From Octopus vulgaris (taxonomy: Eukaryota): a stretch of DNA of 64,000 bases. Both the position numbers and the translations under genes were made by a program. The stretch is taken from contig OX597817.1 in assembly GCA_951406725.2 (NCBI GenBank), positions 108,562,001 to 108,626,000 of the forward strand, given 5' to 3'. Position 1 is the stretch's first letter, and the number at the start of each line of letters is the position of its first letter. The notes beneath the pieces were generated by a model that saw only the letters and a program-made list of their open reading frames with translations, did not search any database and was not told the origin of the DNA. Below, piece after piece: positions 1-64,000 of the stretch.

Positions 1-103
1 AACTTGCAACATTTGGGGCTTTCTTTGCAAATCGGGACTTAAGTGTCACATTCGACGTAAACGTTATGACTGACAAAGAAAGAAACCGACGGGAGAGTCC
101 ATG

Positions 104-189
<86 letters not shown>

Positions 190-319
190 GTATAGTATTA
201 GGAAGGGAGTTTAAAACTAGTTGCTTTTTTCTTTATGAGATCAGCAACTGTGTGTCACTTTAAAAAGTATATAGTATGAACAAATCGAATAAGCCCTCAC
301 CACTGGCTTGTGATTATTT

Positions 320-664
320 CGCACTGAAAACAGGCCATTGAAGAGCCTTTAGTCGAGTAAACAGACCCCAAGACTTATTTTTAAACCCTTGCACTTATTC
401 TGTCCTTCACTTTTGCCAAACCCTTAAGTTACGGGTACGTAAACACACCAACACCAGTTGTCAAGCACTGATATTAGAGACAAATACACACATATAGATA
501 CACCCACACACTCACACACACATTGTTTCAGTTTCCGTCTGCTAACCTACTCACAAGGCTTTGGTTGACTCGAAGAAAATTGCTCAAGGTACCACACTGT
601 GGGACTGAATCCGGAACCATGTAGTTGGAAAGCAAGCTTCCTACCACAGAGCCACGCTTGTGCC
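320..664 (-). mobile_element. tRNA-derived SINE, family A (head + internal microsatellite + tail)
   Basis: Reverse complement matches the better preserved copies at 58731 and 62576 (gtggctctgtggtag...catggttccggattcagtcccac head; gtaacttaagggtttggcaaaa and gtcttggggtc tail). Confidence 0.8.
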
Positions 665-1459
665 AATATGTAGAAAATTTATATTTATTTAGGTACGTTT
701 ACAGTTAACGACTACAGACACAAACGAACGCATGTATACAGTTTGGTTATATTACAAACAGCAGTCGTTTTCGACATCATCAAACGAATTTGAAAGTTCG
801 ACAATTGAAAAATTCACAGCAGGTTTAGCCTGGAAAAATATCCACGAAAATATCTGAAGTGGTCTCGAAGAAAACAAGACTAAAGAAGTGCGGGGTTAAT
901 TCTTAATATGGAAGTTTTGAGTTCTAACTTTATACTATTGCAAAGAAAAAGTTAAAATAAATGTAGAAGGGAAAGATAAAGAGCAAAATAGAAGTCGAAG
1001 AGGAAGAAAGCAAAAAAAAAAAAAGGGAAGAGAAAGGATCAGAAGAAAGAATATTTGGAGGACATGAAAAAGAAAAGGGGAAAGAAGATTAAGAAAGAGG
1101 AGGAGAGAAAAATGGTGATGACAAGCGGGTGGAGAAGAAGTAAAAGAAGGTGAAGAAGTTGAAGAAGAAGAGAGAGGAAAAGGTGGATGAGATGAAAGAA
1201 ATTAAGGTCATAGAATCTAAGCACAGAGGTGGTAAAGATGAGAAAAATCCCCGAGGTAAAAACCATCCTTAAACGGAAAGTTTTGTGTGGTTAGTGGAAT
1301 TAAATTTCTTAAATTAGAAAATACATAAAAAAAATTATGAGTTGATAAAATAGAAGGGAGTCTGCTGGTTAAAGAGAGAAAGACGCAAAGATAAGCTAAG
1401 GAAATATCGTTACAAGTAAATAAGGTTAAAAAATATAAATAAAAAATAAAAATAAGCAT

Positions 1460-1778
1460 AGGTTCTTCTCAACCACGGGGCTTAGGTCGTGGTCCCACTG
1501 CGCATCATCATGGGAAAATGCATCTTACTATACACACCTAGGCAGATTTATACCTCGTGAGTGGATTCATTTGGCAGAAACTGTATGGAAGCCTGTCATA
1601 TATATATATGTATAAATGTATGTATATGTACATATACACGCACACACATTGATGTATATGTACACACACACACACATTGATGTATATGTACACACACACG
1701 AACACAGACACGCGTGCACACACACACACAGTGCTCTAGCATGACCACAATCAAATATCTGAAACTAGTAAAAGAGTA
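1460..1778 (+). mobile_element. Degenerate SINE family A copy
   Basis: gtcccactgcgcatcatcatgggaaaatg, gtgagtggattc and tail gtgctctagcatgaccaca...gaaactagtaaaagagta. Confidence 0.65.
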
Positions 1779-1797
1779 TAATATATATATATGTGTG

Positions 1798-1885
<88 letters not shown>

Positions 1886-1888
<3 letters not shown>

Positions 1889-2153
1889 GGTCGCAATGGC
1901 CCAGTGGTTAGGGCAGCGGACTCGCGGTCGTAGGGTCGCGGTTTCGATTCCCTGTATTCGGGCGGTGTGAGTGTTTATTGAGCGAAAACACCTAAAAGCT
2001 CCACGAGGCTCCGGCAAGGGGTGGTGATCTCTGCTGTACTCTTTCACCACTCTTTCATTCTGTCTTCTGTTGGTCATTCGAAGGCTAAAACAATGCGAAC
2101 GCATTGTGACCAGCGATGTGTAACAACATCTGATGGTCTGGTCGGTCACGTGA
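1886..2153 (+). mobile_element. tRNA-derived SINE inserted in (TA)n
   Basis: Pol III A box tggcccagtggtta and B box gtttcgattcc; tail cattgtgaccagcgatgtgtaacaacatctgat similar to 14675-14720; (TA)n on both sides. Confidence 0.8.
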
Positions 2154-2721
2154 TATATATATATATACACACGATGGTATATATAAGTATGTATTTATGT
2201 TAGTTGTGCCGCTACTTGACAACAGTTGTTGACTTGTTTAGGATATAAACAATAGAATTTAAATAGAACCCAGAAGAAACGTTACAACGCGTTTTGTTTG
2301 ACCCGAGGGTTGATGAAACCTTTCATTGTTTTAAATTTTGACACAATCCCGTAATTTAAACTTATTGAACTACATCAATCCCACTTCTAGATTGACCGAA
2401 TCCGATATGATGGAAGGCGGGATTTGAAATGGTGCAATTTGAAATGGTGCAATTTTGTCCCTCACGCCAGTTAGTACACCAACTCACACCCTTCATGGTA
2501 TCAATTCTTTCTAATTTTGCTACATGACCAGCAATTTTGAGGGAAAGAATTAGTCGGTATCATCGACCGCAGTATGGGGCTAGTACTTTATTTTATAGAT
2601 AGAAATATAAAAGGCAAATTTGACCTCGGTGGGTTTTGAACTCAGCTTGTAAAAGGCCAATACTGCAAAAGCGCTTATAACGATACTCTAATAACTTTGC
2701 CAATCCAACCACCTTTATAAT

Positions 2722-3097
2722 TATTTCTACTCTAAGCACAAGGTCTTGAAAATTTTGGGCGAAGGGGGCTTGTCGATTATATCGACTTCAGTGCGCAACT
2801 GGTACTTAATTCATCGACCCCGAAAGGATGAAAAGCAAAGTCGACCTCAACGGAATTCGAACTCTGAACGTAGCGGCAGACGAAATACCTATTTCTTTAC
2901 TACCCACAAGGGGCTAAACACAGAGAGGACAAACAAGGACAGACAAACGGATTAAGTCGATTATATCGACCCCAGTGCGTAACTGGTACTTATTTAATCG
3001 ACTCCGAAAGGATGAAAGGCAAAGTCGACCTCGGCGGAATTTGAACTCAGTACGTAGCGGCAGACGAAATACAGCTAAGCATTTCGCCCGGCGTGCA
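2722..3097 (-). mobile_element. SINE family B, head-to-tail dimer
   Basis: Two consecutive units containing gagttcaaattccgccgaggtcgactttgcctttcatcctttcggggtcga on the minus strand. Confidence 0.85.
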
Positions 3098-4142
3098 ACA
3101 CCTTTTATAATAAAAATGAGAAAAACCAAAGGGTAAAAAAAGAGCTTAACATCATTATCTTTTCAAAATTAATGATATAATCTAGTTGGTGTTTAGAGGT
3201 GAGCTTATAAAAAAGACAAATGCGTTTATTGCAGATTACATTTCTTGGCAGAAACATATTATAGAAAGAAATGATTAGTATTTTATAAATAAAGTAAAAA
3301 AATAAATTGCCAAGTTGAAGTATATTTAAATTCCTAAATAAATACAAGAGTAAATATATTGCCTAACCACAAGTAGGGCAAACATATATTGTTGTATCGT
3401 AAAAGGGACTAGTTTTTTCATTTAATATATCCAATATTAGATATATACTCTATGTAGAGAGGATAGGAAAACTGGTATTAAGATTTAAAAGTTTAAAATT
3501 TGATATGACAAATGTAAAGGAATAGAAGCAAAAATATTAAAGACGAAAAATAATGAAATATAGCACTTAACGGACATGTAGAATTAAGAAGGATGCAAGT
3601 TTTAAAATAAATTGAAACCTATGACAAAAGTTAGTGCAGAATTAAAGAGGACTTTAATATATTCGAGCGGATACTTAAGAAATATTCAAAATATTAAATA
3701 ATCTAGTAAAAAAGGGAAGTACAAAATTAAAATTAACAAATCAAAACAACTTTAGATAGAAAGTAAATAAAATTAGGTAAGTTAGTTCAATGTAAGGGAA
3801 TTAGAGTTAAGATAAAAATAAATATAATATGAAATGTAGGGAAATAGATTATGCAAGTGAAAAGAAAGTAAATGACTGAATTGGAAAATTAACAAATGTT
3901 TATTGTAATCCCCAAATGTGGTGATATTTTATTATAAAAGTATCTTAGGTGGCAGAAGAACACTCATATACGGTAAAAGCATGGAAAATAATAATGGTTT
4001 TAAATTTTGGCACAGGACTAGTAGTGTCTGAGTGCGGGAAGTCGATTACATTGCAGTATTTGACAGATATTTATCTTAATTACCGCGAAAGGATGGAATG
4101 CAAAGTTTATCTCAGTAGAGTTAGCACGAAACTTAATGAGTA

Positions 4143-4523
4143 ATAATTCTTTCAACTATAGGCAGGGAGGGAACTAGTCGATTACATCGACCCCAATGTT
4201 TAACTGGTATTTAATTTATCGAACCCGAAAGGATGAAAGGCAATGCGACTTCGGCGGAATTTGAGCTCAGAACGTAGCGACGGGCGAAATAACTATTTCT
4301 TTAATATCCACTAGGGGCTAACACATACGGGACAAACAAGGACAGACAAACGGATTAAGTCGATTATATCGACCCCAGTGCGTAACTGGTACTTAATTTA
4401 TCGACCCCTAAAAGATGAAAGGCAAAGTCGACCTCGGCGGAATTTGAACTCAGAACGTAACGGCAGACGAAATACGGCTATGCATTTCGGCCGGCGTGCT
4501 AACGTTTCTGCTAGCTCGCCGCT
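4143..4523 (-). mobile_element. SINE family B, head-to-tail dimer
   Basis: Same two-unit structure and same junction as 2722-3097. Confidence 0.85.
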
Positions 4524-4624
4524 TTCATAATGAATAATAATAAGCTGTAATAAGTAAGTTTATGTAAGGTGGCCAAATCGAATTAAGATCGGTCTTAAAG
4601 ATAAATGACCATAGGATTGCATCA

Positions 4625-4878
4625 AGAAAGTTCCCTTCCGAGACACAAATCAGGGCAAGGTTGTTTATGGAAGACTAGGAGACGCCCACGCATATCAGAT
4701 TTCCCTCTCCACGTCACCTATGTTGTCCAAGAGAAAGGCAAGGCACCAGTCACATCTCAACTCATTTCTATTGATGAATGAACCAGAGCAACCTGCAATA
4801 AAGTGTCTTGCTGAAAAACACAATGAACAGGAATCGAACTCACTACCTCGACGCTCTAACCACTGAACCATGCACCTT
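4625..4878 (-). mobile_element. Degenerate tRNA/CORE-like SINE
   Basis: Minus strand catggttcagtggttagagcgtc (A box), gagttcgattcc (B box), gcaagacactttattgcaggttgctctggttcattca core-like segment. Confidence 0.65.
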
Positions 4879-4952
4879 CAACGTCGGTCTTCCAGTAAAG
4901 TAAATAATGAAGGGAAGTCAGTAGATAAAATTTGGGTATAAGTGATGATGGT

Positions 4953-5248
4953 GGGCACTCTTGTCGTAAACGACTGGTGAGAATTCTGCCATTTCTCGCT
5001 GAACAACTTGCGCAGATGTCTTGTTAAAAGTGATCTAATGATTGCAATGCACATTAGCTCATTCCCTCCATCAAATCAACATTACCTTACAGGTGCACGG
5101 TGTGCTACACGTTAGATATCGAAGTGAGTGTAGAGCAACGTGAAATTAAGTGTTTTGCTCAAGGACACAGCACATCGCCTGGTCAGGAAATATAGAACGC
5201 AATATTGCAGCCGTGAGTGTCGCAGTGTAACCACCAGGCTGCATGCTT
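4953..5248 (-). mobile_element. Degenerate tRNA/CORE-like SINE, also present in duplicate copy 2 at ~8505-8785
   Basis: gagcaacgtgaaattaagtgttttgctcaaggacac matches the reverse complement of the core in 23306-23550 and 35597-35900. Confidence 0.65.
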
Positions 5249-6059
5249 TCATTCACGTACGCACGTACACATACAAACAGCTTTGTGTAAGCATACATAT
5301 GGAAAAGCTTTATATTTGCTTACATTCGTATATAAATATTTACAGTTAACTTGTACGTTTCGTTACATAACAAACTGCAGTAGTTTACGTTCTCTTCATA
5401 TCATCAAATGAAATTAAGGAATTTATAGCACGTATATCCTAGAAAATATATCATTGAAAATTTCTGAAGTGCTGCCGACGAAAAGACAAAAGAAATAGAA
5501 CGTAAATATATAATATGGACGTTTTGGAGCTGTAGATTATTATTATTATAATATCGTAGAAAAAGATGGAGAAGGAAAAGTTTAAAAGGAATAACATGAA
5601 AGACGAAGAACTGTGAGAAAGAATGGGAAGAAAAGGAAAATTAGGAGAAGGAGCAGGAGGAAGAGTAGGAGGAGATGAAGTAAAAACAAGAGCAGAAGAA
5701 GGAGAAAGAAGCTTAGGAGCAGGAGATGGAGGAGAAAAAGAAAACAGTGACAGCGACGACGACAAAGAAAATGAAGAACTAGAAAAAGAAAAAAATCGCA
5801 AGAGATAGACAGTATGAATGCATTGATCTAAGTACTAAGATGTTAATATGAAAACAATCCCCGAGGTTAAAAACCATCCTTAAATGGAAATTTGTGTGTA
5901 TGTCAACCGAATTAACAAAAAATTCATTCTTAAATTAGAAGATGCATAAAAATTTGTGAGTTGATGAAACAGAAGGGAACCTGCGATGAATTATGAGAGA
6001 GAGAAAAATCAATAAAACTAAATATAAAATCAGGCTTAGCTGTGTGGCTAAGAAATTCT

Positions 6060-6805
6060 CCTCGTAACTATTGGGTTTCGGCCCTGTTTACACTTGAGTT
6101 CTTGTAGGCGAAGTTCCCGAGTGGTTGGTTTAGATACAACTGTACAGATCCTTTTAGCAATATTGAATGGGATATTTATTTTGGTGTGTTTAGGATGGCA
6201 TGAACTGAAAAGGAGATACTGTGTTGAGTCTGTTGGTTTGTAGTAAATGTCAGTTCTAGTTTGGCTGCTGGATTTTTTTACAATCAAAATGCCCAGAAAT
6301 GGTAGCTGTTCCTTGCTTTATTCCATTATAAATTGAATATTGGAGTTTATATTGTTCAGTGGGGGTTTGAAATTCAGATTTCATTTCAATTGATAAAACA
6401 ATTGTCTAGGTACCTTTTCCAGTTTTCTCTTATACATTTGTAGAATGGGGGTCCAAATTTTTGGAGCGAAAGTTCATATGGGGTATAGTCAAAGAAACTC
6501 ATTATTAGGCCCGCAATGACATGCGCTGCTTTCGTTCCCATCGCAATACCGCATTTTTGGCGGTAATATGTTGTATCGAATAGGAAGCAACTGTTTTGTA
6601 GGATTCAATGACTAAGTGCTGGTTTATGCGGTCCAGGAGAACTTCGGGGTATTTTTCTAACCAGAATTGTATTGCCTCTATTCCGTAGTCATGTGAAATG
6701 TTAGTGTAGAGGTTGATGACATCGAATGAGACGAATAGTGCTTCTTCGTTGGTGGTTTTTGGTAGATGCTCTAGCATGTCCGGATCGTCTCTAATGAAAC
6801 TTTTA
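6060..6805 (-). mobile_element. Penelope-like element, decayed RT fragment
   Basis: Translated pieces LFVSFDVINLYTNISH, GIAMGTK and YYKPTDSTQYLLFSSCHPKHTKINIPF are typical of PLE RT; 6090-6240 is similar to 48030-48175. Confidence 0.85.
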
Positions 6806-7777
6806 ATCTATCTAAGGAAAGGTTTCAATAGTTTCAATAGTAGAAAGTTGCTTAGTGGGGGGTGTTACACCGGCTGGGCCCGCCATAATAGGCCTTAATT
6901 TTAAGTATTCTGGTATTGGGATATTTATTTATAGACCTGAATTTGATTTGCAAGCATTAGTAATTAACTCTTGTGGATTTTTACCATGCACTACTGTGTT
7001 AGCAGTGCTCTGGAATCGCGTGTTATGGTCATCTCTATAGATTTTCCATAGAAACTATAGTCAACACTGATTTTGTTACGACGCTTCGTATCCGAGACGT
7101 CGGATGTGAACAAACAATGTGATCAGAGATAATGAAAATTACGATATAATCTAGTTGGTGTTTAGCGGTGAGCCGATATAAATGATAAAGACATTCATTG
7201 CAAATTTCAGTTTTTGACAGAAATATATTGTAAAAAGAAATGATTAGGATTTTATAAGCTAAGTAAAAAGATACAAAAAAAAACTCTAATGTTAATTTGG
7301 CAAATTAAAGCATATTCAAATTTAAATTCCTAAATAAATACACGGATACACATATTACTACAATGGCGGTGCTCCAGCATGGCCACAGTTTTTGGACTGA
7401 AACATATAAAAGAATAAAATAATTTTATCCAAAAGTAGGGGGGCAAACGTATATTGTAGAGTAAAAGGGACTGGATATTATAATTTTACATTTTATAAAT
7501 CCAATATTATATATATATATAACCTCATGTGGGCAATAAAGACATAAATATTAAATATATATTTTAAGACAATAGAATAAGAAAACCGGTATTAAGATTT
7601 AAAAATTAAAAATGTAACTAATATAAAGGAATAGAAGCGGAAATGTATAGGCGAGGGAAAATGAAATATAGCACTTGGATATATTATGGAATTAAGAAAC
7701 AAGTTGTAAAATGAATTGAAAAGTGCAATAAAAGCTTATACAGAATTAAAGAGGTACGTAACTATATTAAGTTCTTA

Positions 7778-8008
7778 AGGCGACAAGCTGGCAGAAACGT
7801 TAGCACGTCGGGCGAAATGTGTAGCCGTATTTCGTCTGCCGTTACGTTCTGGGTTCAAATTCCGCCGAGGTCGACTTTGCCTTTCATCCTTTCGGGATCG
7901 ATAAATTAAGTACCAGTTACGCACTGGGGTCGATATAATTGACTTAATCCCTTTGTCTGTCCTTGTTTGTCTGCTCTGTGTTTAGCCCCTTGTGGGTAGT
8001 AAAGAAAT
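7778..8008 (+). mobile_element. SINE family B monomer
   Basis: ggcgacaagctggcagaaacgttagcac head, ggttcaaattcc B box, tail gccccttgtgggtagtaaagaaat. Confidence 0.85.
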
Positions 8009-9754
8009 ATATATTAAGTTCTTTCGAGTAATTATTAGATATACAAAATATTAAATAAACATATTAAAAAGAAAACTTAAAGATGGCAAATGCTAAGGAT
8101 TTCAAATAATTATGAAAATACGGTAAAATTACATAGAAGGTGAATGATATTAAGGAAATCGGATCAATGTAAAGGAATCAGAGTTAACATAAAATTAAAT
8201 ACAATAAAATACAGGGAACTAGATCATGCAAGATAAAAGAAATTTTATGAAGGAAGAAGGTGAATAAATTAGGGAATTCATAGTTTCATATAAATTCCAA
8301 AAAGTGTGTAATATGTTCTTCTAAACGGATTATATTGAACAGAAGAATACTTATATACGGTTGAAGCACGAAGAGTAATAATGATCAATAATAAACCTTA
8401 AGAAGTAAGATTACGTAAAGAGGCTTAATTGAATTAAGGTCGGTCTTACAATAAAGTAAATACTGTAAGGAAAGAAGTTACATTTTAGATATAAGCAGTG
8501 GTAATGAACTTTCCTCTAACAAACGACAGCTGATAATTCTGCCTTTTGTTGCTGAAAACCTGCACATGCTTTGTTCACAGTGATAAAACGCTTGTACTGC
8601 ACATTAGCTTACTCTCTCCATTGAATCGACATTGTGTGTACAGAGGCACGGTGTGCCATACATCTGATGTCGGAGTGATCGCAGATGAACGTGAAATGAA
8701 ATGTTTTGCTCAAGAACACAACAACTCGGTTGGTCAGTGTATGGGACAGTAATCTTGTAACTGTGAGTGCAACATCCTAACCTTATACACCGTACTGGGG
8801 TATAGGTGACATCTTCAAGTTGGTCTCAGTACAAATCAGAAATCAAAATACTTTGAAAAACAATCAGGTTCTACTGGATGCAAGTGTATTGCAATTCAGT
8901 CAAGAAAGCAGGTTGCCATTTTGGTAAAACACATGACAATCGATAAGATCACTAATTTCCGCTGAGTCATTTGTGTCCATGCTTTGATCGAACAGAATAT
9001 TTGAAGGTTTTTTTTTATGATATGGCATCCTGGTGTTTTAAGATCGTTTTGCATGCGTGCGTTATTTTGTCGATATCTGACTTTTTAATGCTGGTTATGG
9101 ATTTAGCAAACTAGACCATACCGAATAGAAGAAAAGTAATAGAAGAAAACTAATCTTTTAAACTACTTTTGTGAAGAATACGTTTAAACCATTTCATGAC
9201 GTTGTTACTACTCTACCGTAAACGCAAAGAATTACGATATCAAATATAAATTTGCTAATTTTTCCAATATCTGTTTTCATGGTGTTTATAATTTTAACAC
9301 GAGACTTTTGTTAACTTTATGTTTGTGGCGTTTCTTTGTGAAATAAAGAGCTTTCTTATACAAATTAATGGCGATTGGAAATTAGTATTTGGTAGCTATT
9401 TTTTTTTATTCATTTCGCATATGTGTTGAGTTTTATCCTATTGGAGAAAAATATAATTCAATGTTTTTATGTTATATAATTTATGTTCCATCGTTCTCTC
9501 TAAAACTTCTTTTCTATTCTCTGTGTCATGCATTTGAAGTATCCCTTCCAGGAAGGAATTGCAGTGTTTTGAGTAAAGCTATTTTCTGTTTCTAGATGTC
9601 AGTAAAATAGAAAAAGATGTCAGTAAGAAAGGTCACTAAAAGGACTAAAGTTGCTGTTATTTATTAATTCAATAGTTTTGTTAGAAAGTGCAGTATGTTC
9701 CAGTCATTTGATCTTATCAGACGAAATATAGGTTAAAGAATATATTGCATTTTA

Positions 9755-10044
9755 CCTATTTCAGTCATTGGATTGTGCCCATGCTGCCGCACAGCCTTGA
9801 ATAGTTTTAGTCGAACAGATCACCACCAGTACTTATATTTTCAGTCTAGTGCTTATTTTATCGACCCCTCTTACCGAACCGCTAAATTACGAGGGATACA
9901 AACATAACACAGACACACGCACACATGACTCGCCCTCACATTCTCCCTATATATATATATACACATAATATAATATATATACAATATATAATATATATAT
10001 ATAATATATAATGTATATATATATATATAATATATATAATATAT

Positions 10045-10132
<88 letters not shown>

Positions 10133-10139
10133 TATATAC

Positions 10140-10177
<38 letters not shown>

Positions 10178-10284
10178 GACTGCGACATTTCCGGCGCTTC
10201 ATAGGCGACGGTGAACAGGTGTGGTCGCCGTTTGTGCGGTGCGCTTTCCCGCAGCTCATCTCCTTGGCCGAACTACAGTCGTGT

Positions 10285-10354
<70 letters not shown>

Positions 10355-10450
10355 CAACAGTCTTCTTTCAGTTTCTGTCTGTATACTTACAAGATATTAT
10401 TAAGTCCGAGGTGACAGTAAAAGTCACTTGCCCAAGGTGTCACGCATGCG
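9755..10450 (-). mobile_element. SINE family A split by expanded (TA)n/(GATA)n and a GC-rich insert
   Basis: Tail at 9755-9925 and head at 10355-10450 are both on the minus strand and in the correct order. Confidence 0.65.
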
Positions 10451-11490
10451 CCTGTAACATGCCACACAAGCGCTTGTAACATATAGATATTTTCTTCATG
10501 TAGTTTATCTAATACATAGTTTGCCTCTGAGTAATTGATCTATGGAAACATTTTAGATAGAGTCACAGGCACAGAAAGTAAAATGAAAAGGGGACATTAA
10601 TTCCCGAAAGAAAAATTTTCGAGTTCCAGGTAATATTATGAATGATGGAGATAGAAAGAAAAGAAACGAAAGGGCAGAAAGAAGAATAAGAAAAGCCTCG
10701 GTGAAAGTGATAAAGAAGAAGATCTTAGCGCTATTAAGGTAATAAAAGGGTGCATTAATATCGTAGGATAGTCTTTTTCTTTCTCATTTCTTTCTCTTTT
10801 ATTTTCTTTTATTTATTTTTGTTTTTATCCCCACCATTCTTATATAATATGTTACAACTCGGAAATTTCTCTGTTAACAATTAATCTACCCTTATATGCT
10901 TTACGTTCCACAGCCAAACTATATATACTACGGCATATATATATATATATTAGTTTATTAAAGTTTAGGCTTCGTTTGAAAAGATCTCGACAAAGATCTG
11001 GAAGAGCGCTTTTTCTAACAAACCTATTTAATATCTTAATATGGGTCTCTTCACTTACTTTCTCTCTGCCTCTCTATTTCTTTCTCTGTGTATGTAAGGA
11101 TACATACGTGCATACAAACAAACACGATTGACTGTATGGGTGTGGATATAAATATATATTTGTTATATAAATTTGTAGTGCAATATATGGATTCATAGAA
11201 TTTTGTGGCAATCACAGAAAAACTTCTCTAGTGGACTCGGCCACAAAACAACATAGTAATCCAATACGGAGGAGCGTAATGTAGAATCCCATGTAGCTGG
11301 ATTCCAATAGGTCTAATCTACGAAATTATTCCATGAGCAGTACACAGATCATAAATTGTCAGGCAGAATGAGAGATGAATATTTATTTCACCAGTTGATA
11401 TCCGAGGATATCAATTAGCAAAACAACCGTCATATTATGGGTATCAACTGGTGAAAAAGATGTTTTTCTCTCATAGTTTTTTGTAATGTA

Positions 11491-11525
<35 letters not shown>

Positions 11526-11620
11526 GTATATACACACATACACACACACACACACATGTATATACATACACACACATATATATATACACACACATATATA
11601 TATATATGTGTGTATATATA

Positions 11621-12337
11621 TATATTATATAGAGGGCATAACTATTCATAAATGCCACACGCTGGGAGGGACTCTTAAAGTCAAAACTACCAAAATGAAT
11701 AAACACATACTATCGAATGCCCTCTATATAATATAAATAAATATATTTAAGAGAGAAATTGACGGATTTTTCTCTTATGAGGTTTTTCACGCTAACTACT
11801 TGATAAATTCTTATAAATATTTTGTCCTAATTTTAAATTGTAAATTTAACCGGAATATATTCAGTACTGAATTTTTATTCCGAATAACACGTTGTATCGG
11901 ATGCAATTCGAAAAAGCCTGCCTTTTTCATAGATATATAAAGGTTTAACATTTCTATATGCTACGCTGGATACTTTGGGGGTTCGACTGGTATGTTGATT
12001 TTTGGTCATTCATTGTAAATCTTGAATTATGCTTGCACTGAAGATTAAAAAGTGCATTTCTTCACTAATTATGAAATCATGTGATTTGCAGCTGAATTCT
12101 GTTTTTTAAAAGACTTCGAGAGTTGCATTCCCTCGCATCCGGTACTATGTGTTTATTTATTTTGGTAGTTTTGACTTTAAGAGTCCCTCCTAGCGTGTGG
12201 CATTTTTGTATAGTAATGCCCTCTATATAATATAAATAAATATATTTAAGAGAGAAATTGACGGATTTTTCTCTTATGAGGGTTTTCACGCTAACTACTT
12301 GATAAATTCTTATAATGATTTTATCCTAATTTTAAAT
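11621..12337. mobile_element. Non-coding Penelope-like repeat with inverted + partial-tandem termini
   Basis: 11621-11715 is the inverted copy of 12140-12233; 11716-11838 is a direct repeat of 12215-12337. Confidence 0.75.
12031..12092 (+). ncRNA. Hammerhead ribozyme-like motif (type I, minimal)
   Basis: ttgca-CTGAAGA-[weak stem II, agtg/cact]-GAAA-tcatgtga-TT-tgcag; stem I ttgca/tgcag. Confidence 0.55.
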
Positions 12338-12519
12338 ATGTATATATATATATAGTTAGTGAAGTAGATAAATTAATTATCTTATTACGGATAATTCAAA
12401 TGATAACCGATACCTGGGTAGCAAAAATATCACAACAGAAAAACATTTTTTTCATGGGCTCCTCGTGAGCGTTTGTCGAAAAGCTTGTTGTGCATTTGTT
12501 GGAGAATTAAGTTCCTGGA

Positions 12520-12603
12520 TTTTCCTGAAGAGAAAGCTGCAAAATGGACTCCTTATTCAATCCGAATTAGGGACTTTGCAGCCTTCGAAACATATGTGGA
12601 AAA
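12520..12603 (+). ncRNA. Hammerhead ribozyme-like motif (type I, minimal)
   Basis: ttttc-CTGAAGA-gaaagctgcaaa...tttgcagccttc-GAAAC-atat-GTG-gaaaa; stems I and II pair; the cleavage triplet is GUG (non-canonical). Confidence 0.7.
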
Positions 12604-12655
12604 TAATATAAAGGAACTTTGTTAAATCTTCGTTCAGCTCTATTTCTTCCTACAC

Positions 12656-12741
<86 letters not shown>

Positions 12742-12854
12742 CATAGATATAGATAGATACATAGATAAGTAGATAGATGGATATATATATATATACATAC
12801 ATACATACTTACATACATACATATATACGTACATACGTGCATACATACATACAC

Positions 12855-13063
12855 ACAATTATAAATAAGGACAAAAAGAAAAAAATTCTTTGCCAATATA
12901 CTGAAAAATAGATGCTAAAATCGTCTAACCACATAATATATTTTCAGTTATATTATGTAATAATATCAGTGAAAATATTTTATGTGGTTATACGATTTTA
13001 GCGTCTATTTTTCAGTATAGTAGTAAAGAATTTTTTTTCTTTGTGTCCCTCATTTATAATTGT
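12855..13063. repeat. Fold-back inverted repeat, ~100-bp arms, almost no spacer
   Basis: ctgaaaaatagatgctaaaatcgtctaaccacataa versus ttatgtggttatacgattttagcgtctatttttcag; centre near 12958. Confidence 0.85.
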
Positions 13064-13133
13064 ATTTATAATCTTCATTCCAAAAGGTATTTTTCATATG
13101 CTGGTCACTGGTGAAATTTTTGAATAAAATTTT

Positions 13134-13228
<95 letters not shown>

Positions 13229-13329
13229 GTATGTATATATGTATATAAATATATATTTATGTATTTATATATATTAATATATATATTAATAAATGTATAT
13301 ATATATATATATATATATTAATATGGATA

Positions 13330-13365
<36 letters not shown>

Positions 13366-14454
13366 TAACAAGCATGTACAAGTATCAATTGACTCCTTTA
13401 TTTGATTAATAAAAACCTTACATCACTGCTAAAGAAACCGTGTTCGACAGATGACTGCATAGACTTTAAACGCAAAGAACAAACTAACTCATTTAGCATA
13501 TTCACAACACCAATGGTGCTCAAATCATGTACATTGACCTTGCTGTTATTTCTTTGACGGAATTAGTTTAGAAAATAGTATAACGTTGAATCTACCTGAA
13601 TTTAAGGTTAGTAGAGGTTATAGTGGAGGGAGGGATAATTGAGAGCCTACACTTCGAAGACAATAGGGGGAATTCAGTCATCGGTCATCCAAAATTAAAT
13701 CTTTTACGTGGCTGTATTTTCGAGACAAAGGTGATTAATTAGTACCATGACAGTCTACCTTATATCCGGTTTTGTCTACACCAAAGTGTAAGACTTGGGG
13801 AGCTAAAAAAGGGAATGCCTGATGGGGAAGGGCTGATAATTAAAGGAAAGAATGTTAGGAAGAGCTGACAATACTTAGTTTGATTGTCATTTTAAAGGGA
13901 AGGTAATGAACGACTAAAGGAATAAAGTATTAGAAATTAGGATGGAAGAGAAGTTCAGAGAATAAGAGAAAGGGTACATTGTAACTTCGCATATTTATAA
14001 AGCAAAATATAATTAAATATATAGATGAAGGCTAGAACTTACACTTAAAATTTTAATAAGAGGATACTTTAAGATATAAGAGAAATATTAAGACTTTTCA
14101 TAAATGTAGTGTATAGAATATTCTGGTAAAATATATGATGAATGTATAACGCAATTGTTTATAAAACATTAAACTGATATTAATACCTTTCCCGTCAAAA
14201 ATGGGTGTGTAAACATAGGATATAGTAAGAAATGAGATCTAATGCAAGGGTGATTAAATTAGAGATATAAATATATAAAGGAGTGCATTCAGATACAATA
14301 TTTAAAGAAATTTAGTCCTATAGTCACATAATGAATATAAGGTATAATAAAAAAAATCAAAAAATATAATAATAATATAAGATTACAGAAAATAGTGAAT
14401 ATTATGACAAAAGAATAAAATGTCATAAATTTACAAGCTATAATTATTATTATA

Positions 14455-14725
14455 GAGGTGTGACACTCAGAATCTCAAGATCGTGGTTTCGATTCTCAGA
14501 TTGGCAATGTGTTGTGTTTGTAAACAAGACACTTCTTTTCACTTTGTTCCAGTCGATTCAGCTGTAAATGACTTTCCCTGTGACGGACTGGTGTTCCATT
14601 CTGGGGGAATTGTTAGCTTCCCCACCTATCCAGGTGGGTGGCATCATCTGAAACCTATAACACATACAAGGAAGCATATTGTGACTAGTGATGCATAACA
14701 ACATGCGATAACCTGGTCAACACAG
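14455..14725 (+). mobile_element. Degenerate tRNA/CORE-like SINE
   Basis: B box gtttcgattctc, core caagacacttcttttcactttgttccagtcgattcagctgtaaatga, tail shared with 1886-2153. Confidence 0.65.
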
Positions 14726-14735
14726 TAATAAATGC

Positions 14736-14766
<31 letters not shown>

Positions 14767-14797
14767 TGTATGTATGTATGTATGTATGTATGTATAT

Positions 14798-16546
14798 ATG
14801 ATGTCTGCTGTAGGAAAGGTTTTATGCAGGATACTTCTGGATCGTCTGCTGAAATACATTGCAGATTGTGTTCTTCCAGAAAGTCAATCTGGCTTTCGTG
14901 TGGGACGCGGCACTGCTGATATGATCTTTTCAGCTAGACAGCTTCAGGAAAAGTGTGTGGAACAGGGTCTAGATTTATATCAGGTGTTTGTCGATCTGAC
15001 AAAAGCCTTTGATACCGTCAATAGAAAAGCATTGTGGAAAGTCCTCCAGAAACTTGGGTGTCCTGAAAAGTTCCCTGCTTTGGTTAGGTCTTTTCACGAA
15101 GACATGAATAGTAGGGTGAATGTTAGAGGGAAGATGTCGGAGCCCATTTCAATACAAAATGGAGTGAAACAGGGGGATATTCTGGCACCGACCCTATTTT
15201 CCATATATTTCGCGATGGTGCTCTGTATTGCATTCAGAAACTGCAGATACGGTGTTTACGTCCATTATCGAACCTCTGGCAGCATATTTAATATCAGGCG
15301 CCTTGCTGCAAAAACAATGATATTTACCTCTGTCATAAGAGACCTTTTGTATGCTGATGATTGTGAGCTAGTAGCACACACAGAGATTGATATGCAACAC
15401 ATTTTAAATGCATTCTCTGATGCTTGCACTGCCTTAGGATTGACAATCAATCTCAAGAAAACTGTTGTCATGCATCAACCTGCCCCTGGTAAGCAGTATA
15501 GTGTACCAAATATATATGTGAATGGTAAACGACTTGATGTAGTCGATCAGTTTGTCTACCTGGGAAGCACTATTAATAGATATGGCAATGTGGATGATGA
15601 AGTTCCATATAGAATTAGGAAAGCAAGTGTTGCTTTCGGAAGGCTAGAAAAGCGCCTCTGGAGTCGGCGCGACATATGCAGAAAGACAAAGATAAAGGTG
15701 TACAAGGCATATGTGCTCCCTACTCTTCTCTATGCTTGCGAGACGTGGGTCACATATCAATACCACCTTAAACATCTGGAACGTTTACATCAGATGTGCC
15801 TCAGACGGATCTTTAGCATTAAGTGGAAGGACCGCATCAATGATCTTGAAATACTCGAAGGCTCTCGGTGTGTAAGTATAGAAGCTCTTGTGTTAAAGCA
15901 AAGGCTCAGATGGAATGATCGTCTGGTCAGAATGAAGGATTCAAGGATGCCAAAACAACTCTTTTATGGAGAGTTAGCTAAAGGAGAACGACCTCCACAT
16001 AAACCAAAAAAGAGGTATAAGGACTTGCTGAAGGCTTCCTTAAGAGATGCTTGCATCTCTCCTGACACATGGGAAGGCATAGCTATTGATCGTAGCAGGT
16101 GGAGAAGGATTGTGCATGAGGGGACAGCCACATTTGAGAAATATCGAGTTGCACATGAGAAAGTAAGGAGGGATGTCAGGAAGGGCATCGCTGTTACACT
16201 TCCAGAAGGGAAGTGTCTTCCTTTGATTCTGACATGTAATGTCTGTGCAAGACCCTGCCTCAGTAAAGCTGGACTCATGAGTCATCTTCGTAGTCATAAA
16301 ACGAGACAGATGAGTGACAATCTGGCCACTGGTGGTGGTGTAACACACCATACTAATCATATCTGTCGGGCATGTGGAAGAGAGTGTAATTCGGCAGGAG
16401 GACTTAAACGACATGCAAAGGTACATGAAGCCCAGTTACAACTACAGCCGGCTATTACCAGTAAAGGTCTTAGTTGCCAATTTTGTACAAGACATTGTAG
16501 GTCTTCAGCTGGGCTAAAAAGTCACATTCGATCACAGCACCAGTAA
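14798..16546 (+). CDS. RTE reverse transcriptase ORF (no APE endonuclease) with three C-terminal C2H2 zinc fingers
   Basis: Uninterrupted frame of ~582 codons; fingers CNVC...HLRSH, CRAC...HAKVH, CQFC...HIRSQH. The part of the track ORF from 14732 to 14797 is microsatellite. Confidence 0.9.
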   Translation: MMSAVGKVLCRILLDRLLKYIADCVLPESQSGFRVGRGTADMIFSARQLQEKCVEQGLDLYQVFVDLTKAFDTVNRKALWKVLQKLGCPEKFPALVRSFHEDMNSRVNVRGKMSEPISIQNGVKQGDILAPTLFSIYFAMVLCIAFRNCRYGVYVHYRTSGSIFNIRRLAAKTMIFTSVIRDLLYADDCELVAHTEIDMQHILNAFSDACTALGLTINLKKTVVMHQPAPGKQYSVPNIYVNGKRLDVVDQFVYLGSTINRYGNVDDEVPYRIRKASVAFGRLEKRLWSRRDICRKTKIKVYKAYVLPTLLYACETWVTYQYHLKHLERLHQMCLRRIFSIKWKDRINDLEILEGSRCVSIEALVLKQRLRWNDRLVRMKDSRMPKQLFYGELAKGERPPHKPKKRYKDLLKASLRDACISPDTWEGIAIDRSRWRRIVHEGTATFEKYRVAHEKVRRDVRKGIAVTLPEGKCLPLILTCNVCARPCLSKAGLMSHLRSHKTRQMSDNLATGGGVTHHTNHICRACGRECNSAGGLKRHAKVHEAQLQLQPAITSKGLSCQFCTRHCRSSAGLKSHIRSQHQ

Positions 16547-16594
16547 CAGTTAAGCTTCGTGCAATGGCCATACTCGATAACGAGGGGGCAGCCA
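14798..16594 (+). mobile_element. 5'-truncated RTE-clade LINE inserted in (ATGT)n
   Basis: RT motifs PESQSGFR, FVDLTKAFDTV, GVKQGDILAPTLF, LLYADD, FVYLGS; short 3' UTR with ctcgataacgag hairpin; (ATGT)n on both flanks. Confidence 0.95.
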
Positions 16595-16647
16595 TAATGT
16601 ATGTATGTATGTAAGTATGTATGTATGTATGTATGTATGTATGTATG

Positions 16648-16702
<55 letters not shown>

Positions 16703-16735
16703 TTAATAAAATAGAAGATGGAATGTGTAATAGCC

Positions 16736-17203
16736 TTTATTGGGTGCAACACATATTTTGACCTATTCTGGGTCTCTTGAGGTACATCAATAAAAAGGCT
16801 CACTAGAGATTTCTTGAGTCGGTTTACGTACCGGTCTATGTCCATCAAATTCGAGAATGTATATATATATATCTTTGTATATGTATATATGTGTCTAAGC
16901 ACGAACACCAAAATAGATTCGTTCAAGTAATATCTTCCTTTCAACTTCTACTTCCCTTTCTTTCTCTGAACAGTTACAACAGCGAAAGCTGATTACGTCA
17001 TTTTCTCTAAACAAGAATGTATACTTTCCACGTTCATATTTGAATTTTTTGCGTTTCAAAATTTTTTCTCTGATTTTACTCATTCTCGAATCTGATGGAC
17101 ATATAGCGTACGTAACCCGACTCAAGAAATCTCGAGGGAGACATTTTATTGATGTCTCTGAAGAGACATAGACCGAGTCGAAAAATGCGTTGCACCCAAT
17201 AAA
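16736..17203. mobile_element. Inverted pair (~124 bp) of Penelope-like terminal repeats, each with a hammerhead-like core
   Basis: 16736-16859 is the reverse complement of 17081-17203; the right copy has CTGAAGA (17158)-gac...gtc-GAAA (17180). Confidence 0.75.
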
Positions 17204-17382
17204 GTCTCTTACACATTTCAAGTCCTGTTTTAATAATACTGCTACCCCAAACCCCACAACAAAGTTCATGCAGTAAATCTATGGATAACAACAGGTGATC
17301 GAAACTGTGCTGGTGCTTTACTCATCATCCATTTATACATTTTGTACAATTTCTCTATTATAAAAATAATTATAATAATATG

Positions 17383-17439
<57 letters not shown>

Positions 17440-17603
17440 TTATAAGTATAAATTAATAATTTAAAAAAAAATTTAAATTTAAATAATTCATATTTTGAAT
17501 TTTATATTTTATATATTTTGTATATTATATTAATTAATTTTATTTCTATGTTTTGGTTTATGTTTTTCCCTGTTTGATTTGCCTAATAGTGGTTTTATCT
17601 CTA

Positions 17604-17642
<39 letters not shown>

Positions 17643-17714
17643 CATATATATATATATATATATACATACATATATACATAATACATACATATATATATGT
17701 ATATGTAATATGTA

Positions 17715-17780
<66 letters not shown>

Positions 17781-17794
17781 TGTGTGTACGCATA

Positions 17795-17990
17795 TATTTG
17801 TGTGTCTGTGTTTGTGCCACCACCATCGCTTGACAACCTATGTTGGTGTGTTTAAAATCCCGAAACATAGCGGTTCTGCAAAAGTCTCTGATGGAATAAG
17901 TACTGCGCTTACAAAGAATAAGTCCTGGGGGTCCATTTGTTCGACTAAAAGCGTTGCTCCAGCACGACTGAAACACGTAAAAGAGTAAAA
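17795..17990 (+). mobile_element. SINE family A 3' half
   Basis: ccaccatcgcttgacaacc...cttacaaagaataagtcctgggg...cgactaaaagcgttgctccagca. Confidence 0.75.
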
Positions 17991-18290
17991 TAATATATAA
18001 ACGGGTATCAATTCAAATGAAATGGATTTGAGACAAGATTTGTTCTTAACAAAGCGGTTATAAGAAACACTCTCATAAATCCGAAACACTGAGTGATTGC
18101 TGCAAAAGAAGCATCTTATAGGAAGCAGCCAAATATATACTTGGTTCTACTAGTCTTTGTTCATATACACATATGTGTGCGTGCGTGTATTATGTATCTA
18201 TCTAACTACCTCTCCCCCTGTCTCTCTGTCTGTCAGTCTCTATCTCTCTGTGTCTCTCTCTGTATATATATATATGTATGTATATATCTA

Positions 18291-18375
<85 letters not shown>

Positions 18376-18468
18376 ATATGTATGTATGTATGTATATATG
18401 TATGCATGTAAGTATGTATGTATGTATGTATGTATGTATGTATGTATGTATGTATGTGTGTCTATGTC

Positions 18469-19014
18469 AGGTCACTTTCGAGTGCTACTGGTAACATTTA
18501 ACCCAGTACAACCTGTTGCATGGTCGGGCCGTCGGCGATTAAACCGGCAACCCCACCAAGCTTGCTTGGTGAAGAGGGTGTTTATTAGACACCCTGTGAG
18601 ATGAAAAACAAAACCCGTCAAAGGGCGGAGGAACTCTTGAGAGTTAACGGCCATCCAATAAATGTCTTAAGGCTGTATCATGCACGGGGACATGGAAATA
18701 ATCGGACTGAAATAATCGCGCGGTTAAACCATTGGGAGTGAAGGACTCCTAGCGTTTGTTAGAGCATCTTTCTAGGAGAAGGTAACTCAGGTAACTAGGA
18801 TAACTCCGACATAAAACCTGCGGCTCAGTGGTTACCGATGATGTTGACTTGTTCTTGTTTTCGGATTATGGCTGCTGTTGCTTAGTGTGTGTGATTGACT
18901 CAGTGCACAGCCTTTCCTCACTTAAAAAAAATATTCTTGCACAGGCATTGTACGATAACAACATTGATTAAGCTTCGTTAAACGGCCATACTCGATAATG
19001 AGGGAGCAGCCACC
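18469..19014 (+). mobile_element. Non-autonomous RTE-related element (structured 5' region + RTE 3' tail)
   Basis: 18968-19012 closely matches the RTE tail at 16550-16593; no long ORF; flanked by ATGT/GT microsatellite. Confidence 0.7.
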
Positions 19015-19031
19015 ATGTATGTGTGTGTGTA

Positions 19032-19089
<58 letters not shown>

Positions 19090-19099
19090 TGTGTGTGTA

Positions 19100-20322
19100 T
19101 TAGGTCGTTCCGAAAATAGTGGTTGCTCTAAGTGTTGTGTTTTGAAAAGCAATTTTATCAGTATTTTAATTATATTATACTTAATAAGTGATGTATACTC
19201 TTTAATAATTTTCTACTTATTTCATATAGAAAACATTTTTGAAGCATAGGCGCCCCTAATTATGAACATAAAAAAACAGCACCTTCGTTTACTTTTCTTG
19301 CATGAGTTCAAGCTTGGGCAAAATGCTGCCAATATCAACAGAACATAGGGAGAAGGGTCTACAAGTGATCGCACTGTATGCAAAATTGGTTTCAGAAATT
19401 CCGTAGTGGTGATAAGAGCCTTGAAGATGAAGAAGGCAGAGGACGGTCATGCAGTCTTGGCAATGAACAATTGAAAGCAATTTTTGAACAAAACCCACTT
19501 CAAAATATCAGAGCAGTGTCTCAGGCACCTGGTGTCGGTATTGCAACGTCTCACACAATCTGCAGAAGAATGGTAAATTGAAAAAGCTCGATAAATGGGT
19601 ACTGCATGGGCTCAATAAAAATCAAAATGTTCGGCATTTTGAAGTATACTCGATGCTCTTTCTGCGAATCACCAATGATCCTTTTCTTGACTGAATATTC
19701 CCTTGTGACGAAAAGTGGGTCCTTTATGATAACTAAACGATCAGATCAATAGCTTGATTGTGATGAGTCCCCAAATATTTCCCAAAGCTAAAGTTGCATC
19801 AGCAAAAGATTATGGTGACTCTCTGGTGGTCTGCAATTGGTGTTGTTCATTACAGCTTTCTGGGAGCCAATCAGAGCATTACAGCAGTGGTTTACTGCAA
19901 TCAACTCGCTGAAATGCATGCTCACTTGCAAAAAATGAGAACTGCATTGGTGAATCGGCGTGGCCCAATTCTGCCTCACGATAATGCAAAACCACATGTT
20001 GCGGGAATGACGCCGCAGAAACTCACATACTTGGGATACAAGACTTTACCACATCCTCCATATTCTCCAGCTCTTTCACCCACTGACTACGATTTTTAAA
20101 GCATTTTAAACATGTTTTTAAGTGATTCAACTTGCAGGTCCAAACCAGAGGGGTAATCAGCTTCCAAAGATTTCTTAGAATCAAAACCAATAAGTTTTTA
20201 AGAACTTGCATAATCTCGTTGATCGATGGCTGAGATGCATAGATGTTCACGGCTCATAGTTGACTAATGAAACATTTCTATTGTTAATTTTTCTGAAATC
20301 GGCCATTATTTTCGGAACAAAA
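19100..20322 (+). mobile_element. Near full-length mariner DNA transposon, transposase disrupted
   Basis: TIRs gttccgaaaatagtggt / gccattattttcggaac; motifs WFQKFRSG, KWVLHGL (WVPHEL-like), DEKWVLYDN, HDNAKPH, PPYSPALSPTDY; stops and frameshifts; ~1.2 kb. Confidence 0.92.
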
Positions 20323-20537
20323 TATGTAAACTGTAGGTTAGTTCAAATACGTTTGTTACATATCAACGTCTAAAACCCGTTTCACTACAGATCACCGTGG
20401 AAACAGAAAAACATTCCTCGTTTGAATCAGTCACTAGCATTGACTGATTCGTGATAAAGCAACGGCTTTCTGTAAGATCAGGGTTAACCTTCTTTGGTAT
20501 TCTCTGCAAAGGATGGAATAACGAGCCAGAAATTCAC

Positions 20538-20600
20538 CTAAGGAAGTCAATATTGCATTTACATCTTTTTCCATTAGCAAGAATTTTTCTCCATGGTAAA
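20538..20600 (-). other. Candidate 63-nt symmetric exon (xYHGEKFLLMEKDVNAILTSL)
   Basis: actgcag| acceptor and G|gtgaat donor on the minus strand, phase 1-1, open frame; protein not recognised. Confidence 0.25.
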
Positions 20601-20961
20601 CTGCAGTAATATTAACTTGAGAAGTTAAAATATGTCATAACTTTATTTGAATTAGGCTAAAGTTTGTTTATTTCCTATCACCGCTTCCGCTTCGGGTTAC
20701 AACTAATGTTGGTGGGGCTTTATCTCCCCGCTAGAGATACAGATAAGCATGCAATTTGCATCAAAAGCCTATATCAGAGTTTATCTCATGGTATCGACCG
20801 CAGTAATATTTGTTCTATCAGACCATCCACGTTTAAGTGGGAATAACTATTATCTCACGATATACATACATGCGCGCGCGCACACATATATATACATAGC
20901 GAGAGAGATGGGGAGAGAGATAATTAAGACCTATACATAAACGTGTATATATATATATATA

Positions 20962-21010
<49 letters not shown>

Positions 21011-23059
21011 TCACACATACGTACATATATGTTTGTGCGTGTGTATACAAGTAAACATATACCCCTAACAGTGTTGTCAGTTTAATTGTTAACACTTCCA
21101 ATATTTCGCACTTCAGACTGTACTCTGTATGAATAAAATATCTCTTTGATACAAGGACACTCTTTGTTGAGAAGGATCACTAGCGTGTAAACCAACACTT
21201 AGTATCAGCATCGAAAGAACGAAATGCTTTGTGAGATTCGATGTAATTTGACATCTGAAAGTAGATTTCGTAACTAAATCATATAAAGTCTTAATTCTGG
21301 TATTTCACTGTTTCTGTCGCTAATAAATATATGCAGCCAGCAAATTCCACTTCATTCTTAATAATTTTAGGATTTTAGAAAGCTATTTTCAATCCAAGGA
21401 CGGTATATTAGAGGAACGAGTATAGCCTATTAGATGAAGTACCAGTCAAAAGTTACTAACCTCATCAAAAGCTCAATTATGTCCTGCAACAGAATAATTC
21501 TCTTACACCTGATACAGAGTAACTACTCGTACAGACATCACAGAAATGCCAACTGGTTGTTGTGAAATTGTTCACCAACACACGGCTAACTCTTTGCTAG
21601 AATTCATAATGTGCCTTCGTTCTTTTTCATTCATCGTTAGTACAGGCCAGTGTTCCTCGGTGCTGGTTAATCTGGTGTCATTTCCACTCGCGTTTTTTAC
21701 TTTCTTTTGCTTTCTGTATAGTGTACCTCACCTAACCTAAATTTTGCATTATTTGTCCATTTCTTCCAATTTTGCAAGTTATTCAAAAGAAACATCATCA
21801 CATCGTCTCAATCAAATTGACTTGGCAAAAGCTGTTATCACTGCTTCTTCTTCCAGACCAAAAAATAACAACTTCTAAAAGAATTGTCACGATATAATTA
21901 AGTTAGCTGTCTACCAAATTTCAGTCTTTGTGCCTATGGTAGTGATTAATATTCATCCAGCACAAGCGCTTTGTATTTGAGTGACAGACAAAATGCCTTA
22001 CGGTATTTGTGCCTTTTAGTTTTATTTTCTAGAATTTCACTAAGCTCAGCTATGCTTTTCTTGGAGCGATAAAATGAACTCCAGTAAGAAAAATAAGTCC
22101 AAGGATCGATGACTATTTATCCAATCCATTTTAAAACTGTTTTCTTTGCCACTTTCAGTCTAATTGTATTACAGACCTACTGAGAGCTTGCGGTTTCTAC
22201 AGCAGCGACTTGCCTGAATCGTCACTAGTGGAGGAATTATGGAAGACTTCTCCAGTTTCTCCATTGTTCGGATTGATTTCGCTTGTAATATTTTTATCGA
22301 AACAAATCATATCTCCCTCTGCCGTCAGGTGGTTATGGAAGGTAATTCTAATACCCCGAGTCTATCCTCATATTAGATTATCTTATTTTCGTAATTAAGC
22401 TATTATTTGATAAATTATCTATTTCCACGAATATTTCCTCTTGTCTCAATATTGTTATGAATCTTGACACATGTTACAGACAGACATATGATAAAGTCAA
22501 CTTTAATTTTAAAGTTTGATCTATAGCTCATTATTGTATTGATATTACAACGGAAATTAACTTTTCTTAGTGATAGAATAAAAAATAAAACTTGGAAAAA
22601 AAGAAACAAGAAAAAATACAGCTTTCGAACTCATATTTTTCTGAAAAGAATTGTGAATTTCAGTTATTTCAATCTTGAAATCATTATTCGATATTATTTG
22701 ATATAATTTTTAAAACATTTGATTGAGAAGAACCACCCTTTTAGTTTTCTTTTATTAATATTTCATGAAGAACAATCTTCTTGGGTCATTCTATCTGCCA
22801 TAAAAGTCACACACACATACATAAAAGCATTTAATTTGCATCCTAAAAGAAGAAAAAAATATTGATAGAAGAAAATTATCAGCAACTACATTCATGAAAA
22901 GTATTCGCTTTTGTCATATATGTTTGTCTAAATTATATATGCCAAACTCACCTTAAGAATACATATACCAACATAGTTTCAGTTGAACTCAACTATGGGC
23001 CCACTGAATATTATAGAAGAAACATATGTAAGATAATGAAGTTCATAAGATAATCATTT

Positions 23060-23192
23060 ATTTTCAAATTCCGCCGAAGTCGACTTTGCCTTTCATCCTT
23101 TTGGGGTCGATAAATTAACTACCAGTTGCGTACTGGGGTCGATTTAATCGACTCCCGCAAAATTTCGGGCCTTGTGCCTAGAGTAGAAAAGA
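23060..23192 (+). mobile_element. SINE family B fragment
   Basis: ttcaaattccgccgaagtcgactttgcctttcatcc...ggccttgtgcctagagtagaaaag. Confidence 0.8.
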
Positions 23193-23234
23193 AAATAATA
23201 ATTTATTCCTTTGTCATTTCTTTTTCTTATTTCT

Positions 23235-23297
<63 letters not shown>

Positions 23298-23305
23298 ATT
23301 ATGTG

Positions 23306-23550
23306 GAGGCGCGTGTCTTAGTGGTTAGGGTGTAAGCACCATGATCGTAAGATAGTGATTTCGATTCCTGGACCGGGCGAGGCGTTTTGTTCTTGAGCAA
23401 AACACTTCATTTCATGTTGCTCCAGTCCACTCAGCTGGCAAAAATGAGTAACGCTGCGACGGACTGGCGTCCCGTCCAGCTGCGGACACATACGCCATAG
23501 AAACCGGGAAACCGGGACCATGAACCTGACTAGGCTTTAAAAGGGTGCTT
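23306..23550 (+). mobile_element. tRNA/CORE-like SINE
   Basis: A box tagtggttaggg, B box tttcgattcc, core ttgagcaaaacacttcatttcatgttgctccagtccactcagctggcaaaaatgagta. Confidence 0.8.
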
Positions 23551-24379
23551 TTATTATTATATTATATGAAAATTATACTTACACGAACACGCACGTACAT
23601 ATATACATACTTACATATAATACACACATATATGTACATACATACATATAAGTACACACTCACACACAGAAAGAGTGAAATATGACTTCATATAACTCTG
23701 GTCTGTCGTAGACGTTGAACTCAGCACTGCGAGCCATGTTATGGCTCCTTAATTTCACAAGTGCTTCAGCTGAAACCAGAGGTAAACTATATCTCCAATG
23801 AACGAAACTCAGAATTGCTGTTTCTGAAATGGTCTTCTCACACTCGTATATTTCAAAAAAGTTTTTCAGTAGACTTCAGCTCACTGAACATCAATCGCAT
23901 CAATTTTATTAGTCAGGTGGGGAATCGAAAGACCATGGGAAATTCCTTTCTTTTTATTATTCATTCGTATGGAACTCGTTCTTTTTCAAAACTTCTTAAA
24001 TCTATTTGATTTACACATCATAAATTTCACAAAATAACTGTAAAGGAGGCAACGTAAATATCTTGATCCTGAAGTTAGTTACAGCGAGCTATGAACTGTG
24101 TAAACTTTATCAAAGAAAATCTGGATCAATTATTACAGAGCTTCTACATGCTTGGTCGAAAGATAATAGCCAAGTCTCTCTCAACTTACCGTCTTGCAAA
24201 TTACCGGCCCACTCCTTACAAAAAACTTGGTGAGTACAGTGCTAGTTAAACTACACTTGAAAATAAAACAACAAAAAAGAGAAGACAACAACTGAATCTT
24301 TTGACTATTTGTTTACTCCATGAGGAATACTAAAGAAGAAAAGTCATCGTCTTATCATCGCCCTCCCATCGTTATTAAT

Positions 24380-24430
24380 TTCTTCTTCTTCGTTATCTTC
24401 TTCTACTTCTTCGTTCTCTTCTTCTACTTC

Positions 24431-24462
<32 letters not shown>

Positions 24463-24520
24463 CTTCTTCTTCTTCTTCTTCTTCTTCTTCTTCTTCTTCT
24501 TCTTCTTCTTTTTCTTCTTC

Positions 24521-24576
<56 letters not shown>

Positions 24577-24618
24577 GAAGAAGAAGAAGAAGAAAAAGAA
24601 GAAGAACAACAACAACGA
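24380..24618. repeat. Compound trinucleotide tract (TTC)n(ATC)n(GAA)n(CAA)n
   Basis: Read directly from the sequence. Confidence 0.95.
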
Positions 24619-25562
24619 CTACACAACTGAAGTAATTTCCCTGTTTTCAGGACAAAACACAGTGTAGTGGTTTTTCTTTTGCCATCTGTAGACCCACAGG
24701 TAGAACCACAGAACTGCAAGAGCTAACTTAGAATTCGTTAATTATGTCCGAACATTTGAAGTGAACAAATTCCTTGTGAAGAGAAGAAAATACTGACGAT
24801 GAGTGAAGGGATTGATAAACTCTTCTCTTCATATATATTCCGTAACGTCAAGATTCGTTTCTTCTCACGGCATCCGAACTTCAACTATTAGTGAGAGTAG
24901 GATACCTGTATCTAATATCTGATATTTTCATGACACAACAGAGAATTAAGACTCCTGTAACTAATGTCACCTATTGACACTTTGATATACTTTAAAAATT
25001 TTCATTTGTGTCTAGTTACATTTATCTCCGATTAAATTCTAACTCCATTACAGCAAATTACAATTCGGACTAATGCTACTGATTTTCCAATTTGCCGTCA
25101 CCTAATAGCTGAGACAAGCTTATCAAGAGAATAATTCTGTTCTCCTTACACACTGACACCAGCTTTCATTACCAAACTATAAAACTATAAATTAACAAGA
25201 TGGCGTATTGGCAAAATCGTTAGAGTGTCGGATAATGTAGAGTGTCTCAGCAATGTCGGTTCAAATTCAATCGAAGTCAGCTACACACGTCATTCTTTCA
25301 GGGTCGATAAGTAAGAGATTGACTGTTGTGCAGTATGGTTTTTTTCCCCAGCACTGAGGGTAACGTGTTTTGAAGTTGTTTATAATTTTATACCGGAACC
25401 ATTCCATGCCGCGAACGTTCATATGGCTTGAGATTGTCAGACCATTGTTCCTGTACAGGATCGAGGTGTAAGGAGGTACAAGTATGCATGCCTACATAAT
25501 ACCTAAATACATACGTATGCAAAAAAAAATATATTTACATGTATATACATACATACATAAAT

Positions 25563-25595
<33 letters not shown>

Positions 25596-26174
25596 ACAAT
25601 TTAGCTAGGTGTAAAATTCACCTGGGGAATATTAAATATCCGAAGAAGTTACTGGTTTATATTACCTATATCAATAACAATGTTATTCTAATAGGTAAAT
25701 AAAATGTTTGTATAAAATATGTAAATTGAATTGAATTTCTAATTGAACTTCTAATTGTTCAATTTATTGTTTTGTTTATTATATATATATGTATATATGC
25801 ATATATGCTGAGGAACCGACTTGGAGAGTTTAGACGATCAAAGCCAGCATAGGGTTTACTTTTACAACTACTACTTATAATGACCTTTTCTCCTTTTCTC
25901 GAAACGCTAAGTTGCAAGGCTGTAAAGAAACCGACAACAGATATCAAACACACCCATACACACTCAAAACAAACTAAAAAAAACTAAGAAACACACACAT
26001 ACACTCACACAAGCTAAGAAAAATAAACCTCTGAATAACCTTTTCCATGGATTTGAATAACAAAGATGACTAAAAGTATATTAAGTACCATTTAAGACAT
26101 ACTCTTATTTTTGGAAATTATCTTCAGTTTCAGAGAAGATAAAGTATTCGTCTAGTGGCAATTGGAAACAACTC

Positions 26175-26580
26175 CGATAGCTGTGTGGTAAGAAGCTTGC
26201 TTCCCAACAACATGGTTCCGGCTTCAGTTCTACTGTATGGCAACTTGTGTGAGTGTTTTCTACTCTAGCGTCGGGCCAACATAGTTCTTCTGAGTGGATT
26301 TGGTAGACGGCAACTGAAAGAATCCTGTCGTATATATATATGTATGTATGCATGTGTGTATGTGTGTTTGTAATTGTGTTTGTCTCTCCCCACCATTTGG
26401 CAAGCGGCGTTGGTTTATTTGCGTCCTCGTAACGTAGCTGTTCGTCAAAAGAGACCGATGGAATAAGTACCAGGCTTATGATTTAAGTACTGGTGTCGAT
26501 TCATTCGACTAAAAATTCAAGGCGGTGCCCCAGCATGATTGCAGCCAAATGACTGAAGCAATTAAAAAGTAAAAAAGAAA
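26175..26580 (+). mobile_element. SINE family A
   Basis: gctgtgtggtaagaagcttgcttcccaa head; tail ggcggtgccccagcatg...aatgactgaa. Confidence 0.85.
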
Positions 26581-28499
26581 AAAATAGAAAAATACTCTCA
26601 AGAATCAAGAATTTCTTCGTAAGAGAGATTCCTTTAACGGAAAGTCTGATTTGCTGGATACAAAAGGACAACCTTAGACACGTGTTTCTATCTTGATAAT
26701 TGTCATTAGAAAAGTAATTATCCTAATCTGACTCTAGCAGATGAATGATGCAGGCACATATAAAATGAGTACAAAATATTTTTGTCCTGTGGATGTCAAT
26801 AAATTGAAAATTATCTTGTCGGATATTTCAAGTACCTTTATTCGCGTTTGTAGTTGGGAACCAAGAGTTATTTCTCTTACCTCACCTTTTGTTATAACTA
26901 TGCAAATTACTTAAACTCTTTGGTATTAGCATTTTTTGCACTTACAAGTGATTAAAAGAGAGAAGAATATTTACGAAATATGAGGAAGATAGTAATATGA
27001 AATCCTCTGTGTTAGATACCTTTACGTAGGGGAATATTCCATTAACGTATAAACTACATGGAAGGAATTAATTTTGGACTATGTAAGAATAATCTTAGCA
27101 AACATCCATCATCACTGTCATCTTTTATTCGATATATCTATACTAAATCAAATTATCTGTTGATATTTATACTTCAAAGAGAAATGGATTTAACTTAGAT
27201 ATTTAGACTCTGAACTAGATATTTAATATCATCATATTCTGTTTTCAATTGATTTTCAAGTGGGTCACCTTTTCCTTTTATCCCTTCAGTGCCGATAAAA
27301 TAAATGCTGGTGATACATTGGCCTGATGCAATTGACCATTCACTTCTCAAATATACCAAAGGCTGAATTAGGAGAAAAAATCTACAACCCAGAATGGAAA
27401 CTATTTCCAGTTCAATCAACAGGAAAACTTGCTTTCTATTCACGTATTTTAGGAGAGCTGAGTGAAACTGTGAATTGGCTTCAATCAGGAGTCAAATCTC
27501 GCTAATGAACTTGAATTTACAGGGTTCTCTTCCGTCACAGGTTTTGTTACATACATATAACTCTGAATTTTTATTTAAGCTCAAATCAATACATTTGACG
27601 AATGAGGATTGTGAATATGGAATTTTCGTGGTATTCTTTGATGAATTTGCCTCATCAGTGAAGCTGGTTTCGACTGAGCATGTACCTATCATACCAATCC
27701 TTGTAAATCTGAATACAAGTGTCTTGAGTGCTTTGCTAATTGTTGCTCTGAACTTAAATATTGTTTATTAAAAGCTTAATTCATGTTTACAATTATACAA
27801 CTGTTATTACCACCGAAGACACTAGAATCAGCGGTTTTTAGAGACTGAGCGATCGAGAATTTATAAGTATCATTTAATCTATTATAATTAATCAAAAGAC
27901 AGAGTGCCGAACTAAATTCATCACAATAATTCCTTTTGTCCTTTTTCATTTCTACCACAAATCCTGCTGGATCTAACATGATCTTTCATCTGGTTACGGT
28001 CAATGAAGTAGGTAAGAATAGTTTAATGTTGATGCAATCGATTATTTCCTGCATCTGTAAGAAAATGATAGGTTTAAAGAAATCAGTTTATTATACTAGC
28101 AATAACTCAAGCTAATATGAGATAAAAAATAAAATTGTGTGCCGATTCTGTCATCCAGACAGAAGAACAGTAAACCACGCGAAATATCTGGAACCATTGA
28201 CATAGTTTTAACACATTAGTAATTGACTTACGGGTGAATAAATTTCGATTTTAAATAAAAATGACATTAATGGATATAATCCAAAAATATAATTTATAAT
28301 CCATATTCCCCAAAATTTGATTAACTAAGCTTCATATACTGTCAATTTTCTTCTTACTTTAAAACTTCTTATATGTTAAAATGATAATTTGACAGTGTGA
28401 CGTTAATGGAAGACTTTGAAAGAATGGGCGTAAAAGGTTTGAATTGATGGATATGCTTTGAAGCCATCAAAATAAATGCTTACAAATATAGTTTCCTTT

Positions 28500-28743
28500 C
28501 TATTTATTTCTTATTTCTTTACTGCCCACAAGGGGCTACATACAGAGGGGACAAACAAGGACAGACAAACGGATTAAGTTGATTTGATTGACCCCAGTGC
28601 GTAACTGGTACTTATTTAATCGACCCCGAAAGGATGAAAGGCAAAGTCGACATCGGCGGAATTTGAACTCAGAACGTAGCGGCAGACGAAATATCGCTAA
28701 GCATTTCACCCGGCGCGCAAACGATTCTGCCAGCTCACCGCCT
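28500..28743 (-). mobile_element. SINE family B monomer
   Basis: Reverse complement of 7778-8008. Confidence 0.85.
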
Positions 28744-30734
28744 TTTCCTTTCTATTTATTTCATTAAGTCTATTTTATATAATCATTTAATTCATTAAAA
28801 TCATTTAATTCATTAAAATTATCAGGCATTTATTTAGTTCCCAAATTTGTAGTATCTGAAGATCTGCTTCTAAAGAACTACCCATGCGATTATAAGAGTA
28901 CATTTATTCACTGAATTTATAAATGTAATTGAAAAGTTCTTTCTTCTAAAGTACGATGTACTTAATGCAATTACTGATAACGAAACCTTTAATAAGTAGT
29001 ATTTTAAATATGCTCCCCAGATTGTCCTTTTCCATAAGCGTTGATGGTTTTGATTGAACACAATTCCATTTCTAGAGAAGGGGCAAATGAACTTGTTTCT
29101 CTTTTTGGAGGCGTTAGCGTCATAAGTGAAGTGAAAGAGATTCAACTAGTACACAATTAATATGGTGTCCCGGTTTGCCGAGAGCATATTTATTACACAC
29201 ATTTTCCTTTTCAATGAAAAATATTGAGAAAGAAAGGAAGTATATGTTTTAATACATCTAGTTCGGTGTCCTTCAAATCTGATATGATAATTAATCAGAT
29301 ATTCCTTGAGTTACACATGGAAAAATCTATGATTACACTTATTTGTGTTCAATGTATCATGACTGTTGCTATTCTAGTATATTAGATCTCTGTAAGAGAA
29401 TAATTTCTTACTAAAAAGCAGTATTATAGTCATAACATACAACGCTGGTATTTTCAATTACTAACAATACATTTAGAGTGGGGACGCTGTTGAAAAAGAG
29501 CCAAAGTATTTCTAATTTTAATGAACAGTTGGAGAGCACATATCAATTGATTTTAACACAGTTGATTTTAATACGTGTGTTCGTGTCAACAGTTCAAATA
29601 ATAAATAGGCTTCGTATGCTATAGCAATTTCCCCACTATTTTATGAATTCCTATATTTCATAATGACATTTTAACGACATTACATTAAGAATTGTACCTT
29701 ATATATCACTATACAATCACTTCTAAAAAGAAAGTTTGAATTTCATGGACACTGCGTGAAAACAAATTTTATGGGCAGAGTTATAGAATATTGATATTTA
29801 CTCTGTATTTCATTAAAAATACTGATTTTCTTGTCTTAATATAGTTTGGAAATCTAATGATGAACACTCTCTGAGAATTCTCTGAAATTCTCCCAAATTT
29901 ATAGCAATTATATTGGTGAAAATATCATTTTTCAGAGGCTAAGCTTCGTTGTAATGAAGGAAACATGCTATGATAATGATCTGCAATGTCATTTACTAAA
30001 AAACGCAAAGAATCTTTTTCTAGAATATTTGATATGTAAAACTTGTAGCCATAGACATTAACTGTTATGTTACGAATTATTTTACCTAATTATATAACTT
30101 AAAGCAGAATATGAAAGATTGTAAAATTTACCATTTTTGTCACTATTGGATTATTTTATCATTTTGTAAGTATTGTTTTAATAGCTGAACGCCTGGATTA
30201 CGATAGCCAGTTAATCACTTCATAATATCGCCACCACCAGTCCTCTACCACTCCCATCATTCTCACTGTTTTCGTCTCTCTTTCTCTTGTTAGCAGAATA
30301 GGCCACCTGAAGGGGCTAGAAAAGGAGCGCTCGCATCACAGCTCGACCAATCCTTTAATTTCCCACTCTCTTGATAAGGCAACAAAAAAATAATAAAGAT
30401 TCTATATGTTACCATGGTGTTTGTGAGACTATTGCATAACTAACTCCGAGAAATTAGTTTGCTTAGAGGGATAAACGTTTTTGATACCATTCAGCATTAC
30501 TATCAGTGTAAGCATTAAATGAAATTGTAGAAGGAATCCAAGAAATGATGAACAGATTATTTGAAAAGAAATAGCGTAGGTACTGGTTGTTTTGTTAAAG
30601 ATATGAAGAAAGCATTTTCATATCCAGTTTTAATAGGTTTCATCTGAATATCATACGTATATGTAATGATCAACAACATTAATTGTAACTACTTCTAGGA
30701 GAACTATAGACTATAGCTAAGATAGGAAGGTAGA

Positions 30735-30931
30735 TATCGTCGTCGAAGTTGTCCTTATCATCGCAATCGTCGCCTTCGTTACCATCGTCACCATCGTCGC
30801 CATCATCGCCATTGTCGTCGTCGCCATCACCGTCATCGTCGTCGTCGTCGTCATCGTCGTAATAATCATCATAATCATCATCATCATAGTCGTCCTCGTC
30901 GTTGCCATCATCATCATCATCATCATCATCA
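30735..30931. repeat. Degenerate (CAT/CGT)n trinucleotide tract
   Basis: Read directly from the sequence. Confidence 0.85.
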
Positions 30932-33689
30932 AAAATAGTGTCTCCGATGACGTCTGCAAAAAGAAACGCAGAGTGATTGATTCCACTTTTTTCTTTTCCA
31001 AGTCGACCATGATAAGTTAAAATATTGAGTGCTGTAACGACCATACCTTTCTCAGTCTCCCATTAGGGATGTAACAAAGAAACAGATCAATTGCACATTG
31101 ATACTCTATCATAGGTAATTCCTTGTTTTTGTGCATTACGAGGAGGGCGATTCAATGCAGCATTACAGGGACTACATATAATCAAATCGAAAAGATGACA
31201 AGACTTCCTCGTGGTTGGTAGTTTAAAAGATGAGCCAAACATCTCCGAAATCATACCCTAACGCCTTTAAGCTACCGTGAAAAACACAGTCCTTAATGTA
31301 GAAAATATTGGTGTTTGGGCTATTCTTGCACTACGTACATGACAGTTAGAGGCACAAATTATGAAATATCCAAGCCTTAAATTTTCAACATTAACAAGAA
31401 TTGTATTGATTCATTTTCTGCTGTTAAGTTTAACTACTCAGACAAGCCTTAAACAAATAAATAAATAAATAAAAAATACCTGAAATGTTTGTTGAACTTT
31501 TTGAAGAGGAGTCAAAAAGTGTAATGTATGTGACAATGCACGACTAACGTTTTCTGACATGAAAATATTAACTGCTAATTCCTCTGATTTTTTTTTACAA
31601 AACAGCATAAAGTGTCTCATGATGTTTATTTACATTGACTTTGAAATTGAAAGAAAAAACAAGCAAAAAAGGCAAAAACAAAGAAAAAAACCAATAGTAT
31701 GTTAATGATTTTGTTGGACAATTCTCATTTTGCTGGTGTGACGTACGTGACATTTTAAAGAGAAATATTTTCTGTATCTTGCAAATAACGTAGATCGGGA
31801 AGACCTTATATCAACATCGATATCAAAAATAAACCATTTCTAATATGTAGTAATTATTCTGGGCATTCTAAAAAAATAGCTTGGGACCCTGTCTTAGCAC
31901 TGTAGTACCTGAAACACTGAAAGACGGAATGGCTGCAGCTGGAACGCCTTTGATCATAAATATGCTCGATCAAGCATAACCTTGTACTGAATAGCGACAA
32001 CAAAAACAGCAGCAGCAGCAGAAGCAGCAACTACAACAGTAGTAACAACAAGAGTAGAAACAACAGCAGTTGCAACAACAAGAACAACAGAAACAAACAA
32101 CAGCTGCAATATCAACAGCAACTTCTAAGGCATCTTCAACACAATCACGTCACAAAAAAGTACAGCAAACTATTCTACCTGGCATTCTATGTTTCTATCG
32201 AGGCATCATACGTTGAACCATGTGATTCACTCAGTTTTAAAATAATTAAATCGAAGTTTTGACATACAAAATCCAAAAAATTAAATACAATTTTAACTTG
32301 GAATATTAGAATTGTAACAATCACAGTTCTGTGTCAATACGTAGCTACTTCGTTAGTACGCAAGTGGATGCGGACCGTTGGACTTGCTAGAAATTATAAC
32401 AAAACCTCCACCATATCACATTTTACCGTCTTATAAAGAAAAAGGTACATTAAATTATATAGTCCTTGCTTTGAAGTGTGACACGAGCGAACGAGATTAT
32501 TAGATCAGAGCTTTTTCCAATTTATTAATCCTATAAAGCCTTAGCTTTTGAATACAGGAGATCATGGCTGGAATGTTAATGATCATAGGTCTGCTTAATA
32601 GGGTTGGCCTGGGGTTACACAGCAACAGGAGTTATTTTAGGACTGTGAGTACATCTTGACAAGTCTGCTTAGATAATACTATGAAAGGTAAGTAGCTACA
32701 GTAAGTCAAACTTCATTGTTTGGCCAATTGTTTGTTTCTTGATTAATGATTTTTCAGGAACCCACACAACATGTTACATGAATGCGATGTGTACCTTAGA
32801 TGTACTATCTCTAATTAGGAAGCTATGCACTAATGCATCCAAGAACTGTAGACCCAAACATTTCCTGCTTTGCTTCTTCTGCCTGGCTATACTCCAAAGT
32901 AAATGTTTTCTTTCTAAATTTTGCCGTATCTCCGATCAACAAACTTCGAATTTATAATCAGCAGTCAATACTTGGTCAACAAAGCTACAACTTACTTCTA
33001 CTCTTCATTTCGAATCTTCATCGCCTCTCAATACAAACATTATCTGGAATACAATTAACTGAATAATTATTCTATGCATTCATTTACAATGAGGTTTGTG
33101 TTCCATGCAGGGGTGCGTATTTATTAAATGTTGAAACGATTGCTGCTTAATATTAGAACGGTCTATCCTTAATATGAATATTTTAAAGCCTGTTGCTTTT
33201 AAATATTTGAGGATTTAACACTTATTCTAAATAGAAAGGTTAAAGATATTGTCTTCTCAAAAGCTCCGGTCAATAACCTTTAATCTCTGGTTTTCTTCAC
33301 TTAAAGTTTTAGAGCAGGCTCTTTATGGGTTCTTTTAGTTTCCAACTGAAAACAATTTTCAAATTCATTGCTGTTTAAATTGATTTCTGTAGATTAAACA
33401 TTAATCATTTTTCAATTGTTTCTAGTTGTTATTCAGAAACATATTGTCAATTAGAACATAACATATTCATAGGATGGGTTTCATGTAGTGTACAGTATAT
33501 TTTGATTCACACATACATCAATGGGAAAGTTGCAACAACGCAGTTCCTGTGACTGTAAAATGTTTCGGGCTGATATTCAGATCAGAACAGAAAGTGGAGA
33601 CGAGTGAAGGCTGTCTGAAGGTTGCAGAGTCGAGACTAAGACACAGAACTATCATGGGTGTTGTACCTTGTGGAAAAGATAACTAGGGT

Positions 33690-34730
33690 TGTACCACAAC
33701 ACATCACAATGATAAGCTGCAAGGAAAGATTAATGAACCGGAATGAGGTTCGAACATCGATTAAAAAGGAACGAGCCACTATGAGTGTTCAGACGAGTAC
33801 CAGGGAAATTGGTTAAGATACAACTAAGAGCTGGTACTCAAAGTCTTATGGCCTGACATTCTGAGAGCAGAACGTCTTTGAAAAAACTCCTAATCCTGAC
33901 ATTTTAAGATGTTCCACCAAACCTATCCAACTTATGTTGTGGAGAGTTAGAGTCAGCTGCCTGCTCCGGTGCTTGAGGAGAAAAACTCTGGCGTACATCC
34001 TCAGTATCTGTAGAAAAGCCCTGGGAAAGGAACGTTATATCTGGAGGCATGATCAGGCCTTGAAAGTTATAGGTGACACCATCTGAAGTGGCATTAGCCA
34101 TTGAAAGTGCCTCCGCATAGCAAAAAAAAAATCTGTCACCTCTGTCGAGGCTGGCTGGGAAAAGGTACAAGCTGTCAAGTTCTCTTCCACGAGCCTACTT
34201 ACAACGGTAAAATATTGGGAGCTGAAAGTTTATGTGGTGAAGTAACTTAACTTTCCAGAAACTACAGCATCAAGATTAAGCTCATGTGTGGTGCTAATAT
34301 CAGAAGCATCCAAGACGGTGCGTTTTGTTAGAACTCCCCACTTTCAGGGAAAATCGTATTGAGGAGGTGAATAAGAGACGGAAATATGTTGAGGGGGGGG
34401 GGTATTCCAAAACAATCGGTGGAGAGTAAGGTGTGATCCCATTGAGGGGGAATACAGGTACGCTTCTTTGATGAACTTGTAGCATGCTGGGAATCACAGC
34501 AGGTATGAGCGTATCAATATTACTATAGAATTAGCGGAGAGTGCCTCAAGGCGGCTTTGGACCAGACGGTGGTATCCCTGGAATGGGTAGTACTACAAAG
34601 CGTTGTGTTAAATGAACACAAGCAGGAGTTTTATCAACCATGGTTAGGCAGCCTGAATGAGGGTATCTAATTGTTGAAAGATCTGAAACACTTAATTAAC
34701 CCCAAGAACCATCATTGCTGGTGTGTCCGG
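33690..34730 (+). mobile_element. Old Hero-like RLE non-LTR retrotransposon, 3' fragment
   Basis: Remnants QGNW, RYIWRHDQAL, ENRIEE collinear with the younger copy at 44600-46205; many stops. Confidence 0.7.
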
Positions 34731-35029
34731 TTGATGTATTTAAAAAATCTTATATATTCTTTCCAATGAATAGCCTAGTATCTTATTTATTTTAATAGAA
34801 GTGCACATATCTTCACAAAGATGTCAATTAGTTACAATTAAATTGAAGCAAATTAATCATTAGAAACCATTAGAAACAGGTGAAATTCGTGCAATTTCCT
34901 AAATTTAGGAAATAATTAATTATCGTACAGGCAGTCGATTGCATGATTTATTTACTAAAGCTACAATCACTTTGATCCCTTCAGTAGTCCCTTACACGTT
35001 GCTGCTTGAAAATGCAGGGAACGACATTA

Positions 35030-35360
35030 CTCTATGGTTACGAAGCTTGCTTTCAAGTTCAGTTCCGTTGCACGGTATCTTAGGCAAGTGTCTTCTACAA
35101 TGACCCGGGTTGACCAATGCCTTTTGGGTGAATTTGTTGGACGGAAACTGCGTGGGAGCCCATCGGGTATATATATATTTATACCCAGAATATATGGGTG
35201 TTCGTTACACAGAATCACTTGAAACAGTTTATTTACGTTCCTGTAACTTAGTGGTTGCGCTAAGAAGACTGACAGAACGAGTATCAGACTTTTAGAAAAA
35301 TAAGTTTGTGCCTCAACATGGCTACTGTTCAATGGCCGAAATGCGTAAAAGTAAAAGTAA
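35030..35360 (+). mobile_element. Degenerate SINE family A
   Basis: ggcaagtgtcttctac, gacggaaactg, gtaacttagtggtt. Confidence 0.65.
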
Positions 35361-35596
35361 TAATACAGATGAAACCTTTGAATACTTTCCGCAAGATTGT
35401 TTTGGGAGACAACATCCCATGTTAATGATAGTTTCTGTCATAGACAGAAGTTAGCAACTTGCAAGAAATTTTAAGAACGATATATTTTACTATTTCTAGC
35501 TATAGCAAAAGATTATATATTTGTCACACATGGCATTGAAAAGTAACATCGATTTGAAATCGAACCTTTGGTTACAAGAAAATGTGCTGTTCTTCT

Positions 35597-35900
35597 TAAG
35601 GGTATTCGGCTCACGATCGTAAGGTTGTGATTTCAATGCCCGGGGGTGCGTTGGGTCCTTGAGCAAGACACTTTATTTCACGTTGCTGCTGTCCAATCAG
35701 CTGGCTAAAATGAGTCGTGCCTGTAATTGGAAGGACCGGCCTTATCACATCGTGTGCCACACTTAATCATCCCGAGAACTACATTAACAGTACGTGCTTC
35801 TCTGGAGTACTCATCCATTTGCTTGTTAATTCATGAGCAGACTGTTTCGTTGATCGGATCAACCGGAACACTCGTCGTCGTAACTGACGGAGTGTCAGTT
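35597..35900 (+). mobile_element. tRNA/CORE-like SINE
   Basis: gtccttgagcaagacactttatttcacgttgct core; tail ctcgtcgtcgtaactgacggagtg. Confidence 0.75.
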
Positions 35901-36749
35901 TTACTACAAACTGCACATTACCTATTTTTCAGGACTGATCTGACACTGTTCTTTAAGTTTTCTGTAGGAAAGTCAAAATCCTGTAATGACCAACGATCAT
36001 GCAGGCCCGCAATGCCAATACGTATTTTGGTTTGCTTACTGAGACTATGGTATGTTCGTTGAAGTTATACTCCTAAACTAAATTAGCCTGTTGAATACAA
36101 ATTTAAATAACGAGACTATTCGCATAATGCAAACTTATATAACAATAATAAATTTGTATTTAAAGGAAGGATTAAATTAGTCAAGAATTTAGAATTATCA
36201 AAGAAATACCACATTACATAGAAACAGTAATATTATATTCTGTCAGTTATAGAAGTGTTAGCTGTCTGTCAAGCTTTTAAAGAAAGGTATTCTTGCTGCA
36301 CCAGATATTTCATGTGCAAATTTTACTTTTTGTAACAATGTAAACGTTAGAACCAAACACAATCTGAGGTACAGTTGGGGTGTCCCTATAATGATGTCCC
36401 TATAATAATCCGTTGATGATTAAATATTAGATATTGGCGCGTTCCTCTGGTCAGTCCTAATTGAAGAGGTTTATGGCAATTCAGTCGAATGACTACGTGC
36501 AACCCACGAATCTATTGCTTTAGAAGCATCCTGTTTCCATTATCCAGATCCATGCACCACAGTCCGATTTGTAGCGATGAATTTTGAACGTCTGGGCTCG
36601 TCCTTAGTCCATTGTCTATTATCCAGTCTATTCCTATATGGACGTAGGTTCAGAGTATTGCCATAGCGGAGAACAAGGGGAACTTGGTCAGGTTATTCTA
36701 ATTATTGGAGTTATTCTAAGATATCTTGTGCACATGGAAGTCTTCTACA

Positions 36750-37320
36750 GTAATAGTGTTTGGTGATACAGTTGTGGTGTTAGTTTGGTAGAAATCTCAG
36801 TGAAGTTGGTAATGGTTAGCAGTATGTTGTTTCCCAATATTGAAAGTGTGTCATTTCATGTTTTATGTGCTGTATGCATAAATTTGTGTAAGAAATTGCT
36901 ATTAAAGTTTGGCCTACATAACCATATCAAGATTTTGAAGGACCTTGTACTGAACATATATTCTTTTGTTCATGTAACAATACTAAGTGAATTTTATGGG
37001 TGATGATATATTTTAAAGTTTATGGAAATAATTTCTAGGCTGACCGTGTTGCTGCATGTTCCACTTATAAATGGTGAGGTAATATACATTGATTATTTTG
37101 TTGTAGTGTATTTTGTGAGTGATGTTCTTTGATTTTAATGTTTATTACTTGGGTTGGCATTGTTGTAGAATATGCAGTGACAATATTGTTGTACATACAT
37201 ACTTTAAAACGACGATATTGGCAGCACTTCCACTTTCTGTAAATTGTAAATTTTCGAATGCTTTTTCAATGTTCTTATCCGTTTTGTGCGAAAGTATTGC
37301 TTATAAATTTTTCAAATGCT
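36750..37320 (-). mobile_element. Highly decayed Penelope-like (GIY-YIG region) remnant
   Basis: Minus strand YGYVGQT and NNIVTAYS pieces; TG-rich strand bias like the other PLE fragments. Confidence 0.4.
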
Positions 37321-37410
37321 AGTTATTGATCCTATTGCCGTTCTGTGCGCATTTTTTCAGTTGAAATTTTATCGTTTGGGCAAAATTCCACCCTGTGATA
37401 AGTTCATTCT

Positions 37411-37670
37411 TTCTAACATTATTTACATTATTTATATTTGACTGATATTTGTCCTCATCTTGTTTCTTAACACAACACTTCGGCTGATATACCCTCCAGC
37501 CTTCATCAGGTGTCTTGGGGAAATTTCGAACCTGGGTTCTCATTCCTAAGGTATTTTTCGATGTTGTTGTTGTTATTATTATTATTATTATTGTTGTTGT
37601 TGTTGTTGTTGTTGTTGTTATTATTATTATTATTATTCAGGTCACTACCTGAAAATCAAACTCGGAATAG
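37411..37670 (-). mobile_element. Short non-coding repeat with hammerhead core, copy A
   Basis: Minus strand gacac-CTGATGA-aggctg...cagcc-GAAGTGTT-gtgtt at 37469-37514; inverted copy at 37672-38898. Confidence 0.8.
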
Positions 37671-37671
37671 C

Positions 37672-37677
37672 TAGCGA

Positions 37678-37740
<63 letters not shown>

Positions 37741-38671
37741 TAATAATAATAATGCTTTTTTATTAACATCAAATGACTACCATACAAGATAGAAATACAA
37801 GTTTTCATATGTGCAATCACTATCAGTACACCTCACTAACATCAAAAGAATGCGTCTGAAAATATGGAGAAATAGAAGGAATTTTAGAGAAGCTTAGGAC
37901 TCAAAGCAGAGACAGAGGGATTTTTAATTGCAGCACAAGACCAAAGCCTCCCCACCAGAAATTACCAAAAACATGTAATGAAAAGAAATATAACAAGTAA
38001 CTGCAGAATATGTGGAGATGGACACGAAACAATAAATCATATTATCTCTGACTGCCCAGTCCTGGCTAAAAAGGAATATATTCACAGACACGACAGAGTT
38101 AGGACCTACATACACTGGAAGCTATGCCAACATTATGGAATAACAACAGAAAAAAGATGGTATAGGCACACACCAGAAAATGTCACAGAAAACGAGAAAG
38201 CAACCATACTCTGGGATATGCCAATACACACAGATAGAGAAATTAAGGCCAACAGACCAGATATAGTTGTCAGAGATCGTGAAGAAAAAAATGCTTTCTA
38301 ATTGATGTATCAATACCAGCAGATGACAACGTGTCTCTAAAAGAAATGGAGAAACTTTCAAAATACAAAGACCTGGAAATAGAGGTAACCAGAATGTGGA
38401 ATCTAAAAACAGAAACAATTCCTATCATAGTAGGTGCATCAGACATGATAAAAAATTATTCAGACAAATGCATAACGAAAACACCAGGACTTACAAACAC
38501 ATATGACATACAGAAAATTGCACTACTAGGCACTGCATACATCCTACGCAGAACACTTTCAATACAGTAACCATCAGAGCATCACAACAAATCACATCAC
38601 ATACCCAAGGCACACAGAGCTGCACTCGGTAGTGAAGTGAAAGCACGTTATAAAAATAAAACTACTGAATG

Positions 38672-38732
<61 letters not shown>

Positions 38733-38898
38733 TAATAATAACATCGAAAAATACCTCAGGAATGAGAATCCAAGACACCTGATAAAGGCTGGAGGATATA
38801 TCAGCCGAAACGTTGTGTTAACAACAAAGAAGATGGGGACAAATATCCGTCAAATGTAAATAATGTACATAATTCCTCATCTCTTAAATATAGCACTG
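37672..38898 (+). mobile_element. Same repeat, copy B, interrupted within its (AAT)n tract by an R4/Dong LINE
   Basis: gacctgaataat(aat)n ... (aat)n aacatcgaaaaatacctcaggaatgagaa; hammerhead core at 38774-38819. Confidence 0.8.
37888..38670 (+). mobile_element. R4/Dong-like RLE non-LTR retrotransposon, 3' fragment
   Basis: AETEGFLIAAQDQ, CCHC knuckle CRICGDGHETINHIISDC, RHD, RPDIVV, KYKDL; frameshift near 38290; (AAT)n tail. Confidence 0.9.
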
Positions 38899-40630
38899 TG
38901 TCATTCTTTCTAAGTTAATCATTTTAGAATTCGATTTTTCTAAACAATGGAAATAATACTTTGTGGACGACGCTGTTATTCTTAGCAGATCGAGCCGCCA
39001 CCAGTGAGACAATTGTTCGTTAGATATTTATTTATTATCATGTTAACTACTTGAGTTATTATTGTCTAAGGTGAGTCAGCTTTCTGACACCTGGAATGTT
39101 TTAGGGTATATCATTGCTAGGCTTTGGCCTTTGCTTCTGTAGCTACGGTGATGAAATTAGATACCATCATATTTGTCGTGCAATCTATTCTAACGTTGTA
39201 TACAGTTTTTTTTCCGTCTTTGTAGTATCGTTGTTTCTGATGACGTATCTCTAATATTGATATGACGTCATTGTTCCTGCTAAAATTCCTTCTATTTCTC
39301 CATATTTTCAGACGCATTCTTTTGATGTTAGTGGTAACTACAGGTGTACTGATAGTGATTGCACATATGAAAACCTATATTTCTATCTAGTATGGTAGTC
39401 ATTTGATGTTAATAAAAAAGCATTATTGTTCTTGCGTACTCTTTGAAATTGATGTATAAATATATAAGCAGATATCGTTATAACTGAATTAATTTCTAGC
39501 TTCTATCTAAACTGTATCCCAAACCTAATCACTATTGTTACCATTACTTTCGTCGTACCATTACTTCCATCACTACCTCCTTACAACTAAACCAATACAC
39601 GCACCATTCCTATCATCACTGTAACCACTACATTACTTATCTTTCATCACAACACCACTTCCATCAAAACACCCACTAGTACTAACACCACTATTAACCC
39701 TGTCACCGTGTTTGATCATGGTTAACTTGGTGGTAAACGACAAACATTAATATAGTATCAGCATTGTCGCCTTCACCTCTGAAAAACCACCCATTCTAAT
39801 TTTTTTAAGCTGGCATGTTATTTTAGAATATATTATTGAGTGAAGTATATACATATTTATTTGATTTGTGTTGGGATCAAACGTTCTCAGTATCCTGTAA
39901 TAAAATATTTAATCTAGTCGTTATTTGTGTCATGTGTAGGGTACAAAAATGATGAGAAAATAGATATTATAGAAAGTCTAGAAAACAAAAGATAAAATAT
40001 TTTATATTAACATGCATATATTATTTTGATTTCGTGTGGTCATGATGAACAGCATATCACTTACAGGTAATATTCAGAACGAGATCGCATTTTATGCTTT
40101 ATTAAGAATCTATGGATTCTTAGTTCATATACACAACAAGAAGTCTGTTATAGTTTCTTGTATCTAGAGGACGATTGGAAAAGATTCAGGATCTTGATTG
40201 TTTCTAGCAAATATTTTCATGGCTACAATTCCATGGGTTGAGTTACAGAGGTAAAATTCTTATATGCTGGCACGCCTTGAGAGCAATTAAAAATGGCCAG
40301 AGCCCTCTAGAGTTACGATAATTCAATAAAGGCTAATGTATGTCGTAAACATATCATTTAAGTGAGAAAATAGGAAAATACACAAGAATCGACTCTATTC
40401 GAAGTATTATAGTATAAAGACAGAAGCTGTCTTCGGCTACTAAACTGTGCTCATCCCAAGGAAGTCATATAAACGGTAAAATTAATATATTGCCCATCGA
40501 AATTGCTCATTCACTTCTATTAGAAAGTTAGTCTTGATGGAATACATATGTATGAACAGTTACACAAATATGTCACCATCAGAAACGAAGCACATGCACA
40601 TATACGCCATGTATGCACACTGGGTGCTTG

Positions 40631-40670
<40 letters not shown>

Positions 40671-41490
40671 TCTCTCTCTCTCTCACTCACACACACACAC
40701 ACACTTATTTTAATTTGTTTCGAGAACCATAACGTAAGAAGTAATTAATATATAATGTCTCTCTACATATATTGATTTCTCATTAAGATCAACAGTTGAG
40801 ATTTATGGAAGAATTGTAAGTTTTGATAGTAATGTCATTCCCAATGGCTTTAGTTAGAAAAATAAATGCATTGAAATGACTTTATTTCGTCTGAAATGGA
40901 AACAGGTTCGAAGATTCGAACGACTGAGAGTTTATCTCCAAGTCCAATGTGCTCGCCGAGAGCCCCTACCGTTTTAAGTAAAGTTGAATTAGATAATGTA
41001 GATTTTCATATCCTTCACACGATAGGATAATCAGTTCTATAATACTTTCACTTTCTCTGGTCTGACTCCAAAGAAAGAAAAGCAAGAAGAAAACACACAC
41101 ACACATACATATGGGAACAGGCTAATAAGAGCATAACTGGGAGTGGGTACTTCGTCTCACTATTGATGCCTTGACAGTAAAGAATGGCAACGCTGCTGCT
41201 ATGTAATAGATAATTTGGTAATCGCTGTTGTATCCAACCGTCATCAGAATTATTTTGTCTTCGTAGAGAAGATACTTATACATCTAACCCTAACCCAATT
41301 TATCTAGTTCTAAGTAAATTTAGAACTTTATATGCTGAAATACTTTGCAAATGACACCAACTGCAATTGCAAGTGCGATCATTACATATATACATACATA
41401 CATATGTGTGTATACACACACACATCTATACGCATATATATCATATATTTTATATATATATATATATATATGCACACATTTATGTATGTA

Positions 41491-41591
<101 letters not shown>

Positions 41592-41619
41592 ATACATTCA
41601 TTTCTCTTTTCTTGACTTC

Positions 41620-42290
41620 GTTCCCTTATTGTCTCTGTATGGTTTTTCAAATTTGGCAGCCACCTTCTCAAAGTGGTATTTGCCAGATTCCTTATTAATA
41701 ATTATCTCCTACTTGTCTACCCTTCTCCTGATCTTTACCATCTCTCTTCAGTGTTCAAAATGGATGGCATTGTCGTTGATTACCGTCTTTGAAAGCTGTC
41801 CAACATATGTCATTTTGTAACTTTCTTCTTATTTTTCACTATTTTCTCCTTACCCTCTTCTCTTCTCTTATTATCTCCCCTTTTCTACCTATTCTTATTC
41901 TCAAACTATTCTATTTAATTTTATCAGAAAACATCTCTCTTCATTTAAGGGTACTATCTGAAACTTTAGACTTGATTGTTTCTCACAGTAAATTACCTTA
42001 TTCCAAATTTGAATTGGTTATGCTCATTAATTATCGCTGTAGATACTAGCGATAATTCTTCGGATTCTACTACTTAGCTGTAATTCCCCAGCTATTGTTT
42101 TGCTTCCTTGCTCTCTCCCTACAACTAATCCTCTTAACATGGAAGATTTTGTGTAATTTTCTCCTCTCTGTCTTTGTTGTTAACTTCAACGACCTACTGG
42201 GGTTACGGGACAAATTGTCCATCACAATATGTTTTGAGTTTGAGAATTGAATAACAGTAATATGCAGAAATATATTCAACTAGTCTAATT
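41620..42290 (-). mobile_element. Decayed Gypsy-like LTR retrotransposon pol remnant
   Basis: IVMDNLSRNP resembles the RNase H motif VADALSR; KVAAKFEKPY resembles the integrase GPY/F motif. Confidence 0.4.
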
Positions 42291-42480
42291 TATCCTCCAT
42301 TAAAAATATCAATAATATGTACAACTAGAGTAAATTATTTGAAATTGTTTTACTCAGATATTTTGTAAAGTGGCGAGATTAACATTAAATGTTGCTAAAT
42401 ACGTAGATACTAAATATACACATTACATATGGCAGTCAGCTTCTCACTGGTTTTATTCGGAGCCATCATTAATTAGTATT

Positions 42481-44100
42481 CAGGTCAACGCGTTTTTTTC
42501 TTTCACCTAGAGGCTTATTGACGCACAGAATCCGAAAATAACATCCATTTATTAAAACTACATCAAGGTTTTAAGATGACGGAGCCATAGAATTTCATTG
42601 TTTTGTCAATGAAACAGCTTATAACTAACAGGGCATAACATACAAACACATAGAAATTGGTTTTTCTTCAAAACCAGAATGTTTTCTTAAAATTCTACTG
42701 AAAATCCAGTACAAATCTTAAAATTTCAACCGACAAATTACATCATTGTTTATGCATAATTACCTATGAATTTGCGTTTGGATGATTTTCTTGAGTGCTT
42801 GAGTTCCATGAGTTGTCTGCCATCATATGCAACACCCATCTGCTTTGATACTTTTGTTCCATTGATTTTATGTCCCGAGAGTAGAGAACTCCTTGCTCAA
42901 CCAAATTTTTTCAGGGAATATATGAGGCTGACTGTTGGACTAGTTTCCCTTTAGATTCATATTTGAAAGTTGTCCAGCATGTTGTCGACCATTTCGGCAT
43001 TGTTGCCTGCTTTCTTGTTGCCAAGAAAGTAATTTACAATAGTTAAAATTGCTTCAATGCTAATTATTGAATTTACTTAGTTCCTACCTTTCGTCAATTT
43101 TCTGATTTGAGCCACGTTAAATACTCCAGATTTTACCTTTTCACTGCTCAGACCGGGAAATATGATGCAGATGTAGTGAAAGCACAGTTTATCTTTATCC
43201 AGAACTTTAAAAGAAAAAACGGCTTCATAATGCCAAGTTTGTTAAGGAGTAGATGTAGGGTGATTTACCCCAGTTGAATTTAAGTCTCTTCAGCTAACAT
43301 TCACTGCGGCTGTTCTTTAATCACTCAATGTTTTTCTTTGCTTCTTGCTGTCCAATATGCATAAAAGGAATGGATATTCGGTGTATCCATTTTGTTGCTC
43401 CAGGAGAAAAATTACCATCTTAAAGTCTACAGATATCATCCAGTTAGGTGACATCTGTAGATACTTACTTTCCATTAGAACCGCTTTCACGACTTCGTAA
43501 TTCTCTGCTAGTCTTGTAGAGAGAGCACAGGCTAATATATTTCCATTATGAAGTAGAACACATTTCAAACTCCTTTTCGAGCTATCAATAAAAAGACGCC
43601 AATCATTTGCATTGTATTACGCCAATCCCATCCTCTGAATCAGACCCTCAATCTGTCCTATACACTAACTCATTGTTTTATATGAAGAACAGAAGAAATT
43701 CAACATATCTATTGCGATAGGAGGTGACTTTGGTTTCTGCTTTAAGAAGGCCTTTCTCTTTAATCGAGTCGCAAGAATCTCTGCAGATACTGTTGATAAC
43801 TGTAAGCCCCTTACCTAGTCACTGAGTTCATTTTGGTCAAATAACAGATGATTTAATGAGCTAGTGCTAAAGTAATTCGGATCATCTCTGGCTTCTGACT
43901 CGATTCAAACTTCTTGGTCATCAAACTCGCGAAGTTTTGTACCAAATTTCATTAGTAAACAATGCGTTTTTCTGAAGAATTAGGAAACTGGCAAAAGACG
44001 TGATGGTAAAAAAATGCATTCCGTTTTGGAGTCAGCATATAGAAATACTTCAAGTCTGTTAAAAACACGCTAACAACAAAATACCTGTTGGATTGCGGTA
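42481..44100 (-). mobile_element. CMC/Chapaev3-like DNA transposon, transposase decayed
   Basis: WRLFIDSSKRSLKCVLLHNGN, VDFKM...GYT, KLGIMK, DIKSMEQKYQSRW...MMAD; degenerate terminal repeats. Superfamily assigned from memory of these motifs. Confidence 0.75.
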
Positions 44101-44599
44101 TCAGCTGTGTTTACTCTTTCCCTTCTTCGAGAGCTTAATGTCGCAAAGTTTACATAATATAAATTCTTGTTGAATCTATCAGCTCCTGGTAATAAATGAT
44201 ACACATATACATGAGTGCTTCTATTTATATACATTTTAATCTTCTATACATAGTAGACATTGATAATTAGGCAATGAAAACTGATGACTATTTGCTTATT
44301 TAGATCAACTTTCGTGTCATGCACCTGAAATTATCTATTTTATGGTTTTAAATATTTGATTTCTCGAATTTTTATTTGGGTATCGATTTAAGTATCATAT
44401 TACCCCCGCAAAATTGTCGGGAAACGATTAGATTAAGAAAAATGATAAAATCTTATACCCCCTCTATTTTTTTTTATCTATTTTGCTATACGACAAGGAA
44501 GTTTATTTTTTGAAAGAACTGATGTTTTTTAAAACAAACAAACTTAGGATTTCCCCCTTCAGACTCTACGATAAGCCCCACAAAAAAATCGAGGAGCAT

Positions 44600-46205
44600 T
44601 CTAATCAGGAGGGGGGATAGGGTAAACAACAAAATGAGGCTGCAAGTTCAAGGAGAGGTCATTCCATAACAGAGGAAAATCCTATTAAGTGCCTTGGAAA
44701 GATGTTTGACAAGTCTCTGTCAAACACAAGCAATGTCACCAGAATGGTGAAGCAAACAGATGAGTGGCTGATGAGGATTGATAGATCAGGGCTTCCAGAA
44801 AAGTTCAAGGCATGGCTCTACCAACGGTTGTTGACGTTGTATGATGTTCCAATGGCAAGTTTGAAAAGAGTGGAGGGGAAGATAAATAAATACCTCCGAA
44901 AATGGTTAGGTGTTCCCCCAAGCTTCACTTAATAGGCCTTTACATAAGTTCGGGACAGCTACAACATCCCCTGTCATCCGTAGTGGAGGAATTTAAAGTA
45001 GTAAAATGTAATGTTGTAATGCTGTACAGAGACTCTAAGGACTAGCATGTCAGACATGCAGGTATACCACAAGGTCTGGGCGAAAGTGGATAGCTAGCCC
45101 CGCAGTTGCTCGAGCTAAAGTGATGCTGGATCTATACGACATCCTTGAAACTACATGCAGCTGTTGCCAGGGTTTTAGTTCTTCCTATTCCCAACAATGG
45201 AAGAAAGCAGACACCAGGGAGAGGCGGGTTATGACCCAGGAAGCAGTGTAGTACCAGGAGGAAGATAAAAGAAAATCCAGAGCTGTGGAGTTGGTATCTA
45301 AGGGTGCATGGATTAAATGGGATCTCCCTAAGAGGAAGCTGACATGGACTGATCTGTGGAGGCTTGAACCTTTTCGCTTCTTGCTTCGGGTGGTGTATGA
45401 TACACTCCCGACGCCAACAAACCTGCACAGATGGGGTTTGAGGGAAGACCAGCTGTGTATATTTTGTGGAGAAAGGGGAACTCTGGTACACATCTTGGCC
45501 GGATGCAGAATAGCACTTTCTCAAGACAAATTTTAATGATACCGTGATAGGGTGCTTGCAATACTTATTCACACCCTGGAGCAGGAAAGGTGCAAGAAAC
45601 AAGGGAAGGTAACGGCAGCAATTAAGTTCATGAAACAATAAAGCCAGCAAAATCAATACATAGCTTGCTGCAAGCTATGAAAGTGATGGGATATGAAAGT
45701 GGATTTAGAGGAGAGATTGCAGTTTCCACAGGTAGTACATACAACCCTGAGGCCAGATGTGGTCATCTTCTCTGAAAAGGTCAAGAAAATTATCGTAATT
45801 GAACTAATAGTCCCGTGGGAAGAGGGTTGTGATGAGGCCCATGAACGGAAGCATGCCGGATATGAGAGCCTTCTGCAGAATTGCAAGGAGAAGGGATGAC
45901 AGCTATGGTCTTTCCCAGTCGAGGTTGGCTGTAGGGGATTCCCTGCCCAGTTGGTATAGAGGATTCTTACAGCAATTCGAATGTGAAGTAAGAAGTGAAG
46001 GATGGCTGTGCGCAGGATGGGAGAAGCAGCTGAAAGAGCCTCTTGCTGGCTTTAGTGTAAGACAGAAGAGTTAAGCTGGAAGCCAGGAGGAGTTGAGGAG
46101 CAGTGTCTTGGCCACCTCTGCTGACCCACCAACGGGAGGGTGTTACGGTTCAAAGTCGAACGATGGATACTGTCTGATGACATCAGTTCCTCCGGGCCAA
46201 GGCTC
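44600..46205 (+). mobile_element. Hero-like RLE non-LTR retrotransposon, 3' part, disrupted
   Basis: KCLGK, LRKWLGVP, YDTLPTPTNLHRWG, CIFC...HILAGC, LRPDVV...IELIVPWEE. Confidence 0.9.
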
Positions 46206-46277
46206 CATTCACTTTGGTGAATGAATAAAGCACCTCTTTACAGGTGTTATTAACATATACATACATACATGCATGCA

Positions 46278-46311
<34 letters not shown>

Positions 46312-46399
46312 CATACATACATACACTTATATACATACATATATATATATATGTGTATATATATATATATACACACATATACGCCCACACACACACGCA

Positions 46400-46653
46400 T
46401 TGACTTACGACCTATGCGACTTCGGATCATCCGCACTTACGACCACCCACAAAAAATAAGGAAATAAAAAATAAATAGATAATTGATTATCGAACGTTGA
46501 GCAGCTGCCCATATGATGACTATGGCAGTATCTGGCAAATCAGCCCTCCCTCGGACCCACGCATCCACTGCCTACCTCTGTCCGACATACGACCAGATCG
46601 ACTTACGTCTTGACAGTCGCAACGGAACTCAGTCATAAATCGAGGAGAATGTG
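46400..46653. mobile_element. Tigger/pogo-like MITE remnant
   Basis: Repeated gacttacgacc subterminal motifs and an inverted gtcataaatcgagg end. Confidence 0.55.
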
Positions 46654-46824
46654 CATAAATATATAGGTGTGTGTGTGTGTATATGTGTGTGTATGTTTAT
46701 GAATATGTAAGAGGAATAGTACTCTCAGTGACTTCTTCGACTCATTTAAGTTAATCTTGAATTTATACAGTTTCTGTTAAGTTATAATTTTCTAGAGTAA
46801 CCTAATTTCTGTTGAATGACTTTA

Positions 46825-48590
<1,766 letters not shown>

Positions 48591-49559
48591 CGATAAAAAA
48601 GCTCCATGGCAAGATGGTATGGAAAATTTTTATTGATTCAATTTTGGCAAGTGCTAATTGTTAGATTTTATTCATGCATGTTGAGTTTTGTAATTAGATG
48701 TTAATGTTTAGGTGTACCCTCTTCAGGTCATAGGAATTCAGAAAAGAATGAATGTAATTTGCTTGTTTGTCAGCAGATTTGCCACTTGGTTTTCGATTGT
48801 TGCTAGTCTTATTTACATATTAAAGGTATATTAACTGTTTATTTTGAGAATGTGAAGGTTAACTCTAAATTTATCTAAGTTTAATCTAAGTCCAGTGCTT
48901 TAACCTTTGTTATTAGATGTGACACTTGGTATGTCAACTGTAGAGGATTGGTATTAAGGGCTCACAAAAGAATGTAAGTAGTTACCAAGGTTTAGTTAGT
49001 TGGCATGTTTGTATTTTTATGGTTTTCACCTGTTAATGCTGAGAGGGTGTTTGTTATCACTTAATAATATGATAGTGATAGTAATACGGAAAATTTGTCT
49101 TAATGTTCACGAGAATATGTAAGTTTAAAAAGTTGTTCATCAGCATGGCTGTCTCTAGGGGGTCGTACTAGGAAATTGGTTACTATATATGAGTTTTAAC
49201 GTGAAGTTTGTGGGCTGTTTTCATAAATATTTCTTACCTTCAGCTTCAAGCATGGCTACTTTTTATACGATATTATTTGTACTTAAAATATGTAAAAAGT
49301 TGGCGTTATAAAAAAAATGCGTAAGAAATTCTAACCCATATTATTTCTCTATCGTCTTTGTATGAATATATGCGTGTTTTTGTAGGTGTATAGACTCATT
49401 TTAGAAAATTTGGTGGGGAACTTTTTTAAAATTCAGTAACTCATAGATCATTTCTGCATGACGTGTAAAGCTGTAATATTAATTTTATGTGCATTATTAT
49501 GGAGGTAATTAATGGAGAAGCTATAATGGGAGAAAGAGGGAGATGAGGTATTTTACTAT

Positions 49560-50030
49560 ATTTAGCCGTTAGGAAAATCAATTGACTTGAAGAGTTTTAA
49601 TGTTTTAAAGCTTTTGTGCTTACATGAGGAAACCAATTCAGAGTTTCGGTTCAGAGTGGGGTTCGTTAATGTAAGAATATGGTAGAATTTGATGGTGCAG
49701 AGTTGGAAGGGTTCGTTGTTACCTTTGTATTTTTGTGCGTGTGTCAATATTTTCTATTTAATTGTCAATTGAGTATTTCTTGGTTTTAATGTCTTCATAT
49801 GTTTAGAAATAGATATATCATTTTCCTCTTTGGGTTGCAAAAATGTGTGTGTGGGTTGTATCGTGTTTTGAACTGGTTTGCTGTAGATCTTATAAGTGTA
49901 TATATAGTACATGGTGCAATATTCGTGGCTACAGTTGCGCTATAGCCAATATTGCTTGAGAGACAGTGTCCCTCTACAGAGCAGGATGAAAAGGTTCTAT
50001 AACTGCAATTGTTGTTATTATGCATGTTAT
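49560..50030 (-). mobile_element. Decayed Penelope-like GIY-YIG fragment (different family)
   Basis: CSVEGHCLSSNIGYSATV, STANQFKTRYNPH, LNRNSELVSSCKHK. Confidence 0.8.
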
Positions 50031-50059
50031 TTTGGCTTACGGCATTATATAAATATTGG

Positions 50060-50272
50060 ATTCAAATTTTGGGTCAAGGGTAGCAAATTCGATGATGGGG
50101 GTTAAGTCGATTAGATCGACCTCAGAATTCAACTGGTACTTATTTTATCGACCCAGAAATAATAAAAGGCAAAGTCAACCTCGGTAGTATTTGAACTCAG
50201 AACGTAAAACCTGTCGAAATGCCACTATGCATTTTGCCCGGTACCGTAACGATTCTGCCAGCTTTCCGCCTT
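50060..50272 (-). mobile_element. SINE family B
   Basis: aaaggcaaagtcaacctcgg...tttgaactcagaacgta...gattctgccagct. Confidence 0.8.
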
Positions 50273-50349
50273 TATTTATATATCACTTACGAATTAAAAC
50301 CACCACAAAGTCCAGTCCTTGTTGGGGTTTGGTGGCTTGTGTTCCCTAA

Positions 50350-50535
50350 TGACAGAGCCTAGGAGAGAAAGGCCTCCCCTCAAGGAAAACATTTGACGCG
50401 TTGCAGCAAAATCGGAAAGATAACAGAAGAAGCAGGGTTCTAACTGGAGAAAAACAGAAAAGAAAATTCCAGAGTCGAGAACAGTGGAGAAAAGTCGTCA
50501 ATGGCCTGTGCTCACAGGAGAGCGAAGAACTTAAT
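50350..50535 (+). mobile_element. RTE-like LINE, extreme 3' remnant
   Basis: QSREQWRKVVNGLCS resembles RTE ORF C-termini. Confidence 0.55.
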
Positions 50536-50660
50536 AACATATATACATAGTGTTCGTACGTACGTAGGTACATATATACATATGTGTGTGTGTATTTAGT
50601 TTTTCTCTCACTCTTCTCCTTCTGTCTCCCTTACTCTCTCTCTCTTTCTTTATACATACA

Positions 50661-51172
50661 CTAGCAGTATTGCCCGGCGTTGCTCGGGTTTGTAAGGGAA
50701 ATAACTATATAAGCATTTTTAGAGAGTTACTTCCCTTATAGATGCCAATTCGGGCTTTCTTAGCCATTTCTGTTTTGGTGTCTTCAAGCCATGAAGTCGT
50801 TGTTCTAAAAGAACGCTGGTCTCCTTGACAACGCTTTACGACGTTGATTTCCTTACACTCCCTTCCCCACAGCTTCACGAGGGAGGGAAGAAGGGGAGAA
50901 GCAAACAGGTGCAGGTGTGACCATGGACTCCAACTCCGCCGCCATCGACACACGAAAAATTATGCATTAAAATGGAATAAAAAATGATGTTAAATTATTT
51001 TTAAAATCGTAGACTCATCGTAGACGCGCGCTAATACTCAGACGGGCTTGATATGAATCACGACTATAAGATACCCGAATTTGGTTAAACTGCACCGCAA
51101 AATGTGGGAGTAGTTAGGAATCTAAATCGAAGGGGACAGACACTCACACAACTACAGTTTTATATATATAGA
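50661..51172 (-). mobile_element. Non-autonomous Helitron
   Basis: Minus strand 5' TC start, subterminal hairpin cccgagcaacgccggg, 3' CTAG end, inserted between A and T with no TSD. Confidence 0.88.
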
Positions 51173-51208
51173 TATATGTCGAAAGTGAGAGGAGAGAAAG
51201 AGAGAGGA

Positions 51209-51390
<182 letters not shown>

Positions 51391-51392
51391 TG

Positions 51393-51479
<87 letters not shown>

Positions 51480-52049
51480 TAAAACTATATACACATTTAA
51501 AACAAAGAAAGACTAAAAACAAAACCGATTTAATATAATTTCAGAAAAATTATAAACTGCATTTGAAGAAATTAATTTTTGCTAAGAATTATATTTGTTC
51601 ATCATATTTCTAATATATTTGCTTTGAATCCTTCCATTTTTACTTTTGATTAGTTTTGTTGTCGTTGGATAAATATTCGAAATTTGGTACTTGCTCAATC
51701 AGTTGTGATTAACGTATTCCATTTAAGGTAATTAAATAACTTGTGATTTAGGAGTTATTTTCCTTGTTATCTTTTCTGTATCACCAGTCATCATCTTCAT
51801 TTATTTACATTACAAAATTACGAAACAATTATCAATTTCATGTGCTCAGTTTCCAACTGAAATATAAACAAACATTACAAACTGAAACTAGAATAACAAA
51901 ATGAAATAATCTGGATGTTGGACGTTATTGCGGAATTGATCTCGTGACGAATTGTCACCTACCTCGCTCGTTCGTTCCCTACCTACTTACTTATCCATCA
52001 ATTTACATATGCACACAGTCACACTTACACACACACACACATGCACACG

Positions 52050-52084
<35 letters not shown>

Positions 52085-52103
52085 ATACACACGCACATAC
52101 ACA

Positions 52104-52160
<57 letters not shown>

Positions 52161-52169
<9 letters not shown>

Positions 52170-52868
52170 ATCCCTCAAGATCGAGGATGATGGTCTTCGC
52201 GCAAATTTACTGATGAGTCCGTAGGTGACCGATAAGACCAATTCTTGCTTGAAAAAATCGGTCGCAGTGCGGACATCTAGTGCCAGAAGGGAGAGTCGCA
52301 TGTGGTTGTTGTTGGCGCTCCTTCCGTCGTCGTCTTTTCTCCTCCAGCTCTGCAGACCTTTTCGACTCGAAAGTCGCCGTTCCCTCATGGATGGTGGTTT
52401 TCCAGAGTGGTTTGTTTTTTGCCGTTTCCTCCCAGTTAGTGAAGTCGATGTCACACTTTTTGAGGTTCGTTTTCATGGAGTCCTTGTAGCGTTTCTTCTG
52501 GCCTCCTTTTGTACACTTGCCGTATTTGAGTTGGGAGTAGAAGATCTGTTTGGGAAGTCGTTCGTCAGTCATTCTAACCACGTGGTCGCTCCATCTTAGT
52601 TGGCCTTTGATGACATAGGCTTCGATGCTGGTCATTTTTGCTTCTTGTAGCACGCAGACGTTAGTTCTTCTGTCTTCCCAGCTGATGTTAAGGATCTTTC
52701 GAAGACAGCGTTGGTGACATTTCTCGAGCGTTTTCAGGTGGTGACTATACGGGGTCCAGGTTTCGGATGCGTAAAGGAGGGTTGGAATAATGACTGCCCT
52801 GTACACCATGAGTTTGGTTTCGGTTCGGATGTCCCGATCAGCAAAAACTCTTGATCAGCAAAAACTCT
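52161..52868 (-). mobile_element. 5'-truncated RTE LINE (second family), ORF 52207-52809 intact with one C2H2 finger
   Basis: VYRAVIIPTLLYASETW, RLPKQIFYS, CPHC...HLRTH; tail ctcgatcttgag hairpin. Confidence 0.92.
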
Positions 52869-53679
52869 CTATATATATATAGAGAGAGGCATATGTACAT
52901 GTACGCATACATAAATACATGTGTGTGTGTGCTTGTTTCCGTTTATGCTCGCGCATGTCTGTGCGTGCGTTTCTGCCCGTCAACGTGGCAACTGCTGCTC
53001 GTTTGTTTACGTCTTTGTAACTCACAGTTCAACAAGAAAAGAAATGGAACAAGTATCAAAGTTAAAAATGCGCCATCAGTTTCACCAAGCCTTTCAAAAC
53101 TCTCCTGTGTTCTGATCACAAAAAAACTCATGCATTTTAATAGTCTAGGCACAATTAAAATGGTCTGTTTAATTTGCACAACATTGCAAATGATGAAAAC
53201 GTGGATAAATAGATTACTTGTGCATTATATAAATCATTTAGATAATTTGAAAAGTAAACTGTAACAACACTGTGAAAGTAAACAAATTGGTTACACTGCA
53301 AATTTTAACTGAGTAGTGAACAGAAAAAGAGATAAAAATAAGTAGATTCTAGCATTGTTAGCTCTTCATCCATGAGAGAAACCTTGACTTCTTTCAACAG
53401 ATATATTATCTGAACTAATTGCAAATAGGAGTTGGTTATACATTCTGTGATGATGAAGTCAGAGAAAAACTTCTAAGGTCCCAGTGACAACTCCTAAAAT
53501 CAAAGAGTGTTGTGAAGAACTCACGGGATGGAAGGATATATAAACAAATTAACAAAGCATCAGAAATATTGGGGCTTAGGAAATTTACCAGACTTAAGAC
53601 ATGGAGCGTGTGACAAAAGCAGTAGGAAAAATGAATGCATATACAGCATGGAAAATAGCTAATGAAAGAAGCTGTCATG

Positions 53680-53832
53680 TAAAATGTCGATTAGAAGGAC
53701 CCTAATACGCAACTAGTACTTAACTTATCGAACCAAAAAAGATGAAAGGCAAAGTCGACCTCGGTGGAATTTGAACTCAGACCGAAAAAGACAGGCGAAA
53801 TACCGCTAGGTCTTTCGTCTGGCGTGCTAATG
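53680..53832 (-). mobile_element. SINE family B
   Basis: gatgaaaggcaaagtcgacctcggtggaatttgaactcag...gccagctcgtcgcc. Confidence 0.8.
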
Positions 53833-54022
53833 TTTTTGCCAGCTCGTCGCCTTGAAATAGCATAGACAGGGTAACAACTTGGCCATTAGCACTGATTTTA
53901 AAGGTTGTGCTTTCGCAGTACTGGAAAACAGAATAACAATATCTTATGATTAAAAGAAGAGGGATCGAGTAGAATGGTTGAAATAAGTCGCCCAACAGAG
54001 TGTTAAAAAAATAAAAATAAGA

Positions 54023-54072
<50 letters not shown>

Positions 54073-55849
54073 TGTATATATATATATATATATATATACA
54101 CATGTATATATAAATATACATATATACACACATGCTTGTGTTAGAGAAAGAGACAGAGAGAGAGAGAGAGAGAAAGAGAGAGGAAGAGAGAGAAAGTATG
54201 TGTGAATGTGTGATTTGCTAATTTTATCCTAAATTAAGTTATTTTGAGAGATTATATAAGGAAAATGAGACTGTATGATTCTCACGTCTTTCTTGAGAAC
54301 ATAGTAAGATAAGAGATTCGTTAAATATTAAACATGAGTCTTGTATTAATAAAGCACTTAGATTGCCACGTACATCTTAAAGTGCTTGGTTAATAGCCCA
54401 GGAGAAATTTACTATGGTAATAGTTAAGTAATTTAAATTTTTCGTCGTTGTAGATATTAATTCTATTAATTCTACACCTTTAGGATTGATTATAAGAATA
54501 TTTTACATAGAAACTACTACTAGAATTAATCCATTTATAGTCTCTGTTAGTTAATTTTTCCCGCATACTTATCGCCAAGTTCTGGATATTTAATTATTCA
54601 GATAATATGCTTGGTTCATAGTGCACCGGAATTGATGGACCCAACTATGGTTGGTAGGCTGGCCTGTTATTTCTTGGGCAAGGAAAATATATATATACAA
54701 ACTAAATTTACTTGTATGCTTTATAATATGTTGCGATATTTTCTAGAAGCCTGTATTATACCGAAATACATCGTAGAGATTTGGTTCTGATTCTCCGTGC
54801 TTAACTAGTATAAAAAATATAGTTATATGATAGGGAATGGCATAGTTATCACAACAACTTATTCTCATTCCCTATGAATCTGAAATGTCGTACCTAATAG
54901 AAAACAAATCATGTAATATGTTTGTTCAATTTACCAGATCAATGATGGTCACAGATTTCAATATAATATTAAATTACTTTTGATATATGCAGCTTTGATT
55001 AGCTCTCAGTGATTTTTGATCTTTAGAATTTTTTTCTAGTTAGAAGAGGCTAAAATAGTAAGTGTGATTGAATGAGAGTTCAATTACTTTTAGGTCGATA
55101 CAGTCTCTTTTATAATAGATGATTTGCTATTGAACTTATACTCACCCATATATATATACATTTCTGTATGTATGTATGTATTTTATATGATTTTAGTACG
55201 CCATGTTCGGATTGGGCAGAACTAATAGTTACAGAAATTATTCTTGCAAAACAATCGATTATATTGAGAGATATAAATCGCAAGTTTCCAACCTGAACTG
55301 ACCAATATAGTAATATAAGTACATTTTGCACTATCGGTGTTGCGTACAGTTAAACGTATTAACGTTAGTGCGTAATTAGTCAACATTGTCTATTAACAGT
55401 TCATAGATGTATGCTCAAATCCTTAAAATATTCAAGCTAAATACTATGATATAGAGGAATTGGGGAGAATGAAAGTAAAAACTTATACTGAATATCTTTT
55501 TATTTTAAATTCTAGATTCAGAGGAAAACGTTTCAGAAGTAATAATTATCTTATTCTACAATGTCGAGACAAAAGACAAACTACTGGCTAGCTAAGATTG
55601 AGGCATAATTTCAATTTTGTTTTGCAGCAATTTCATTGATTCATGTTGCCTATATTCTTGCAAAAAGTATTCACTCACACATTCCATTAACCAAATAATC
55701 AATTTTCTTTGTGAGAAATAAACCAGCAAGATCTTTGTTTATGACTAGCATAGTTCAATAAGCATCTGGCAACTAAAGTCGACAAGCAGCAAGACTTGAT
55801 CCCAGTTTATTTTGCCATACTCATTTGCTATCTCAAGAATGAAATATTG

Positions 55850-56420
55850 ATTTTCAAAATTTTGGCACAAGGCCAGCAATTTCGGGGATGTGGTAAGTCG
55901 ATTACATCAACCCCAGTACTCAACTGGTATTTATTTTATCAATCCCGAAAGGAGGAAAAGCAACTCGACCTCGGCGGAATTTGAACTCAGAACGTATCAA
56001 GGGGCGAAATCTTGCACTGCAAGGAGCAGAAATGGGATGATCTATTATTTCTTATTTTCTCTAAATAATGTTTAATGTTCCGAGTTCGAATGTTGTCAAA
56101 GTTAACTTTGCTTTACTACCTTTCAGGGTCGATAAAATAAAGTAGTGATAAAGTACTGGGGCTGATGGTATCTACTGATCCTCTCCTCTCAAAATTTTGG
56201 TTATGAGCCTGAATCAAAAATCAATGAGTGCGACAAGTTGGCAGACTCGTTAGAGTATGGAAAAAAACTTTTGTGCGGTATTCGCTTGTTCATTCGATAT
56301 CATCTTTACCTTTCATCCCTTCTAAGCCAATAAAATACAGTATCGTTAAAAAATTGGGGTCAAGTCTATCAACTAGCACCCTACCCTCAAAATGTTCAGT
56401 CTTGTGGCTAAATTAGAAAT
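55850..56420. mobile_element. Cluster of three degenerate SINE family B copies (one minus, two plus)
   Basis: Core motif at 55940-55995 (-), 56080-56140 (+) and 56305-56340 (+). Confidence 0.7.
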
Positions 56421-58730
56421 CATTATTTTCTCTAAGACAAGAAGTAAAATATTCCCAGCATGAAAGAGAAGCGGTTGATATTGGTCACCAGATGCACTAA
56501 TATATTCTACAATGCTAGTGAGGAAATAAACAAATTCATTTTGTACCTGACTGCTAGTAATAGTATTAAAAAAATATTTCTTTACGTATGCACCAATAGC
56601 CATGTTCATAGCATAGATCAACCACATAATGATAGGTCATACAATTATTTATTGTATGGAATACAGTATGCAATCCAAGTATGTTACTTTTTTCTCCCCT
56701 CCCGTATGTTTTTGTCGTTGTTTTGTCTTAAGTCAGTCTTCAGCATGTCTATGATCAATGAGATTATATCTGTGATAATCACGGCTTTATTTGAAGTATG
56801 ATATATTTAGGTTTATAGTATTCTTTATAGTACAGTATGTGATTGGAGAAACATTTCGCTTCTGTCTCTCTCAGCCTTTATGGCCTCGTAAAGGCTTTCC
56901 TCATTGTTTCTCTTGTAAGCAACTCATGGTTTAGCCCTTAGACGTCTCTAATGGAGCAGACGAATGATTGTCAAGGGTTTTCCAACACCGATTCACTATC
57001 CTCTCTGTTTTGTGGGTTAGTGTATCTAGGATTATATAGTGCAATGTCTCCACGGTACTAGAGAGAAATTTGGTGGCTACTATTTCTAGCATGTCAAACG
57101 ACTCCGTAAGGGGTGTTGTAATTTACTCTCAGTTCATCTCTGTTTAATAAGATACTTGATCAAAGGCGTTGCAATCTTCAACCTCTCGTATTGGCATAAG
57201 TTTTCTTAGAGTATATTCATCAATGCAGCATTTCTCTCTTTCGTTTTTCTTCAGACGTTTGGTTGTGATTTGATGGAAATTTGGCTGCTCTATCAAACAG
57301 GTCGAGTGATCAAGGAGAAGTTTTCTTATTGGTTATTTATATTTCTCAGTAACACCTTCTGTAGATCCTACTGGTGCGGATAGGTGGATGTGAGAGAAGT
57401 AAATCAAATCGGAGCGAAGCAGTAGCTGCTCCCCTGTACATTAGCGTTGTACATTCTGCACAATATTTGGGACTAAGTATTTATTGACAAAACTACTTTT
57501 GTGTTGTGTGCGTATGCCTGTGTGTTTTTGTGGGTGTTTGTATGTGTGTATGTGCGTGCATGTGTGTATGTATGTGGCGGAGATATGGGTATGTATGTGG
57601 CGGAGATATGGGTGTGTATGTGTATGTACTTGTTTTGGTTTACAGAAATGTAATTTACTTGCCCACCCCTTCCATTCATTTCAGACCTTGTGCCAATAAT
57701 ACAAAGGACTTCAATAGTTAATGTATAAGATTCTGTTTAATGCAATCGTAGCGTTAAGAGCCGTATTAAGTTTGTGAGTATAGGTAGCACTGTCAAAGTC
57801 ACGATTGTATTGTGAGCTTGTACTAATATGTTAAAATTTGTGACCGCCAAGAGAAGTCAATAGGAGGGCACTCCAAAACACTATTCAGCTAATTCATTAC
57901 ACGAAAACCGGGTTTTCGGTTGGTGTATCAGTCAGCATACAAAATGAATCAAAGTATTAGTTGACGTAAAGGGAGTGACTCTTTAAGTTCTGTGTTCAAA
58001 TACCGCTGTGGTTGACTTTGCCTTTCATACTTTAGGTGTCGATAAAATAAAATACTAGTTGACTATTGGAGTCGATGTGACCGACCTGCTCTTCCCTCAA
58101 AAACTGCTGAACTTGTGCCCGAATTATTTTTAAAGAATTAAGCTATTTGTTGACGTGTAAATTAAAAGGGAAAGTTTATTGTGTCTATTGGAAGGTCACA
58201 GTACATAACGCAGCTCTAGTTACACTCTCTCTGAATAAAATACTGAACGTTTCTAATAATAGGTGTGCTTTATCAGGTTTGACCAAGGGCTAAACAACAC
58301 CAAGTAAATTATTAGATACACCGAATGAATCCCCCGTGAATTGCCTTTAAATGCAGTTCTGTTATTGCTGATGCTAAAACCGTCTTTTAATAATAAAAAG
58401 AAATAAGAATGATTGCTACAAGGGGTATAGAAATCCACAGATGTGTGAGTGTGTGTTTAAGAATAGAAATTATTAATTTCGCAGGAGTGTTTCCATAAAA
58501 GTTCAAATGCCATTTGGTTTTAAGAGAATACATTACTCCCTACAAGTCGTTCTACTTGATGTTGTTATTACGTAGAATTTCGCTGGCGGCATATTTCACT
58601 GGCGGCATATTTCGCTGTATTGCATGATTTCCATTTGTTCAAGTTCAAAACCGGATCTCAATGCTATACCATAAGGAATCAGGGAGAAAAACTGACGTCA
58701 TATGATCCTGTCATAATTATATCATACATA

Positions 58731-59115
58731 GGCGCTGTGCAGGAGTGGCTGTGTGGTAAGTAGCTTGCTTACCAGCCACATGGTTCCGGGTTCAATCTCA
58801 CTGCGTGGCACCTTAGGCAAATGTTTTCTGCTATGGCCTCGGGCCGAACAAAGCCTTGTGAGTGGATTTGGTAAACGGAAACTGAAAGAAATCTGTCCTG
58901 TATATGTTTGTGTGTCTGTGTTTGTCCTCCCACCATCGCTCGACAATCGCTATTGGTGTGTTTACGCCCACGTAACTTAGCGGATCGGCAAAAGACTTTA
59001 ATAGAATAAGTACTAGGCTTACAAAGAATAAGTCCTGGGGTCGATTTGTTCGACTAAAGGCGGTGCTCTAGCATGGCCACAGTCAAATGACTGAAACAAA
59101 TAAAAGAATAAAAGA
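58731..59115 (+). mobile_element. SINE family A, full length
   Basis: gagtggctgtgtggtaag A box, ggttcaatctc B box, complete tail to gaaacaaataaaagaataaaagaa. Confidence 0.9.
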
Positions 59116-59331
59116 ACACCAACATACAATGAAAAACACAGGAACACATACACATTCACACATACACACGCACACAGACACAGACATGCGCACACACGCA
59201 CACATTTACAACAAATATGATGCATAAACTGGGCACAGCTATACTGATTTCGAAATCTCTCAAGCCGATTTATCGCCTTCATAGCTCTTTGCTTCACACC
59301 AGGATATAAACCATATTAACCCTTCAGTTTG

Positions 59332-59400
59332 AAATAGAACATATATGTTTGTATGTGTGTGTGTTTGTGTGCATACAACATACATACATATATATATATA

Positions 59401-59454
<54 letters not shown>

Positions 59455-59623
59455 CATACATACATACAAACACACGCATATATATATGCTCGTGTTTGTG
59501 TGTGTGTGTGTATACGTACATGCATACACACATACACACACATATATATATATATATATACACAAACACACGTATACATATATACATACACGAATATATA
59601 TATGTGTGTGTATGTGTGTATGT

Positions 59624-59662
<39 letters not shown>

Positions 59663-59837
59663 AAATACATACACACATACACACACATATATATATTCGT
59701 GTATGTATATATGTATACGTGTGTTTGTGTATATATATATATATATATATGTGTGTGTATGTGTGTATGCATGTACGTATACACACACACACACAAACAC
59801 GAGCATATATATATGCGTGTGTTTGTATGTATGTATG

Positions 59838-59887
<50 letters not shown>

Positions 59888-59956
59888 TATATATATATAT
59901 GTATGTATGTTGTATGCACACAAACACACACACATACAAACATATATGTTCTATTT
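59332..59956. repeat. ~625-bp near-perfect palindrome centred on (TA)n
   Basis: The arms match in reverse complement including non-repetitive words; they differ mainly in (TA)n length. Confidence 0.92.
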
Positions 59957-60086
59957 ACACTCTAACATATAATATATATGTATATACTTATATATTTAAG
60001 CGCGCACACGCACACACAGATATGTATATATATATATACAGACGTTTATATGTATACATACATACATACATACATACATACATACA

Positions 60087-60122
<36 letters not shown>

Positions 60123-60914
60123 TATATGCAGAGAGCGAGAGAGAGAGCCAAAAACATATATGCACACACACACACAAACACAGTTACACGCGCACACACA
60201 CACACACACATACAGGCATATAGTAATACGATCCAACATTAATTGAAGTCCTGAAAGACACGTTGCGGTCAATGGGCGTTTTCTAATGTTAGGCTGTTCC
60301 CCCGTTTTAGTTTGAGAGATTTTGTCAAATGTCAATGTCGTTTTATGGAGTAAGCAGAGACAGCAATAACACAACATACCAATCAAAACAATACCCTCGA
60401 CGTTGCGGATAGCATTTATAACAGATGAGTTAATGATAATAGTGATGACAAGAATATCGCTTATAATATTAGCAATTATAGTAATGAAATTGCGTTAAAA
60501 TACATAATTATCATAAAAGTTAAAGTATTGTTGTCTGATCTAATCGAAACGATTTTGCCTTGTTAGAGGGCGAGAGGAAGATTTCAAGCCATCGACATTT
60601 TTCAATACATAATTAAGAGTTGAACATGTAATACTTCGTCGGTCAACTTTTAGTCGACTTTATCCCTTTTCCTGTTTAATAGTTCCATCTTCAGCAGAAC
60701 ACGTTCTTTTGCAAGCGCTAGAGACGCCTTTATTCTGTGGATAACCTCCTCCTTTGCATACACTAGTCACGGAGGTGTTGAAATGGTCATCACTAGTGCA
60801 CCTTTCCATCGACTGAATCATTTCATACATACATACATACATACATACATACATACATACATACATACATACATACATACTCACATAAACATTCAATGTA
60901 GCATTTGTAACTAA

Positions 60915-61303
60915 AGCAGCCAGTTGGCAGATTCATTAGTTCACCGGGCAAAATGCTTAGCGGTATTTCGCTCATCTTTACGTTGTGAGTTCAAATTCCG
61001 CTGAGGTTGAATTTGCTTTTCTTCGATAAAATAAATTAGTCGATAAAATAAGTACCTATTTCTTTACTACCCATAAGGGGTTAAACACAGAGGGGACAAA
61101 CAAGGACAGACAAACGGATTAAGTCGATTACATCGACCCCACTGCGTAACTGGTACTTAATTTATCGACCCCGAAAGGATGAAAGGCAAAATCGACCTCG
61201 GCGGAATTTGAACTCAGAACGTACCAGCTGAGAACTGTGGTCAATAAATCGACTCACAGTCGAACCAGAAATTGCAGGCCTTGTGCCAAAATTTGAAACC
61301 AAT
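60915..61303. mobile_element. SINE family B (+) with a second copy (-) nested at ~61057-61220
   Basis: The outer copy stops at agtacc and resumes at gtaccagctg. Confidence 0.75.
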
Positions 61304-62575
61304 ATAACATTTATAACTATTAAACATTATGATATTTATAACTATTAAATAGATAGACATATCCTACTACACTTTGAAACTATAATTTGCATATTAATTC
61401 TTAATATGTTCCGGTAAATTCAAAATGAAAACATAGTGGCTGTTGTGTACGTCACAGGAAAACAACATATCGCTTTCCGGCGACAGTGACAGTGTAATCA
61501 TAATACACCCGAGTTATTGCATCAACGCATTCTGGTGCACCAGCATTTCGACATGCATTTCGTCAACTAGAATCATCACGATGATTAAGCCTAAAGAAGC
61601 CACTGGCTTTCTTTATAATTTGAGCGAGCAAAATGCTTTACTGGTTAGTATTTATATCTGGCAACCGATAAAAAGTCTTTATCTGAACTATAAGCAGAGA
61701 AATCTGAAAGGATGATTTATACTTCTTGCGTTCCAGCAGTTTCAAAACGCGAACATGCTAGATGCTGTTGTGTACGTCCCAGGAGAAAAGAATGATTCCT
61801 TCTACGACGACAGTGTTTTAACACACTTGGCTTATAGGCCTAAGGGATTTGGGGACTCTAGAATAACGATTTGTTTTTTTACTATAACTTGAATACTGTG
61901 TGGAATGTGAACCCCGTTCATAGGGTACTTGTGTTTCACGGTAGCTATTTATTTTATGTGTTAATAAATAGCTAGGCCAAGTTTGGGATTTTGGTGTGGT
62001 GAAGTGGTGAGCCCAGCTATATAGATTACAGCAGGGGATGTACATCTTCATCTATATCATGAAATATATATACATATCAGTGGCGTGCGGTGACTTCTGA
62101 GGTTGGTCATGCAATAAATACTTATTGGTTGAGCCGAATCATCTTGAAATTGTTTAACTAAGAGAACATATTTAGTTACATAATATGGCCATGGTTTTAG
62201 ATCGTTACACTGTCAAAGACAAAACAGCTGCTTTATCAGGCTACTCGCCAATTTCGGGAAAATTATCGACCCTCTTTCGAGCAGCCTGTTGTGATATTTA
62301 CTAAACTCCGTACATTCAAATACTACGTCTCGGGCACACACGAGCACGCACATTGAACATATACGCATCTACATAAGCACACACAATGTAAGACAGCGAA
62401 AATTCAATATTGTAAAAAGTCCTAAAAACTCTAAACGAAAACCTACCGTTTCTTTTCATTTGTTGGGAGTAGCAAAGATGTGAATTATCGCAACACGCAA
62501 GGAAACGAAGAAATGTAAATTACACTTACCTAATGATGAAAGAAAATTTGAAAGGATGTAAAAGAAAATTATTCA

Positions 62576-62980
62576 GGCGCAGGAGTGGCTGTGTGGTAAG
62601 TAGCTTGCTTACCAACCACATGGTTCCGGGTTCAGTCCCACTGCATGGCATCTTAGGCAAATGTTGTCTACTATAGCCTCGGGCCGACCAAAGCCTTATG
62701 AGTGGATTTGGTATACGGAAACAGAAAGAAGCCCGTCGTATATATGTATATTTTTTTTTATATATGTATGCATGCTTGTATGTCTGTGTTTGTCCTCCCA
62801 ACATTGCTTGACAACCGATGGTGGTATGTTTACGTCCCCGTAACTTAGCGGTTCGGCAAAAGTGACCCCGATAGAATAAGTACTAGACTTACAAAGAATA
62901 AGTCCTGGAGTCGATTTGCTCGACTAAATGCGGTGCTCCAGCATGGCCGCAGTCAAAGGACTGAAACAAGTAAAAGAGAG
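62576..62980 (+). mobile_element. SINE family A, full length
   Basis: Near-identical organisation to 58731-59115. Confidence 0.9.
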
Positions 62981-63769
62981 TATACAAAATGATTTATACA
63001 TAAGCACACACACAGACACATCTTTCAATGTGTCTTTATATTTGTGTGCATGTTTCGGCCATTTGGACAAATATTTGAAAAATCCTAGAGATCTTCTGAA
63101 AGTAATAGTGCACGTGTGAGTGTGTGCATGAATTGTAAATCAATTTCAACAAAACGGAAAGCTAATTTTAGTAAATCAACGAAAGATTAATTAGCTATAT
63201 TATATTTCTGATTTCAGAATTTTTGAAAATTTGTTCATTACAGAGGATGGTTAAAGAATAATTTCAAAACTTACGACAGAGAGAAATAGATATTGCAAAG
63301 TAAGGGCAACATTTAAGCTAATTAAGAATTATGGGATTGTTGATATGTTTTGGTCAGGATTCTTACGGGTCAAAAAGTCAAACCTTTTCAACTACTTAGC
63401 CTGTCGCGTTAGCGACATCAACTACAATGAATTGTAGAACTGATAAAAAAGGAGGGGAAAACCAAAGCTAAATGTAACATGCGTTTTTGTCAAAGCATAC
63501 CTTCCGTAGTCATATTATCGAGATAAACAGAGTCGTATAGACATTGACTTTACAGATAGGCAGGAGAGAAATGATAGTTATTGAAAGATAAGAAAGGGAG
63601 GACAAAATATTTCATATGCGTTTTCCTTTAAGAATGGGAATACAGCAAAGTATCGAATCTGTACGGGTTTCCTTTGAAACAAAATAACTATTTTAGCTCA
63701 GTTTCCAATGATTTGGGTAACTTTTCAATGTAGTTATAAATGCATTACGTTCTTAAATTAATTTTTGGG

Positions 63770-63900
63770 TTATATAAAAAAATATACGGGCATGCACTCC
63801 TTCACGTCTGATCTTAACAATCGGTTTCGCGTAAAAAAATGAATGGAGTGTTAGGTAACAATCCGGTTATAGAACCTTGCGCACATCAGAGTTAGCCTAT
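63770..63900 (+). promoter_or_regulatory. Possible Pol II promoter
   Basis: TATATAAAA at 63771, TTTCGCG (E2F-like) at ~63825, rising CpG/GC content just ahead of the ATG. Confidence 0.3.
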
Positions 63901-64000
63901 ATGGCAGGGAATATGGCGACTATTGTCGGAGGTGGATTAGCCCAACCGGTCAGCTGCTGCTGTGGAAAAGGTGGTGAAACGAAAAAGGGGCCAGGGGATT
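63901..64000 (+). CDS. Candidate first coding exon MAGNMATIVGGGLAQPVSCCCGKGGETKKGPGD..., truncated by the window end
   Basis: First ATG after an in-frame TAA at 63856; second ATG in an aatATGGCG context; GC-rich, non-repetitive, open to the edge. Product not recognised. Confidence 0.4.
   Translation, partial: MAGNMATIVGGGLAQPVSCCCGKGGETKKGPGD

What the first reader, a model, noticed from the sequence alone, without database searches (positions are those of the whole stretch)
37411..38898. Short non-coding mobile repeat carrying a minimal hammerhead ribozyme, present as a back-to-back inverted pair
Seen: the consensus of the two copies reads gacac-CUGAUGA-a-ggcug(gagggUAUAU)cagcc-GAAAC-GUU-guguu. 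This gives stem I, the catalytic core, a 5-bp stem II and a palindromic AACGUU in place of stem III. Copy A (37469-37514, -) keeps CUGAUGA but has GAAGUG; copy B (38774-38819, +) keeps GAAACGUU but has CUGAUAA, so each has a different lesion and the ancestor was intact. Known: Penelope-like elements carry such minimal hammerheads, thought to work as dimers. Inference: this ~250-bp element (B-box-like remnant gagtttgattttc, then (AAT)n, then the ribozyme) may be a SINE- or retrozyme-like RNA mobilised by Penelope RT/GIY-YIG, a little-described class.
Basis: partly seen in the sequence, partly recalled or inferred. Interest (0 to 1): 0.8.

Follow-up and report, generated by a model that had tools for sequence, protein, structure and literature searches.

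The report
Penelope-borne hammerhead repeat, inserted head-to-head
Two broken copies of a very abundant short repeat carrying a minimal self-cutting-RNA motif lie head to head between a 13-base direct repeat, so they were likely inserted together by a Penelope-type jumping gene, and a weak tRNA-like remnant suggests the repeat may be a small RNA parasite of Penelope rather than simply its end.

Summary
Two minimal type I hammerhead motifs lie at 37469-37514 (-) and 38774-38819 (+), each with a different core lesion. Reads from other copies restore GAAA (93%) and GAAAC (56%), so the master was likely intact. New here: a 13-bp direct repeat (37404-37416, 38901-38913) brackets both copies, and only B has the family's ~31-nt 3' tail. 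Head-to-head 5'-truncated ends, a short target duplication and a one-sided tail are the published signature of Penelope-like element (PLE) integration. The pair is not adjacent: a younger 5'-truncated Dong/R4-like LINE sits in B's (AAT)n, and without it the ribozymes are about 270 bp apart. The repeat is about 10^4-10^5 times deeper than its single-copy flank. No PLE ORF was found nearby, and RNA reads showed no discrete ends or circles. A T-arm/B-box-like remnant lies upstream of A (about 1% by chance, descriptor fitted afterwards), with no A box. PLE mobilisation is well supported. Whether the master is a tRNA-headed non-autonomous RNA (about 0.5) or the end of an autonomous PLE (about 0.35) is unresolved.

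The parts
37404..37416 (+). Left copy of a 13-bp direct repeat (TCATTCTTTCTAA), inferred target-site duplication
   Evidence: the word occurs only twice in the window, at the two outer ends; 26 of 5000 control segment pairs share any 13-mer
37417..37562 (-). Copy A body: about 50-nt leader, ribozyme, AT-rich 3' part; no tail
   Evidence: family reads pile up on it
37469..37514 (-). Minimal type I hammerhead, copy A; A15.1>G and C15.2>U; predicted inactive
37563..37637 (-). (AAT/AAC)n tract inside copy A
37638..37668 (-). 5'-truncated head of copy A; its last 13 nt match B's upstream 13 nt at 11 of 13 positions
37649..37665 (-). T-arm/B-box-like remnant (4 of 5 stem pairs, loop one transition from the tRNA T-loop); no A box
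   Evidence: 18 such sites in both strands of the window, 0.006 expected per 45 nt per strand; descriptor fitted after seeing the site
37669..37681 (+). 5'-truncated head of copy B; head-to-head junction at about 37668/37669
37682..37753 (+). Left half of B's (AAT)n tract, the target of the later LINE insertion
37742..37887 (+). Filler: inverted copy of 39280-39433 at the LINE 5' junction
   Evidence: 141 matches, 5 mismatches, one 8-nt gap
37888..38667 (+). 5'-truncated non-LTR retrotransposon (zinc knuckle plus restriction-like endonuclease region, one frameshift near 38290, then 3' UTR), Dong/R4-like; secondary insertion
   Evidence: zf-RVT, E 3e-6; 258 relatives; aligns to the C-terminus of three ~1200-aa RT proteins; the clade name is inferred from domain order and the TAA target (PMC3812793)
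38668..38741 (+). Right half of B's (AAT)n tract
38742..38869 (+). Copy B body, with a 17-nt deletion upstream of stem I
38774..38819 (+). Minimal type I hammerhead, copy B; G8>A; predicted inactive; palindromic AACGUU intact
38870..38900 (+). About 31-nt 3' tail of the family, present on B only
   Evidence: matches by eye the loose-end consensus of family reads before 37416 and 37418 (table 7)
38901..38913 (+). Right copy of the 13-bp direct repeat

Best explanation
The locus is a head-to-head pair of 5'-truncated, core-mutated copies of a very abundant hammerhead-bearing repeat between 13-bp direct repeats, likely inserted in one event by a Penelope-like RT/GIY-YIG protein from a short non-coding master RNA that probably had a tRNA-derived head. 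Likely steps: (1) the master RNA (head, (AAT)n, leader, minimal hammerhead, 3' end with optional tail) is bound by a PLE protein; (2) the endonuclease nicks both strands of an AT-rich site 13 bp apart; (3) both DNA ends prime reverse transcription, one from the tail end (copy B) and one from the inner start site (copy A); (4) both cDNAs stop within the head and are joined head to head. The ribozyme would cut after GUU only as a dimer or with protein help. Both copies keep sequence on both sides of that site, so the template was uncut RNA, and the ribozyme is likely inherited from a PLE terminal repeat rather than needed for insertion. The two motifs face opposite strands, so they cannot dimerise within one transcript. 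Later a Dong/R4-like LINE inserted into B's (AAT)n. Shown: anatomy, direct repeat, one-sided tail, family majority letters, abundance, LINE fragment. Inferred: PLE protein, dual priming, tRNA head, Pol III transcription, any cleavage.
For: 13-bp direct repeat exactly at both outer ends. Tail on B only, while hundreds of family reads carry it (632 and 675 loose ends in X21). The same architecture (inverted pLTRs of about 200 bp, 9-10-bp TSD, optional 31-bp tail) is described in PMC3846280 and PMC8557442. A purified PLE nicks and extends both strands, starts RT at two sites that bound the tail, and does not need ribozyme cleavage (PMC11167929). The motif fits the published PLE min-HHR consensus, including the C-G-U-U palindrome. 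Other strand inversions of this family appear (X18 joints 37469/37546 and 37513/37550, one contig each; an X21/X22 loose end behind 37501 that reads as the opposite strand). Depth in X15 is 13,533-140,222 times the flank (a rough ratio, not a copy number). (AAT)n is internal to the unit, because 11 of 13 bases upstream are shared by both arms and X18 loose ends behind 37547 are (TTA)n. T-arm-like remnant in A's sense directly upstream. No GIY-YIG or PLE-like ORF among 148 of 173 window ORFs scanned.
Against: The head rests on one 17-nt remnant with a descriptor fitted afterwards; the A box is absent, and ARAGORN and Rfam find no tRNA. No full-length copy and no autonomous partner were obtained. 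One reading frame is open through all 147 nt of A (94 of 2000 shuffles) and through B after its deletion (195 of 2000), which would suit the start of a PLE ORF inside a pLTR. RNA reads show no discrete small transcript. Ribozyme activity and stem covariation were not tested.
Confidence: 0.52

Rival explanations
1. Same PLE-type insertion, but the two copies are ordinary 5'-truncated pseudo-LTR ends of an autonomous PLE whose 3' region contains an (AAT)n tract; the B-box-like word is chance or an unrelated insert.
For: Every demonstrated feature is a textbook pLTR feature. Most min-HHRs in genomes are attributed to truncated PLEs (PMC4209133). An open frame from an ATG at 37543 runs through ribozyme and tail, as PLE ORFs begin inside the pLTR. 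Three earlier scan reports on other genomes reached this verdict (not independent evidence).
Against: T-arm-like remnant upstream of A in the right sense. No protein relative of three element frames was found (the open frame was tried only in the Atlas; all weak searches). A's downstream flank is single copy and is target DNA, not a PLE body. The published octopus Hydra-1 ribozyme has different stems.
Confidence: 0.35
2. A LINE-dependent SINE (for example a Dong partner, read in the other direction with a (TTA)n tail); two copies landed separately and the ribozyme motif is a passenger.
For: The LINE 3' end and both arms share the letters CTGAAT before the microsatellite. Dong elements target TAA repeats (PMC3812793).
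Against: One 13-bp duplication brackets both copies. The microsatellite is internal. Both arms carry the 3' end, which twin priming of one LINE-type RNA does not give. The tail is optional.
Confidence: 0.07
3. A non-LTR retrozyme that spreads through self-cleaved circular RNA.
For: Size (about 250-330 nt) and a type I hammerhead fit metazoan retrozymes (PMC7229834); retrozymes are proposed to derive from PLE ends (bioRxiv 10.64898/2026.07.22.740005).
Against: The copies are inverted, not direct tandem. No place where many RNA molecules begin or end, and no RNA joint among the 15 of 46 joint rows shown; these are 150-nt cDNA libraries, so the evidence is weak.
Confidence: 0.06

Closest known systems
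Minimal hammerheads in pseudo-LTRs of metazoan EN+ Penelope-like elements (Cervera and de la Pena 2014, PMC4209133; Arkhipova et al. 2013, PMC3846280; Craig et al. 2021, PMC8557442)
   Same: CUGANGA, bulged base, G-C-closed long stem II, GAAA, palindromic CGUU, short stem I; opposite-strand pairs a few hundred bp apart; inverted 5'-truncated copies, short TSD, optional ~31-bp tail.
   Different: No RT/GIY-YIG ORF seen; internal (AAT)n; possible tRNA-derived head; TSD of 13 bp against 8-10 bp in the rotifer examples.
Schistosoma SM-alpha / Sj-alpha SINE-like elements (seen only through PMC6765202 and PMC8490949)
   Same: Short non-coding repeat with a hammerhead and, if the head is real, a Pol III promoter upstream of it.
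   Different: SM-alpha occurs in direct tandem arrays and self-cleaves in vitro; here the ribozyme is the PLE minimal type and the insertion shows PLE integration marks.
Metazoan non-LTR retrozymes (PMC7229834; bioRxiv 10.64898/2026.07.22.740005)
   Same: Small, non-coding, type I hammerhead, proposed PLE dependence.
   Different: Defined by direct tandem repeats and circular RNAs; neither is seen here.
Non-autonomous PLEs such as MRC1 of Chlamydomonas (PMC8557442, passage)
   Same: Short derivatives mobilised in trans that keep PLE 3'-end structure.
   Different: Chlamys-type elements lack canonical hammerheads, and no tRNA head is mentioned in the passage read.
Dong/R4-clade non-LTR retrotransposons (for the inner insert only)
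   Same: C-terminal zinc knuckle and restriction-like endonuclease region after RT; insertion in TAA repeats.
   Different: 5'-truncated and frameshifted; clade not tested by a tree.

Membership tests
PLE-type minimal hammerhead | Core CUGANGA-N / GAAA-N-palindrome-UH with stem II and short stem I, no stem III | tested here: met
   Met for the family majority; each window copy fails at the core (A at 15.1 and 15.2, B at G8). No variant row at 37503-37509 among the 40 of 67 rows shown.
PLE-type minimal hammerhead | Compensatory changes in the stems | not testable with these tools
   Only two copies and per-site read counts were available; L001-L014 share only the search motif.
PLE-type minimal hammerhead | Self-cleavage as a dimer or with protein | not testable with these tools
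   Needs an assay. B's palindrome forms a predicted 6-bp duplex of -3.5 kcal/mol and A's does not.
EN+ Penelope-like element insertion | Head-to-head inverted 5'-truncated 3' ends | tested here: met
EN+ Penelope-like element insertion | Short TSD around the whole unit | tested here: met
   13 bp; no empty site seen
EN+ Penelope-like element insertion | Optional 30-40-bp tail on one end | tested here: met
   B 38870-38900 against A
Autonomous PLE | ORF with telomerase-like RT and GIY-YIG endonuclease joined to the repeat | tested here: inconclusive
   None in this insertion or among the ORFs scanned; other loci could not be fetched (no genome held).
tRNA-derived SINE | Head with A and B boxes | tested here: inconclusive
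   B-box/T-arm-like remnant only; both copies are truncated before any A box; ARAGORN and Rfam negative.
tRNA-derived SINE | LINE partner and simple-repeat 3' tail (SINEBase definition, PMC3531059) | tested here: not met
   The 3' end is a unique PLE-type tail; the simple repeat is internal.
tRNA-derived SINE | Discrete Pol III transcript | tested here: inconclusive
   Reads come equally in both directions and 79-81% run on into unlike sequence; the library type would miss small RNAs.
Non-LTR retrozyme | Direct tandem units, each with a hammerhead | tested here: not met
   Inverted pair at this locus; other loci not examined.
Non-LTR retrozyme | Circular RNA / ends at the cleavage site | tested here: inconclusive
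   None seen in two RNA runs (tables 5 and 6).

The most novel reading that the evidence does not exclude
A tRNA-headed, Pol III-driven SINE that has docked onto Penelope instead of a LINE: it carries a PLE 3' end with a minimal hammerhead, integrates with PLE marks (inverted pairs, optional tail, short TSD) and has reached about 10^5 copies, making it a genome-scale record of how PLE proteins pick and copy RNA in trans.
Probability: 0.45. Interest if true: 0.65.

Novelty: new variant of a known kind. Interest (0 to 1): 0.42.

Why it matters
The ribozyme type and the inverted arrangement are known, so the locus alone is a tidy example of PLE integration. If the tRNA head is confirmed, it would be a SINE-like class whose partner is a PLE; SINEs are defined as LINE-dependent (PMC3531059), and my searches found no paper describing a tRNA-headed PLE parasite. 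A short family with tens of thousands of copies would also let TSD length, RT start sites and the need for ribozyme cleavage be measured statistically, which are open points in PLE mechanism (PMC11167929). The 'variant' rating depends on the head; without it this is a new member of a known kind.

Tried and rejected
Idea that A leads into a decayed PLE ORF on its 3' side: rejected, since 36300-37391 is one contig at depth 47.2 in X15 and has no reads in X18, X21 or X22, it has no long ORF, and the 13-bp repeat marks it as target DNA. No whole genome was held. DNA scans: viral contigs 0 matches for three patterns; metagenome contigs 12 loci and genome contigs 2 loci, all sharing only the hammerhead motif; plasmids and phages no match. 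Protein searches with translations of the element: none, one low-complexity hit, no usable Atlas hit. Rfam: no hammerhead or tRNA hit. No RNA holder was listed on record. Short motifs of the element were absent from the paper library and from the supplements searched (one file of PMC4824008 and one of PMC4209133 could not be searched). No covariance model was built. Cofolding of whole motifs gave non-catalytic dimers and was uninformative. Whole-motif folding z-scores were modest (-1.5 and -1.7). Earlier scan notes: nothing by place or sequence or by two word sets.

Full report
Observation. Each has a 5-bp stem I, a bulged A after the first core box, a 6-bp stem II closed by G-U, and GAA followed by the stem III-less palindrome. 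Copy A (37469-37514, -) has lost A15.1 and C15.2; copy B (38774-38819, +) has G8>A. In a PLE hammerhead a single G8 change abolishes cleavage (PMC11167929), and A15.1 is a conserved core base (established knowledge), so both copies are predicted dead. A structure-plus-core descriptor with one mismatch allowed hits only these two places in 64 kb and nothing in 30 Markov controls. Rfam finds no hammerhead.

The family. Reads and contigs were laid on 36300-37558 at 80% likeness. In X15 the element bins are 13,533 to 140,222 times deeper than the flank, which is one contig at depth 47.2. The tool warns that this is no copy number, so I read it only as order 10^4-10^5. Family reads restore A15.1 in 2731 of 2925 (X21) and 2206 of 2370 (X22) reads, and C15.2 in 1529 of 2714 and 1242 of 2165. 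No variant row falls on CUGAUGA among the 40 of 67 rows shown. So the master was likely intact. CpG sites in the core are decayed in many copies (G12 in 695 of 2938 reads, C11.1 in 696 of 3179), which suggests neutral ageing of most copies. The RNA runs carry the same species label as DNA holders and may not be the window's own species. In them 6453 of 12,895,792 and 5278 of 11,974,664 records were laid, equally in both directions, 79-81% running on into unlike sequence. There was no pile-up of starts or ends and no RNA joint among the 15 of 46 joint rows shown. This fits read-through of embedded copies and says little about a small RNA.

One insertion. A 13-bp word occurs twice in the window, at 37404-37416 and 38901-38913, abutting the 3' end of A and the 3' end of B (26 of 5000 control segment pairs share any 13-mer). 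B ends with about 31 nt (38870-38900) that match the family's loose-end consensus; A stops before them. The arms pair across the centre: 11 of 13 bases upstream of the microsatellite are shared, so (AAT)n is internal to the unit and the junction lies near 37668/37669. This is the layout reported for EN+ PLEs: inverted pLTRs of about 200 bp, a 9-10-bp TSD and an optional 31-bp tail (PMC3846280, passages; PMC8557442, passages and section 11). Opposite-strand min-HHR pairs 100-700 bp apart are reported in PMC4209133 (parts 1-2 of 4), and the motif fits its supplementary consensus. A purified PLE protein nicks and extends both strands, starts at two sites that bound the tail, and inserts uncut RNA (PMC11167929, parts 1-2 of 4). 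Dual priming therefore explains two outward 3' ends, one with and one without the tail; this step is inferred. One search shows other strand inversions in the family (two X18 contigs; one RNA loose end).

The middle. 37888-38570 encodes the C-terminal ~230 residues of a ~1200-aa RT protein with a zinc knuckle and a restriction-like endonuclease region. It sits in B's (AAT)n, the known target of Dong elements (PMC3812793, passages); the clade name is inferred. Its 5' junction carries an inverted copy of nearby 39280-39433 (141 matches, 5 mismatches). That is closer than A to B (113 matches, 12 mismatches; Fisher p 0.045), so the LINE likely came later. Without it the ribozymes are 273 bp apart.

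What the master was. In A's sense, directly upstream of the shared 13 nt, lies a T-arm-like word (37665-37649): 4 of 5 stem pairs and a loop one transition from the tRNA T-loop. The descriptor finds 18 sites in both strands of the window, about 0.006 per 45 nt per strand, but I loosened it after seeing the site. There is no A box, and ARAGORN and Rfam see nothing. I also recall an abundant octopus repeat with a tRNA-like head that continues in this way, and the window's repeat content looks octopus-like; both points are recall and come from no call. Against the head, one frame is open through A and through B's ribozyme and tail (94 and 195 of 2000 shuffles; the copies are not independent), as expected if a PLE ORF starts in the repeat. 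No partner was found. Pfam scans of 148 of the 173 window ORFs of 65 aa or more that passed a complexity filter gave no GIY-YIG domain. Protein and DNA searches were blank or shared only the motif. The published octopus Hydra-1 ribozyme differs. I put a tRNA-headed non-autonomous master at about 0.5 and an ordinary PLE end at about 0.35.

Literature seen. Besides the above: bioRxiv 10.64898/2026.07.22.740005 (parts 1-3 of 5; its supplements are closed), PMC13282606 (parts 1-2 of 3 and a supplement search; PLEs are 6.83% of the O. vulgaris assembly in 190 families, whose sequences I could not see), passages of PMC7229834, PMC8490949, PMC6765202, PMC8969392, PMC3531059, PMC8967140 and PMC10886601, and a supplement search of PMC4824008. 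Lunse et al. 2017 was not held; it and Ferbeyre et al. 1998 are known to me only through reviews and reference lists. Searches listed no paper describing this family or a tRNA-headed PLE parasite, but subscription papers and repeat databases are not covered, and the family may already be annotated there.

Verdict. The feature is real. Its ribozyme type and insertion layout are known PLE traits, now shown here with a target duplication and a one-sided tail. The open and possibly new point is the tRNA-like head, which one genome-wide alignment would settle.

Noticed in passing
window 37742-37887 and 39280-39433: The 5' junction of the Dong/R4-like insert carries a ~146-nt inverted copy of DNA lying about 600 bp beyond the insertion site, starting at an AAT microhomology: likely a templated filler from a template switch.
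   Followed up: partly
window 37682-37753 and 38668-38741: The two (AAT)n tracts around the LINE share a 68-nt string that includes the same GAT variant, which may be an unusually long target duplication.
   Followed up: no
window 37521-37533 (-): A second B-box-like word (GGTTCGAAAT) lies in A's leader, inside the 17 nt that B has lost.
   Followed up: no
window 37417-37543 (-) and 38769-38900 (+): One frame from an ATG stays open through ribozyme and tail in both copies; the common 3-nt indel among family reads keeps the frame.
   Followed up: partly
window 14732-16543 (+): 604-aa ORF with an RT domain followed by C2H2 zinc fingers, another LINE-type element.
   Followed up: no
window 19767-20096 (+), 45252-45533 (+), 33865-34086 (+): Mariner-type transposase fragment and a zf-RVT fragment; the third ORF looks by eye like another zinc-knuckle LINE remnant but had no significant Pfam hit.
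   Followed up: no
window 2763-3096, 4168-4525, 7777-8015, 28512-28744, 61050-61231; and 26180-26579, 58739-59116, 62579-62977: At least two other abundant short repeat families, some with B-box-like words, likely ordinary tRNA-derived SINEs.
   Followed up: no
L002-L004, L006-L009, L011, L012: AT-rich metagenome contigs with other minimal-hammerhead-like motifs sharing the same stem II arms, probably host-animal PLE ends; L001, L005, L010, L013 and L014 hold hammerhead-like motifs in GC-richer, prokaryote-like contigs.
   Followed up: no
loose end behind window 37501 in X21 and X22: About 200 and 175 reads with 97-99% agreement switch strand inside stem II, pointing to one well-expressed locus that holds another head-to-head pair.
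   Followed up: no
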